This document shows, piece after piece, positions 1-53,977 of a stretch of DNA of 53,977 nt. The notes below the pieces were generated by a model. It was given only the letters and a program-made list of their open reading frames with translations, did not search any database and was not told the origin of the DNA. The stretch is from an uncultured virus (IMG/VR IMGVR_UViG_3300017783_000004) (Duplodnaviria > Heunggongvirae > Uroviricota > Caudoviricetes). The DNA lies in IMG/VR virus record IMGVR_UViG_3300017783_000004. The stretch is one strand, 5' to 3'. The position numbers and the translations under genes are program-made. Position 1 is the stretch's first letter. Each line of letters opens with the position of its first letter.

Positions 1-1350
1 CGAAGGCGTTCTATGTTGATAAGTGAAAGGATTTCTTCCACTAAATGGGTTTCTAGCAGAGTTTGGTTGTCTTGCCTGATAAGTGAACGGTTGTCTTGCA
101 CTAAATGGTTGTCTAGCACTATTCGGTTGTCTTGCCTGATATGTACTAGGTGACCTGTGATTATATGAACTAGGCGACCTATGGTCGTATGTAAATGGTT
201 GTCTTGCACTAAATGGGTTTCTAGCAGCGTTAGGTTGTCTTGCCTGATATGTACTAGGTGACCTATGTTGATATGTACTAGGCGACCTATGGTCATATGT
301 ATATGGTGACCTGTGATTATATGTAGTAGGTGACCTATGGTTGTAAGTAAACGGATTACGATATGTAAACGGTGACCTATGGTCATAGGTAAATGGTGAC
401 CTATGTTGATAAGTAAACGGACTTCTATAAGGCGACCTATGGTCATATGTACCAGGTTGTCTATTGTTGTAAGTACTAGGATTCTGGTAAATACTTGGCG
501 ACTGATGCTGATAACTACTAGGTTGTCTGTTCTGATAGGTACTCGGATTCTGGTAAATACTTGGCGACTGATGCTGATAAGTACTAGGTTGTCTGTTCTG
601 ATAGGTACTTGGATTCTGATAGATACTCGGTGACTGATGTTGATAAGTCAACGGACTTCTATGCTGATAAGTGAACGGACTTCTATAAGGCGACCTATGG
701 TCATATGTCAACGGACTTCTATGGTCATATGTAAACGGACTTCTATAAGGTGACCTATGGTCATATGTTAAAGGAGACCTGTGATTATAAGTAAACGGAT
801 TACGATATGTAAACGGTGACCTATGGTCATATGTAAATGGTGACCTATGTTGATAGATGAACGGACTTCTATAAGGAGACCTATGGTCATATGTATTAGG
901 TTGTCTATTACTATATGTAGAAGGTGACCTATGGTCATATGTAAATGGTGACCTATGTTGATATGTCAACGGACTTCTATGTTGATATGTCAACGGACTT
1001 CTATGATTATATGTAGAAGGATCCTGATATGTTCTAGGGTCTCTATATGTAGAAGGTGACCTATGTTGATATGTGCCAGGTTGTCTAGCATTTCTAATAT
1101 TAGGTTCTTGTTGTGACCTAATATTTGGTTCTTGTTGATTTCTAATATTAGGTTCTTGTGCATTTACTGGATTTTGATAAATCGCAGGTTGTCTTCTATC
1201 TCTAATATTAGGTTCTTGTGCATTAGCAATATAAGGATAAGGATTCTGTTTGTTTCTTATATTAGGTTCTTGTGCATTAGCAATATAAGGATAAGGATTC
1301 TGTCTGTTTCTTATATTGGGTTCTTGTGCGTTTGCGATATAAGGATAAGG
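1..1350 (-). repeat. Coding tandem repeats: mostly 24-bp (8 aa) units with 12/18-bp variants; higher-order 66-bp x3 (~480-650) and 54-bp x3 (~1200-1350)
   Basis: attctg block recurs at 481, 547 and 613; attaggttct recurs at 1207 and 1261; ggtgacctatg recurs many times. Confidence 0.9.
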
Positions 1351-1512
1351 TTGTTGAACACTCTGTTGTCCAGAAGCATTATTCCAACCGGTAGGCGTCT
1401 TTACATAAATCTGGTCTGCAGCTTTCCATGTGCCTGAGTCTGTTTTTACCCATGCACCTCGGGTTGCATTCCAACCGGTTGGTGTTTTTACCTTTTGTGA
1501 GCCTGTCGCCAT
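1..1512 (-). CDS. Pro-punctuated repeat fibre-associated protein (partial; runs off the window edge)
   Basis: Not in the ORF track because there is no stop in the window. Manual translation from ATG at 1512: MATGSQKVKTPTGWNATRGAWVKTDSGTWKAADQIYVKTPTGW, then NAQEPNIR-type and xTYQHRSP-type repeats in frame to base 1. Late-promoter-like AATAAATA upstream. Confidence 0.85.
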   Translation of the reverse strand, partial: MATGSQKVKTPTGWNATRGAWVKTDSGTWKAADQIYVKTPTGWNNASGQQSVQQPYPYIANAQEPNIRNRQNPYPYIANAQEPNIRNKQNPYPYIANAQEPNIRDRRQPAIYQNPVNAQEPNIRNQQEPNIRSQQEPNIRNARQPGTYQHRSPSTYRDPRTYQDPSTYNHRSPLTYQHRSPLTYQHRSPFTYDHRSPSTYSNRQPNTYDHRSPYRSPFIYQHRSPFTYDHRSPFTYRNPFTYNHRSPLTYDHRSPYRSPFTYDHRSPLTYDHRSPYRSPFTYQHRSPLTYQHQSPSIYQNPSTYQNRQPSTYQHQSPSIYQNPSTYQNRQPSSYQHQSPSIYQNPSTYNNRQPGTYDHRSPYRSPFTYQHRSPFTYDHRSPFTYRNPFTYNHRSPTTYNHRSPYTYDHRSPSTYQHRSPSTYQARQPNAARNPFSARQPFTYDHRSPSSYNHRSPSTYQARQPNSARQPFSARQPFTYQARQPNSARNPFSGRNPFTYQHRTPS

Positions 1513-1538
1513 ATTATATAGTCCTTAAAATACTATTC

Positions 1539-1546
1539 TATTTATT
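1539..1546 (-). promoter_or_regulatory. T4-type late promoter-like (AATAAATA)
   Basis: Variant of TATAAATA about 27 nt upstream of the ATG at 1512. Confidence 0.5.
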
Positions 1547-4199
1547 AAGAGTAAAGAACCCATAAATCGCCAACTGCGCCATCACTTCCGCCTGGTGCTG
1601 ATGTTGACTGATATATGTTTCTCGCTGTGCCACCACTGTTTGTTGCATTTGTAATTGTCAATGCGCCAGTGTTTACTGCACTTGGGGTAATCGTTAAATC
1701 ACCTGTTGATGCACCTGTAAATGTTCCTGTTCCGAATGTGACTGCATCAGCACTTTCATCCCAACCAATAAATACATTGGCATCACTTCCTCTTTCGATA
1801 ACAAAACCTGAATCGCCTGAAGCAGAACCACTATTACCTGTCCCTAACTCTATAAGTTGGTCTTCGATAGTTGTATTTGTTGCCGAATTGGTTACTGTTG
1901 AACCATTAACTGTTAAGTCGCCTGTGAGAACTAAGTTTCCAAATTGAACATTACTTGATGTTCCAACTGCCTGTCCAATAGAGATTGTTGCGGTTGCACC
2001 TTCTCCAGAACCACTTACTGAGACACCAGTTCCTTGACTTACACCTGCAATATAATTACCTGTTGTGTCTGTTCCAAGTGCGACTGAGTTAGCAGCGACT
2101 GTAGTAGAGATACTAACATCACCTAAATTGGTCATTGTAGCAGAACCTGTCACATCGCCTGTCAAGGATATTGTTGGGTCACTAACATTCAAATCAATTG
2201 TGCCATCTGCATCTTGATATGTTGCAGTAATACCACTTTCAGTATTACTTGAGAACATCGCCCCAGCGATATCTTGTACATTCTCTGTTGATAATTGAGT
2301 GTTAGTTGTTGTGACTGAACCACCCAATGCAACTGATTGACCATCAATTGTTATCGTACTATTAGCAAGTTTTGCGTTTGTAATTGAACCTGCAAGTTTG
2401 GATTGATTGATTGACCCTGCCAACATGGCATTAGTAATGTCGTTATCACCAATAACAAAGTCAAGATTACCATTTGTATCATCGTATGATACTGAGATAC
2501 CTGTTTCGGTACCATCTAACATACCACCAACAATGTCTTCGACTTGTTCTGTTGTTAATTGTGTATTTGTTGTAGTTATATTACCACCAAGTGATACTGC
2601 TGTACCATCAATAGTGATTGAAGAATTAGCAAGTTTTGCGTTTGTAATACCACCTGCAAGTTTGCCTTCATTGATAGACCCTGCCAACATGGCATTTGTG
2701 ACACCAAGTGCTTTTACTTGAACTGCATCTGAATCTAATTCGATTGAACTATCGTCAACCCCTACTGCAAGAACACCACTTGAGAATGAAAGACCATTAC
2801 CAGCGACTGAAGAAGACAATGCGATATCATTTGCGTTTGCAGTAATACCGTCTCCCCCAATAACATTAACTGTCACATCACCAGAAGTTCCCCCACCAGT
2901 CATACCAGTTCCAGCAACTACTGAAGAAATATCACCAGCATCGTTTGTGAAACTAATTACACCAGTTGAACTGTTGTATGATAAGTCACCACCAGCAGAT
3001 ATTAAACCTCTAACATGTGATGTTGATACTGCAAGGTCGATTGCACCATCGTTTGCATCGTCATAAGATGCAGTAAGACCTGTATGTGTACCATTGGTTG
3101 CAATTTGAGCACCAACTGTATCTTGTATATTCTCGTAAGGTACTCTAATCTCTAAACTTCCATTTGCATCGTCATATGTCATAGCGACATTGACACCAGA
3201 AGTTAGTAGAGCATCTACTCTATCGTCTACTCTTTCGTTTGTGAAGTATAGGTTACTTGAACCTTCTGTAATCTCGTCTGTATTATCTTTACCTGCAACT
3301 GAAGAGTCTACATATGCCTTGATTGATTGTTGCGTTGCAAGATGAGTATTACTATTAGAAGCCATATTGTCTTGGTCTAAGACAGCAGTACCCGAAACTG
3401 TTCCATTTAGAATTGGAGTCGTTATTGTTTTGTTTGTTAAGTTTTGTGCAGTAGTTAAATCTGCTGTTATCGAAGTATCGATTGTCACATCGTTTGCATT
3501 TGCGATAAGACCATTACCTGCAACAACATTTACAGTGACATCGCCACTTGTTCCGCCACCTGTTAGACCAGTTCCTGAGACTACACTTGTTATGTCTCCA
3601 GTTGGAACTGTTGCAACTTGAGCGTCAACATATGCTTTAACTGATTGCTGACTTGGAAGTTTAGTAGCACTATTACTAGACATATCATCTTCATCAACTA
3701 ATGCGTTTGTAATTCTTGCATCTGCTCTTGTATTTGTGAAGTATAAATTACTTGAACCTTCTGTAATCTCGTCTGTATTGTCTTTTGTTAAAATACTTGC
3801 ATCTACATATGCTTTAATTGATTGTTGAGTAGCGGCATGAGTTGCTGAGTTTGAAGACATGTCATCTTCATCTTTGAAGTTGACTGCAATATCGTCTGCA
3901 TTTACAGTAATACCTGTACCAGCACCAATGTTTAGTGTTGCATCACCTGAACTTGCAGTACCAGTTAAACCAGCACCAGCGTTCACACCTGTGATGTCAC
4001 CTTGTTGTCCGTTAATTGTTAGTGTGCCAGCAGCGTCATCATATGTTAATGAGATACCTGTTCCAGCAGTTAGTAGAGAATCAACTCTATCGTCAACTGC
4101 CTCGTTGACAGCGGCGCCAGTAATTAAACCAGCAGATGTTATGACCTCAGTAGTTCCTACTGTTAGACCATTTTTGATTATGAAATTTTTACTTGTCAT
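1545..4199 (-). CDS. Tail fibre-like structural protein (884 aa)
   Basis: G/S/T/D/N-rich. Repeated modules DEDDMSSNSAT..QQSxKAYVD, TDEITEGSSNLYFT, GDITxVxAGxGLTGG and ITNAKLANS. C-terminal AP..GDLW motif. Confidence 0.75.
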   Translation of the reverse strand: MTSKNFIIKNGLTVGTTEVITSAGLITGAAVNEAVDDRVDSLLTAGTGISLTYDDAAGTLTINGQQGDITGVNAGAGLTGTASSGDATLNIGAGTGITVNADDIAVNFKDEDDMSSNSATHAATQQSIKAYVDASILTKDNTDEITEGSSNLYFTNTRADARITNALVDEDDMSSNSATKLPSQQSVKAYVDAQVATVPTGDITSVVSGTGLTGGGTSGDVTVNVVAGNGLIANANDVTIDTSITADLTTAQNLTNKTITTPILNGTVSGTAVLDQDNMASNSNTHLATQQSIKAYVDSSVAGKDNTDEITEGSSNLYFTNERVDDRVDALLTSGVNVAMTYDDANGSLEIRVPYENIQDTVGAQIATNGTHTGLTASYDDANDGAIDLAVSTSHVRGLISAGGDLSYNSSTGVISFTNDAGDISSVVAGTGMTGGGTSGDVTVNVIGGDGITANANDIALSSSVAGNGLSFSSGVLAVGVDDSSIELDSDAVQVKALGVTNAMLAGSINEGKLAGGITNAKLANSSITIDGTAVSLGGNITTTNTQLTTEQVEDIVGGMLDGTETGISVSYDDTNGNLDFVIGDNDITNAMLAGSINQSKLAGSITNAKLANSTITIDGQSVALGGSVTTTNTQLSTENVQDIAGAMFSSNTESGITATYQDADGTIDLNVSDPTISLTGDVTGSATMTNLGDVSISTTVAANSVALGTDTTGNYIAGVSQGTGVSVSGSGEGATATISIGQAVGTSSNVQFGNLVLTGDLTVNGSTVTNSATNTTIEDQLIELGTGNSGSASGDSGFVIERGSDANVFIGWDESADAVTFGTGTFTGASTGDLTITPSAVNTGALTITNATNSGGTARNIYQSTSAPGGSDGAVGDLWVLYS

Positions 4200-4417
4200 T
4201 AGATAGTGCCTCCATCAATGGTGGCGTTAGATAGTCTCGTATCAAATGAAGAGTTGAATCTTGAAGTAGTCATATACAGGTTAGTTGAACCTTCTGTTAT
4301 ATCGTCTGAATCCACATTGGATAACGCACCTGGTACGATTTTTCCACTTGAATTTATGACTTCAGATGACCCTACTGATAACCCATACTCGATTACAAAT
4401 GTTTGTGTTGTTGCCAT
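4199..4417 (-). CDS. Small fibre-associated protein (72 aa)
   Basis: N-terminus is paralogous to that of the 884-aa gene (FxIxxGLxVGxxEVI); DITEGSTNLY motif; ends IDGGTI. Confidence 0.7.
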   Translation of the reverse strand: MATTQTFVIEYGLSVGSSEVINSSGKIVPGALSNVDSDDITEGSTNLYMTTSRFNSSFDTRLSNATIDGGTI

Positions 4418-4458
4418 TGCTTGTGTCCTTTTGTAAAAGTATTAGTAATTAATACTAT

Positions 4459-4466
4459 TATTTATA
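4459..4466 (-). promoter_or_regulatory. T4 late promoter TATAAATA
   Basis: Exact consensus, intergenic, upstream of 4417. Confidence 0.75.
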
Positions 4467-4526
4467 GATTGGTGTCGTTCTAAAGACCTCATTTTCCCTA
4501 ATAAAATTCAATTAGTTATAACTATT

Positions 4527-5345
4527 TTATACAGCGTGGTCTATTCGCTTAAAATTATAAACTGTGGAGTTTGTACTGGCAGAAGTGACTCTCAATCTGA
4601 GATTGCCCGAGTTGATATCTACTGAGAAACTTCCTAACTCACTAGATGTACCTTGTAGGACTGTACCAAACTGCGTTATACTTGCGTTAGTACCGTCGTG
4701 TATTACATGAACCTCTGTTATCTCATAATCACCACCAGTAGCGTCTGAGACTGTTATAGTATACTTTGCACCTCTATAACTTGCAATCGCCATTGTATCT
4801 AAATTTGTGATAGTAGTCGATGTTGTAGTCACTGTACCAGAAGTAAGTCCTGAACCAGCATCTTGAAAAGATAAAGTACCAGAACCATTAGTCATTAAGA
4901 CTTGGTTGTTAGAACCATCTGAAGTTGGATATAATAATCCACCTGCTGTTAGTGTTGAAGAAGTTAAATCTCCAAGTTTTAAATCAGCAAGTGCATAACC
5001 AGAACCACTAGTATTAACTGTAGTTCCTGGTTCTACCTCTAAACCATCGAATAATGTCCATGTAGAATCCGATGCATCTCTGAATAGACCTGTGTACTCA
5101 GATGCACCACCATCTGATAAACCATCGTTGTAGTTTCCGTAGAAACCAATATCGATTAGGTCTGAACTAGTATTTTGATTTGCGAACTCAAACATTGAGT
5201 CGCCAACAGATGTCGTTGTAGAATTGACTGTTAAAGTTGTCCCTGTAACCGTTAAGTCACCTGCAACTGTTAAATCGCCATCTACTTGGGTGTTTAGTTT
5301 TGACTGTACACCTAAATCTGCGAAAAATTTTACTTTCGATGCCAT
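4527..5345 (-). CDS. Fibre-associated virion structural protein (272 aa)
   Basis: GDLTVxGTT fibre motif, PTSDGxxxQVLxTNGSG motif, and a C-terminal AKY..HDG..QFG..GNLRL domain shared with its neighbours. Confidence 0.7.
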   Translation of the reverse strand: MASKVKFFADLGVQSKLNTQVDGDLTVAGDLTVTGTTLTVNSTTTSVGDSMFEFANQNTSSDLIDIGFYGNYNDGLSDGGASEYTGLFRDASDSTWTLFDGLEVEPGTTVNTSGSGYALADLKLGDLTSSTLTAGGLLYPTSDGSNNQVLMTNGSGTLSFQDAGSGLTSGTVTTTSTTITNLDTMAIASYRGAKYTITVSDATGGDYEITEVHVIHDGTNASITQFGTVLQGTSSELGSFSVDINSGNLRLRVTSASTNSTVYNFKRIDHAV

Positions 5346-5350
5346 GGTGT

Positions 5351-5358
5351 TATTTATG
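5351..5358 (-). promoter_or_regulatory. Late promoter-like CATAAATA, 5 nt from ATG
   Basis: CATAAATA-acacc-ATG. Confidence 0.6.
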
Positions 5359-5374
5359 TAATTTATCTACCGAC

Positions 5375-5405
5375 AAAAAAAAGGGGACTCTAAAGTCCCC
5401 CTTTT
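5375..5405 (-). terminator. Rho-independent terminator (possibly bidirectional)
   Basis: GGGGACT/AGTCCCC stem with T8 on the minus strand and T4 on the plus strand. Confidence 0.85.
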
Positions 5406-5423
5406 CATAATATATTACTGAAT

Positions 5424-5834
5424 TTAAGCTTCGACTGTAGTTCTGTTAAACTTAATAACCGTTGAGTTTGTACCCGCCGGTGTACATAGTAGTCTAACAT
5501 TGTCTCCATTAATGTCTGCATCAAATGTCGCTAAGTTAGTATCTTTAAGCGTTCCGTATTGTGTTAATGTCACGGTAGAACCGTCATGTACTAACATTAT
5601 CTCTGTTGAGTGGAAATTACTTCCCTCTGACATCGCCACGATATATCTCGCAGCTCTATAGGTAGCATGAGCAAAGTTATCAAGTGAGAATTCAGTAGTA
5701 GCAGTTTTAGTGATACCACCTGTTGTTGTATTCTCGTCTTGAATCTCTTTACCTGTTTCTATTCTATCTGTACTAGAGTTATAAGACATGTGACGGATGA
5801 ATTCAGCGAGTTTAAAACTTCTTGTTATAGCCAT
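5424..5834 (-). CDS. Virion structural protein (136 aa)
   Basis: Stand-alone copy of the ARY..HDG..QYG..DINGDNVRL domain. Confidence 0.7.
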   Translation of the reverse strand: MAITRSFKLAEFIRHMSYNSSTDRIETGKEIQDENTTTGGITKTATTEFSLDNFAHATYRAARYIVAMSEGSNFHSTEIMLVHDGSTVTLTQYGTLKDTNLATFDADINGDNVRLLCTPAGTNSTVIKFNRTTVEA

Positions 5835-5845
5835 TTTCTATCCCC

Positions 5846-6670
5846 CTATGATTGTCTTATTTGGAAAGTATTAACCGTTGTGTTGGTGTTAGCAGGTGTA
5901 CATAAGAGTCTCATGTTTCCTGAATTAACATCAGCTGTCAACGAAAATAATGAAGCAGTACTGAATATATCGCCATATTGAACGAAATATGCATTGGATC
6001 CATCATTGATTAATAATACTTCGGCTGAATGTGTTCCTGCACTCGCATGAGTGGCAGTAATAACATATTTAATACCTTTATTAGATACTGCATTACTTGA
6101 TAATACTTGATTAGCAGTAGTTGCACTAAAGACACTATTTGTATAGTATCCTTGTACTAAATTAGCAGCGGTAACTGCTACTACTTCTAATGTATCACCT
6201 GCAATTGCATTTTCTTCCAGTGTGATTGTTGTGGTGTTGGTTGCAGTATAATCTGCACCAGCATCAACTAACTTAACACCATTAAGGAATACTTGTTCTG
6301 AACCTACAGTATAAGACAATGCATTACTGTCATCATCGTTACCTGTAAATACAGTTTGGTTACCCGAAACGGTGTATTTGTAAATTGAAACACCTGAACC
6401 ACCTAAAGTTGCAAATGAAACTGTTCCTGAACCATTGGTTTGAAGAACTTGTCCATTTGAACCATCACTGGTTGGAAATGTTATAGCGTCATTAATCTGT
6501 AGAGATGTTGGGTTAGACCCAATCTCTACAACAGCAGCAGAACCATCATTCTTCTCGGTATAAAATCTACCGTGATAAGTATTGACAGCCAATTCCCCTA
6601 GTGATAAATCACCAGTACCAGGAACTGCGTTCTGAGTCGAACTTCTTTTAAACTGTATAACTGTTGCCAT
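5846..6670 (-). CDS. Fibre-associated structural protein (274 aa)
   Basis: N-terminal IQFKRS..L..GELA fibre-attachment-type motif, a VFLNG..DY small beta domain and the shared C-terminal domain. Confidence 0.7.
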   Translation of the reverse strand: MATVIQFKRSSTQNAVPGTGDLSLGELAVNTYHGRFYTEKNDGSAAVVEIGSNPTSLQINDAITFPTSDGSNGQVLQTNGSGTVSFATLGGSGVSIYKYTVSGNQTVFTGNDDDSNALSYTVGSEQVFLNGVKLVDAGADYTATNTTTITLEENAIAGDTLEVVAVTAANLVQGYYTNSVFSATTANQVLSSNAVSNKGIKYVITATHASAGTHSAEVLLINDGSNAYFVQYGDIFSTASLFSLTADVNSGNMRLLCTPANTNTTVNTFQIRQS

Positions 6671-6707
6671 TTCTATCTCCTATTGAAAGTGTGTTAAAGA
6701 ATATTAA

Positions 6708-8342
6708 TTAAAATGTTCCACCGTCAATAGCAGTAATGGTAACTGCACCACTTGATACTGTAAAGTTAGCACTAGCAAAACTAGCGATACCTTTATTAGA
6801 TGTCGTTGCATCTTCTCCAGTAATGGTTGCTGTACCACCTGAGTACGCTACATCCATACCTTCGCCAGCAGCGACAATTACAGAACCTAAGTTAGAAGCA
6901 GTTGATACTTCAGCAGCAATCGTAATTGCACCTGCACCATTAGTGATATCAATACCATCACCAGCAGTAAGAGTAGCAGCATCCATTAAACCTGAAGATG
7001 TGTCACCAATTAAGATTTGACCATCTGTAGGAGCTGAACCTGCATAACTGTCAATACTTCCACTCATACTTGCGTTAGCAAGAGTTAAGTTTCCGAATTT
7101 ACCTGCCATAGCAGTTCCAGAGAATACTGAAGAACTATCTGTTGCACTTGTTAGAGCGACAAAAGAACCATCTGTATCATCCATACCAAAGAAACCAATT
7201 TTAGCACCACCGGAGTTGTACTTAAATTTAATACCTCTGTCTAGGTTATCGTCTGAACTATCTGAACCAATTTCGAATACAGGGTCAGCGATATTTACTG
7301 TTGTTGAGTTTACTGTTGTTGTAGTACCATTAACTGCCAAGTTTCCTGTGACTGTTAAGTTACCAGATGTTGTTAAAGTTGCAGTTGTAATATCGTCTGA
7401 TATTAAGTTTCCTGAAACTGTTAAGTTATTTGCGACTGTCACATTGTTTGGAAGACCAACTGTTAAAGTTTGTCCTGACATTGATGTTTCAATCTCGTTT
7501 GCTGTACCAGCGATTGTTAGTGACTGAGAGTCTAAGTCTACTGCACCTGTTCCACTGTCACCAGCCATATCTAAGTCTGAAGCGGTTACACTACTGTCTA
7601 CATATGCTTTTACTGATTGTTGAGAAGGAACTTTAACTGCTGAGTTAGAAGCCATGTTGTCTTCGTCTACAAAGAAGTTAATCTTATCTAATGTCACATT
7701 ACTATCTAAGATAGCTGCAGTATCTACTGCATCATCTGCTAATTTAGCAGCGTTGATAGCGTTGTTTGCGATTGTCATAACACCTGTGTCGGCCATAGTG
7801 GCGTCACCAGACATTACATTGTCAATCCATTTTGATGTTCCTGTATCATATAATAACATCGCACCATCACCTGCGGATGTGATGTTTACATCACTACCAC
7901 CAGCAAGGGTTGAAGTTGTTGAAGCGAAAGAAAGATTTCCTGAACCATCTGTTGCTATAACTTGGTTAGCAGAACCGTCTGCGGTAGGCAGCGTGAAGGT
8001 TACTGAAGAACCAAGAGTATCTGCAGCTTTAAGACCAACGAAGTTTGTTCCGTTATCGGAATCTTCCATGATTTGTAAAGTTGCACCAGCAGTAGAACCA
8101 TTACCAACTTTAAAGTTAGCAGGTGTTGCTGAAGAACCAGCAAGCATATCAGTATAATACTTACCACCAATCGCATGGATTAGGGCTGTAGAATTATCTG
8201 AATCTACTGATTCGATGAATAGTTTAGCAGATGCACCAGAATTACTTCTATCTTGTACATACGCCAATTCACCTTCCGATAAATCTGATATCGCCGGAGC
8301 AGATGCGCCTGTACTTCTTTTGATTTGAATTACTGTTGCCAT
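6708..8342 (-). CDS. Tail fibre-like protein (544 aa)
   Basis: N-terminal IQIKRS..L.EGELA; DEDNMASNS..QQSVKAYVD; GNLTVTGNL; ends IDGGTF. Confidence 0.75.
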   Translation of the reverse strand: MATVIQIKRSTGASAPAISDLSEGELAYVQDRSNSGASAKLFIESVDSDNSTALIHAIGGKYYTDMLAGSSATPANFKVGNGSTAGATLQIMEDSDNGTNFVGLKAADTLGSSVTFTLPTADGSANQVIATDGSGNLSFASTTSTLAGGSDVNITSAGDGAMLLYDTGTSKWIDNVMSGDATMADTGVMTIANNAINAAKLADDAVDTAAILDSNVTLDKINFFVDEDNMASNSAVKVPSQQSVKAYVDSSVTASDLDMAGDSGTGAVDLDSQSLTIAGTANEIETSMSGQTLTVGLPNNVTVANNLTVSGNLISDDITTATLTTSGNLTVTGNLAVNGTTTTVNSTTVNIADPVFEIGSDSSDDNLDRGIKFKYNSGGAKIGFFGMDDTDGSFVALTSATDSSSVFSGTAMAGKFGNLTLANASMSGSIDSYAGSAPTDGQILIGDTSSGLMDAATLTAGDGIDITNGAGAITIAAEVSTASNLGSVIVAAGEGMDVAYSGGTATITGEDATTSNKGIASFASANFTVSSGAVTITAIDGGTF

Positions 8343-8480
8343 TTTTATTTTCCTATAAAAATTAAATTAATTGTTGTGACTCAGCACTCCTGAGTCGTGA
8401 ATACATAATATAAAACTGTCCTCTCACAATGAGGGTCGTTGTCTCACTGGTCGACAACCTTGATTTGTACTATTATTTAG
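8343..8480 (-). promoter_or_regulatory. Late-promoter-like CTAAATA (8474-8480) followed by a structured ~125-nt 5' leader
   Basis: Three hairpins: GTTGTC/GACAAC 8438-8458, CCTC/GAGG 8420-8434, GACTCAG/CTGAGTC 8378-8396. Confidence 0.55.
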
Positions 8481-8484
8481 TGTT

Positions 8485-8727
8485 TTAGAATGTTCCGCCG
8501 TCTATCGTAGTGGTGGTTGTCCACTTATCAGTTGACTGGTCATATGAGAGAAGACCATCATCTGTTTCAGATGCGTTTACATCTGCAAGTTCATTGATAG
8601 ATTTAGCAGATAAGTCTGTTGCACCGCCTGGGTTACCAACAGTCACTTGTTTTGCTCTTAGATTTGTTGTGTTAGATAATACGCCACCTATGGTAGCGAC
8701 TCTTGATACTACGCCTTTTATTGCCAT
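8485..8727 (-). CDS. Small fibre-associated protein (80 aa)
   Basis: LADVN..DGLL.YD...KW fibre repeat; ends IDGGTF. Confidence 0.7.
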   Translation of the reverse strand: MAIKGVVSRVATIGGVLSNTTNLRAKQVTVGNPGGATDLSAKSINELADVNASETDDGLLSYDQSTDKWTTTTTIDGGTF

Positions 8728-9059
8728 TATCTGGTTACTCCTGGTGTGACTATTGCTTGACCTTCTACAACTCTTGTTGTTATACCACCAGCACTTGTTA
8801 TGTTCATATCATACACATATCTTCCAGGTTCTAATGCTGATGTTTGAGTATCAGTCAAAGATAATGTCACTTTACCGGTAACATTCTCATTACTGGTAGT
8901 GAATGTGGCAGATATGGTTGAAGAACCATAGGTCTTTCTTATTTGTCCTGCTGATGTATAACCAGAGAGATTTAAAACCTGTCCTGTTGAATCGGAAACA
9001 TCTACAGCAACTTGAAAGTCTGTTCCCTGGTCGATAAATAAATTTGCGATTATAGCCAT
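8727..9059 (-). CDS. Conserved phage structural/adaptor protein, Ig-like (110 aa)
   Basis: NLFIDQGTDF..GRYVYD..TRVVEG..VTPGVT pattern typical of marine T4-like fibre regions. Confidence 0.7.
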   Translation of the reverse strand: MAIIANLFIDQGTDFQVAVDVSDSTGQVLNLSGYTSAGQIRKTYGSSTISATFTTSNENVTGKVTLSLTDTQTSALEPGRYVYDMNITSAGGITTRVVEGQAIVTPGVTR

Positions 9060-9064
9060 ATTAC

Positions 9065-9072
9065 TATTTAGT
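9065..9072 (-). promoter_or_regulatory. Late promoter-like ACTAAATA, 5 nt from ATG
   Basis: CTAAATA-gtaat-ATG. Confidence 0.55.
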
Positions 9073-9076
9073 CATC

Positions 9077-10171
9077 CTATTCGTCAAACGGCAAAGCAGG
9101 TACCTGATGAATTTTCTCAACTGTTGAACTATCTTTCTTAACAAAGACTTTAGTTGAAGCTTTTACAACACCATCACTATCTTTTATAAAGACTCCTTTC
9201 ACTTTTGCAACTGGCGTTATTGGTCGATTAGAGTTCTCTGTTGCTTGAAATATAAACGGAGACCTGAATCCATATGGTTGTTGTCTGTTTTGTTGAAAAC
9301 TATAAGACGCCTGACCTTGTGCAATATATGGTTGTCGACCAATAGTAGGATTTCTGTAAATAGAAGGACTTCTATATGAGAAAGGATATGTAAATGGTTG
9401 CCTTCTAATAACAGGGTCTTGTCTATTGTGAGTATTAAGATATTGTGCGTTATGTGCTGAAGGTGTTCTCTTATTTCTAATATTAGGTTCTTGTTGACTT
9501 CTAATATTAGGTTGTTGTTTATTTTTAAGCGCTTGTCTAATAGAAGGTGTTTGTGCGCTTCTAATATTAGGTTCTTGTTGACTCGCTGGTGTTCTTGTTA
9601 TAGAAGGAGTTTGTTTACTCGCTTGATAAGCAGACTGTTTGTTTCTTATAACAGATTCCTGTTTATTTTTAATAGTAGGTTGTTGTTGATTTCTAATAAA
9701 AGGATTCTGCGTATTCGCTTGTGCATCTGCGGTGTAAGGACTTTGAGCGCTTCTAATATTAGGTTCTTGAGCAGTCTGTTGGGCGCTTCTTATACTAGGC
9801 GCCTGTTTGTCTCTAATAACAGGTTCTTGTGCGTTTGCAGTATACGGAGTTTGATGAGCTCTTTCAACCGGATTTTGTCTGTCTCTAATATTAGGTTCTT
9901 GTTGATTTCTAATATTAGGTTGTTGATTACTTTCCTGCTGATTTCTTTCAAACGGATGTTGTTTGTTTCTAATATTAGGTTGTTGATTACTTTCCTGCTG
10001 ATTTCTTTCAAACGGATGTTGTTTGTTTCTAATAACAGGTTGCTGTGCCTGATGCTGTCGATTTCTTTCAAACGGATGTTGTTTGTTTCTAATAACAGGT
10101 TGTTGCGCTGGTTGTTGCACCTGTGTAGCAATAGGATGTTGGTATATGGATGGTTGTTGTCCTACTGGCAT
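9077..10171 (-). CDS. Gln/Arg-rich Pro-punctuated repeat protein (NIRNQQEP type, 364 aa); 'chain B'
   Basis: 8/6/4-aa units; 20-aa x3 block; C-terminal KVKGVFIKD..VFVK motif; SD CAGGAG upstream. Confidence 0.8.
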   Translation of the reverse strand: MPVGQQPSIYQHPIATQVQQPAQQPVIRNKQHPFERNRQHQAQQPVIRNKQHPFERNQQESNQQPNIRNKQHPFERNQQESNQQPNIRNQQEPNIRDRQNPVERAHQTPYTANAQEPVIRDKQAPSIRSAQQTAQEPNIRSAQSPYTADAQANTQNPFIRNQQQPTIKNKQESVIRNKQSAYQASKQTPSITRTPASQQEPNIRSAQTPSIRQALKNKQQPNIRSQQEPNIRNKRTPSAHNAQYLNTHNRQDPVIRRQPFTYPFSYRSPSIYRNPTIGRQPYIAQGQASYSFQQNRQQPYGFRSPFIFQATENSNRPITPVAKVKGVFIKDSDGVVKASTKVFVKKDSSTVEKIHQVPALPFDE

Positions 10172-10177
10172 ATCACA

Positions 10178-11779
10178 TTACTCCTGGTTATTATCATCGT
10201 TTTCATCGTCTTCTGGTGCTTCGTTTTCGTAATACAGAGTCACTTTTAGCGATATTGTATGAGTTCCCATATTAGCATCTGGACTTGTAAATGTAAATGT
10301 ATTAGTTGTCTCGTACTCCTTAACATCTCCACCGCTAGCATTATCACATTTCCACTTGGTAAAAGTACCATTAGTTGTACCAAAACTCCAAGAAGTGCTA
10401 GTTATTGCAGTGCCTGTAGAAATGTTTCCGCTCAGAGTACCCTCATTGAAGGTACCATGAGTAGAGGTACTTCTAGCAACAGAATAATTAGTTCCAGCAT
10501 CGTCTATTTTGTATAGAAGAATAGCACTATTTGCATTAATGCTTTGCTGCTGACCATTTTGAGTACCGCCGGTATTTGTTTCTTCCAGATATGCATCAGC
10601 ATTCTGTCCAGGTGGTATACCATCAGATGAAGCATAAACATATACATTAACATCATTACTTGATTCAACACAATATAATACAATCCAAGGTTCTAGACCG
10701 CTATGGTCCACAACTGAAACCTCACAATGAACTTCAGTATATGGAGCAGTCGTAGTACCAATGTTTTGCGGTTGTAATTCACTAAAGATAAACGGTGTTC
10801 GTGCATTTCTTGAGTTTTGTGTATTAACAATTATTGGAGTTGTAAATGGTGACCTATGTTGGTAAATACTCGGCGATTGATGCTGATAAATTGACGGACT
10901 TCTAAATGGTGAACTATGCTGATAAGTACTTGGCGATTGATGCTGATAAATTGACGGACTTCTAAATGGCGACTGATGCTGATAAGTACTTGGCGATTGA
11001 TGCTGATAAATTGACGGACTTCTAAATGGTGACCTATGCTGATAAATCAACGGACTTCTATGGTCATAAGTGTCTGGACTTCTATGTTGATAGATACTAG
11101 GTTCTCTATTATCGTATGTAGAAGGTGACCTATGGTCATAGGTAAATGGTGACCTATGTTGATAAGTAAACGGACTTCTATAAGGCGACCTATGGTCATA
11201 TATTAAAGGTTCTCTATTTTGATATGTAGAAGGTGTTCGAGAAGGACTTTGGTGGTTATATGTTGAAGGACTTCTGTGGTCATATGTAAAAGGACTTCTA
11301 TGTTCATATGTTAAAGGTTGTCTATTTGTATAGATGCTAGGCGTTCTAGTCTGAGTCGGTGTACGATATATCAAAGGACTTCTATGTTGATATGTAGAAG
11401 GTTCTCTATGTTGATAATTTAACTGATAAGTAAACGGTGACCTATGTTGATATGTCAACGGACTTCCATGTTGATATGTAGAAGGTGTTTGAATATTGTA
11501 TATTGAAGGCGCCCTACTTGTGTATATAGCAGGCGACCTGTGATTATAGGTTTTTTGTGCGACACCTTGAGCAATTATTGGATTTTGTGCATTACTAGGC
11601 GTCTGAACATTTGTAGGTGTTCTACTTTGATATGTAAATGGTTGTGTTCCTTGAGTAGTAACCTGATAAATTCTTTGTGCGATATTCGGTTGTTGACCGG
11701 CTGCAGGTACTCTGGCTAAAAAGGGTTGCTGAAAAGTTCCACCATTCTTATCATGTTTTATAAAAATATCGTCTGACAT
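10178..11779 (-). CDS. Tyr/His-rich Pro-punctuated repeat protein (xTYQHRSP type) with ~200-aa C-terminal globular domain (533 aa); 'chain A'
   Basis: 8/6/4-aa units over residues 19-329; 20-aa x3 block; non-repetitive beta-rich C-terminus. Confidence 0.8.
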   Translation of the reverse strand: MSDDIFIKHDKNGGTFQQPFLARVPAAGQQPNIAQRIYQVTTQGTQPFTYQSRTPTNVQTPSNAQNPIIAQGVAQKTYNHRSPAIYTSRAPSIYNIQTPSTYQHGSPLTYQHRSPFTYQLNYQHREPSTYQHRSPLIYRTPTQTRTPSIYTNRQPLTYEHRSPFTYDHRSPSTYNHQSPSRTPSTYQNREPLIYDHRSPYRSPFTYQHRSPFTYDHRSPSTYDNREPSIYQHRSPDTYDHRSPLIYQHRSPFRSPSIYQHQSPSTYQHQSPFRSPSIYQHQSPSTYQHSSPFRSPSIYQHQSPSIYQHRSPFTTPIIVNTQNSRNARTPFIFSELQPQNIGTTTAPYTEVHCEVSVVDHSGLEPWIVLYCVESSNDVNVYVYASSDGIPPGQNADAYLEETNTGGTQNGQQQSINANSAILLYKIDDAGTNYSVARSTSTHGTFNEGTLSGNISTGTAITSTSWSFGTTNGTFTKWKCDNASGGDVKEYETTNTFTFTSPDANMGTHTISLKVTLYYENEAPEDDENDDNNQE

Positions 11780-11789
11780 ATTTTGTTCA

Positions 11790-14222
11790 CTATATTAAAA
11801 AGAAAAGATGACCTATCTCTTTTCCACTACCACTAGGAAGACCACTAGATAAATCTGAGTCTGTTATCACACTATAATCTAACTCTATGTCGTTACCATC
11901 TAGAGTGATACCATTACTCACTGAAGCTTCTAATGTTATCTCACCATCTGTAGTTGTATTAGTACCACCGTCTGGATTATCATTGTAGGTGAGTTTTATA
12001 CCTTTATTTAGTTCAACATTTGCAGTACCATTTTGAGCTATTGTTCCATCACCACTTGCATCGAACTTAAATTGTTTAGCGACTCTGTTGTCTGTAAAGA
12101 ACACAGCAGAAGCGTCTTCAGTTAAATTACTAGTACTACCAGCTTGGTCACCAGGGTTCCAAGCAGAACCACTCCATATTAGTATTTGACCAGTACTTGC
12201 ACCACTATTGACATTTGCTAAATCTTCTAAGTCGATTGATGGTAAGTCTGATAGAGTTAAAGCAGTAAGAGTAGTTGCAATAGATACATTACCCTTTGCA
12301 GTCTGAGTCTGGGTACCAGTGACTGCACCTGTTAATGTGAAAGTTGAATTTGCAATTGTTAAATCTATTGCACCATCAGCGTCATCGTCATTGTAAGTTG
12401 CTGTAAGACCTGTATGTGTACCATTGGCTGCAATCTGAGCACCAGTAATGTCTTGTACTTTCTCGGTGAGTGTGACATTTGACCATGAAGAACCAGTTTG
12501 AACTAAAATTTGGTCATTAGTATTGTTTGCATCTGAAACATCGTATAAGTCATTTAGAGCAAGTTCGGTAGAAGTAATATCTCCTTTAGTCAAAGCTCTA
12601 AGAGTAGTTGCAATTGTCAAATTACCTTTTGCAGTCTGAGTAGCAGTACCTGTGACTCCACCTGTTAATGTGAAAGTTGAATTGTCTACTACTAGATTTG
12701 TTTTGCCTGTATCATCGTTGTATGTGACTGATAGACCTGTTTCAGTATTACCAGCGAACATTGCACCAGCGATATCTTCAACTCTTTCTCGCATGGGTGT
12801 GTTTTCCCATTGGTCTGTGGTATCATTATACAGTAAAACATGGTCTTCTGCAAGCGCAATAGGATGGTCTACATTTGCAAGATAATCTATATTCTTTAAT
12901 GCGATTCTAGCGTCTGCTCTTCCATCTGTATAATATAGATTAGAATTATGTTCTGTTAAGTTTTGTGTTGTGTGGTTTGCAATACTTGAAACTGTACCAG
13001 TCAAAGAACCTGCGTTTGCATTACTGTCGTGGTCAGATGTTGTATCTAGTATTGTGTGAGTACCAGCAAAGTTTTTAATGTTATTAACTACAGAACTACC
13101 TGATTTGAATACTGAGTTAGTATCACCTGTTATATCATCGACACTTGTAATGTCGCCACCAGTGATACTCAATGTACCATCTGTTAGAGTTCCTACTGTT
13201 GCAGTTCCTGATACATTTGATAAGTTTGAATATACATTTGACCATCTCTTTGATGTTAAACCCAATGAATATGTATTAGTTGTTTCTGGTCTTAGATGAG
13301 AGTTTGCATAACCTGTGAATGTAATTGTATCACTAGCGGCGTTACCTAATGTTGTGTTTCCGTCTACTGTAAGGTTTGCATTTAAGGTTGTATTATCAAC
13401 TACTTGAAGTGTTGATTGCATATGCACATCACCATCAATGTCTACAGCATCTAAATGAGATGTACCATTTACATCGATGTTGCCTTCGATATCTAAGAAT
13501 CCTGAGAATGTTCCGTTGACTGCGCCTGTTATAGAACCACTGTTGATACTCATTGTAGAATCAGTGATAGTAGGTGCAGTTAGTGTCTTGCCTGTTGTGA
13601 GTAAGATATCATCTTCTGCAAATGTCTTACCTGCAAGTTGTATTGTATATCCAGATTCTAGTAGAGTTGTTGGTGATGAACTATCTCCATTTATAATAAC
13701 ACCGTTTGCATTGGTGTTATAGATTGTGTTCTCAACTGTTTTCTGGAAGAATGATGCAACTGAGTTTGCAATATTTGTTCCTACAAATGCACCAGTGTAT
13801 GAGTATACATGAAGTCTATCGTTAGTAGACATTGCATTTGCTTGACCAGATGCATAAGTACCTGTTAGTGTGATACCCTCATGCGAACCTGTACCAGTAG
13901 GATTAGAAATAATGAAATCTACATCTTCTATCAAATGTCTTTCGTTTTTAAATACTTGAATCTTATCTTTTACAAAAATTAAGTTATTTGCAAACTCATC
14001 GTTACCTGTAAATAGTGTTTGGTTTGTTGATGCAACGAATACGAACTCTTGGAAGAAAAACTGTTTGTCTTCTAAAACATTGACAGCATCAACTAGTGTT
14101 CCGTTGTTTCCAGATTTTAATCCTTCTCTTAGACCAGAAACTTCACCCACATCATATGCGAGTTCGTTATAGGTAGTTCTAAAGTCTTCAATTGTTGCGA
14201 AGTTGTCTACTGTTTTAGCCAT
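11790..14222 (-). CDS. Tail fibre-like protein (810 aa)
   Basis: TIEDFRTTYN N-terminal attachment-like motif; internal duplications (STFTLTGxVTGTxTQTAKGN x2); modules shared with the 884-aa fibre. Confidence 0.75.
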   Translation of the reverse strand: MAKTVDNFATIEDFRTTYNELAYDVGEVSGLREGLKSGNNGTLVDAVNVLEDKQFFFQEFVFVASTNQTLFTGNDEFANNLIFVKDKIQVFKNERHLIEDVDFIISNPTGTGSHEGITLTGTYASGQANAMSTNDRLHVYSYTGAFVGTNIANSVASFFQKTVENTIYNTNANGVIINGDSSSPTTLLESGYTIQLAGKTFAEDDILLTTGKTLTAPTITDSTMSINSGSITGAVNGTFSGFLDIEGNIDVNGTSHLDAVDIDGDVHMQSTLQVVDNTTLNANLTVDGNTTLGNAASDTITFTGYANSHLRPETTNTYSLGLTSKRWSNVYSNLSNVSGTATVGTLTDGTLSITGGDITSVDDITGDTNSVFKSGSSVVNNIKNFAGTHTILDTTSDHDSNANAGSLTGTVSSIANHTTQNLTEHNSNLYYTDGRADARIALKNIDYLANVDHPIALAEDHVLLYNDTTDQWENTPMRERVEDIAGAMFAGNTETGLSVTYNDDTGKTNLVVDNSTFTLTGGVTGTATQTAKGNLTIATTLRALTKGDITSTELALNDLYDVSDANNTNDQILVQTGSSWSNVTLTEKVQDITGAQIAANGTHTGLTATYNDDDADGAIDLTIANSTFTLTGAVTGTQTQTAKGNVSIATTLTALTLSDLPSIDLEDLANVNSGASTGQILIWSGSAWNPGDQAGSTSNLTEDASAVFFTDNRVAKQFKFDASGDGTIAQNGTANVELNKGIKLTYNDNPDGGTNTTTDGEITLEASVSNGITLDGNDIELDYSVITDSDLSSGLPSGSGKEIGHLFFLI

Positions 14223-14436
14223 GTAATTTCTCTACTATATCTTTTAATAAGTCTTTAATTTCTGTTACCTCTTTCTTAAGAGTATTTATTTCATTCTTTT
14301 GAGTTTTTAAAAACTCTCTTCTTCTCATTGTCAACCTATACTGTTCTTCGTTAGTATTGATAATGGCATGAGAGGATTCATCCCTAATTAGGTCTGAAAA
14401 TCCTTCCACTTTATGTACTATCTTACGCAAGAGCAA
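14215..14436 (-). CDS. Small conserved coiled-coil protein downstream of the DUF4815-like gene (start uncertain)
   Basis: KVEG.SDL.RD..S.AIINT motif and EINTLKKEVTEIKDLL coiled coil; no ATG start. Confidence 0.65.
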   Translation of the reverse strand: MLLRKIVHKVEGFSDLIRDESSHAIINTNEEQYRLTMRRREFLKTQKNEINTLKKEVTEIKDLLKDIVEKLHG

Positions 14437-17400
14437 TACACCTCAATGCAGTCACTAGTGGTACAATCGAAGTATTACTTGATTGACCAACTATCTTAAC
14501 TACAAAACCTGTGAACTCTGGTAAACCTTCAGCAGTATATTCGTACTCTTTAAAGTTTCTTGCATCTTTTTCGGTCACCACATCTGGTTCTCCATCTCCA
14601 TTGAAGTATTCGAACCCTAAGTCATCGATAGGTGTTGTCTCGTCATTCTTTAATATCTTAAACATGAATTTTAAATCAGATTCAGGTGGTCTATAGTTAT
14701 CTGCAATAACTTTCAATGTAGTTGCAGGATTCTTAAGATTCACTTTTCTAGTGATATAGACCATGGCGTTATTATCGCCATCTGGATCAGTTGAAGGCAC
14801 ATGAATCATAGAACCAGTTGAACCACCAGGTAGGTCATTAGCAGAATCAATATTATTGATTCTATTCATGATACCCAAACAACCAATCGTACCAATATCA
14901 ATTACTGGAGATAAGTTCTGGTTAGCACTAGTAAACTGTAATCTACATTCAAATGATTTATTATTTGTGCCACCAGTCTGTTCTTCTGATTCATTAATAC
15001 TCGATGCGATAATACTAGGTCTTTCGAAATAGTTATTGTCATTTAATGTAATGAATTCATTCTTTGAGCGTAATGTAAATGTTGAATCTAAATTATTATC
15101 TTCAGGTGAATTAGTTCCTGTTCTTCTAACACTTGACAATAATGTTGTGTCTTTATATGTTAAAGAAGGTATCATTGTATGCAATACATCATAGTACATG
15201 TTAGTAGTTGCATATGCTTGGTCACCACCAGCAATAGTTGATTCAACTGCATTGGTATATGATAAGTGATATGATGATAAGTCTGGTGTACATGCAAATG
15301 AGTCGATACCATAATTATTGATACTACTGAATACTTTATTAATTGAATCTACAGGGAAACCACCCAATGTATCTCCAACACTTGATAATGTTATAGTTGC
15401 ATTGTTTGAACCATCATAGTTATTAATAGTGATAGATTCGTTTGCAGTATAACCTACACCTGGGTCTTTGATTGTCACTGAACTAATTTGATTTCCACTA
15501 TTAACTGTTATTGTATCAATCTTAAGTCCTGTACCAGTACCACTGTAGGTATATCCTGTGGAATCCCAATTGGCGCCACTATTGTTATATGTACCAGCAG
15601 TTGGAGTTCCTGTTGTTGAACCTGCTACAGTTAATACACCATTCTTCTTATCTCCTTCTACGCCATATATAACAACATTCGATTGATTGTCGTACATACC
15701 ATGTGAGTAAGAGTATACTCTAAAGAATGATTGATTAGAAAAAGTTTCTATTGAATTATTCTGCAATTTCTTAGGTGGTAAATGTGCGTTGTTAAACACG
15801 ATGTTTGCAGCTGTAGTTGTATTAAACTTAGCGACTCTCATATTAAACTTCAAGTCATCTGTTTGTTCTGCTGTCCATGTAGATGCGTTCTGAGACATGA
15901 ACAATGAACCAGCGTATGGTTGTCCTGATATTGTCTGTCCAGTAATTAAATCTGTTTCGCCCATTCTGGAAATGAAACACTCGTAATCTGTTGAGTTAGT
16001 ATACACAACAAAACAATATTCATGTTTGTCTTCTAGGTATACAGGTGACTCAAATGTAAATGTAGTTGCGGATGAACCATCATCTGAAGTATTGACTTCA
16101 TCTGGATTCTTTGTCACAATTGAGAATGGTATAGTTGTCTGTCCTGGATATCCATTTATCATATTTCTGATTTCTACTGATACAGGTAAACTAGTTGCCT
16201 TACTCTTAAAGAATACATCTATAGATGTTAGGAACATACCGCCATCAGATTCTACCATGAATGATTCTGCTAATGGGTCTTGCCAACCTCTTGGTTCTGC
16301 TGGAATATCAAAGTCAAATATTCTTCTGTCTTCTCTTGGAAGAACCATTAAATCAGCGGGTGGGAACCTTGGAGGTAATGGTACAGGAGGTGGTACAGGA
16401 ACAGGCACCGGCGGTGTAGGCACAGGCACAGGTACCGGAACTGGTACAGGGACTGGCACAGGCACAGGCACCGGATTCGGCACTGGCACATATACCGGAG
16501 TTGGTGGCATAGGTGGTGGTGTCGGTGGTATTGGTGGAGGCGGCGCAATAGGTGGTGGTGGGGGTGGTAATGAACCATCTCCTGTCACATTTAATCTTTC
16601 ACCTCTTCTTGTAATTGTTCTTTCGCCTGATAATCTTTCTGTCACCACTCTACCATTTCTAGTAGATACTATTTCTGTTTGTGAACTATTTAAGAGACCT
16701 TGTGCTTGATAAATCTCTGCACCCATTGAATCTGGATTACTTTGATTCGATGACTGAGATGTTATCTTTAATTCTCTTTGTCCTGTTGGGAATCTTTGGA
16801 AGTTGTCATTAGGTATTAAGAACTTACATTCTACTTTACCATTACCATTTGTTTTTATTCCAACACCCTTGTTTGTTGTTCCGTCTTGTGAGAAGTCAGC
16901 ACTACTAGGTGTGACATAACCATCTACTCTGATACCATCAAAGTATACAAAGTGTTTTGTGTTTGGTTTTAAGTTAGTTCCTACTGCTGTTATCTCTCTA
17001 CTTCTAATGAAAGGTATAACACTGACACTAACAACTCTATCATTTCTTGTTTCTACAAAGTCTTCAACTACTGAAGTATTAACACCTTGTCTTGATTGAA
17101 TTTCTGGTGTTTCGGTAATCTCTGTTGTTATGATTGTACCTTGAACCCATTCACCACCTTGAGCAGGGTCACCAGACCAATTGCCAGGAACAGCTGCATC
17201 TACTGAAGAACTAACTACGGTTGGTTCACCAACCCATGTTGTCTGCCAGTTATTCCATATTGTTCCAAGTGAGTTTTGATTCTCTGCAAGAACAGCGTCA
17301 AAGTTTCCTTCTCTGTTGATTCTAACTTCTGGTAATTGTTCTGTATCATTCCATATATCAGAACCAGGAGTCAATTTGACATTACCTATAAATGCAAATA

Positions 17401-20400
17401 CATGATATGGATTAACATTGACATGTCTAGATGCCTTATCCTGATTTACATATGATACTTGTGAGTAAGGTAATGTAATTAAATCACCAGTCTGCTGATA
17501 ACCAGTTGAACCAGATGCATTTAATTCTATATCAAAGAAGTTTGATACTGATTCTGGTCTTAATTGTCCCAATTTAGTATCTATACCAACATGATAATCA
17601 GGATGAGATACATCACCAATTTTGTGACCTCTGAAGTTATCTACTAAGAAACCAGATTTGAATCTATCGAAACCTTGTGCATCTAATATCTGTTTTGTTT
17701 GTGTGTCTTTCTCTAATAAAGACAATGCAGTAATTCTTTCTAAGTTTGTGACTCTCTGATTGATTTTACCAATGTCGCCCATTGTAAATCTTCTGTAGTC
17801 TTTTGTTTTTACTTGTATTTGTTTTACATTTCTTGTAAATGCAGGTATAAACAATTCGAACATTTCTAAAGAATCATCAATTGAATTTGGTCTTTGTGGT
17901 GTTAAGGTCGGATTACCTTGTGCAACTTCGAATTTACCACTTCTATGTAAGAATACTTTATCGATTCTAGGCACATAGAACTCTATGTTTGACTTAATCA
18001 TTGATGTTGGCAAAGGACATCTTGAATATGATGAATGTGCTGTCGTAATATCAGCAGTAGATACTCCTAATAGATTATCTCTAGAGGATTCAAAACTTCT
18101 TGCTTCATATGCAAATGGAGATATTAAGTGACCTGTACCATCACCACTACTGTAGTCTGATACATCTAATATACTTGCAATATTGAATACATAACTCTGA
18201 CTAACTAAATCTGCATTACCAAATAGTTGACCAACTGATGGTCTAAAGTCTACTGCATCTGCAAGTTCAAATTGTCCATCTGGTTCAAAACCACCCAAGT
18301 CTACTTTGTTTGGTGAGAAGTTAGGAATGTCTTTATATGAAATACTATTTGTATATGAATTTACATCATAGAAATCACCAGAACCACCTACAAACATATC
18401 AAATAATACTGTTATTTGATTATTTGGTGTTGTCTGTCCTTGTTTTAAAATAAGTTTTGCGTGGTCATAATAACCATCTCTTTGACCATTGTCTAAAGAG
18501 TATCTATTTGTTATTTCAGGAGATTGAACTCCTAATGATGTTATGGTTGCAATTCCACCTGTTGTTTCATCTACTACTGTTTCGCCTGCGGTAAACTTTT
18601 CGGTTCCTAAGTAGTAAAAATAACATGTTTGCGTATCAGTAAACTTCATAAGTTTAGCACGAACACCTGTTGTAGCACCTTTAATTATATTTCCTGTTGT
18701 ACTTGTACCAGATGTTAGAGTTATAACTGCATTTGGTGGTGTTGCAACACCACTTGTATCTGTTCCTGGAACTGCCTCAAATATGCCTCTGATTTTGTAT
18801 ACATCTGAAACACCAAGAGATAGTTCTTTGTGGTCATATGCAGTACCATAGAATGGATTATCTGCATGTGCATCGTTCTTAGTGAATCTTAATGCACGAA
18901 ACTCTCTTAAGTTCTTTGATTTCGATGTTGGGTTAGTGACACTAACTGTATATGTCGCCCTTACGATTGCACCATCGTCAGCAGCTGCACCCAATACAAC
19001 TTCACCAGATGATGTATTGACTGAAGAGACATCATCGCCTCCTAATACTACACCATTAGCTCTTGTTGGACTTCCTGTCGCTTCTTTGACAATTGCGAAC
19101 TGATAGTTGTCGTTGTTTTTTGGTTCAAATGATTCGTTTGCTTCTTTTGTGAGTGTTATCTCACCAGAAGTACCAACTTCAAATTCTTTTTGATACTTAA
19201 CTGTAATCTCTGTAGGTGTTGATTTACTTACATGGTCTCTAGGGAATGCAAATACTGTAGAAGATTGGTCTTGATTGTAAAGTTTTGCTCTTCGTCTGAG
19301 TAGTCCAACTTGTTTAATGTTAGTTCCGGCAGCAACTAGTGTTGCATTTGAATTGTCTGTCACGGATGCAATAAGTTGTTCAGCACCATTACCATCTAAG
19401 ACTATATCACCCTTTCTTAGTTCAGTCAAGAAATCAGTACCAACACCTGTTAAAGCTGTACTAGTTATTGTTGTTAGACCCGATATAACTTTGTCGTTGT
19501 CTAATGCAATATTGGCAGTAAAGTTTTGTGTTCCTGTTGTTTCAGAAGACTTAGTTTGACCAACACTTCTTGCATCTTCTACTTGAAAACTACGAACAGC
19601 AGTAATACTAAAATCTACTTTTACTTTACCTGTTCCAGTTCCTGCAGCTGCAGCCGTGAAAGTAGAACCTACTGCGTATGTCTGACCAGAAGTGCCTGCG
19701 GCCGTATTCCACTGTGCTTGAGTTGTGTTTCCAAGTTCCGTTATTATATATGGAGTAGTTGAAACAAAACTTCCAGCATTGACTATAATCGTACCGCATG
19801 TACCTTGTCCCTTTAGTGAAAGGGTATCTGTTGTTTTGAATGTACCAACAACATCATGTACCATAATATGATTGTTTGTAGTATCTGCATATGCAACAAT
19901 ACCTACTGCGCCAGATGCTGAACCTGTGACTTTATCACCAACTTTGAAGTTGTTTGTCGCAACTGTAGTACTTAACATTGTGAACATCTTGATATCAAAT
20001 AGATATAGATTTTCAAAAGCAGTTGAGTGTTCGTCAATGTTTCTTACTCTTGCAAAACCGATATGACCAACTGTTGTTGTTGATCCAGTGCCTGCATATG
20101 CATTAAGTGTGCCTGGTGTTGCAGTTGCCTTATCAAATAGTTGAATTGCTTTATATGATTCTGTATTTGTAGAATCACCAAACTCTGGTTGACCATGTGA
20201 ATCTTTAATTCTTAATTTGTTTCCTAGTCTTGCAGGTGTGTTTGCGTTTGTAAGCGCCTCTGTTGTTCTTGCCTTGTTTAATGTTAAATTCGTTGTGCCT
20301 GTTTTATCAATAGAGTAACCTTTAACATATGCTTTACCAGGAGAGACTTGCATAACAAATTGACTCTCATCTCCACCTTGATACGCTTCATAGAATCCTC

Positions 20401-21409
20401 TATTGAATCCGTCTAGTAAATGTTCTCTAAATGAATGTGTGAATTGTCGTATTACAAAATCACCATTCGCATCAAATGTTCTTTGTGCAAGTGTGTTTTC
20501 TATATGATTGTATACTGGTCTTTTTACTTCTAATTCTATAACACCATTACTAACTCTTCCCAACTCTACAAAGTTTGTATCTGTTGTAGCAGTTAGTGCG
20601 AACTTAGCAAGTGTTAATGTGAACTTAAGTCTATCTGCACCAGCAGCGTTTTCATTTGTTGTTCCTTGTGAATTGTCTAGTAGAGTTGTATCAGTGCCAG
20701 AACCAACAAGTTCTTCTACAATGTCTAGACCAATTCTATAAGAAGGTTTACCATTATACTTTTCTAATACAATTGTTTGTGCATCTACTTTGACGAAGTA
20801 TCCTCTTAAGAATACAACACCCTCATTTATACTTGCAATAGATGAACGGCCGACTGGTGAAAGACCAAGTGCAGCTACTTTGAATTCATTGTTATTTGAT
20901 GCAGTGGTTATTGCACCAGCGGCACTAACATTAACTTCACTTATCTCTTCAGAAGGACTAAATCTTTCTGAAGGATTTGTTGTTGCAGTTTCGTCTGTAC
21001 CATGTTGTAAATATCTTACAATAATAGTTGCTAAATCTGTTCCTGTAGATGCAACTGTTTTTACTATCTCTGCAACGACTCCAGTTGTCTCTCCTTGAAT
21101 TAGTTTACCTGTGAAACCACTTAGATATGTAGCGACATCAGCTGTTCCAGTAGAGTTAGGATTAGTTGCCTCGACTTTAACATATTCGACATCCATATCG
21201 ATGTCTGTCTCTGCACCATTGACAATCGAACCCTCTTTGAACATGTGACTACCAAATTTTTGTATTTGGTTTTGTAAGATTGATTGTGACTGAGTTAGTT
21301 CTCTTGCCTGTAGGGGTCTACCTGCTCTGAAGAGTACTTTGTGATAATTGTTATCCTCATTGTAGTCATCGTAGTATGGTGATATATTTAAGTCTGTTTT
21401 TTCTGACAT
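14423..21409 (-). CDS. Large virion structural protein, DUF4815/VrlC-like (2328 aa)
   Basis: TDLNISPYYDD..VLFRAGRPLQARELTQ N-terminus, DRFKSGFLVDNF and DPLAESF motifs; position after gp8. Confidence 0.85.
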   Translation of the reverse strand: MSEKTDLNISPYYDDYNEDNNYHKVLFRAGRPLQARELTQSQSILQNQIQKFGSHMFKEGSIVNGAETDIDMDVEYVKVEATNPNSTGTADVATYLSGFTGKLIQGETTGVVAEIVKTVASTGTDLATIIVRYLQHGTDETATTNPSERFSPSEEISEVNVSAAGAITTASNNNEFKVAALGLSPVGRSSIASINEGVVFLRGYFVKVDAQTIVLEKYNGKPSYRIGLDIVEELVGSGTDTTLLDNSQGTTNENAAGADRLKFTLTLAKFALTATTDTNFVELGRVSNGVIELEVKRPVYNHIENTLAQRTFDANGDFVIRQFTHSFREHLLDGFNRGFYEAYQGGDESQFVMQVSPGKAYVKGYSIDKTGTTNLTLNKARTTEALTNANTPARLGNKLRIKDSHGQPEFGDSTNTESYKAIQLFDKATATPGTLNAYAGTGSTTTVGHIGFARVRNIDEHSTAFENLYLFDIKMFTMLSTTVATNNFKVGDKVTGSASGAVGIVAYADTTNNHIMVHDVVGTFKTTDTLSLKGQGTCGTIIVNAGSFVSTTPYIITELGNTTQAQWNTAAGTSGQTYAVGSTFTAAAAGTGTGKVKVDFSITAVRSFQVEDARSVGQTKSSETTGTQNFTANIALDNDKVISGLTTITSTALTGVGTDFLTELRKGDIVLDGNGAEQLIASVTDNSNATLVAAGTNIKQVGLLRRRAKLYNQDQSSTVFAFPRDHVSKSTPTEITVKYQKEFEVGTSGEITLTKEANESFEPKNNDNYQFAIVKEATGSPTRANGVVLGGDDVSSVNTSSGEVVLGAAADDGAIVRATYTVSVTNPTSKSKNLREFRALRFTKNDAHADNPFYGTAYDHKELSLGVSDVYKIRGIFEAVPGTDTSGVATPPNAVITLTSGTSTTGNIIKGATTGVRAKLMKFTDTQTCYFYYLGTEKFTAGETVVDETTGGIATITSLGVQSPEITNRYSLDNGQRDGYYDHAKLILKQGQTTPNNQITVLFDMFVGGSGDFYDVNSYTNSISYKDIPNFSPNKVDLGGFEPDGQFELADAVDFRPSVGQLFGNADLVSQSYVFNIASILDVSDYSSGDGTGHLISPFAYEARSFESSRDNLLGVSTADITTAHSSYSRCPLPTSMIKSNIEFYVPRIDKVFLHRSGKFEVAQGNPTLTPQRPNSIDDSLEMFELFIPAFTRNVKQIQVKTKDYRRFTMGDIGKINQRVTNLERITALSLLEKDTQTKQILDAQGFDRFKSGFLVDNFRGHKIGDVSHPDYHVGIDTKLGQLRPESVSNFFDIELNASGSTGYQQTGDLITLPYSQVSYVNQDKASRHVNVNPYHVFAFIGNVKLTPGSDIWNDTEQLPEVRINREGNFDAVLAENQNSLGTIWNNWQTTWVGEPTVVSSSVDAAVPGNWSGDPAQGGEWVQGTIITTEITETPEIQSRQGVNTSVVEDFVETRNDRVVSVSVIPFIRSREITAVGTNLKPNTKHFVYFDGIRVDGYVTPSSADFSQDGTTNKGVGIKTNGNGKVECKFLIPNDNFQRFPTGQRELKITSQSSNQSNPDSMGAEIYQAQGLLNSSQTEIVSTRNGRVVTERLSGERTITRRGERLNVTGDGSLPPPPPPIAPPPPIPPTPPPMPPTPVYVPVPNPVPVPVPVPVPVPVPVPVPTPPVPVPVPPPVPLPPRFPPADLMVLPREDRRIFDFDIPAEPRGWQDPLAESFMVESDGGMFLTSIDVFFKSKATSLPVSVEIRNMINGYPGQTTIPFSIVTKNPDEVNTSDDGSSATTFTFESPVYLEDKHEYCFVVYTNSTDYECFISRMGETDLITGQTISGQPYAGSLFMSQNASTWTAEQTDDLKFNMRVAKFNTTTAANIVFNNAHLPPKKLQNNSIETFSNQSFFRVYSYSHGMYDNQSNVVIYGVEGDKKNGVLTVAGSTTGTPTAGTYNNSGANWDSTGYTYSGTGTGLKIDTITVNSGNQISSVTIKDPGVGYTANESITINNYDGSNNATITLSSVGDTLGGFPVDSINKVFSSINNYGIDSFACTPDLSSYHLSYTNAVESTIAGGDQAYATTNMYYDVLHTMIPSLTYKDTTLLSSVRRTGTNSPEDNNLDSTFTLRSKNEFITLNDNNYFERPSIIASSINESEEQTGGTNNKSFECRLQFTSANQNLSPVIDIGTIGCLGIMNRINNIDSANDLPGGSTGSMIHVPSTDPDGDNNAMVYITRKVNLKNPATTLKVIADNYRPPESDLKFMFKILKNDETTPIDDLGFEYFNGDGEPDVVTEKDARNFKEYEYTAEGLPEFTGFVVKIVGQSSNTSIVPLVTALRCIALA
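16357..16568 (-). repeat. Poly-Pro / (VP)n low-complexity coding insert
   Basis: LPPPPPPIAPPPPIPPTPPPMPPTPVYVPVPNPVPVPVPVP... with locally high GC. Confidence 0.9.
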
Positions 21410-21438
21410 AGTTTAATCTTCTTTAAATTTAAGAATGT

Positions 21439-21460
21439 AAAAGGGGGAGTTAAACTCCCT
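21439..21460 (-). terminator. Putative Rho-independent terminator after gp8
   Basis: GGGAGT/ACTCCC stem followed by CCTTTT on the minus strand. Confidence 0.65.
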
Positions 21461-21463
21461 ATA

Positions 21464-22966
21464 TTACATTTCAATAATTAGTTTAATATCTTCAATTTGG
21501 TCAGCGGCTCTTGAAACTGCGCCTCTATTTTCAACATAGAGAATTTGACCTGTAAATCTTTGCATTTCTGGATGAGCAGAAGAGACACCAGATGCGGTAA
21601 CATCAGCAACTTTTGTGCCAGCTTTATAGACTTCATCATCATTTGCAAATGCGATATATTCGCCACCTGAATTAGCAACAGGTAAGGTTTTTAGAGTATT
21701 ACTTGTCTTAGATACAACTCTTACTTTAGCAGTGGTTGCTGATTCAGATGAAGCATCTGTAAGTAAGTCATCAACATTAATTGAAGAAGCATTATCAACT
21801 GTCAACATATTTGTTGCAGTCATTGTTGCATCTCCAGAAACAGCACCAGATGATGCTTTTACTGGATTCTTAATAAGACCAATTCTTCTGAAGTCATTGT
21901 CTGTTGGGAAATCACTAAACCCACCATCAAGACCTTCACCAAACTCTAATCTAGAGTTTACGATTGCATAGTTACCACCCATTTCTTCGATAGGGTTAGC
22001 ACCATGACCATTAATTGGCGACATTATAATATGAACTGTAGCACCTGAACCACCTGCAATACCTGAAACATTGGAGTCTAATGTAGGTAATGATGCTCTT
22101 TTATAACCTGTTCCCCAATAACTAGTACCAGAACGATGATATGCTTGTTTTAAATTACCTGAAACGAAACTTAAAGTGACTTCTGCACCAGAACCATCTC
22201 CCTGTACAGGAACATTAACTGTAAATGTATTTGATGAACCACTTGTGTAACCAGAACCGGCAGCGGTTACGACATAATGATAAACTGCGCCGTCTACGGC
22301 AGCGTTTTCAACATCCCATTGAGCAGAACCATCATCATCAGCAGTTGAACCAAACCCACCATTTGTACCAGAACCTACTACAGCAGATTTAGCACCAAGT
22401 GATTTTACTGGTATAAAGTCGTTAGTGACAAACTTAATAACATCTGAAGCGGTAACTGAGTACATAAATTTCCACATATATCCTAAAGATGCATTTGCAT
22501 CTGCGGTCACTTCAGGAACTGTTGTTGAAATAGTTATTGGTTTAACTGTAGAATTTATAGTTGCACCATTTGAATCAACACCTGTTCTTAAACATTTGTA
22601 TACTTTAAATTCGTCTGTAATTACATAACCTCTTCCATCGAAGAAGTTAGATACATTTGTGACATTGGTTGTATTGGAAGCAGAATAGTTATCTCTGTAT
22701 TCATCATACTTAGTACCATCTGTCCAATTATATCTTACCAATCCATGTGAGATATCAGTTGAAGCGACTGCCTTTAGGGCAATCATGTCTTCATATACAC
22801 CGATTTCTTCTGATTCTGAGTTTGCAGGAGGAGGTGGTTGTGTGTCATCTGCCCATGCATGTGAACGACCAATAAAGACATAGTTCTTTTGACCACTCTC
22901 TGAGAAGTCTTCAATGAACTGCCTTGCATTGTGCGTTCTAAATTTTTCTGTGATTATTGCTGCCAT
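21464..22966 (-). CDS. gp8: Baseplate wedge subunit gp8
   Basis: MAAIIT.KFR, VYKCL, GYMWKFMY and ENR....RA.DQIEDIKLIIE motifs; synteny. Confidence 0.85.
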   Translation of the reverse strand: MAAIITEKFRTHNARQFIEDFSESGQKNYVFIGRSHAWADDTQPPPPANSESEEIGVYEDMIALKAVASTDISHGLVRYNWTDGTKYDEYRDNYSASNTTNVTNVSNFFDGRGYVITDEFKVYKCLRTGVDSNGATINSTVKPITISTTVPEVTADANASLGYMWKFMYSVTASDVIKFVTNDFIPVKSLGAKSAVVGSGTNGGFGSTADDDGSAQWDVENAAVDGAVYHYVVTAAGSGYTSGSSNTFTVNVPVQGDGSGAEVTLSFVSGNLKQAYHRSGTSYWGTGYKRASLPTLDSNVSGIAGGSGATVHIIMSPINGHGANPIEEMGGNYAIVNSRLEFGEGLDGGFSDFPTDNDFRRIGLIKNPVKASSGAVSGDATMTATNMLTVDNASSINVDDLLTDASSESATTAKVRVVSKTSNTLKTLPVANSGGEYIAFANDDEVYKAGTKVADVTASGVSSAHPEMQRFTGQILYVENRGAVSRAADQIEDIKLIIEM

Positions 22967-23007
22967 TTTCTTTATAACTCCAAGTTATTTTTTATAATTC
23001 GTTCTAT

Positions 23008-23015
23008 TATTTATA
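23008..23015 (-). promoter_or_regulatory. T4 late promoter TATAAATA
   Basis: Exact consensus upstream of gp8, followed by an SD (GGAG). Confidence 0.7.
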
Positions 23016-26000
23016 ACAATGCCAAGGCACTATTTGTAATATTTGATGAATTAACATAGGAACTAAATGCAATATTAGTTCTTCTTCTCTGTTTTTTATC
23101 TATCTCTTCGACATATAAAAGACCTGTCAGGTCACTCATCTGTTTAATTGTTAGTCCGTCTTTTTCAGAATCTTCTGAAAGTAGACCACTTATGCCATCT
23201 TCTAATAAGATTTTGTCTTCTTCATTTGCACTAGAAGTCTCATCTAAGATATAATGAGATATCTTATAACAATTTTGGAATGCAATCTTATTTAGGGTTT
23301 TTAAAGTCGGACCAATTGGAATGAATGTATGTACCTCTTCGCCTGACTCTTCATCTACTATAGGAACACCATCTTCAAATACTATTCTAGAATTGTCTTC
23401 CATATACATGTAAGAATTGTCTAGTTCAATTGACCTTTCAGTCACAAAATACTCTCTAGTCTCAGGTACAGTTTCATCTTCTAGTAAGAAACTACCTGAA
23501 CCATCTTCCATTAAAATCTTTTCACCATATAAGTCTCTATCGAATGGATCGAATCTTACATAGTTTAAAGGTTCTTCGTTTAAAATCTTTGTGCCGTCTT
23601 CATGTATCAATACTTCTTCTGACGGATGCCAGAACTGAAATACTTTACCAGAGTCAGCAGGTCTTATCGCAACATTACCGTATTCACTTGTCAATGGAAC
23701 ATTTGAATTATTCACATAGTAATCGTGGTCGGCAGTGTCGAGATTTAATACAGTCACAGCGCCATCTCTTCTTGGAGATTTTTGTATGAATGTATTGAAT
23801 TCTGTTATTGTTGGTCTTCTAATTGATGATACAGTACTTGGGTCATTATCTATTTTAGTATCTAATGCACTTGTTATAAACTCTTTTCTGTTTAGAATGT
23901 TTAAATGACCTGCACCCTTGTGTTTATCTGTTGATATGTTTGTACCTGATGCCTCACGATATTGAAGTATCATGTCTTGATTTTCTACTTCAGCAGAAGT
24001 TGTATGGAACAACATGAGAGTTTCTTTACTTAGATGTGCTACATTGTCTCTGGAGTCTTCATTTTCTAACAGATGACCGTCTTCAGTTAAAACTCTAACT
24101 GATTTATCTCTAGTAGATTCTTCGAACAACATATTGTCTGTTGGGTATGCCTGAATGACAATTGTGGGAACAAACTCTGTAGAAATAATTCCCATTTTGT
24201 TCTGTTCATTAACATCAAATGGTATTTCTTTAACACCATCTAATGATGAACCTAGAAGTTGAGACTTGAGTGCAACCTCACCAAAGAATAAGTGACCTGA
24301 TGGATGAACTAAGTCTTTAACTATAGAACGATACTTATTGATTGACTCACCAACTTTAATAACATAAGAGTGAGACTGATAGAATTTACTATCTTGTATG
24401 TTTGCAACTTTAGAAGATAGATAACCTTTGTCACTTAAGAAACCATCGTTTATTAAACCTTCACCAGCAACTTTACCTCTTGCAGTATATGGGTCATTCT
24501 TAAGAATTAAGAAACTATCTGAACCCTCATAAGTTACCTTTTCATCATTGATGAACATACCCTTTAAGTTTTTATACTTGAGTATTTGTCTGATTGTATC
24601 GTAATTTTGAACTGTTGCAGTAGCACCAGAAATTACACCAGTAATTGTTATGCCTTTGTTTAGATTACCTGATGGTGTAGTTATCAACATATTATGGAAA
24701 GATGTTGCTTCGTCTAATACTGCATCTGAATCAAACTTACTACCTTGGTCTAGTAAAGTTACCTTCTCAATACCACCAATCCTAGATGACCATGCGAAGA
24801 ACTTAGCACCTGTACCATCTGATACCTTGGCACTACTACAAACTTTAGTTGTAGAAGAATTTCCCCCTACTATGTTTTCGCCATCTTGGAAAACACCAGT
24901 ATCAGTACTGAATCTTTTAATTACGAGTCTGTTCTTTTTCGGTTCTAGTCTTAAAATTGTACCTGTAGCGTTTGAAGTAGAACCTGTAATAGTTTCACCC
25001 TTTTGGAATCCTGTCGTATCTTTAAAGTATAGATAACCACCTGGGAATGCTTGAGGCAGTGTTTCATATCCTGCACCACCACTTGTTATTTCGACTCGTC
25101 TTACTCTTTGGTCTGTTGATACAATTGAACCACCATCAGTATTTTGATATGCATTGATTAACATCTCTGTACCATCTTCGTACAGTAATCTACTCTTATC
25201 GGTAAATATCTCTACTCTTTCTCCGCCACTTAAATTTGGATTTGTTGTGAATGTTATCTTTTGTGGTTCTATACTATATGTTGATTGTGATTGAACTATG
25301 CCATCGATGTGAACTTCTAATGCACCGTGAAATCTGTTAATTGAAATTGGTTTGCCATGGTCATCTAATACATTATCGAATCTATTTCCATTTTGTATTA
25401 CACCACCAAATACAGTTTGGTTTGCAACTGCGGTTATTTCATACTGTTCATCTGCATGAGCATCTTCTAAGATTATCTCATCACCGACTGCACCAATGAT
25501 ACCCTCTGCACCACCTCCGCCTGTACCTTCGTCATCGAATACTACAATATCTCCACCACTGTAAGTTTGACCAGTAGTTTCTATATAAATCTTTTCTACA
25601 GGACCTCTAGTTAGTCCTGTCACATTACCTAATGCCCTATTTGCATCTGTATCTGTTTTTGAACCAGTGAAGTTGATGAAGTCTTGAGGACTATACATAG
25701 AACCAATTGAAGTTTCTTCATGTAGTAATCCATTTCCATCTTCGTCTAATATAGAACCAGTTGAGTCTTCTAATGAGAAATAGATTGAACCGTTTGTTGG
25801 GTCTACTGTAGATACAATACCCTTAACTGTTCCGATATACTCGGTGACACCATCTCTATCTAATACTTTTGCCTCTTTGTTGAACTCAAATGTTCCTCTG
25901 TGGTCTTTCGATATAGAGAGTGAATACTCATTGTTTGCTAAATCTATTGGTGATACTTGTTCTACGACTGCCTCTGCTGTCACAATACTAGCATCGTTAA

Positions 26001-26817
26001 TGTCATATTGTCTTATTCTATCAGTTGCTGACGGTACAGCTTGTGATAGATTCATTGAAATTGCAAGTCTTCTATCTTCACCATATCCTGATTCGGATGC
26101 GAATACAGTTTCGTCTATGGGGTAAGATATCTCGGCATCTTCACCATATAATAATCTCATCAAGAACTTAACAGAATCAGCAGTACCCTTTTGTTTGTAC
26201 AGTGTTCCGATATTCTTAATAGTTAATCTTGCGTTTTGTGTCTCTTTTAAATCTAGAGATGGTACGAAATCTTTTTGGAAATACTGTAAAAATGTTTCCA
26301 ATGTTTGGTCTATATCTGAATAATCTAATAGTCTGTTGTTTGCGACTACTTGGTTTTCTTTATATGTCTTAACTACACCAGTCTGATTACCATCTCTTCC
26401 TGTGATTGTTTCTGTCTCTGAGAAACCTGTACCTGATATAGTGTCTACTATTAATGTTAGACCATTAATAACTTTAATCTTTGCAACTGAACCACTTTTG
26501 TTTCCGTAGATGTATTCACCCACTGAGAATGGTTCTATTTCTCCCTCTTGTATTAACTTAGATGTTAATATATCGGGAGCAGAGGTTTCGGTACCTTCTT
26601 CAATCAGCACTGAAGAGGCTGTCTCAGAGGTACCGTCCTCGTATCGTATTCCTGTTAATTCACCTTTCGATGTCAGGACTATGATTTCGGATTCTAGGTA
26701 CTCAAAATATGATTGTAGAAACAACTCAAATACTGGTGCCTCATCTCTGATATACTCAGGAAGAAGACTTGGTAGTCGAGTAGATAATCTATCTACAATG
26801 TGTTTTTCATGTGCCAT
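23011..26817 (-). CDS. gp7: Baseplate wedge initiator gp7-like (1268 aa)
   Basis: FLQSYFEYLE, LYKQKGT.DS.KFLMRLLYGE, IQDSKFYQ.HSYVIK and VHPSG motifs; lies between gp6 and gp8. Confidence 0.75.
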   Translation of the reverse strand: MAHEKHIVDRLSTRLPSLLPEYIRDEAPVFELFLQSYFEYLESEIIVLTSKGELTGIRYEDGTSETASSVLIEEGTETSAPDILTSKLIQEGEIEPFSVGEYIYGNKSGSVAKIKVINGLTLIVDTISGTGFSETETITGRDGNQTGVVKTYKENQVVANNRLLDYSDIDQTLETFLQYFQKDFVPSLDLKETQNARLTIKNIGTLYKQKGTADSVKFLMRLLYGEDAEISYPIDETVFASESGYGEDRRLAISMNLSQAVPSATDRIRQYDINDASIVTAEAVVEQVSPIDLANNEYSLSISKDHRGTFEFNKEAKVLDRDGVTEYIGTVKGIVSTVDPTNGSIYFSLEDSTGSILDEDGNGLLHEETSIGSMYSPQDFINFTGSKTDTDANRALGNVTGLTRGPVEKIYIETTGQTYSGGDIVVFDDEGTGGGGAEGIIGAVGDEIILEDAHADEQYEITAVANQTVFGGVIQNGNRFDNVLDDHGKPISINRFHGALEVHIDGIVQSQSTYSIEPQKITFTTNPNLSGGERVEIFTDKSRLLYEDGTEMLINAYQNTDGGSIVSTDQRVRRVEITSGGAGYETLPQAFPGGYLYFKDTTGFQKGETITGSTSNATGTILRLEPKKNRLVIKRFSTDTGVFQDGENIVGGNSSTTKVCSSAKVSDGTGAKFFAWSSRIGGIEKVTLLDQGSKFDSDAVLDEATSFHNMLITTPSGNLNKGITITGVISGATATVQNYDTIRQILKYKNLKGMFINDEKVTYEGSDSFLILKNDPYTARGKVAGEGLINDGFLSDKGYLSSKVANIQDSKFYQSHSYVIKVGESINKYRSIVKDLVHPSGHLFFGEVALKSQLLGSSLDGVKEIPFDVNEQNKMGIISTEFVPTIVIQAYPTDNMLFEESTRDKSVRVLTEDGHLLENEDSRDNVAHLSKETLMLFHTTSAEVENQDMILQYREASGTNISTDKHKGAGHLNILNRKEFITSALDTKIDNDPSTVSSIRRPTITEFNTFIQKSPRRDGAVTVLNLDTADHDYYVNNSNVPLTSEYGNVAIRPADSGKVFQFWHPSEEVLIHEDGTKILNEEPLNYVRFDPFDRDLYGEKILMEDGSGSFLLEDETVPETREYFVTERSIELDNSYMYMEDNSRIVFEDGVPIVDEESGEEVHTFIPIGPTLKTLNKIAFQNCYKISHYILDETSSANEEDKILLEDGISGLLSEDSEKDGLTIKQMSDLTGLLYVEEIDKKQRRRTNIAFSSYVNSSNITNSALALL

Positions 26818-26836
26818 TTATGAATCCTATTTGGTA

Positions 26837-27325
26837 TTATATACCAGCTACTGTTGAATTTGTTCCAACGATTGAGAGTGGATGCCAAACTAATGACCCC
26901 TCTGAACCCAATGCGATACAAATCACTGCACCACCAGTCTCTAAAAGAATCTGAGGAGTGCCTGATGTATCTTTCCAACCTTCAACGGTAATATCTGCAT
27001 TATATGAAACACCATCATCATTTCTTACGATGATTTTGATTTGTCCAACTGAAACACCTCTAGCAAGTGAAAACTGAACATCACCGCCTTCGCTGGTCAT
27101 GTCTAGTGTTGTCACTGCTTTAGTATTACTGATTGCACCTGCATCTGTTAATGCTTCAACATCATCAAATGCAATGTAAGTTGGAAGATTGTTAAACATT
27201 CTTGCCAAACTCATTTTTTTATTAACTGGAGTTCCGCCTGGGTTATCAACCACATGTAGTAAATCTACACTGTTGACATCACCTGCCGCAATCTCTGTTA
27301 ATGCTGTTATTTTCTTATCTGCCAT
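26837..27325 (-). CDS. Virion structural protein (162 aa)
   Basis: [25 protein letters not shown]-terminus typical of T4-like marine phages; strong SD AGGAGG. Confidence 0.7.
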
Positions 27326-27399
27326 TCTATTTTCCTCCTATAATCCAATTGAATGGGAAACTACTCATGGCATAAACCATGACCACTTTTTTCATATTA

Positions 27400-29271
27400 T
27401 TAATAATTTGTACTAGATGTAGATACGAAACCTACCCCAGCACTACTCTCACCACTACTAATGGTGTCGACTTCGCCACTAACCCTAATGTCGTCAATGC
27501 TGATGTCAACTAGAGAACCCCTAATTGCAACAACATCACCACTTGAAGGTATAACAGTGAAGTCTATCGATGTGTCACTATTTACTGTTGAAGTAAATTT
27601 GATGGCATCAATCGAAATCTTTCCACTGGCATAATCTATAGTACCAGCACTTTGGTCTGCGAACACTCTTGTACCACTATCTAATGAATATCGTCTGACA
27701 TTACCAGAACCGTCATCATCAAAGAAGTAGGTATTGACTATATCGCCCTCGACCTTAAAACCTGTTGATGTTAAAATGCCCCCAGCAGCCTTGTTATGGC
27801 CGTCATGAGGATGATAAAAACCATTTCCGAAGATAACATTAAAACCTTCTGTAAGGTTTATCTTAAGATGTTTTCGTTTTTGCAATCTAACATTGGTTAC
27901 ATTGGATAGTATTGCGACATTCGTTTCATCAATCGCCTTGGCGAGATTTGAATGTCTGAATATACTATCGAAGTTGTTTAAATTTGTATTATCAAAAGAG
28001 ACTATGCCATTTCTTACTATGGTTTCTAACTCTCCTTTTGATAATGTAGTATCTGCTTCGTTATATTTGAATACAGTAGTCAATAGAATTTTAACTATCT
28101 CTGCATCTACAATTACAGGTCTAACAGTCAACATATTAAGTTGATTCAATTTATTCTGTACTTGATTTTTTTCTACAGTTGATAAGTAATCTGAATTTTG
28201 TGGTTTAAGTGTTATGAATACTTTACCATACTCAGGTGGATCGTTGTCTTCACCACCCCATACTGCAACTGCATCAGCGTTGGGATAGTATTCTTGTACC
28301 TTTGCTTTATAGTCATTCAATGTGACTAATCTATTTTGTGATGTATAGAACTTTGTTGCTTTGAACTTAATTGATTCGATAGATTCTTTCTCTGCACCGC
28401 CACCAGCAATCGTCAAAGTCGTGATAGTAGCGTTTGAGAATCCATTGATTGTATCTATAGATGAGAATATTCTTGCACCATCAGCATGAATATCATCAAC
28501 TGCAATATAAGTGGCACTTATAACATCGCCATCATTTAAACCATTACCCAATACACCATCACCAAAGTATATCTCTAAAAATCCTTCTTCGTTTTCTTGT
28601 GCATAGAATACACGAGATGAACTTGTAATTGTTGACACTTCTGTTGAGAGTGAATACTTTGATACTGAACCGTTTGAGTTTACAGATATTTCTAATCTGG
28701 ATTTATCAACTCTTCCATTTGACAATACAAACTTTGCATTTTTAATCTGGTTATCAAATACAAATGAATCTGTCACATACTGACCTTGAATGATATCTAC
28801 CAATGGATAGGTGAATACTTGATTATCTCTAATAGGTACTACTGAAGATGCATTAACAAAGTTATATGATACACCATCGAATGTTGTAGAGAAGTTGTGA
28901 CCTCTGTTTAGGGTCATGTCATTCGCTGTTGGTATAGTTCCGTTTGCGTTAGAGATATTAGTAAGTTTAACTTCAATCTGAGCAGCCGTAGCTCTTTCAG
29001 ATGCAGGTGTAAACCCTAAGTCTTTTGCACGAGATACGACATTCTTTCTTAATTGTGCTGAGTCTAGAAACATTTCTGATGCAGCCAGGTTTGTGTTTAG
29101 ACCACCAATGTGTCCTGCATATGCCAACATGTCAATAAGTACCGACATATTAGAACCTTCGAAGTCATAATCTTTAAATTTTTCTTGACCTCTAAGGTAG
29201 GTCTTGATATTATCGCCAATTTCTTCGAAATCTAGGTCTGTTGCGTTTATTTGTGAACTTTTTATTGTCAT
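27400..29271 (-). CDS. gp6: Baseplate wedge subunit gp6
   Basis: DLDF..I..N...YL..Q..F.DYDFEGS, ESIESIKF, QNRLVT..DY and WGGEDNDPP.YGKVFI motifs. Confidence 0.92.
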   Translation of the reverse strand: MTIKSSQINATDLDFEEIGDNIKTYLRGQEKFKDYDFEGSNMSVLIDMLAYAGHIGGLNTNLAASEMFLDSAQLRKNVVSRAKDLGFTPASERATAAQIEVKLTNISNANGTIPTANDMTLNRGHNFSTTFDGVSYNFVNASSVVPIRDNQVFTYPLVDIIQGQYVTDSFVFDNQIKNAKFVLSNGRVDKSRLEISVNSNGSVSKYSLSTEVSTITSSSRVFYAQENEEGFLEIYFGDGVLGNGLNDGDVISATYIAVDDIHADGARIFSSIDTINGFSNATITTLTIAGGGAEKESIESIKFKATKFYTSQNRLVTLNDYKAKVQEYYPNADAVAVWGGEDNDPPEYGKVFITLKPQNSDYLSTVEKNQVQNKLNQLNMLTVRPVIVDAEIVKILLTTVFKYNEADTTLSKGELETIVRNGIVSFDNTNLNNFDSIFRHSNLAKAIDETNVAILSNVTNVRLQKRKHLKINLTEGFNVIFGNGFYHPHDGHNKAAGGILTSTGFKVEGDIVNTYFFDDDGSGNVRRYSLDSGTRVFADQSAGTIDYASGKISIDAIKFTSTVNSDTSIDFTVIPSSGDVVAIRGSLVDISIDDIRVSGEVDTISSGESSAGVGFVSTSSTNY

Positions 29272-29699
29272 TATCGTACCCTACTTACTGTAAAATCTAC
29301 ACTTGATTGTTTTAATCCGTTTCTAATGACATAACTGACTCTTACATCTATGTTGTTTGCCTCTGAATCACTTATATCTACTCTTATATTGCCAATTCTA
29401 GGTTCTAATATTGATAATGATTCTATTATGTCTTTTGTTATTCTCTTTTTTGCACCAATACCATCTAATTCGAATAGTTGAGACCTCAAATTTGCACCAA
29501 AATTTGGTTTAAATGGTCTTTCATAGTGATTGGTTAACAAAATGTTTCTTACTGACCTCTTAACTGCATCTGAATCCTTCTTAGTTGTGATATCGCCTGA
29601 TATAGGATTCGCACTAAATAGTATATCTAAGTCTGTATACTCGTTCTTCTGAGCATTTACTTTAGAATTAGGTTTTGAGTAGTCGTTTAGATTTGCCAT
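29271..29699 (-). CDS. gp25: Baseplate wedge subunit gp25
   Basis: AVKRSVRNILLT...ERPF.PNFG and EPRI motifs. Confidence 0.92.
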   Translation of the reverse strand: MANLNDYSKPNSKVNAQKNEYTDLDILFSANPISGDITTKKDSDAVKRSVRNILLTNHYERPFKPNFGANLRSQLFELDGIGAKKRITKDIIESLSILEPRIGNIRVDISDSEANNIDVRVSYVIRNGLKQSSVDFTVSRVR

Positions 29700-29704
29700 A
29701 TATC

Positions 29705-29712
29705 TATTTATA
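29705..29712 (-). promoter_or_regulatory. T4 late promoter TATAAATA, 5 nt from the gp25 ATG
   Basis: TATAAATA-gatat-ATG. Confidence 0.75.
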
Positions 29713-29723
29713 CATCTCCGTTA

Positions 29724-31601
29724 TTATATTTTAAGTATTGATACACTTTCATTCTCTAAAGGCATCGAATTGAAAACTATTTTGCCATCTGAGATTCTAT
29801 AATCACCTGTACCCAAGAGACCTAGGGTCTGTTCTACGCCATTTTTAAACACTTTTAAATCTCCAGACGAAGTTGGAATGGTAAATCTATCTGTTTCTCC
29901 GTCTGTTGTCTGAAAATTAACTTCGTTATCAATGTTTACATCATTACCACTTGGTCTAGGTGACACTGGTGTGTTTCTTTGACTAGTAGACATGACGCCT
30001 GCGATGCCAGCAATTCCAGGAATCGTAAATGGCATACCGATTAGTTTTAGAAAGTCGCACCATGTTAAGAACATGAACTCAAATATCTTACCTAAACCTA
30101 TTGCACTGAAAAACTTCTTAACAATCTTAACCCATGCAAAGAGAATCTTTTTATGCCAGTTCAATTTAAAGTCCTGAAATTCTAAAGAAATCTCTGCAAT
30201 CTTTTCTTCTATAGATTCAGTGGTGGATTCTATTTTACCACCTATCATTTTTAGAATATCATAACCAAAAATACTTATCTCTGATATAGAATCTAATATA
30301 CCTTGATGAAAATCTCTAACTTCTTTTAGAAGTTCGTCTTCTAATTTTCTTTTCTCTTCTTCTTTCTTGTCTAACTCTTCTGATAATTTTATATGGTCAT
30401 CCATACTAATGTTATCATCTGCCATCTTTGTTTTGATTTCTTCAATTTCTTTCTTAAGTCGATTTATGTCAACAAGCATTCCTGCTTTTGTTTGTTTGAA
30501 CTTCTCTTTGATTGATGCAATCTTTGCCTCTATCAATGCACCAATATCTAAATTCATAATAGCAATCAATTCTGAGAAAGGTAATTTAGGTAAACCAAGT
30601 AAGTCCCAAATTTCTTTAAATACCTTTATGAGTTTTTCAAATGCTTTGACATGTGCATTTTGAACCCATTCTTTGATTTCAGTCTTAATGTACTTCCAAG
30701 ATAACTTGGCTTTTGCCTCATCATCTATAACACCAAACTCACCATCAAAGTTTCTAAACTCTTCTGGTATCATGTTGAAAAACTTATCTACAAGTTCTTT
30801 TTTTGTTATGTATAATGCATCTATTTCTTCTTGCAGTTTGTTTATCTGGTCTTGTAAGTCTGCATGTTCATCTAAAGTTAAATCAGGATTCTTTTGTTTC
30901 TCTTTTAAGTCTGCAATTTGTTTTTGTTTAGCAACTATTTGAGTGACGAAATTCTTACCTGCAAGTTGGTCTTGCAACTCTGTACGATAACTAGGACTGG
31001 TAACTAGTTTTAAAATGTTGATTGATAGTCCCATAATATTGATATTGAAATCAAACGGTACTAACTTACCAACTAACTCTGCAATCTTTACTGGTATGTA
31101 AGTATGAAACTCTGCAAGTAATTCTTCAAAGGCATCTTTCGCCTCTTTTTGCCAATCTCTATTTTGTTTATCCTCAGTTTTAGTCCAATATGGCGACAAT
31201 GCTTTTTCTAATGTTTCTACAAATTCTTCTATTGTCTTTACAACTTCATCTATCTCTTTTTGCATTCCTTCTACTAATGCTGTCTGAATGTAGTTTTCTT
31301 TCTTTTCAATCTCTGCTTGTATTTCTGCAATCTCTTCTTCTGACAACTCAGGATTCTTTATGAGTTCTTGTAGTTCAGCAATTTCTTTTTCTCGTTTTGC
31401 TTTATTCTCTTGAAATTTTGCTTGAAGTTCACCAGGTATGGCAGCGATTTCATTAAATGCGTTTGTGATATCTGCTCTAGTTGGTAGAGAGAATATGTCT
31501 CCTTCTGGACAAGGAAATTTATCAGCAATACTCTTAGATGATTCTGTTTCTAATTTCTGCTCTTCTACTTGTTTCTCTAAGACTTCTGTTAGTGTTGTCA
31601 T
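29724..31601 (-). CDS. Unknown helical/coiled-coil protein with amphipathic segments (625 aa), probably baseplate-associated
   Basis: Long ORF between gp5 and gp25; E/K-rich helices; small C-terminal VFKNG..DY domain. Confidence 0.6.
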   Translation of the reverse strand: MTTLTEVLEKQVEEQKLETESSKSIADKFPCPEGDIFSLPTRADITNAFNEIAAIPGELQAKFQENKAKREKEIAELQELIKNPELSEEEIAEIQAEIEKKENYIQTALVEGMQKEIDEVVKTIEEFVETLEKALSPYWTKTEDKQNRDWQKEAKDAFEELLAEFHTYIPVKIAELVGKLVPFDFNINIMGLSINILKLVTSPSYRTELQDQLAGKNFVTQIVAKQKQIADLKEKQKNPDLTLDEHADLQDQINKLQEEIDALYITKKELVDKFFNMIPEEFRNFDGEFGVIDDEAKAKLSWKYIKTEIKEWVQNAHVKAFEKLIKVFKEIWDLLGLPKLPFSELIAIMNLDIGALIEAKIASIKEKFKQTKAGMLVDINRLKKEIEEIKTKMADDNISMDDHIKLSEELDKKEEEKRKLEDELLKEVRDFHQGILDSISEISIFGYDILKMIGGKIESTTESIEEKIAEISLEFQDFKLNWHKKILFAWVKIVKKFFSAIGLGKIFEFMFLTWCDFLKLIGMPFTIPGIAGIAGVMSTSQRNTPVSPRPSGNDVNIDNEVNFQTTDGETDRFTIPTSSGDLKVFKNGVEQTLGLLGTGDYRISDGKIVFNSMPLENESVSILKI

Positions 31602-31603
31602 GA

Positions 31604-32641
31604 TTAACTGTTAGGTCTAAATTTCTGTGCTTGTACAATAACCTCTTTACCAGATTTCAAAGTAATGTTATCACCAGCTGATAATTCTAGTTTACCAGAG
31701 ACATCAATCTTACCATCGTTATAACCTTTGATGTCTACTTTACCATTTGCGTGTATCTTCGCATCACCTAAAACTCTAACATTGACATTACCACCAACGA
31801 ATAGGTCGTTATCTTTACATATAACTGTATAGTTGTCATTCACTACTCTATGAATCTCATTACCGTCTGCATCTATTTCATAGAAAGTACCTGTTCTATG
31901 TTCTACTGAGATTCTCTCATTGCCTCTTGTATCATCTAGTTCTAAGATGTGACCAGATTCAGTGTACAATGCTTTGTTGAAAGGATACATAGGGGTTGCA
32001 TTTGACTTAGCATTTGTGATATACTCGGACATATCCCTTGAGTCATACTTTGCATCACCTGTTGTAAATACATTTACATCTGTTGCATCTTTGACTAAAG
32101 GATAGTAAGGCAACTCTTTATCTGCCTCTGTAAATTCTTCTCTCTTTGAACCTGCCCCACCATATGTTATGCCGGCATCTTTAAGTAATTGTGGAGATTT
32201 TTCTAGTGAAAGAGATAATGAGTTTGGTCTTTGTGGAGCACTAGGTGGATTTAAACCATCATTCGTTCCACTGTAATCTGCCTCAGTCTTTCTTCTAGGG
32301 TCATTGAAACCTTTATCTACACTACGAAGAATTAATTCATCGGTTATAGTTTCTTTATATCCTTGTTGTGAGATACCTTGTTGAACACCCATGACAACAA
32401 AGTCTTGCATGTCTTCATCTCTCCAGAAACCAAATACAGTAGTTCCCTCTACGAGAGAATGTTGAATACCAAAACCACCAAGACCAGCATTTGTTGTGGG
32501 CATGATAACATGTGACCAAGGTAAGTCTGGTGAGGATATTTTATTCTTATCATCCGTATGACAACCATGAACACGAACTCTAACACGACCAATCTTCAGT
32601 GGGTCGTTTCTATCTTCTACTATGCCGTAATACCAATCCAT
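31604..32641 (-). CDS. gp5: Baseplate hub/spike gp5 (no lysozyme domain)
   Basis: GIVEDRNDPLKIGRVRVR OB-fold; YPFNK...TESGH..ELDDT...ERI...HRTGTF; short beta-helix. Confidence 0.9.
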   Translation of the reverse strand: MDWYYGIVEDRNDPLKIGRVRVRVHGCHTDDKNKISSPDLPWSHVIMPTTNAGLGGFGIQHSLVEGTTVFGFWRDEDMQDFVVMGVQQGISQQGYKETITDELILRSVDKGFNDPRRKTEADYSGTNDGLNPPSAPQRPNSLSLSLEKSPQLLKDAGITYGGAGSKREEFTEADKELPYYPLVKDATDVNVFTTGDAKYDSRDMSEYITNAKSNATPMYPFNKALYTESGHILELDDTRGNERISVEHRTGTFYEIDADGNEIHRVVNDNYTVICKDNDLFVGGNVNVRVLGDAKIHANGKVDIKGYNDGKIDVSGKLELSAGDNITLKSGKEVIVQAQKFRPNS

Positions 32642-34125
32642 TATGATGCCTCTGGTTTAGATACTTTGTCTAATGGTTTATATGTTGTTATATCTACACC
32701 ATAACTTTCTTTGATTGTTTGTAATGTCAACTTTCCTGTGTTCGCTAATGGGTTTATACTTACAGTCATCTTACCTATTAAATATCTATTATCCATCATT
32801 TCATCTCCAGGTTGGTCATCATCCTTTTTCTCATGTGTTGGTAGAGTCAATTTGACTACAGTGCCAACTGAGATATCACTTCTAAATGGTATAACAACTT
32901 TAACTACATTTTGTTCAAACATAGATAATAATGCTCTTCTTTCAAGTGGTCCAGAATCTCTGTATTCTTGTCCCTTTTGTTGTGTTATAGATTTATTGCC
33001 ACTAGCGTCTACTAATTTTGCTTCATCTGAAAATGCATTTGTCATATTTACTTTGTGCATGACATAAGAATCGTATGATACATCGGGTGCATAGTCTATA
33101 GTTTCTTCACTGAACTCTGGACTATCAGCAGAAGAAATCATATCATCTGCTTTGTAAATTGTTTCGGGTGAAGAAGTTCTTATCATAGGAAACTTAGATA
33201 CATGTCCGTCATCGTTTCCTCTCTCAAAGACTTTTGTTATAGAGTATACATTTTCTTCTTCTAGTTTTCTAACTGGATCATAAGTTTTTAACATCGATGC
33301 ATATGAACCATGAGATACACCTTTCATTGTATTGAATCTTTGAGGCATTTCATAATTTATTATTTGAGTATTCAATCCAATGTATTCTTCATTTAAGTCG
33401 TGGTCTTCAGTAGAAACATTGTTTCTTGGATAGAAGTCAAACCCTATAGGAAATTCTCTTGCGACCATACTCTGAAAACCATCAAATCTAAATTCACCAC
33501 TAAGAGTTTGATAAAAGAACATACTATTCTTCCAAGATTTGTTTGATTTCAACTCTGCATTTTCACATATAAAACTTATGAACTTATTAATGTTCCAATT
33601 TGGTACAACTACTTGATTATATCCTGGTTCTGTTTCGTCCCATTTATCATAACCAACTTTAGGAAGTGTTTTGAAACCTCCGTTCTCTTCTAAGACTTGT
33701 AGCAACATATTAGAATATGAACCACGAAGAGTTTGATTAATTTTAGTCTTATGACATATAAAGAATTTGGGGTCTACAAAATGTAGTACATATGATTTAG
33801 TAATTTGGTCAATTGTTTTAATGTTAGTGACACTGTAAATTCTGAATACTTTATCAATAGAAAATTCTGGTGATGACATCTCATCATTTGAACCTTCTCT
33901 TTGTCTCACTTTAATTGTGAGTGATTCTTGACCAACTAGTTTATAGTTTTTGATAATATCTAAACCATCAACAACAGTTATACGACCAGACAAGAATGGT
34001 TTATCTATTGATTCGTATATGGTTATGTTAGATGTTAATCCAAGTATATCTACTGATTCCTTTTCTGGATTTACTATAGATACTGAATCAACAACAAGTT
34101 CGCCTTGTTGATAATTATTACTCAT
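32641..34125 (-). CDS. Baseplate hub protein, gp27-like by position
   Basis: ITIYESIDKPFLSG N-terminus, FFYQT and terminal YLI motifs; lies between gp53 and gp5. Confidence 0.6.
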   Translation of the reverse strand: MSNNYQQGELVVDSVSIVNPEKESVDILGLTSNITIYESIDKPFLSGRITVVDGLDIIKNYKLVGQESLTIKVRQREGSNDEMSSPEFSIDKVFRIYSVTNIKTIDQITKSYVLHFVDPKFFICHKTKINQTLRGSYSNMLLQVLEENGGFKTLPKVGYDKWDETEPGYNQVVVPNWNINKFISFICENAELKSNKSWKNSMFFYQTLSGEFRFDGFQSMVAREFPIGFDFYPRNNVSTEDHDLNEEYIGLNTQIINYEMPQRFNTMKGVSHGSYASMLKTYDPVRKLEEENVYSITKVFERGNDDGHVSKFPMIRTSSPETIYKADDMISSADSPEFSEETIDYAPDVSYDSYVMHKVNMTNAFSDEAKLVDASGNKSITQQKGQEYRDSGPLERRALLSMFEQNVVKVVIPFRSDISVGTVVKLTLPTHEKKDDDQPGDEMMDNRYLIGKMTVSINPLANTGKLTLQTIKESYGVDITTYKPLDKVSKPEAS

Positions 34126-34859
34126 GATGTCATTACTTTTTCAAATCTTCTCACTATGTTGTTTATGATATTGGGTGAGATGACTTTTATATGTCTCTTA
34201 GATTCGTTTAAATCGTATTCGCAATCATAGATTGTTTTTGAAGTGTAGCCTACAGCGGATTGATTCTTTCTAAGACCGTCTGCGTTCTCATAATACTTTA
34301 CGCCATCTCTATGATTTATTACTGAACTTGGTGTAAATGTTCTTGTTGAAACTTTACCTGTTATTGTTTCGCCTGAGACAAAACTTCCTGATACAGTCTC
34401 AATTGCAATTCTGTATTTTTCAGGTTCAACAGTTATAATTCTTCCTTCTGCTGATACACTTGTGACCTTTTCGCCTAGTAAAAACTTATTAGCATTATCA
34501 CCTGTAAATGATTTGGCAGATACAATCTCAGTAGTTGTAGTTCCTATGGCATACTGACCTGGATATTTTTTATCAATGTATCGTTCAAATGTACCAACAT
34601 CTTTATGCCAATCATAATAGTTTTCTATGTCATTGACAAGAAAGAATGTCCAATGTAGATTACCATTACCATACATCTTCGTTGCAAGTGTGTCTGGTCT
34701 TTCACCATCGGTCAATGAGTATAGTTCATACTCTACTAATGAGTTTACTGATTCTTGTTCTATCTTAGACTTTCTAAAGAAGTCTTTGATGTATACAATC
34801 TTACCATCAGAAAGTTGATATTGAATCTCTGGAAAATTACTAAAAAATTTATCTGCCAT
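34122..34859 (-). CDS. gp53: Baseplate wedge subunit gp53
   Basis: FFSNFPEIQY, DGERPD.LA...YG...LHW and E..LNESKR.IK motifs. Confidence 0.88.
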   Translation of the reverse strand: MADKFFSNFPEIQYQLSDGKIVYIKDFFRKSKIEQESVNSLVEYELYSLTDGERPDTLATKMYGNGNLHWTFFLVNDIENYYDWHKDVGTFERYIDKKYPGQYAIGTTTTEIVSAKSFTGDNANKFLLGEKVTSVSAEGRIITVEPEKYRIAIETVSGSFVSGETITGKVSTRTFTPSSVINHRDGVKYYENADGLRKNQSAVGYTSKTIYDCEYDLNESKRHIKVISPNIINNIVRRFEKVMTS

Positions 34860-36080
34860 TTATCGAGGTCCTCCAAATGTTCCGCCGAAGTTTGGTCTAC
34901 CTACTGGTGTACTGCCACCTGAACCTTGTTCTGGTTTGTCTATCGTGTCTTTGTATTCTTCGTTTGAACTTGACGATGCGTTAAATGCTGTATCGGTTGT
35001 GTATGGTCTACTACCATCATAAACAGCAGTAGGACTAATTGATTCATAATTACCAAGAGTCATAGTCTTAATCTCTAAGAAGTTAAGTGTCAACTGTATA
35101 TGAACAGGATTACCATCAGCAAATGTTGAGAACTTCTGACCACCAGTATAGTCTACCTGTGCGTTTGTACAAACAGCAGGTAAGAAACCATCTACTTTAC
35201 TTCCCATTGGACCTTCAAATGATATTTCAAATACATTCGGATAATTAAAATAACTTGCGTTTAGGTCCGCATCTTTTACTACCTGTTTCATCTTAGGGTC
35301 AAAATCTTTACCAAACATACCTTCACCATCTTTTAATATATCAAAACTTTCTGAGTATGCATCTGGTAACATAGAACTTCTGAATGTGTAGATAATTTCG
35401 TTTACCATTGCAGCTTCGTCTGCTGATTTGGCCCAAAAGTCAAATGTAAAGTCCCATGACCTAAAAGGAACACCATCTAAGAATTGTTCTTGTAATGGAT
35501 TACTTGCACGACCAGCTTTTAGATTCGTTAAACCACCTTGCATGGTGTTGACTGCATTTTGTAAGAACTTTGTTCCCATTTTCTTAGCGCCTTCAGTAAT
35601 ACTACCATCGAATCCTTCGAAATTAGTTATCAACTCATCTATAGTTCTCTGAAATGTATTAACACCCTCGTTTCTATATGTCACGGCAGCCTGTGATATA
35701 ACTGCATCTGGAACATACAATGCAATTGTTCTGTTTTTATGCACAGCATGAGATACAAATTCTCCTCTTGCCTTTCTTGGTCTGATATCAAAGACTAAGT
35801 AATTCTCTAATCTGTCATGAAAGGGATAAACTATATTAGTTCCCCTAACAGAAGGTGGTTTAGCAGAATGACCTCTGGCCATACCAGAAGAACTTAATTG
35901 TTTTTCTAGTGAACTTCTTCTACTGTTGATTAAATCTTCTGCAGCTCCTTTCTCAAGACCCAAAGCATCGATAGCTGTTGTGTAGTTGATAGACTGAATT
36001 TTACTCTGAATACCTTTAATGCTGTTGACTGCATTTTTTACTTTGTTGAATTTGTTCAGGAGTTTGTCGATATATGCCAT
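34860..36080 (-). CDS. gp48: Baseplate tail-tube cap gp48
   Basis: IALYVP, NP..EQF..G..FRSWDFTF and P..IQLTLNF.E motifs. Confidence 0.8.
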   Translation of the reverse strand: MAYIDKLLNKFNKVKNAVNSIKGIQSKIQSINYTTAIDALGLEKGAAEDLINSRRSSLEKQLSSSGMARGHSAKPPSVRGTNIVYPFHDRLENYLVFDIRPRKARGEFVSHAVHKNRTIALYVPDAVISQAAVTYRNEGVNTFQRTIDELITNFEGFDGSITEGAKKMGTKFLQNAVNTMQGGLTNLKAGRASNPLQEQFLDGVPFRSWDFTFDFWAKSADEAAMVNEIIYTFRSSMLPDAYSESFDILKDGEGMFGKDFDPKMKQVVKDADLNASYFNYPNVFEISFEGPMGSKVDGFLPAVCTNAQVDYTGGQKFSTFADGNPVHIQLTLNFLEIKTMTLGNYESISPTAVYDGSRPYTTDTAFNASSSSNEEYKDTIDKPEQGSGGSTPVGRPNFGGTFGGPR

Positions 36081-36120
36081 ATAAATACTCTTAGATTAAT
36101 CTTTAATATAGTTATTTATG
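36080..36120. promoter_or_regulatory. Face-to-face late promoters: TATAAATA (+, 36080-36087) and CATAAATA (-, 36113-36120)
   Basis: Each overlaps the start codon of the oppositely oriented gene (gp48, gp4). Confidence 0.7.
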
Positions 36121-36558
36121 TCATACAGTGGAAGGTTCAAACCAAAGAACTACAAAAAATATAAAGGAGACCCAACAAAAATCTTTTATCGTTCTCTTTG
36201 GGAGAGAAGATTTATGGTTTATTGCGATGGAAGTGCTTCTATATTAGAATGGGGTAGCGAAGAAGTAATCATACCTTACAGGTCACCTCTCGATAATAGA
36301 ATCCATAGATACTTTCCAGACTTCTATATTAAGTATAAGAATAAACAAGGTAAAATTATTCGTGAAATCATAGAGGTGAAACCTAAAAAATATCTTTCGC
36401 CACCTAAAGAACCCAAAAGAAAAACCAAAAGATACTTAACAGAAGTATCTAACTATGCAGTAAATCAATCAAAGTTCAAAGCTGCCGAAGAGTTTTGTGC
36501 TGAAAGAAAACTTGCATTTAGAATATTAACAGAGGACCATTTAGTACCAAAAAAATGA
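36118..36558 (+). CDS. gp4: Head completion nuclease gp4
   Basis: YSGRFKP.N..KY.GD...I.YRSLWE, W.SEE..IPY, HRYFPDF and IEVKP motifs. Confidence 0.93.
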   Translation: MSYSGRFKPKNYKKYKGDPTKIFYRSLWERRFMVYCDGSASILEWGSEEVIIPYRSPLDNRIHRYFPDFYIKYKNKQGKIIREIIEVKPKKYLSPPKEPKRKTKRYLTEVSNYAVNQSKFKAAEEFCAERKLAFRILTEDHLVPKK

Positions 36559-37151
36559 AGAAACTTTATATGTTCGACCTCGATGGCGTTCTCATCGACT
36601 CGAAGAAAAACATGAACATGTCTTGGGACATAGTTAAACTAGAACACAAAGTAGAACCCACCTTCGAAGACTACTTCAAACATGTGGGCAAACCATTCAA
36701 AACTATATTAACAGAAATAGGTATAACCGAAAATCAATGTGCAATCAAAAAGACTTATGATGAAGCATCATTAATGTCTTGTGAGTTAGTGTCTATATAT
36801 CCTGGTGTAGTAGAAACACTAAACAAGTTGAAAGAAGATGGCCATAAGATTGCCATTGCCACCTCAAAAGATATAGACCGAACAAAGGTAATGATAAAAG
36901 ACTTACCTGAGTTTGATTGTGTTGTTAGTCCTAAATCTGGACTAAGAGGCAAACCTGCGCCTGACCAATTACTATTTGCAACGGCGATGTGTAATGTAGA
37001 CCCACTAGATACTTATTATGTCGGTGATATGCAAACTGATAAATGGGCTGCTGAAAGAGCAGGTATAAAATTCATTCATGTGAAATATGGATATGGACAA
37101 GTGAAATGCGAAATCTCTCTAGACCGAATAGAACAGATAATCACACTGTAG
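36555..37151 (+). CDS. HAD-superfamily phosphatase (subfamily IA)
   Basis: FDLDGVLIDS, ATSK, KPAP and YVGD...D motifs I-IV. Confidence 0.9.
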   Translation: MKKLYMFDLDGVLIDSKKNMNMSWDIVKLEHKVEPTFEDYFKHVGKPFKTILTEIGITENQCAIKKTYDEASLMSCELVSIYPGVVETLNKLKEDGHKIAIATSKDIDRTKVMIKDLPEFDCVVSPKSGLRGKPAPDQLLFATAMCNVDPLDTYYVGDMQTDKWAAERAGIKFIHVKYGYGQVKCEISLDRIEQIITL

Positions 37152-37855
37152 GGTTAATACCTGCACGATGGGAATCAACTAGATTTCCTGGTAAACCTCT
37201 AGCACTAATAAATGATGTGCCTATGATTAGACGAGTGTATGAACAAGCTGCAAAGTGCCAAGAACTTGACAGCATAGTTGTTCTTACAGACGATGAACGA
37301 ATCAATGATTACTGTTCTAAGAATGAGATGCGTTGCGTGATGATAGTAGACGATGTGCGTTCTGGTACAGACAGATGTGCGAAAGCACTAGAGCTGCTAG
37401 ACGGAAATATATTCGTCAACATACAAGGCGATGAACCCCTAATCAATCCTGATGCAATAGATAAATTAATTTGTCATCATACTGGTGGCGTATCAAATGC
37501 ATATGTAAATGTAAAAGATGATTACAAGTTGCACGATAGAAATGTGGTCAAGGTTACTACAGGTACTAATCTACATAATGGTGCATTGTATTATTCTAGG
37601 TTGCCTATACCATACAATCAAAAAGAAAAGTCTATATTCAAACAACAATTAGGTTTGTATGTGTTTGATAGAGAAATGTTAGAGATGTTTCCTATGTTAC
37701 CTATAGGCGAAAATGAAAAATCGGAGTCTGTTGAGATGTTTAGATATATCGAAAACGGATTTAAAGTAAGAATGGTTCTAGTTGATGATGAAGGTCTATC
37801 AGTAGACACACCAAAAGACCTACAAAGAGTCGAGGAGTATATAAAAAATGTTTGA
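37106..37855 (+). CDS. kdsB: 3-deoxy-manno-octulosonate cytidylyltransferase (CMP-Kdo synthetase family)
   Basis: IPARWESTRFPGKPLA, SGTDRC, VNIQGDEP, ALYYSR..IP and SVDTP.DL motifs. Confidence 0.88.
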   Translation: MRNLSRPNRTDNHTVGLIPARWESTRFPGKPLALINDVPMIRRVYEQAAKCQELDSIVVLTDDERINDYCSKNEMRCVMIVDDVRSGTDRCAKALELLDGNIFVNIQGDEPLINPDAIDKLICHHTGGVSNAYVNVKDDYKLHDRNVVKVTTGTNLHNGALYYSRLPIPYNQKEKSIFKQQLGLYVFDREMLEMFPMLPIGENEKSESVEMFRYIENGFKVRMVLVDDEGLSVDTPKDLQRVEEYIKNV

Positions 37856-38723
37856 AGAAGAATCTAAAGAAGAGATAGAGTATAAAAAATCCACATGGTT
37901 TCACTTTCATGAAAAGACTGAGGAAGAGATATCAGAAGAAGTTGCAAAAGCAAAAGAACACTTCGACTGGATTAGTAAAAACTCGCACAAGCCCTATCTA
38001 GTTACCCTAAGAGACTGCGAGGAAAAAGAACTCATAGGTGAAAAAAGTGGAAGATATACCGATGCAATCTTGAATCAATCGGTAACAAGACTACTTAACA
38101 ACATAGACGGTACACCAATAGAACAAAAAACTCTAACAAAGATTACAGGTGAAAATGAAATTGACAATCACTCATATCATACATGTAAAATAATGTATCT
38201 TGTAGACCAATATAGAACTGTTGGACTAGATTCTACTATACAAGGACTAACAGAAGGCAAGTATATCTTTGTTCATCCAGGCATGTCTCGTATTCATGCA
38301 TTATGGTATCTAAAAGCAAGAGAGGAGAAGATAGTTTTGTGGGATAATGTAGGGCATTTTGAAAACAAAGCGCCTCTCCGCTTCGAAGAATGGGTAGATA
38401 TCTTCACTGTAGAAGGCAAAACTAATTTTTACAGTAATATGGATGGTAAGATAATGGAATGTCACATGCAAGAAGATAGACCAAGTATTGCAGGTTCGGT
38501 AGAATTGATTCGTACAATGTTCGATAGAAAATTACCCGTACTCATTGGCAATCCGGATGATGATGTAAAACAGTATGTACGAACAGAAGGTTCGACAGGT
38601 GTAGCGATTGAAACCAAAAATGATTATACTCTAAAGCTAGCTGACCTCACGGAGATTTTAGGACTTTATCCTGAGTCTTGCGAAAGAATCGAAAAAGAAA
38701 ACTTCAATATCTATAAAATTTAA
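37848..38723 (+). CDS. Hypothetical protein (291 aa), possible ParB/Srx-like core
   Basis: Overlaps the kdsB stop; FVHPGMSRIHAL weakly resembles the ParB G..R motif. Confidence 0.55.
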   Translation: MFEEESKEEIEYKKSTWFHFHEKTEEEISEEVAKAKEHFDWISKNSHKPYLVTLRDCEEKELIGEKSGRYTDAILNQSVTRLLNNIDGTPIEQKTLTKITGENEIDNHSYHTCKIMYLVDQYRTVGLDSTIQGLTEGKYIFVHPGMSRIHALWYLKAREEKIVLWDNVGHFENKAPLRFEEWVDIFTVEGKTNFYSNMDGKIMECHMQEDRPSIAGSVELIRTMFDRKLPVLIGNPDDDVKQYVRTEGSTGVAIETKNDYTLKLADLTEILGLYPESCERIEKENFNIYKI

Positions 38724-38731
38724 CATAAATA
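38724..38731 (+). promoter_or_regulatory. Late promoter-like CATAAATA, 6 nt from the gp2 ATG
   Basis: CATAAATA-ataggc-ATG. Confidence 0.6.
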
Positions 38732-38737
38732 ATAGGC

Positions 38738-39370
38738 ATGGAAAGTCTATTAGATATTTTAAGAACTGAAAAACCTGTCGAACTAGAACAAAGGTCTTTA
38801 CAAGCATTGACTTGGTTTAGACAAAGAGTTCAGACCATGAAGTTATCTGGTGAAGGTTTTTATAGACAATCAGAATTAAGAAAAGCGAAAAGATATTTAG
38901 AAGGTAGAATGTATCTTTTCTTTTATGATGCAAAGACTAAAGATAAACTTCCTTATTGGGATAGATTTCCTTTAATCTTTATATTAGAGATTACACAGGA
39001 CGGATTTACAGGACTTAATTTGCATTATCTTCCGCCTAGACTTCGTGTTAGATTTTTGTATGAGTTGTACAAGTATGAGATACAAGAACCAGACGAAGAG
39101 ATACTAGGTCAAGGAGACAAGTTGGATATGTACCATGCTGAACTTATGCGTTCAAAAATTAGAATGACATATGAGATGATATCAAGTATCAGAAAACTAA
39201 GATACTTTAAGGCGTGTTATAGAAAATATCTAACAACACAAATTATAAACAGACCACTTGAGGTGACTCCTGATTATTGGGACTCAATTGCAATGTTACC
39301 ACTTGCCCAATGGCAAAAGAAAGAACAAAAAGAAATATGGAAAGAAAGTCTGGAGAAAATAAATGGCTGA
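38738..39370 (+). CDS. gp2: DNA end protector gp2
   Basis: GRMY.F.YDAKTKDKLPYWDRFPLI and GLNLHYLPP motifs. Confidence 0.92.
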   Translation: MESLLDILRTEKPVELEQRSLQALTWFRQRVQTMKLSGEGFYRQSELRKAKRYLEGRMYLFFYDAKTKDKLPYWDRFPLIFILEITQDGFTGLNLHYLPPRLRVRFLYELYKYEIQEPDEEILGQGDKLDMYHAELMRSKIRMTYEMISSIRKLRYFKACYRKYLTTQIINRPLEVTPDYWDSIAMLPLAQWQKKEQKEIWKESLEKING

Positions 39371-40052
39371 TAGATTAAACATAGATAAACTAAGACACAA
39401 CTTTGACCAAGGTGCCAGAGCAAATAGATTTCAAGTAAATTTCTTTTGCGATACTCTATTTGGTGCAAAGTCTTTTGAGGGACTAAGATGTATCACCGCA
39501 TCATTACCAGGCAGACAATTAGAAACTGCTGATTGGTCTGAATATGGACCAACTAGAAAGTTGCCTTACAACTTAACACATGACGGAGGTGAAGTATCAT
39601 TCACTTTCTTATGTGACTCAACATTTGCTGATAGATATGTAATAGAGGCATGGCAGGCCGCAGTGTTTAGAGGAAAAGATTCCGGAACTTCAATCAATCC
39701 ACAATTCTCATACTATAACGATTACATTGGTGAGATTGAAATATCACAAATAACAAATTCAGATAAAGACTCATTGGTCTATAAACTTTACGAAGCATAT
39801 CCAGTATCTTTTGCACAACAAGAATTGAATTCTGAGAGTGGAGATATAATGAGATTTGAATGTACCTTTGCATTTAGAACATTTACAACAGATTATAAAA
39901 AACCTAACTCTGTAAGTGGCATAAATAAAGGAAGAAGATTCTTAGATGTACTTAATGATTTAAGAAATTTAAGAAATGGCGGCAACTCTAGTAGTGATGC
40001 CGGACAAAGATTTCAAGATAGACTTGCTAGACTAGACGGTCTTTTTGGATAG
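39363..40052 (+). CDS. Tail tube family protein (gp19/gp54-like)
   Basis: GARANRF.V, C..ASLPG, W...V, Y.L.EAYP and F..TFAFR motifs; lies upstream of gp26. Confidence 0.75.
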   Translation: MADRLNIDKLRHNFDQGARANRFQVNFFCDTLFGAKSFEGLRCITASLPGRQLETADWSEYGPTRKLPYNLTHDGGEVSFTFLCDSTFADRYVIEAWQAAVFRGKDSGTSINPQFSYYNDYIGEIEISQITNSDKDSLVYKLYEAYPVSFAQQELNSESGDIMRFECTFAFRTFTTDYKKPNSVSGINKGRRFLDVLNDLRNLRNGGNSSSDAGQRFQDRLARLDGLFG

Positions 40053-40080
40053 TATATAATAAATTAGGAGAAACTACATT

Positions 40081-40788
40081 ATGGGTTTACCGATACAGAC
40101 TGCACCCTCGTATAATTGCGAATTACCAGTCAGCAAAACAAAGGTCAAGTACAGACCTTTCCTTGTTAAAGAACAAAGTTTTCTTTTACAGGCAAAAGAA
40201 AGTGCCGAAGCTTCTGATATTTTCAGTGGCATATTAGACTTAATTAAATCAGTGACGGACGGAAAGGTTGATGCGAACAAGATACCAATTGCTGATTTAG
40301 AATATTTGTTTTTACAGATAAGGTCTAAATCGATTGGAGAAAGTGTGACTCTTCCTTTAATCTGTCAAGCATCTCCAGATTGTGATGGCATATCTAATCA
40401 AGAAATAAACTTGGGTGATATCAAAGTCGACACAACTGGTATGCAAGATAATAAAGTAAAACTGAACGAGAACTTAATCGTTGAACTTCAACCACCTCTA
40501 ACTAAACTAGTAATGAAGTTAGAAGGTTTAGATGAAGCAGAAACAATCTTACCAGTTTTAAGAGAGTGTATGGTTAGACTCTTCGATGATGAGAATGTAT
40601 TTGAGTTATCTGAGTATAGAGATTCAGAAATTAATGAATTTATCGAAAGTTTAACAGTGACACAATTTGAAAAGATATCTGAGTATTTTGATGCAGTACC
40701 ATCACTTAAACATAAAGTGGAATGGACTTGCCCAAAATGCAAAGAAGAAACTTCAGTAGAATTACAAGGGCTTAACAATTTTTTTTAA
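40081..40788 (+). CDS. gp26: Baseplate hub subunit gp26
   Basis: LP....P.Y...LP, KYRPFLVKE, DLEYLFLQIRSKSIGE and C-terminal CxxC..GL.NFF motifs. Confidence 0.9.
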   Translation: MGLPIQTAPSYNCELPVSKTKVKYRPFLVKEQSFLLQAKESAEASDIFSGILDLIKSVTDGKVDANKIPIADLEYLFLQIRSKSIGESVTLPLICQASPDCDGISNQEINLGDIKVDTTGMQDNKVKLNENLIVELQPPLTKLVMKLEGLDEAETILPVLRECMVRLFDDENVFELSEYRDSEINEFIESLTVTQFEKISEYFDAVPSLKHKVEWTCPKCKEETSVELQGLNNFF

Positions 40789-40976
40789 TGTCCCTTTCGC
40801 ATGAGAGTATAGTTAATTATTATACAACTAACTTTCAGATGATGCAACACCATAAGTATTCATTGTCGGAGTTAGAAACAATGATACCATGGGAAAGGGA
40901 AATATATATCAAGATGCTGTTAAATCACCTTGAAGAAGAAAAGGAACGCCAGAAGGCGCAACAAAATAGGAGATAA
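40788..40976 (+). CDS. gp51: Baseplate hub assembly protein gp51-like
   Basis: NYY.TNF.MMQHHKYSL.ELE.MIPWEREIY motif. Confidence 0.85.
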   Translation: MSLSHESIVNYYTTNFQMMQHHKYSLSELETMIPWEREIYIKMLLNHLEEEKERQKAQQNRR

Positions 40977-40978
40977 TT

Positions 40979-41350
40979 ATGGCTAAAGATAACGATAGTA
41001 ATGAAGTCGAAATTGACCTGGATAAGTATATGGCCCTCATCGAAAAACTCGATGAACAAGAAGACCAAATCAAGGAGATGAAAGAGGATGCAATTGCAGC
41101 CAGAAATCAACTTGAACCAAAGAAGAGAACATTTGGAGACTTATTCTTAGATGACAATGATGTGAATGAAAAATCAATTATTGGTTTTATATCATTCTTC
41201 TTAATGGTCGTATTTGGCATTACAGATTTAGTGACTGCTCTAGTTTGGGATATGGACCTAAAAGTATCTGAAACAATCTACACATCATTTGTAGTTGTGA
41301 CATTGGGTGCATTTGGAATATCAGAAGCTGGAAAAGCGTTCGGAAAGTAA
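40979..41350 (+). CDS. Small membrane protein (coiled coil + 2 TM), holin-like candidate
   Basis: Two hydrophobic segments (IIGFISFFLMVVFGI; IYTSFVVVTLGAFGI). Confidence 0.6.
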   Translation: MAKDNDSNEVEIDLDKYMALIEKLDEQEDQIKEMKEDAIAARNQLEPKKRTFGDLFLDDNDVNEKSIIGFISFFLMVVFGITDLVTALVWDMDLKVSETIYTSFVVVTLGAFGISEAGKAFGK

Positions 41351-41356
41351 AGAAAG

Positions 41357-41364
41357 GATAAATA
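41357..41364 (+). promoter_or_regulatory. Late promoter-like GATAAATA, 6 nt from ATG
   Basis: GATAAATA-gattat-ATG. Confidence 0.5.
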
Positions 41365-41370
41365 GATTAT

Positions 41371-43323
41371 ATGCCATTACCAAATCCCAGCGCTAATCAT
41401 CAAGAAATTCAATCTAGGTTACTAGGAGATTCTCTCAGGCATCATGAAGAGACCAACATATGGTCTAAGAACACTGATATCAATACATTTCGTGGTAATG
41501 TTGAAACTAAAGAGGGTTTCACTAAACTCACTGGTAAGGTAGTAGCTGGTAACAAACTATTAGTACAAGAAAACGAAAGTCTCGATAACAACACAAATAG
41601 TTTATCAAGAGCATTTAGTTCCGTGACTGGCATCTTCGAGAGATTGGGTGAATCTCTTAGAAAACAGAAGTTCAGTGTAATGTTCGATAACTTTAGAAAA
41701 GAGGTTGGCAACACAGCGGCCTTTATGAAAACAGGTGGTGAAAGATTCCATACAGGCATGAAAGAATTGACCAATGGTATTGGTGTAATGGGTCCTTTGA
41801 TGAACAATCTTAAATCGGCAACCTTTAAATCTATTGCTGTATTCAATATCTTAGCTGGTACACTGACAATGTTTGGTGGTATTCTAAATCTACTTTCATT
41901 TGGCATACTTGGAAACCTTGTGGGCAGACTGAGAGATTTTGGTAGTTCAATAAAGGAATCAGCAGGCGAAAAACTCAAAGGTGCTAAAGAAAAGATAACC
42001 GGTTCTATGGAACTAGATGTATTTAAACGAAGTGCTGCTCAAAAAGATGTAGAGAGTGCTGAAAAAGATATAGCCGACTTCAACGATAAGGACAATCAAA
42101 GGGAAAGAGCATTTGGTAACCAAGTAGCAGACAATACTGTAAACATCTCTGGTCAATCTATACAAGATATAGGTAACTCTGTAGCTAATAAAGGCGAAAG
42201 TAATGACCGTTTTGAGGCGAGAGAATATGAAGCGAAGATGGATTTGGAAGAAGCACTCGCTGATAAAAAGAAAAAACAACAAGAATTATTTAATAAAAAA
42301 AGAGAAAAGGACGAAACTAAGTTTCAGGCCGGAAGAATTGCAAAAGAATTTTTATTATTTGGATTGCGATTAGCTCCGTATATTGCTTTAGGATTAGGTG
42401 TCACTTGGGTCGTCAATAAATTAAAAGGTGAGAGTGAGACTTTTGCTACAGGTATTGCAACGGCAGTGCAATTAGTAAAAACTAAGATTACGGATATCTT
42501 TAAAGGATTAAGAGCAAGTCTCTCTAAGATGTTCCCTAAACTGGTGCCACCAGCCCCCACAACACCAAAAGGCACAAAGTTAAATAAAGCTGGAAGACTT
42601 ATTGATGAGAAAACAGGTAAGTTTGTAAAAAATACAGTTGCTAATTCAGCTGATGATGTAGCTAAAGGTGGCGCCAAAGAAATTGCTAAGAAAGCAGGTT
42701 CTCAAGTTCTTAAGAAGATACCAATCGCTGGTGCAGTTTACGAAACAGTTGCGGATGCAAAATCTAATTCGGATAAACTAGACCTCATAACAGCCGCATA
42801 TGAAAACAAGACACCAGTTATGGATGATGGCAATGGCGGACTAAGACCATTGACTAAAGAAGAATTCGAAGGTGCGATTAAGGCGAACAAGGCAAATAAT
42901 GTTGGTTCAGTTGGTAGAGGTGCAGGCGCCCTTGGTGGTGCAGCTGCTGGTGCTGCTATAGGTTCTATTATTCCTGGAGTTGGTACTCTAGTAGGTGGAG
43001 TGATTGGTGGTCTTGTTGGTGGTATATTCGGAGGCAGAGCAGGAGATAAAGTCGCTACTAATATAGCAGGCGATATGATGGGTGTTGAAGACCCTCAAGG
43101 AATGATTGATGCATTGACCTCAAACATAGAAACAAATCTCTCTGGAGACCAACTGGCGAATCTGAAAGGCGACATAGATGATTCTAAAATGGCAACCAAT
43201 GCCACTACTTTAGTTAATAATGTTGCAAACAACACCAATGTGAATAACCAAGAATCAGTGCAAGTAAACATGGAATCTGTCAACGACAATCAAATGAGTT
43301 ATTCTACCGGAGGGGTTCGATAA
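41371..43323 (+). CDS. Tape-measure/hub protein, gp29-like (650 aa)
   Basis: Helical with hydrophobic segments, a glycine zipper (GALGGAAAGAAIG..GGVIGGLVGG) and an N/V-rich tail; follows gp26/gp51. Confidence 0.6.
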   Translation: MPLPNPSANHQEIQSRLLGDSLRHHEETNIWSKNTDINTFRGNVETKEGFTKLTGKVVAGNKLLVQENESLDNNTNSLSRAFSSVTGIFERLGESLRKQKFSVMFDNFRKEVGNTAAFMKTGGERFHTGMKELTNGIGVMGPLMNNLKSATFKSIAVFNILAGTLTMFGGILNLLSFGILGNLVGRLRDFGSSIKESAGEKLKGAKEKITGSMELDVFKRSAAQKDVESAEKDIADFNDKDNQRERAFGNQVADNTVNISGQSIQDIGNSVANKGESNDRFEAREYEAKMDLEEALADKKKKQQELFNKKREKDETKFQAGRIAKEFLLFGLRLAPYIALGLGVTWVVNKLKGESETFATGIATAVQLVKTKITDIFKGLRASLSKMFPKLVPPAPTTPKGTKLNKAGRLIDEKTGKFVKNTVANSADDVAKGGAKEIAKKAGSQVLKKIPIAGAVYETVADAKSNSDKLDLITAAYENKTPVMDDGNGGLRPLTKEEFEGAIKANKANNVGSVGRGAGALGGAAAGAAIGSIIPGVGTLVGGVIGGLVGGIFGGRAGDKVATNIAGDMMGVEDPQGMIDALTSNIETNLSGDQLANLKGDIDDSKMATNATTLVNNVANNTNVNNQESVQVNMESVNDNQMSYSTGGVR

Positions 43324-43329
43324 CTTAAC

Positions 43330-43527
43330 CTATTCAGGTATAAATCTTTTTTTTCTACTGTATAATGTTTTGTCCGAATGGACTTGTGTAGCACCTTGAC
43401 TAGGTGTTTCTTTTCTAACTTTTACCTCTGGTTTTTTCTTACCAAAGATTTTCTCCCAATTATCAGCATAGGCTTCTTCGTTTGAGTTCCTTCTCTTAGA
43501 ACCCTTGCCCCCATGCCAATTACTCAT
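43330..43527 (-). CDS. Small basic hypothetical protein (65 aa)
   Basis: WHGGKGSKRR..YADNWEKIFGKK; ATGA overlap with bS21. Confidence 0.7.
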   Translation of the reverse strand: MSNWHGGKGSKRRNSNEEAYADNWEKIFGKKKPEVKVRKETPSQGATQVHSDKTLYSRKKRFIPE

Positions 43528-43760
43528 CTTATTTTTCTATAATTACTTTGTGCCTTTCTCTTAGCGTCTAATTTCTTTCTACGCTTAAGGTCTTGATTCT
43601 TTTGATTCTTAGTGTCGTTAGGTTTCTCGTGGTACTGTCGTTGTCTAACTTCTTGTACTATCTCTGCCTTATCACATGCTCTTTTAAATCTTCTCAACAT
43701 GCTATCGAATCCCTCCGACTGTCTGGTTTTAGGATTTAATTTTGGACTAACTTTTGGCAT
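43524..43760 (-). CDS. rpsU: Phage-encoded ribosomal protein bS21
   Basis: FDSMLRRFKR.C.KA.I.QEVR.RQYHEKP matches the S21 signature; basic C-terminus. Confidence 0.88.
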   Translation of the reverse strand: MPKVSPKLNPKTRQSEGFDSMLRRFKRACDKAEIVQEVRQRQYHEKPNDTKNQKNQDLKRRKKLDAKRKAQSNYRKIR

Positions 43761-43774
43761 ATAATATTCTCTTA

Positions 43775-43935
43775 AAAAGTGTGAAGTCGCCCCAACGCTT
43801 ACAGCAACCCGCTCTTCACCGATTATCCCGCTTGTGTTTTGCTGATAACCTTTCCCCTACTTCGATACCCCCATATCCACGGCCGAAGTCTGTAGTTGCA
43901 ATCACTTCATGCATTATATAATACAACTACACCCT
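43775..43935 (-). ncRNA. Candidate structured RNA or cis-element between gp32 and bS21
   Basis: GC-rich non-coding island with four consecutive inverted repeats and G-tracts on the minus strand. Confidence 0.45.
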
Positions 43936-43945
43936 AGTAAGAAGA

Positions 43946-44842
43946 TTAGCTGTCAGCTAACTTCTTAAAGTAATCCATCGCATCATCTTCTTCCTCTGCT
44001 GAAGAAGTTTCAACTGATGAGATTACAGGTTCTTCTGCTACTGTTTCTTTATTAACTCCAGACCATGGCACTTCTTCCATGTCGTCTGCAATTGATTCAG
44101 CAGTAGAATTTGCTACAGCACCTGCAAGACCAAGAACTCTATCGAGTTTCTCTTTAAGTTCTTCATAAGACTTAAACTTACTAGGTGATATAATCTCTGA
44201 TAGACTCTTTGTAGACATAGCGATATTTTCTAATCTCGCCTCATCTTCAAATAGATTCGTAGGTGAATCAAACTCTGATTTGTCATAGTTCCAGTAGCCG
44301 TCTACTTTTCTAATTTTAATCTTAAAGTTTGCACCCTCGCCTCTTAAGTCAAAAGGATTAATAGCAGACTCATCTTCAAATGCTGGAGAGATAGCCTCTT
44401 TCAACATTTCAAAAATCTTCTTACCATATCGGTATTGAAATACCTTCCCTTCATTATCAGGATTCTTGGGGTCTGAAACAACAAAGATGTTAGAAACATA
44501 ATGAAGTCTACGCTTCTGTTTTCTAGCTTGTTCTTTGTTAGCCTCAATTCCTGTGTTCCACAACGATGTGTTGTATTCACTTACAGGGTCTTTTTTACCA
44601 ATGGTAGTTAAAGACTTTTCGATATACCAACCACCTGGACCTTGGAAACCATGGTCGAAGTAAGATACCCATGGCATCTCATCTCCTTCTGGTGTTGGCA
44701 AGAAACGAACTACTGCATAACCATTACCTGATTTATCAAGTTCTGGTTTCCAGAAAGTATCATCTCCGTAGGTTTTTTTATCACCTTGAGCTGGTGAAGC
44801 AGACTCCATAGCCTGTCTGAGCTTATCTAACGATGTTGACAT
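43946..44842 (-). CDS. gp32: Single-stranded DNA-binding protein gp32
   Basis: WKPELDKSGNGYAVVRFLP, HGFQGPGGWYIE.SLTT, YGKKIF and acidic tail ending YFKKLA. Confidence 0.96.
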   Translation of the reverse strand: MSTSLDKLRQAMESASPAQGDKKTYGDDTFWKPELDKSGNGYAVVRFLPTPEGDEMPWVSYFDHGFQGPGGWYIEKSLTTIGKKDPVSEYNTSLWNTGIEANKEQARKQKRRLHYVSNIFVVSDPKNPDNEGKVFQYRYGKKIFEMLKEAISPAFEDESAINPFDLRGEGANFKIKIRKVDGYWNYDKSEFDSPTNLFEDEARLENIAMSTKSLSEIISPSKFKSYEELKEKLDRVLGLAGAVANSTAESIADDMEEVPWSGVNKETVAEEPVISSVETSSAEEEDDAMDYFKKLADS

Positions 44843-44869
44843 TGTATTCTCCTATTGTATTCATATCGC

Positions 44870-44878
44870 ATTATATCA
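44870..44878 (-). promoter_or_regulatory. Extended -10 promoter (TGATATAAT) for gp32
   Basis: Perfect TGnTATAAT about 28 nt upstream of the ATG. Confidence 0.55.
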
Positions 44879-45623
44879 AAGACTCTAGGCCTTGACCTAG
44901 AATCCATTTATCTTCGACTTTAAATCGAGATAATAATTCATTATACACGATTTGGTCGAATCCTTCAATGGGGTTTTTAAAAAAAACCTTCACTTCAGGA
45001 TGTTCTATATTTATGTGTTCCATAAGGCTCACAAATTGAGATTGTTGTATTATTCTTACACCATATTCATTATGTTCACTGTAAGTATAAAGACCTTGTT
45101 TATTGTATACATTCTCTCCACTATCGAATTGTAATGCATCAAACCCTAATAAACATATGTTCTTGTAACCATGATGTACTGCATAACCCAATGCATACAT
45201 TCCACAATACAAGTTCTTGAGCAATTGATTTTCATATATAACTATGTTATTCGCATAGGCCCGATTATATCCAATCATATATGACCTTGCATCATCTCCG
45301 TAATAATTCTCCCCTTGCATCACAAATGCATCATCATCTTCTTTTCTGACTTCGTGTGTCTCACCAGGTAATCCTAACTTTATCATATCCCACATTTCTA
45401 TGGGTAGTTCGTTCCACTCGGCGACACAAACTTTTCCTTTCTTATAGTATTCTTCTTCAATCATTACTTTCTGAGGGTGAACATCATGTACAAAACACAT
45501 GTCTGGAGAATGTGTTCTATAGATGTAATTCATTCCCCACCACTCTGATAAGGTGTTAAGATTTACTTTCTCTCTCGATGGTCCATTACCAACCAAGTAT
45601 AACATGTCTAAGTTGTCTTGCAT
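44871..45623 (-). CDS. Maf/DUF115- or Cst-like glycosyltransferase-fold protein
   Basis: YLVGNGPSR, WGMN.IYR..PD and A...GY..I.LLGFD motifs; start may be at MLYLV. Confidence 0.6.
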   Translation of the reverse strand: MQDNLDMLYLVGNGPSREKVNLNTLSEWWGMNYIYRTHSPDMCFVHDVHPQKVMIEEEYYKKGKVCVAEWNELPIEMWDMIKLGLPGETHEVRKEDDDAFVMQGENYYGDDARSYMIGYNRAYANNIVIYENQLLKNLYCGMYALGYAVHHGYKNICLLGFDALQFDSGENVYNKQGLYTYSEHNEYGVRIIQQSQFVSLMEHINIEHPEVKVFFKNPIEGFDQIVYNELLSRFKVEDKWILGQGLESLI

Positions 45624-46204
45624 AGTTTTATAAGTTTTTGTTTATAGGTGTTGATGTTATAATTCATAAATGACTTATACTTATCAATCTTGTTTATTGT
45701 GTCTGGATATATCAGTGTTTCTGATATAAGAGTATTCCATTTCTTACTGTATTCAGTCACATCATCTAGTATACACATTGTCTCTAGTGATATGTTCTTA
45801 CCAAGGAATTGTTTGAGTAGATAGGGGTGTTGTCCGTTTGTGACAGTCAATACCTCCTGTATAGATTTCTTCTTTAATAGATACATCATGTCTTGTTCAA
45901 ACTGATAAGATAATCTCTGTTGTCTTTTCTTCCAATCTAAGTAGAGTTTCTTAGATTCATTTTCTAGTAAATCACCAACCCATGCATCTTTCAACGATAG
46001 GTTGGCAACATAGAAATCAAGTAGTTCACTCTTATATGTTCTCGCCAGTTTGGCAAAGTGATACTTGTCTTTTCGTTTCATGAAGGATGGTAAGTCTGCC
46101 TTGACCTTACCATTGTATTTGATGAAGTCATACGATGCTGAATTAAAGTGTAATTTAATCCCTAAGTATAACTGGTAACTATCAAATCCCTCACGACTCG
46201 ACAT
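45608..46204 (-). CDS. gp59: Helicase loader gp59
   Basis: Y.LYL.IKLHF....YDFIKYNGK, RKDKY.F.KL and ISLET..ILD motifs; synteny with gp32/gp33. Confidence 0.88.
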   Translation of the reverse strand: MSSREGFDSYQLYLGIKLHFNSASYDFIKYNGKVKADLPSFMKRKDKYHFAKLARTYKSELLDFYVANLSLKDAWVGDLLENESKKLYLDWKKRQQRLSYQFEQDMMYLLKKKSIQEVLTVTNGQHPYLLKQFLGKNISLETMCILDDVTEYSKKWNTLISETLIYPDTINKIDKYKSFMNYNINTYKQKLIKLCKTT

Positions 46205-46500
46205 TACTTATTCACTATAATCTTTTTCTTCTTAGGTACTTCTATACCTGAAAATGCAGTTCTATAAGCTTCTTGTACATCTTCATTTGTTTCACAAAGA
46301 AATACATAGTTTGCAATGACCATGAATTCAGGATCCACTTTACCTGTCACTGCAACTCCTTTTGCGAACCCCATGCCACCGTTAGGCGCCTGTACTATCA
46401 TTCGTGGGTTCTCTAATCTCAGACCATTCTCATCGCCTGCGTACTTTCCAATGTATTCACCACTCATGGTTACTACACTTACTAAATCACCTTTTTTCAT
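46204..46500 (-). CDS. Conserved hypothetical protein, Sm-like fold candidate (98 aa)
   Basis: GDLVSV...SGEYIGK, L.NPR.I and Y....SGI.VP patterns; SD AGGAG. Confidence 0.7.
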   Translation of the reverse strand: MKKGDLVSVVTMSGEYIGKYAGDENGLRLENPRMIVQAPNGGMGFAKGVAVTGKVDPEFMVIANYVFLCETNEDVQEAYRTAFSGIEVPKKKKIIVNK

Positions 46501-46509
46501 AATTTCTCC

Positions 46510-46743
46510 TTATGCAATAAAACTTTCAAGTGAACCACGACTTGCTTTCTCTCTGTTGATGAGTTTTAGTTTCTCTGCCTCAGCAGTCAACTTCTCCTTC
46601 AACGGAACAGATAGTAATCGTTTTGCACCTTCTGGTTCTACATTATTATTTTCACACACTTTGAGTATTGCACTCATTATGTCCGTCTTATTACCTACAA
46701 GCAATCTTTCCACTTGTTCTGTAAATTCTTTTCTACTAATCAT
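46510..46743 (-). CDS. gp33: Late transcription coactivator gp33
   Basis: F...VE, AIL..CE.N..EPE...LLS.PLKEKL.AEA motif; start reassigned to MISRK at 46743. Confidence 0.8.
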   Translation of the reverse strand: MISRKEFTEQVERLLVGNKTDIMSAILKVCENNNVEPEGAKRLLSVPLKEKLTAEAEKLKLINREKASRGSLESFIA

Positions 46744-47041
46744 TAAGACCGCCGAGACTAAAGAAGTACTCTGTACCACCCTTTCTGTCACTGAACCAAT
46801 CTTCGTATACATCCATTGTATCGGCCTCTGTTAGTATTTCAAAGATAGCATCACTCTTCATTTGACCATCGTAGTCACCTTGAAGTAATTCTGTATCTTC
46901 TTCTAGTCCACCAGATTCAATGTACTCTCGTACTTCATCTTCGGTTACACCACATTCTTCTAACCATCCACTATCGATGTGTTTTTCTTTTTTGACATAA
47001 ACGGTATGGTCTTCCGTCACAATCATAATTATATCACTCAT
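46736..47041 (-). CDS. Acidic hypothetical protein (101 aa)
   Basis: Coupled overlaps at both ends; W.SDRKGG.E motif. Confidence 0.65.
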   Translation of the reverse strand: MSDIIMIVTEDHTVYVKKEKHIDSGWLEECGVTEDEVREYIESGGLEEDTELLQGDYDGQMKSDAIFEILTEADTMDVYEDWFSDRKGGTEYFFSLGGLND

Positions 47042-47652
47042 AAATTTTCTCCGAATTTACTTTCTCTGAACCATAAGTTAAATGCATACTTCTCTCCTTC
47101 GAGTACAGGCAAACCTGCATGTTGAGAAAGAAGTTCTCGTTTTGTGGTATCTGGTTCGACATTATACCATATAACGACTGTGCCTTGTTTGGGTTGAACA
47201 TTAACCCCTAATCTATTAAATCCTGTTTCACCACCTTTGGGTACATCTCTAAGATAACCTAATGCAGTGATTATTCTTTGACCACCTTGTTGACTAACAT
47301 ACTTTTCATTGTATTGGTCGTCACTTTTGTCAAATGAGTCCCAATGATAATCGTATTCTTGTCCTACTTCGTAATGCACAACTTGAAATGGTTCGGCATT
47401 CTCTAATGGCATACGAACCGTATCTGATAATCTTTGTGCTACATTGAGTATAACATCATTGGTGTTATGTGGCAACCAGGTATTTGAACCTGTTCTACCT
47501 TTAATGAATTGTCCTTCACCATCATTACTAACAACCATAGATGGTTGCATAGTCTGTAAAGAATGTTGTAGAATGTGTTCACATTCATGTTCAGTCATAA
47601 AGTCAGGTATGACACTCACCATATGCATGTCATTATGATGAATGTTAATCAT
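47038..47652 (-). CDS. 2OG-Fe(II) oxygenase, prolyl 4-hydroxylase-like
   Basis: RTGSNTW, EPFQVVHY..GQEY..HWD, GQRI.T...YL.DV..GGET.F and HAGLPV..GEK...NLW motifs. Confidence 0.88.
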   Translation of the reverse strand: MINIHHNDMHMVSVIPDFMTEHECEHILQHSLQTMQPSMVVSNDGEGQFIKGRTGSNTWLPHNTNDVILNVAQRLSDTVRMPLENAEPFQVVHYEVGQEYDYHWDSFDKSDDQYNEKYVSQQGGQRIITALGYLRDVPKGGETGFNRLGVNVQPKQGTVVIWYNVEPDTTKRELLSQHAGLPVLEGEKYAFNLWFRESKFGENL

Positions 47653-48326
47653 ACGCCGTAAAGGTTCTTGTATTGTTCTCTGAGTTGATATAGTTCATCA
47701 ACATAGTCTTGAGGTTGTGCCTCAAAGATTTGAAATGTATTCATGCCTTCAACACCAACTATTGCAGTTATGTTATCAACAGCATGACCTGTTAGTTCTT
47801 CTACCATGATTGCATATGCAGTCATTTGTATATACCATGGTTTCGCCATGTATTCTTTTTTAAGTTTAGCAGAAGATTTAAAATCAATGATTGATAATTC
47901 ATTCTCCCATAACCCTACACAATCAACACGACCTGCCATTCTAAGTTCGTTAGAGTATAGAGGTGCTTCGAGGGCGATTGGTATAATCTCATCTAGTACA
48001 GGTTGTACTGCCTTAAACATTCCTTCTTGCAGTACATTCTCAAAGATAATTTCTTCTTTCTCTCTTCGTAAGTAATCTTCTACATGTTGATGAAACTTAG
48101 TACCACGAGTCGTTGCCTTCTTGGTAATCTTATTTGCCTCTTCAGCGCCTACTCGTTCTCTCCATAACTTAATATGTTCTCTGTTAAGTAGACCTGTCAC
48201 TGTTGTCACTGAGGGATATTTAATCTCACCAGCATCGTCTGTATAGAATCTTTTACCATTCTCCGATATTGTATTGAGTTGTATACTTTCTAATTCGTGC
48301 AAGTCGCACACTGGTGCTGTATTCAT
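47649..48326 (-). CDS. PD-(D/E)XK exonuclease (T4-like, Cas4-related)
   Basis: YPSVTTV, RGT.FH, AGRVDC, IIDFKS and Q..AYA motifs. Confidence 0.88.
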   Translation of the reverse strand: MNTAPVCDLHELESIQLNTISENGKRFYTDDAGEIKYPSVTTVTGLLNREHIKLWRERVGAEEANKITKKATTRGTKFHQHVEDYLRREKEEIIFENVLQEGMFKAVQPVLDEIIPIALEAPLYSNELRMAGRVDCVGLWENELSIIDFKSSAKLKKEYMAKPWYIQMTAYAIMVEELTGHAVDNITAIVGVEGMNTFQIFEAQPQDYVDELYQLREQYKNLYGV

Positions 48327-48329
48327 AAT

Positions 48330-48647
48330 TTACTTTCCTTTCTTTTGATTCTGTAGTTTGATATGTTTCTTAACGATATCTCGTGTCTTTGCTTCTTTGA
48401 CTCCTATACCATTATATCTTCTATCAACATCTGAACCTGGGTATGCCTTACCTACATTTGATAAGACTTCTTTAAACCCACCATCAATTTTAACCCTATC
48501 GCCCACACCACCTGTCGTTGGGGGTGCAGTAAGTATAACTTGTTTTAGATGTGGGTTATCTTTTTTGAATTGTTCTAGTTTGGTGTAAGACATGATTCGT
48601 TCTTCTATGCAACCAGTCTCTGAGTTTTCGAAATCGTATGCAGGCAT
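48330..48647 (-). CDS. FmdB-like putative regulator
   Basis: MP.YDF.N..TG N-terminus; GFKEVL..V motif. Confidence 0.65.
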   Translation of the reverse strand: MPAYDFENSETGCIEERIMSYTKLEQFKKDNPHLKQVILTAPPTTGGVGDRVKIDGGFKEVLSNVGKAYPGSDVDRRYNGIGVKEAKTRDIVKKHIKLQNQKKGK

Positions 48648-48823
48648 TATATGGGGTTTCCTTCTATCGTTTTTTCAACAAGTTCTCTGACTTGTTTTTC
48701 AGAATACCATAGACCACTATACATTTGTGTGTGGTCTTTCCATTCTACGATGTATCTTTTGTAACCGAAAGGTCTATCTGAGAAGATTCTCACATCACCA
48801 TAATTTTCTACTAATACTCTCAT
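48647..48823 (-). CDS. Hypothetical protein (58 aa)
   Basis: Start reassigned to MRVLV (ATGA overlap with the upstream stop). Confidence 0.6.
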   Translation of the reverse strand: MRVLVENYGDVRIFSDRPFGYKRYIVEWKDHTQMYSGLWYSEKQVRELVEKTIEGNPI

Positions 48824-49359
48824 AACATAAACTGTGGGACATCTCGTTTGGTCCACTTGGCAAAGTCTGCCTTGTATTCTTTGTAGTATTTATGATACGC
48901 TGAAAGCGAGTCATTTACAACCTTGACATCATCTGGCATACATTGTGGTGGTTCTACCCACTCACCTAGTTTGCAGTTGTTTGGTATATTGTTAAGTACA
49001 TCTCTGAGTTTGATATCAGTTAGATGTTCTCTGTTGTATCGATAGGTGTACTCGTCACATAGATTAGTAAACATATCATATGCATACTGATACTGAATTG
49101 CATTTTCACGAACCCACCTTGTAGATGGATGATTGATATGAGATGCTTTGTATAGTACATCGTCTAGTGAATTATCTGACATACGCCACCTTTGAATCTT
49201 ACGACCATTCTTAGATAGACCATAGTACGATTCGCCGTCTAACATACGATGTGCTGTTGATAACATTTGTGCATACTCGATAATCATCTTGACCACATGT
49301 TTGTCACAATGTAATGTAGCAGACACTTCTGGTTCTTTGTGTAAGTAAAATAAATTCAT
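48820..49359 (-). CDS. Pyrimidine-dimer DNA glycosylase (DenV)-related family protein
   Basis: MNLFYL..P...A..HCDKHVVKMI.E.AQMLSTAH, H.NHPS..W, EY..RY and PQCMPD motifs. Confidence 0.75.
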   Translation of the reverse strand: MNLFYLHKEPEVSATLHCDKHVVKMIIEYAQMLSTAHRMLDGESYYGLSKNGRKIQRWRMSDNSLDDVLYKASHINHPSTRWVRENAIQYQYAYDMFTNLCDEYTYRYNREHLTDIKLRDVLNNIPNNCKLGEWVEPPQCMPDDVKVVNDSLSAYHKYYKEYKADFAKWTKRDVPQFML

Positions 49360-49607
49360 AGTTCTTTTATCTCCTGTAATATACCCTCAACATTCGGCCA
49401 TGCAAGATAACCGATAACATCATGAGTGATAGGAGTATGGTAACATAAAGCGCCGTCACTGTCAAGTACCGCAAGTTCCCAAAGACCATCTTTTCCGCCA
49501 TAACTGAAATCATGTTTAACCACACTAGCGCCATACCCATTTGGGAATCCATAGATGTGTTGAACACCTGTATCTAGGTATTCTGTATTAGTTAAAAATT
49601 CTCTCAT
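49356..49607 (-). CDS. Conserved phage hypothetical protein (83 aa)
   Basis: F.NGYGASVV...SYG...GLWELAVL and DVIGYL motifs; SD AGGAG. Confidence 0.75.
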   Translation of the reverse strand: MREFLTNTEYLDTGVQHIYGFPNGYGASVVKHDFSYGGKDGLWELAVLDSDGALCYHTPITHDVIGYLAWPNVEGILQEIKEL

Positions 49608-49616
49608 ATTATTCTC

Positions 49617-50120
49617 CTACTTATAAAATATGTGGTCAGTTATTTGCACGGTTTCATTCAATGTTTCTGCCCAATATGGTTCAACCCATAAGTTGTGGTA
49701 ATGTGTTGCACCCTCTGTAATATCTGGATACTTGCCATAGATTACATCTTGTGCAATGAGATACGATTCGAAGAATGTATCAGTATCTAAAGGTTCGTCT
49801 GACTTACCATCACAAAACCAACTGAACTGACATTGATTACGAACAGGCACTTGTTTGCCTTTCCAATTCTCACGCCACTTTGTTTGGTAGACTACACCAC
49901 AAATATCTTTAGGGTATGCACTATGTTCCATACGATTGAATACAACATGTGCAACTGCAACTTTACCTGCAAGTGGTTGATTACCTGCCTCAAAGTAAAT
50001 GTTCTTTGCAAGACAAACAACTTCACCGTTTTCATCTGACGCCATAACTTGCATACTCATAGCACCACATAGAAACCCTAAAAACGCCCCTAAGCAAAAA
50101 CTTATATATCTCATCTTCAT
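49617..50120 (-). CDS. SleB-like cell wall hydrolase (Hydrolase_2) with N-terminal signal/TM
   Basis: CLA.NIYFEA, AVA.VV.NR, CQFSW.CDG, GATHYH and HIFYK motifs; start reassigned to 50120. Confidence 0.88.
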   Translation of the reverse strand: MKMRYISFCLGAFLGFLCGAMSMQVMASDENGEVVCLAKNIYFEAGNQPLAGKVAVAHVVFNRMEHSAYPKDICGVVYQTKWRENWKGKQVPVRNQCQFSWFCDGKSDEPLDTDTFFESYLIAQDVIYGKYPDITEGATHYHNLWVEPYWAETLNETVQITDHIFYK

Positions 50121-50121
50121 A

Positions 50122-50328
50122 TTAATACCCACTGGTTGTATGTGCATACTCTTCTGGACAATCCTTTGTACCACATACACATGTATCTAACTCTAGTTCA
50201 CCTTGAAAAGGATTCATATCATTAGCATTGGTTGTTCCGTAAGTTGCAAGATTGATAATCTCATCTGCTGATAACTTACCACCTGTACATTTTGCAATTA
50301 ACATTGCACTCTCATAACTAAGCTGCAT
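50122..50328 (-). CDS. Hypothetical protein (~68 aa)
   Basis: Start reassigned after the GGGAG SD; C-terminal CVCG...C...H. Confidence 0.55.
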   Translation of the reverse strand: MQLSYESAMLIAKCTGGKLSADEIINLATYGTTNANDMNPFQGELELDTCVCGTKDCPEEYAHTTSGY

Positions 50329-50710
50329 AGCATCTCTCCCCATTGTAATTTTCTCCGTTCTGATTGTAGTTGTCAAGTATCATATCGACAACCTCAGTAG
50401 CATAGAACGATGTACCACCGATATTCCACTGACACTCTTCAGTAGGAATTCTGCCATATTTCCAGGCATAGATAGTGACTGTTTCATATTCCCAATCATC
50501 TCTATCAATCTCTTCGATACAATTTGCATCGTACCATTGTGCATCGATAACCCATTCACACGAGACTTTCTCGTATGGGTCACCATCTGTATAGGTCGGA
50601 GGACCTAACACTTCTAACAACCTTTGGTAGGTGGTTGTCTTGTAACCTTTCAAAGATGTCCCACCTGATGTCATATCAGGACTAAGGACTTCATAGTTTC
50701 TAATTATCAT
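50318..50710 (-). CDS. Conserved phage hypothetical protein (130 aa)
   Basis: GTSLKG...TY..L...G.P, KV..EW and TIY.WK...WNIGG motifs; SD AGGAG. Confidence 0.7.
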   Translation of the reverse strand: MIIRNYEVLSPDMTSGGTSLKGYKTTTYQRLLEVLGPPTYTDGDPYEKVSCEWVIDAQWYDANCIEEIDRDDWEYETVTIYAWKYGRIPTEECQWNIGGTSFYATEVVDMILDNYNQNGENYNGERCYAA

Positions 50711-50720
50711 AATATATCTC

Positions 50721-51074
50721 CTATCTTAAATAATCTGGACCGTACATTCTTGATGTACCTGGTTTGATTTCGTAACCCTCGTAAAGATTACCCCTTGGTT
50801 TGTTTAGAGCAGGCGTTGCCCAACCAGCAGCCTTTAACACATCACCAACTTGGAACTTATTGTTGCCTATGTTGATGAACCCCCATACTGAACGAGATTG
50901 GTTATCTTCTACTGTAAATATTTTAATGTATTTTTTGCCGATTGAATAATCGTGTGTTAAGGTATCACGAGTGTGTTTCCACTGCATGTGATTCGCATGA
51001 GTTATGTCTTCACATAAATTCTCAACTAGTTCTACTAGTTCTACTGCTTTTGCTTCTGCAACATTCTTCTTCAT
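50721..51074 (-). CDS. Conserved phage hypothetical protein (~117 aa)
   Basis: KKYIKI, SVWGFI, GDVLKAAGW..PA..RGN motifs; start reassigned after the GGGAG SD. Confidence 0.7.
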   Translation of the reverse strand: MKKNVAEAKAVELVELVENLCEDITHANHMQWKHTRDTLTHDYSIGKKYIKIFTVEDNQSRSVWGFINIGNNKFQVGDVLKAAGWATPALNKPRGNLYEGYEIKPGTSRMYGPDYLR

Positions 51075-51169
51075 AGTACTTCTCCCAATAATATTAATAC
51101 TGTAATACACACTAGAGGTTGAATGAAGTCAGCATCTAGTAGTCCGTTTTTTCTAATCATTTTTATCAT
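51071..51169 (-). CDS. Small hydrophobic peptide (32 aa)
   Basis: MIKMIRKNGLLDADFIQPLVCITVLILLGEVL; starts 6 nt after a -10 box; ATGA-coupled to the next gene. Confidence 0.5.
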   Translation of the reverse strand: MIKMIRKNGLLDADFIQPLVCITVLILLGEVL

Positions 51170-51175
51170 GGATCC

Positions 51176-51205
51176 AGTATACAAAAAAGTGACACCCATT
51201 GTCAA
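51176..51205 (-). promoter_or_regulatory. Sigma70-type early promoter TTGACA-18-TATACT
   Basis: Near-consensus -35 and -10. Confidence 0.75.
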
Positions 51206-51486
51206 CCCTTTAGGTCTAAATAACCTAACAATGCCTTTCGTTCATCTGAGGTGAGTGACCCAACATCATTGAATCTAGTCCATGTTGTGCCTGCTGTGAC
51301 CATCTTATTGCCTGCCGTGACGGCTGCATTCCAGAGTAGGTCATCTTTTGGGAATAATTTGTTTTCTTCGCATAGGGTTATCATCTCCCTACCAATCTTA
51401 ACTATTTTTGCTACTGCCGGTGAATCACCGTAGTAGGACATCTTCTTACCTTCGTTTAATACTTTCACAAGAACTCCTTTGTTCAT
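51202..51486 (-). CDS. Hypothetical protein (94 aa or shorter)
   Basis: ORF between two early promoters; start uncertain. Confidence 0.6.
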   Translation of the reverse strand: MNKGVLVKVLNEGKKMSYYGDSPAVAKIVKIGREMITLCEENKLFPKDDLLWNAAVTAGNKMVTAGTTWTRFNDVGSLTSDERKALLGYLDLKG

Positions 51487-51500
51487 TAATTTAAGATACT

Positions 51501-51530
51501 AGTGTATCAAAAAATGAGGTCTGGAGTAAA
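51501..51530 (-). promoter_or_regulatory. Sigma70-type early promoter TTTACT-18-TACACT with extended TG
   Basis: Shares the AAGGGTTkAC and TTTTTTG context with the 51176-51205 promoter. Confidence 0.6.
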
Positions 51531-51537
51531 CCCTTTT

Positions 51538-51789
51538 TTAGATTTTCTTTTGCAAGTCGTCTAGTTCTTTGAGTTTCGCTGTGAGTATATCTAACCTGTT
51601 GGGCCAGTAGATATAGTCCTTGTCTGAATCTTTAGCAAGATTCTCTAGTAGAGGTCTGATAAAGTTATCTAGTTTGTTGATAACTTCAGTTGCTGTTGTG
51701 GTCTTCTCAACTATCTTAGTGTCAACAGATGCAAGTTCATCTGCATCCATAGCTGTAAAACCGAAGTCGTTGTAGTCTATTTCTGCCAT
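51538..51789 (-). CDS. Conserved T4-like hypothetical protein (83 aa)
   Basis: DFGFTA.D..EL and I.PLL.NL.K...KDYIYWPNR motifs; late-promoter-like ACTAAATA at 51795-51802. Confidence 0.75.
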   Translation of the reverse strand: MAEIDYNDFGFTAMDADELASVDTKIVEKTTTATEVINKLDNFIRPLLENLAKDSDKDYIYWPNRLDILTAKLKELDDLQKKI

Positions 51790-51793
51790 AGTA

Positions 51794-52375
51794 TTATTTA
51801 GTGAATCTCTCCATGTCTCTTAGAGTTTCTTTATCACTTTGTATGTTCTGATAATTAGCATGTGCCTGTAGAGTCACATCTGCAATCTCGTAATCTGGAT
51901 AAGATGTAATCAGTTTGTAAATCAGACCTGCGACATCTTGGTGTTTAACACTAGGTAGGTTTTCATGGTTTAGTAATCCCAAGTTGATTGTGGTCATCTT
52001 GTATCTCTTCTTAGAGTTGTATTGTAGATTGTTTGCAAGATGGTTGAGTTGTGCCTTCTCAGATGAATACATATAACCCTTTGATATATTTGGTTGGGCT
52101 GCACGACTGGAGATATTGATAATGAATTTTGTCTTCTCGCCTTCCCATGCTTCATGTGTAATGTTTAGAATCTCTGTCTGGTCTTGATGTGCAAGATTGA
52201 TTAGAACATCGCATGGTCTATGCCCATTATATATCCAACAATTAGTTCCGTTCATGGTAATGTCGTCACACCTAATCGGCGTCACTTCAATTGTATCACC
52301 TCGATGAGGTGTTGCTTCAAGTGTGTCTTTGATTATCTTTGCAAGACCACTAGTTCCTGTTATTGCTACTCTCAT
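51794..52375 (-). CDS. Short-chain dehydrogenase/reductase-like protein
   Basis: VAITGTSGLA, DVLINLA, IINISS and YSSEK (YxxxK) motifs. Confidence 0.75.
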   Translation of the reverse strand: MRVAITGTSGLAKIIKDTLEATPHRGDTIEVTPIRCDDITMNGTNCWIYNGHRPCDVLINLAHQDQTEILNITHEAWEGEKTKFIINISSRAAQPNISKGYMYSSEKAQLNHLANNLQYNSKKRYKMTTINLGLLNHENLPSVKHQDVAGLIYKLITSYPDYEIADVTLQAHANYQNIQSDKETLRDMERFTK

Positions 52376-53348
52376 AATATTCCTTCACTATATTAAACGA
52401 TGGTTTGCCAAATAGTGAACCATCTACACTACATTTATTACAAGGAGACATACTTCTATCTCCCTTCATTAATTTTTTACGAATCTTTGTCATGGGTTTA
52501 CTGAACCATACATCGTGTAAACTATCTTGTAATAGATTACCAACAACATGTTCTCTACCCCAATCGTTAGAACAGAACAACACATCACCGTTCCAGTCAA
52601 CAAACATTTTGTAGAAAGGGTAATGACAAGGCTTACCTTTTAGATTCTCTATACTATCATCTTCGATGCCGACCCAATCTACAACACCACTACGATTGTT
52701 TAATATGAGTCCGTGTTTCTCAAAGTCTCCCCAATGCATACGATACTTGTATTGGTCTTCTCTCACATTCGACATCATCTTCTCGAAGTGTTCCATTTGT
52801 TCTATGCCATCATACAGATTGATGTAGAGTAAATCTAAACCTGCACGATATAATTTGTGTGCATAGTCTTCTGTTAGTTTATCACCATTGGTGTTGCACT
52901 CAAGTGTGGCATGTGGCAATGCATAATTAAACTCTCGTACAATGTCAATGAAGTTTGGGTTGAGTAGATTCTCACCGAACCCACTGAATGATATCTTGCC
53001 TTTGAATCCGTTTTCACCTAACTCTTCTGCAATCGTTGTTGCACCCTTGACGGTCATGTGTAGATTTCTATTAGGGAATACTTTAGGGTCGTGTCTAGGA
53101 CAAAACACACATGTTCTATTACAGAGTTCGGTGCTATTGATTTCTACTGTAAGAATAGAGTCGAGAGGTTTAGAACCCTTGTTTCTTTCCCAATGTTTCT
53201 TTTCTTGTTCTCTACGATGTTCTAAGAAATCGTATTGGTCAACTGCTGTAATTGGAATGTTTCTATTATCTTCCACATTAACTACTTTGAGTAAGGTGGT
53301 TGATTGTCCCAACGATAAAACTCTCGTTTCTCTGAGTGCCAGTACCAA
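52350..53348 (-). CDS. Radical SAM protein with SPASM/twitch domain (true start probably GTG 53276)
   Basis: CNRTCVFC, SGFGE and NTNG motifs; C-terminal C..P, GDV..C.NDW, GNL and C..C. Confidence 0.88.
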   Translation of the reverse strand: MVLALRETRVLSLGQSTTLLKVVNVEDNRNIPITAVDQYDFLEHRREQEKKHWERNKGSKPLDSILTVEINSTELCNRTCVFCPRHDPKVFPNRNLHMTVKGATTIAEELGENGFKGKISFSGFGENLLNPNFIDIVREFNYALPHATLECNTNGDKLTEDYAHKLYRAGLDLLYINLYDGIEQMEHFEKMMSNVREDQYKYRMHWGDFEKHGLILNNRSGVVDWVGIEDDSIENLKGKPCHYPFYKMFVDWNGDVLFCSNDWGREHVVGNLLQDSLHDVWFSKPMTKIRKKLMKGDRSMSPCNKCSVDGSLFGKPSFNIVKEYYESSNNRN

Positions 53349-53455
53349 CCAGTATTTTTCTGTTCGGTCTGAGGTGTAGTAGATTCATTATAGAGTCTAC
53401 TTTCTTTTTTAAATTCTTTAGTTTCGTTAATCATGTTTAAGTACCATATTGCCAT
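53282..53455 (-). CDS. Small aromatic-rich protein (57 aa)
   Basis: Manual translation MAIWYLNMINETKEF...TGWYWHSEKREFYRWDNQPPYSK; AATAAATA (53461-53468) 5 nt upstream. Confidence 0.6.
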   Translation of the reverse strand: MAIWYLNMINETKEFKKESRLYNESTTPQTEQKNTGWYWHSEKREFYRWDNQPPYSK

Positions 53456-53463
53456 TCGTTTAT

Positions 53464-53904
53464 TTATTGTATCTTACGACATACCATATGTCTAGGTGTT
53501 TCTTCAGTATCATTGAATATTTCTGTTTCATATTCTCCCTCATTGAACATATCTTTTGGTACAACTATAAACTGACCACAATCATCCTTATTAAAATTGT
53601 CTGACTTAGGATTGGCGTTTATTTGTCTAAAGAATATTTCTGATTGATATGAAGCCGCATCAAAGGGTAAGGGTTCAAATGACATAAGAAATTTATCATA
53701 TCTTCTGTAGATGTTCATAACATCATACAATTGGTCGTCAAGATATCTACAACCTAGAATGGTTGATACTTCTGTTGGTAAGTCAATACGAAAGAGATTC
53801 TTTGTATTAAGACTCTCTTCGTATGATTGACATAATTCGGCGTTTACGATTTCTCGTATGGTTATCTTAGAAGTAACCGCCGTCTTGTATATTGGGGTTA
53901 TCAT
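53464..53904 (-). CDS. Hypothetical protein (start uncertain)
   Basis: Open frame; the ORF-track start at 53970 overlaps the upstream CDS. Confidence 0.5.
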   Translation of the reverse strand: MITPIYKTAVTSKITIREIVNAELCQSYEESLNTKNLFRIDLPTEVSTILGCRYLDDQLYDVMNIYRRYDKFLMSFEPLPFDAASYQSEIFFRQINANPKSDNFNKDDCGQFIVVPKDMFNEGEYETEIFNDTEETPRHMVCRKIQ

Positions 53905-53977
53905 TTTCACCTTCATCATCTTCAGCAGATACAAACTCACCACTCTCTTGGAGAGATGCAATGAACTCATCTACTTG
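53867..53977 (-). CDS. C-terminal fragment of an upstream acidic protein (partial)
   Basis: QVDEFIASLQESGEFVSAEDDEGENDNPNIQDGGYF* in frame from the window end. Confidence 0.55.
   Translation of the reverse strand, partial: QVDEFIASLQESGEFVSAEDDEGENDNPNIQDGGYF

Follow-up and report, generated by a model that had tools for sequence, protein, structure and literature searches.

Mirror-image repeat arms encoded by two adjacent genes of a marine T4-like myophage suggest an antiparallel two-chain fibre

Two adjacent genes in the window (the whole stretch of uncultured-virus DNA analysed here, 53,977 nt, IMG/VR IMGVR_UViG_3300017783_000004) encode different proteins, A and B, whose arms consist of approximately 300 residues of short proline-terminated units with even lengths of 4 to 16. 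An earlier note on this DNA had proposed that the units of one chain, read backwards, match those of the other. The locus raises the question of whether this mirror is real and, if so, whether it reflects contact between the two proteins. Our analysis suggests that A and B are probably the two arms of a split hairpin fibre protein, zipped antiparallel as an extended beta-type duplex.

The gene pair and its setting

The source is an uncultured marine T4-like myophage, and the A/B pair lies in its host-recognition gene cluster, downstream of a VrlC-like baseplate protein. The neighbours comprise homologues of gp5, gp6, gp8, gp25, gp48 and gp53 as well as fibre-like proteins, which fits a phage tail-fibre module by context only, and gp6 is 36-40% identical to those of Melnitz, Mosig and HTVC008M. 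According to the accessible part of a published account, the host-recognition cluster follows VrlC, and the region in the window corresponds to that cluster (PMC7029224). The features are as follows.

8727-9059, minus strand: conserved 110-aa gene, located in relatives immediately downstream of B or of the single-chain form
9077-10171, minus strand: gene B, an ORF of 364 aa, the second chain, with a repeat arm and a C-terminal beta-strand-like base motif
9080-9220, minus strand: C-terminal part of B (residues 318-364), 'AKVKGVFIKD...KVFVKKD...EKIHQVP', a putative base element jointly with the A N-terminus
9221-10153, minus strand: arm of B (residues 7-317), with 35 prolines on a single parity and mainly N-type units (NIRxxQEP)
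10172-10185, minus strand: A/B junction, with AGGAG (10181-10185) within the end of A, the stop TAA (10178-10180), TGTGAT and then the ATG of B
10178-11779, minus strand: gene A, an ORF of 533 aa, the first chain, with an N-terminal 'MSDDIFIKHD' base segment, a repeat arm and a C-terminal domain
10181-10792, minus strand: C-terminal domain of A (residues 330-533, ~204 aa), non-repeat, predicted with low confidence to be all-beta, a putative tip domain
10793-11725, minus strand: arm of A (residues 19-329), with 41 prolines on a single parity and mainly Y-type units (xTYQHRSP)
11790-14222, minus strand: 810-aa fibre-like protein ending '...GHLFFLI', upstream of A and in the same place in relatives

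The KVKGVFIK motif (B 323-330) and the ~200-aa C-terminal part of A (330-533) that had been described in the earlier note are both present in the ORFs. B residues 318-364 are the best-conserved stretch of the B alignment, and a motif of this type is also found at the C-terminus of single-chain relatives. The GQQP start motif and the R[ST]PFIF end motif are located at P31 and P329 (as RTPFIF) in the A arm and at P7 and P305 (as RSPFIF) in the B arm. Proline accounts for ~11-13% of the arms, and their Q, N, S and T content is high. Alanine makes up 3% of the A arm and 7% of the B arm, and the histidines (20 in A, 8 in B) occur mostly as Y-x-H-R. The net charges of the two arms are +20 and +25. 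Both are thus strongly basic, and there is no charge complementarity between them; some repulsion would have to be offset, which counts against a pairing model.

Neither A nor B matched a Pfam, PHROG or PDB family, and no PDB chain was found at E<=1 for A, B or the profiles A1 and A2. In tblastn searches against 50,697 phage records, A and B had no match, although the low-complexity filter may hide relatives, and the single-chain form had only a marginal one (E 7e-4, a mycobacteriophage hypothetical protein). In a search with the DNA of the region, the sole match was a 120-nt stretch of the downstream gene, shared with Melnitz-1 and with a single marine virus record derived from single-cell data. 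The pair is absent from Melnitz-1, and none of the cultured relatives checked carries it. The 110-aa downstream gene matches phrog_1084 and phrog_3304 ('L-shaped tail fiber protein assembly') and has 140 relatives in viral contigs; it is also present in phage Melnitz, which is without the pair. We used this gene as the anchor for collecting adjacent A/B pairs in viral contigs. The 810-aa upstream protein had no Pfam or PHROG family match.

The C-terminal domain of A is an orphan, with 3 matches among 1.84 billion representatives. Its best score in a protein atlas search was 0.80, a level attained by shuffled proteins one third of the time, and no recognisable fold or family emerged from the atlas and sequence searches or from a low-confidence AlphaFold2 model (C-terminal 220 residues, 3-row alignment only, mean pLDDT 40.7). 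For a single-chain relative, L017, AlphaFold2 with a 17-row alignment only gave a mean pLDDT of 31.6. A complex prediction for A 1-110 with B 226-364, run with custom alignments and without controls, scored 0.01 against a mark of 0.32, with partner pLDDT <50, and speaks neither for nor against binding; none of the three models was usable.

Mirror register and a two-type unit code

The tracts had been placed at P19-P329 in A and P7-P317 in B, 310 aa each, and these spans were recovered on the ORFs. The unit lengths that had been given for A, read backwards, exactly match its proline-to-proline gaps. Those given for B are proline-delimited in part, but several of the '8,4' borders have no proline; the B gaps from P7 are 6,8,4,8,12,8,12,8,12,8,8,8,8,8,12,8,12,8,24,6,6,8,12,8,8,16,6,4,6,6,6,18,6,12. 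Our recount agreed that 31 of the 35 B tract prolines lie opposite A prolines at i+j=336, while B prolines 13, 259, 263 and 299 face no A proline. The next-best mirror register (K=328) reached 22, and the best parallel register reached 21.

The match of 31 was far above the shuffled nulls. It was reached in 0/20,000 shuffles of the B gaps (15.3±1.7, max 24), in 0/20,000 shuffles of both chains (15.1±1.6, max 22) and in 0/10,000 shuffles of blocks of 3 gaps (max 26). With larger blocks, 31 was reached in 1/10,000 (blocks of 5) and 92/10,000 (blocks of 8) cases, the latter being roughly how often five shuffled blocks return to their starting order by chance. The register i+j=336 was also chosen for the window pair (+64) by a facing-residue matrix that had been trained on four other lineages and had its proline terms zeroed, compared with -38 for the next register, -48 for the best parallel register and -37±10 (max 3) for shuffled controls. 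In this register, the start motif of each chain lies opposite the end motif of the other. Parallel pairing, which would contradict the proposal, fits poorly, since parallel registers were much weaker than the mirror by proline counts, gapped alignment and the trained matrix. All arm proline gaps are even, and 437/437 tract prolines in 10 chains are on one parity, a spacing that, as far as sequence can tell, is the beta-strand period.

Searches of the databases revealed 241 relatives of A and 154 of B, none with a functional name. Homologous pairs, in which indels in one chain had been expected to be mirrored in the other, retain the mirror while their arm lengths vary. Among hand-picked relatives with spans of 310, 320, 324 and 380 aa, 8/10 pairs were mirrored (z 8.9-12.5; the sequences in these and the following tests are related by descent, and z-scores are not probabilities), and 27/39 prolines were mirrored in the L040 pair. 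Ungapped proline counting gave z<3 in 15/39 adjacent pairs. In gapped mirror alignment with the facing-residue matrix, 30/33 distinct pairs had mirrored scores of 60-323 and forward scores of 13-20 (z of 5.5-17.9 relative to unit shuffles). No mirror signal was found even in gapped alignment for L077, L099 and L108, the arms of which are built of other unit vocabularies. The arm lengths, measured independently for each chain, were correlated (r=0.81, n=32).

In some relatives both arms are found on one chain. The matrix test identified self-mirroring arms around a 130-170-aa central insert in 12/16 single-chain relatives, and 4/16 failed the test; the ungapped proline mirror was weak in 9/16 distinct single chains. 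That such single chains carry one arm on either side of a central domain suggests that A and B are a split hairpin. The window also contains part of a second mirror pair.

1-1512, minus strand: first chain of the second pair ('MATGSQKVKTP...'), cut by the window edge

Over 504 aa, this chain shows 100% identity to A2 of record G001, in which 56/59 prolines of the A2/B2 pair are mirrored over 464 aa.

The units are of two types, Y (FTYQHRSP, FTYRNP, FTYARQGQTP) and N (NIRxxQEP, VNAQEP, YPYIAxxQEP), with FTYQHRSP and NIRNAQQP as the 8-residue consensus units, and both types are found in both chains. In the window, 13/13 eight-residue units are Y opposite N-type, and in L014 49/50 units are heterotypic. 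Across 24 pairs, the distinct facing units were heterotypic in 185/196 8-mers, 69/82 6-mers and 61/64 10-mers, and Y/Y was never observed. This code holds regardless of which chain bears the Y unit.

Covariation was analysed in 176 distinct pairs of facing 8-mers. Solely Y1-N5, Y1-N7, Y5-N1, Y5-N3, Y7-N1 and Y7-N3 stood out (z 16-26), forming an anti-diagonal pattern on one face in which linked positions always share parity; the equally variable Y4 and N4 gave no signal. When the partner was shifted by 1-3 unit pairs, the mutual information dropped from 0.73-1.04 to 0.22-0.59, and covariation at the facing unit was 2-3 times stronger than at neighbouring units. The slid partners nevertheless retained some mutual information (z up to 9.6), implying that some of the covariation stems from regional effects or shared descent. 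The pattern was replicated only in part in units of other lengths, with the top 10-mer signals near the anti-diagonal and a diffuse 6-mer signal.

A pairing model and its alternatives

Antiparallel pairing of A and B, as put forward in the earlier note, is supported by the nulls, the homologues, the unit code, the covariation, the parity, the proline-free matrix and the single-chain forms. In the model we propose, residue i of A would face residue 336-i of B, and the chains would zip antiparallel into an extended beta-type duplex, with each Y-type unit opposite an equal-length N-type unit of the other chain read backwards. On the co-varying face, side chains would compensate in size (H5/S7 with N1/R3, N-or-A5/Q7 with Y1/A3, and F1 with a small residue at N5), and the residues assigned to the opposite face are near-invariant (T2, R6 / I2, Q6). 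The irregular sequence of unit lengths and types would make one register far better than any slipped one, and the prolines may be edge-protecting non-hydrogen-bonded pairs.

On the basis of the hairpin topology, the base would be closed by the A N-terminus together with the B C-terminal beta-strand motif, and the tip would be formed by the variable C-terminal domain of A and the B N-terminus. Swaps of the A C-terminal domain between close relatives fit this assignment: in L007, A residues 1-332 are 90% identical and the C-terminal domain is replaced by an unrelated one, and the same A N-terminus carries many different C-terminal domains among relatives. The tip domain is a candidate for receptor binding. 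If fully extended, the duplex would be about 100 nm long, a figure that is arithmetic only. We infer the beta conformation, the physical pairing and the number of duplexes per fibre from the sequences.

The alternative that survives best, although we consider it unlikely, is that the arms pair antiparallel in a non-beta manner, as polyproline-II-like strands or in a loose, partly disordered complementary association. The high proline, Q, N, S and T content of the arms would suit such pairing, and AlphaFold2 gave no confident structure, although low confidence counts neither way. The stalk of antigen I/II, as described in the accessible text of PMC3178794, also provides an example of a proline-rich arm that pairs in a non-beta manner. 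However, the even gaps and the same-parity covariation indicate a period of two rather than the period of three of polyproline II, and the invariant Tyr, Thr and Ile residues, which occupy every other position, are compatible with strands.

We regard it as less likely still that A and B make no contact, either because each lies along a third component, the two pointing opposite ways, or because the A end, the tip domain and the B start are exchanged together in single DNA cassettes. In the DNA, the tip-proximal end of one arm is contiguous with that of the other, so that a single recombination event could swap matched parts, and the signal left in the slid-partner controls is also in keeping with this idea. 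However, the base-proximal arm ends, which are distant in DNA, mirror equally well, and the excess of covariation at the facing unit is confined to six position pairs with size compensation. A third partner would need to co-vary too, and the code is independent of which chain has the Y unit.

It is very improbable that the single in-frame TAA is read through, so that A and B would be made as one chain of 900 residues. In the window the two genes share one reading frame, with only TAA TGT GAT between them, and single-chain relatives exist, but B has its own AGGAG and ATG. The shared frame is not conserved: L007 has different frames, stop and start overlap in L009 and L010, and, with L050 likewise among the relatives with different frames or overlap, read-through is not a family feature. 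Read-through was rejected as an explanation on this ground, and the pairing topology would be identical either way.

The weakest alternative is that the mirror has no protein-level meaning and was left behind either by RNA pairing or by an inverted duplication at the DNA level that is now read in a different frame. Two sets of tandem copies bear on it.

9935-10114, minus strand: three 60-nt tandem copies in B (residues 20-79), family D4, with a 20-aa period of units 8+12 and identities of 82% and 88%
10829-11068, minus strand: 60-nt tandem copies in A (~residues 238-317), family D3, with a 20-aa period of units 8+8+4 and copies 88% and 79% identical

The PNIR core of the N units is encoded by the near-palindromic CCTAATATTAGR, which generates an antisense ORF with 'SNIR' repeats; however, N units read antisense give 'SNIRFLLI', not Y units. 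The absence of a DNA inverted repeat between A and B, already claimed in the earlier note, was borne out by inverted-pair and diagonal comparison. Only five short inverted pairs (15-20 nt at 74-88%) were found within the DNA of the region, and the best diagonal of A against reverse-complement B (33.8% over 999 nt) was below the best direct one (36.4%; background 27.5±2.7%) and off the mirror offset. An ancient relic would not have survived the recent tandem copying inside A and B (copies 79-88% identical), yet the copies occupy mirror positions, the B copies lying, by arithmetic under i+j=336, opposite A residues 257-316. An inverted-repeat or antisense origin was therefore rejected as extremely improbable and largely refuted by the diagonals and inverted-pair counts.

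Comparison with known systems

The arms of SMC, Rad50 and MukB are antiparallel coiled coils in which irregularities of one arm are mirrored in the other, keeping the register. They resemble A and B in having two long antiparallel arms with mirrored irregularities, but they are built of alpha-helical heptads on one chain, have another function and lack a two-type unit code. The C-terminal triple-stranded beta-helix of T4 gp5 consists of octapeptide repeats with a VxGxxxxx motif and is a parallel homotrimer. It shares with A and B an eight-residue repeat in a structural protein of a T4-like phage. However, A and B lack the VxGxxxxx motif, their best parallel register is far weaker than the mirror, and a parallel homotrimer would not explain why two different chains mirror each other. 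Collagen-like and polyproline-II fibres, with a period of three and G-X-Y, differ in that the proline gaps here are even, the units have lengths of 4-16 and there is no Gly periodicity.

Another phage counterpart is the gp37 needle of T4 (domains D10-D11), for which the accessible part of the source describes a histidine-rich, beta-structured trimer that holds seven iron atoms by its histidines (PMC6957217). Its D10 domain is formed from residues 811-881 and 1010-1026, so that in this fibre of a T4-like phage, too, the chain extends to a receptor-binding tip and returns, with the two segments side by side (PMC6957217). However, gp37 is one chain in a homotrimer, and its out-and-back part comprises tens of residues, whereas the present arms have ~300 residues, proline punctuation and a two-type code. 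In the window they are carried by two chains, and out-and-back arms on one chain are seen in the 12/16 single-chain relatives that passed the matrix test. Neither sequence nor profile comparison revealed similarity to PDB chains, and the histidines occur as Y-x-H, not H-x-H.

In the antigen I/II proteins SpaP, SspB and AspA, again as far as the accessible text goes, an Ala-rich alpha-helix pairs with a Pro-rich polyproline helix of the same chain (PMC3178794). As proposed for A and B, two repeat regions that differ in type are paired along much of their length and project a variable head domain from an anchor (PMC3178794). Antigen I/II is, however, a bacterial adhesin and not a phage protein, and A and B have no Ala-rich arm; both of their arms carry evenly spaced prolines with a period of two, and both unit types are found in both chains.

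The earlier note knew of no described appendage of this kind, and this held in limited literature, named-phage and database searches. Literature searches on antiparallel proline tail fibres of cyanophages and on the unit motif strings returned nothing, broader ones turned up nothing pertinent as judged from titles and abstracts, and we could not find a description of the pairing code.

If the chains pair, they would form a fibre architecture outside coiled coil, collagen, triple beta-helix, triple beta-spiral and the gp37 needle, in which a simple two-letter unit code would select the partner and fix the register along hundreds of residues. We lean slightly towards the broader reading that this is a protein analogue of base pairing. 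Units would pair only with the other kind and with equal length, so that their order in one chain, read backwards, would specify the partner and set the register of a ~100-nm two-chain beta duplex, and matched changes in both arms would lengthen, shorten or re-tip the fibre. Such a code could serve programmable protein fibres and heterodimers, and it would provide natural rules for long, slip-proof, heterospecific beta pairing, which designers have so far had to invent. For phage biology, the pairing would, if true, explain fibre-length variation and tip-domain swaps in the host-recognition cluster of abundant marine myophages.

Genomic setting of the repeat proteins

The window covers the baseplate and tail-fibre genes of a T4-like myophage. 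It encodes homologues of the baseplate proteins gp48, gp53, gp5, gp25, gp6 and gp8 as well as a 2328-aa DUF4815 (VrlC-like) protein, and its gp6 is 36-40% identical to gp6 of OM43 phage Melnitz and of the Pelagibacter myophages Mosig and HTVC008M. The two neighbouring repeat proteins A and B are encoded downstream of the VrlC-like gene and of a gene for an 810-aa fibre-like protein:

10178-11779, minus strand: A, 533 aa
9077-10171, minus strand: B, 364 aa
8727-9059, minus strand: 110-aa gene immediately downstream of B, with hits to phrog_1084 and phrog_3304 ("L-shaped tail fiber protein assembly")
1-1512, minus strand: first chain of a second mirror pair, truncated at the left edge of the window ("MATGSQKVKTP...")

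The corresponding part of pelagimyophage genomes has been termed a hypervariable host-recognition cluster, and the available part of that account makes no mention of A/B-type repeat proteins (PMC7029224). In all related loci seen, the 110-aa gene adjoins, on the downstream side, either the pair or a single-chain form with both arms (repeat tracts) on one protein. It has 140 relatives among viral contigs, is also found in Melnitz, which lacks the pair, and may encode an assembly factor or adaptor. Near it, a 544-aa fibre-like protein (6708-8342, minus strand) and an 80-aa protein (8485-8727, minus strand) share the C-terminal motif "...IDGGTF", which resembles the "...LNGGTF" C-terminus of Melnitz gp184.

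Mirror register of the arm prolines

As the earlier note had claimed, 31 of the 35 prolines in the B tract coincide with an A proline at i+j=336, the register in which residue i of A faces residue 336-i of B. The next mirror register gave 22 coincidences, the best parallel register only 21, and gap-shuffled sequences 15.3±1.7 (maximum 24 in 20,000), far below the observed number. The proline positions and gaps listed for A were also correct; the B unit list matches by coincidences but is not purely proline-delimited, several of its borders having no proline. DNA comparison of the region bore out that it does not form an inverted repeat. Tandem copies of 60 nt (79-88% identity) lie in both genes and mirror each other in position, at about residues 238-317 of A and residues 20-79 of B; therefore, expansions have been matched in both arms.

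All 437 arm prolines in ten chains from five lineages are of the same parity, which we take to mean that they sit at one and the same class of strand position throughout. They would face one another as pairs without hydrogen bonds and also prevent edge-to-edge association, an idea from negative design in beta sheets. The net charge is strongly positive in both arms, +20 for A (10793-11725, excluding 20 histidines) and +25 for B (9221-10153, excluding 8 histidines), which would make a paired fibre highly cationic.

Scans of viral contigs revealed 19 loci with the A query and 9 with the B query, from which 10 pairs were hand-picked as one set covering distinct lineages. Eight of these had 30-51 coincidences (z 8.9-12.5) over spans of 310, 320, 324 and 380 aa, and the pairs at loci L018 and L019 were weak (14/32 coincidences, z ~3.8). 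Using the conserved 110-aa gene as an anchor, we obtained 80 loci, with an adjacent proline-rich ORF pair in 39, one long proline-rich ORF in 21 and neither in 20. Among the last group, several of which end at a contig edge, 10 had no proline-rich ORF and 10 had only short, non-adjacent or lone ones; L040 was counted here because its A chain is just under the proline threshold, and it has 27/39 coincidences vs a null of 12.4±2.2. Ungapped proline counting in the 39 adjacent pairs gave z of at least 5 in 16, 3-5 in 8 and below 3 in 15. The comparison of homologous pairs proposed in the earlier note turned out in its favour: the mirror is kept across differing spans, and arm lengths, measured in each chain on its own by the longest proline run of one parity, are correlated between partners (r=0.81 for 32 length-distinct pairs, a crude measure on related rows).

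Facing residues and the two unit types

Gapped local alignment was scored with a log-odds matrix of facing residues derived from five lineages. In 30 of 33 distinct pairs, 7 of the 33 being from the window's own lineage, itself in the training set, the mirrored score was 60-323 vs 13-20 for the forward one (z 5.5-17.9 against unit-shuffled partners). Loci L077, L099 and L108 showed no mirror by proline count or by the matrix with gaps. They belong to the family by their termini, their arm units differ (GNTRGTT, RYPFTYPF and PSIVQQPSIG), and their code may be a different one or absent altogether. The window pair was retested with a matrix from four other lineages (B identity 33-37%) and all proline terms zeroed. 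Register 336 scored +64, compared with -38 for the next best and -48 for the best parallel one; the best scores of shuffled partners were -37±10 (maximum 3).

Every FTYQHRSP-like (Y-type) stretch in one chain was found opposite NIRxxQEP-like (N-type) units in the other in the mirror alignments, and both chains are mosaics of Y and N units in several lineages. Y faced N-type in 13/13 eight-residue units of the window pair, and 49/50 units were heterotypic (Y facing non-Y) in related locus L014. For a wider count, 49 pairs were pooled, 39 of them distinct; those with 17 or more coincidences (24) were used and the other 15 were dropped. Y faced non-Y in 185 of 196 distinct 8-residue unit pairs, the other 11 having neither unit Y; the heterotypic fractions were 69/82 for 6-mers and 61/64 for 10-mers, and Y never faced Y at any of the three lengths. 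When the partner was slid by one to three unit pairs, units obeying the rule dropped from 142/146 to 82-86%.

Mutual information across 176 distinct 8-mer pairs stood out solely at Y1-N5, Y1-N7, Y5-N1, Y5-N3, Y7-N1 and Y7-N3 (numbers give the position within the unit; z 16-26), with z of at most 7 for the remaining position pairs, variable Y4 and N4 included. The covarying residues show size compensation: H5/S7 lies opposite N1/R3 in 76 cases and T1/K3 in 11, N-or-A5/Q7 lies opposite Y1/A3 in 21 cases, F1 is paired with Ala or Gly at N5, and L1 with Q5/E7. This covariation is anti-diagonal and limited to positions of one parity, the pattern expected of residues that neighbour each other across strands on one face of an antiparallel beta ladder. 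With the partner displaced by one to three unit pairs, the mutual information fell from 0.73-1.04 to 0.22-0.59; therefore, the signal comes mainly from the facing unit, above a real background of regional similarity. The pattern was repeated in part in 10-residue units (top signals 1-9, 7-1 and 1-7) and was diffuse in 6-residue units.

Family searches assigned A and B to no Pfam or PHROG family and returned nothing beyond a sub-threshold Bflower_3 match (E 0.005, 17 bits vs a cut-off of 34). Neither sequence nor profile search found PDB relatives, no functional name occurs among 241 A relatives and 154 B relatives in databases, and the ten NCBI-sourced relative clusters checked were all metagenomic. 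In the phage records searched, Melnitz included, no named phage carries the pair. SMC-type antiparallel arms are among the closest architectures and, to our knowledge, have no two-type unit code on two chains. The gp37 needle (PMC6957217) and the antigen I/II stalk (PMC3178794) are also among the closest, and such a code is absent from both as described in the available parts of these sources. The open-access full-text literature yielded no description of such a fibre; there, as in Pfam, PHROG, PDB and named phages, the claim that no described phage appendage is built in this way found no precedent against it.

Gene junction, probable hairpin topology and putative tip domain

A and B share one frame, with TAA TGT GAT between them (junction 10169-10185) and AGGAG nine bases upstream of the B ATG. 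Read-through of the in-frame TAA was rejected as an explanation because the two genes overlap or lie in different frames in A/B-type relatives. L018 and L014 likewise have short in-frame spacers, other relatives having different frames. The in-frame spacing may be a remnant of genes having split or fused in a transition between the two-chain and single-chain forms. An antisense ORF with "SNIR..." repeats (9491-10249, plus strand, 252 aa) runs over B. Because the N units encode their PNIR core with the nearly palindromic CCTAATATTAGR, this ORF is most likely a by-product of the codon pattern and not a gene.

Both arms begin with GQQP and finish with R[ST]PFIF, and arm starts oppose the partner's ends (P31 of A and P305 of B; P7 of B and P329 of A). 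In 12 of 16 distinct single-chain relatives, a central non-repeat insert is flanked by two arms of 120-190 aa that mirror each other; the other four (L085, L090, L097 and L103) fail the self-mirror test. The self-mirroring forms have the N-terminal motif of A and the C-terminal motif of B, from which the window pair looks like a single-chain hairpin split after the tip domain.

The second mirror pair is complete in G001, a record near-identical to the window (L114, G001:C1:16000-21800), where A2 has 700 aa, B2 has 488 aa and 56/59 B2 prolines are mirrored over 464 aa. The A2 C-terminus is a poly-Gly linker followed by a Hint/intein-like domain, which has a sub-threshold match to Intein_splicing (E 2e-7, 31.3 bits vs a cut-off of 35.8) and one to Hint (E 2e-4). 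This suggests self-processing at the tip of an A2/B2 fibre.

The "MSDDIFIK..." N-terminus and arm are joined to at least six unrelated C-terminal domains (proteins P0001-P0120), with ends including the Hint-like "...FANGMLVHN" and "...HKNYAIKTKHNNFYADG...". The C-terminal domain of A itself is an orphan, with 3 matches among 1.84 billion representatives, and is swapped for unrelated domains in close relatives. These sequence comparisons point to a tip domain exchanged as a module. The orphan status and exchange of the A C-terminal domain fit a position at the tip, where its receptor-binding role is putative.
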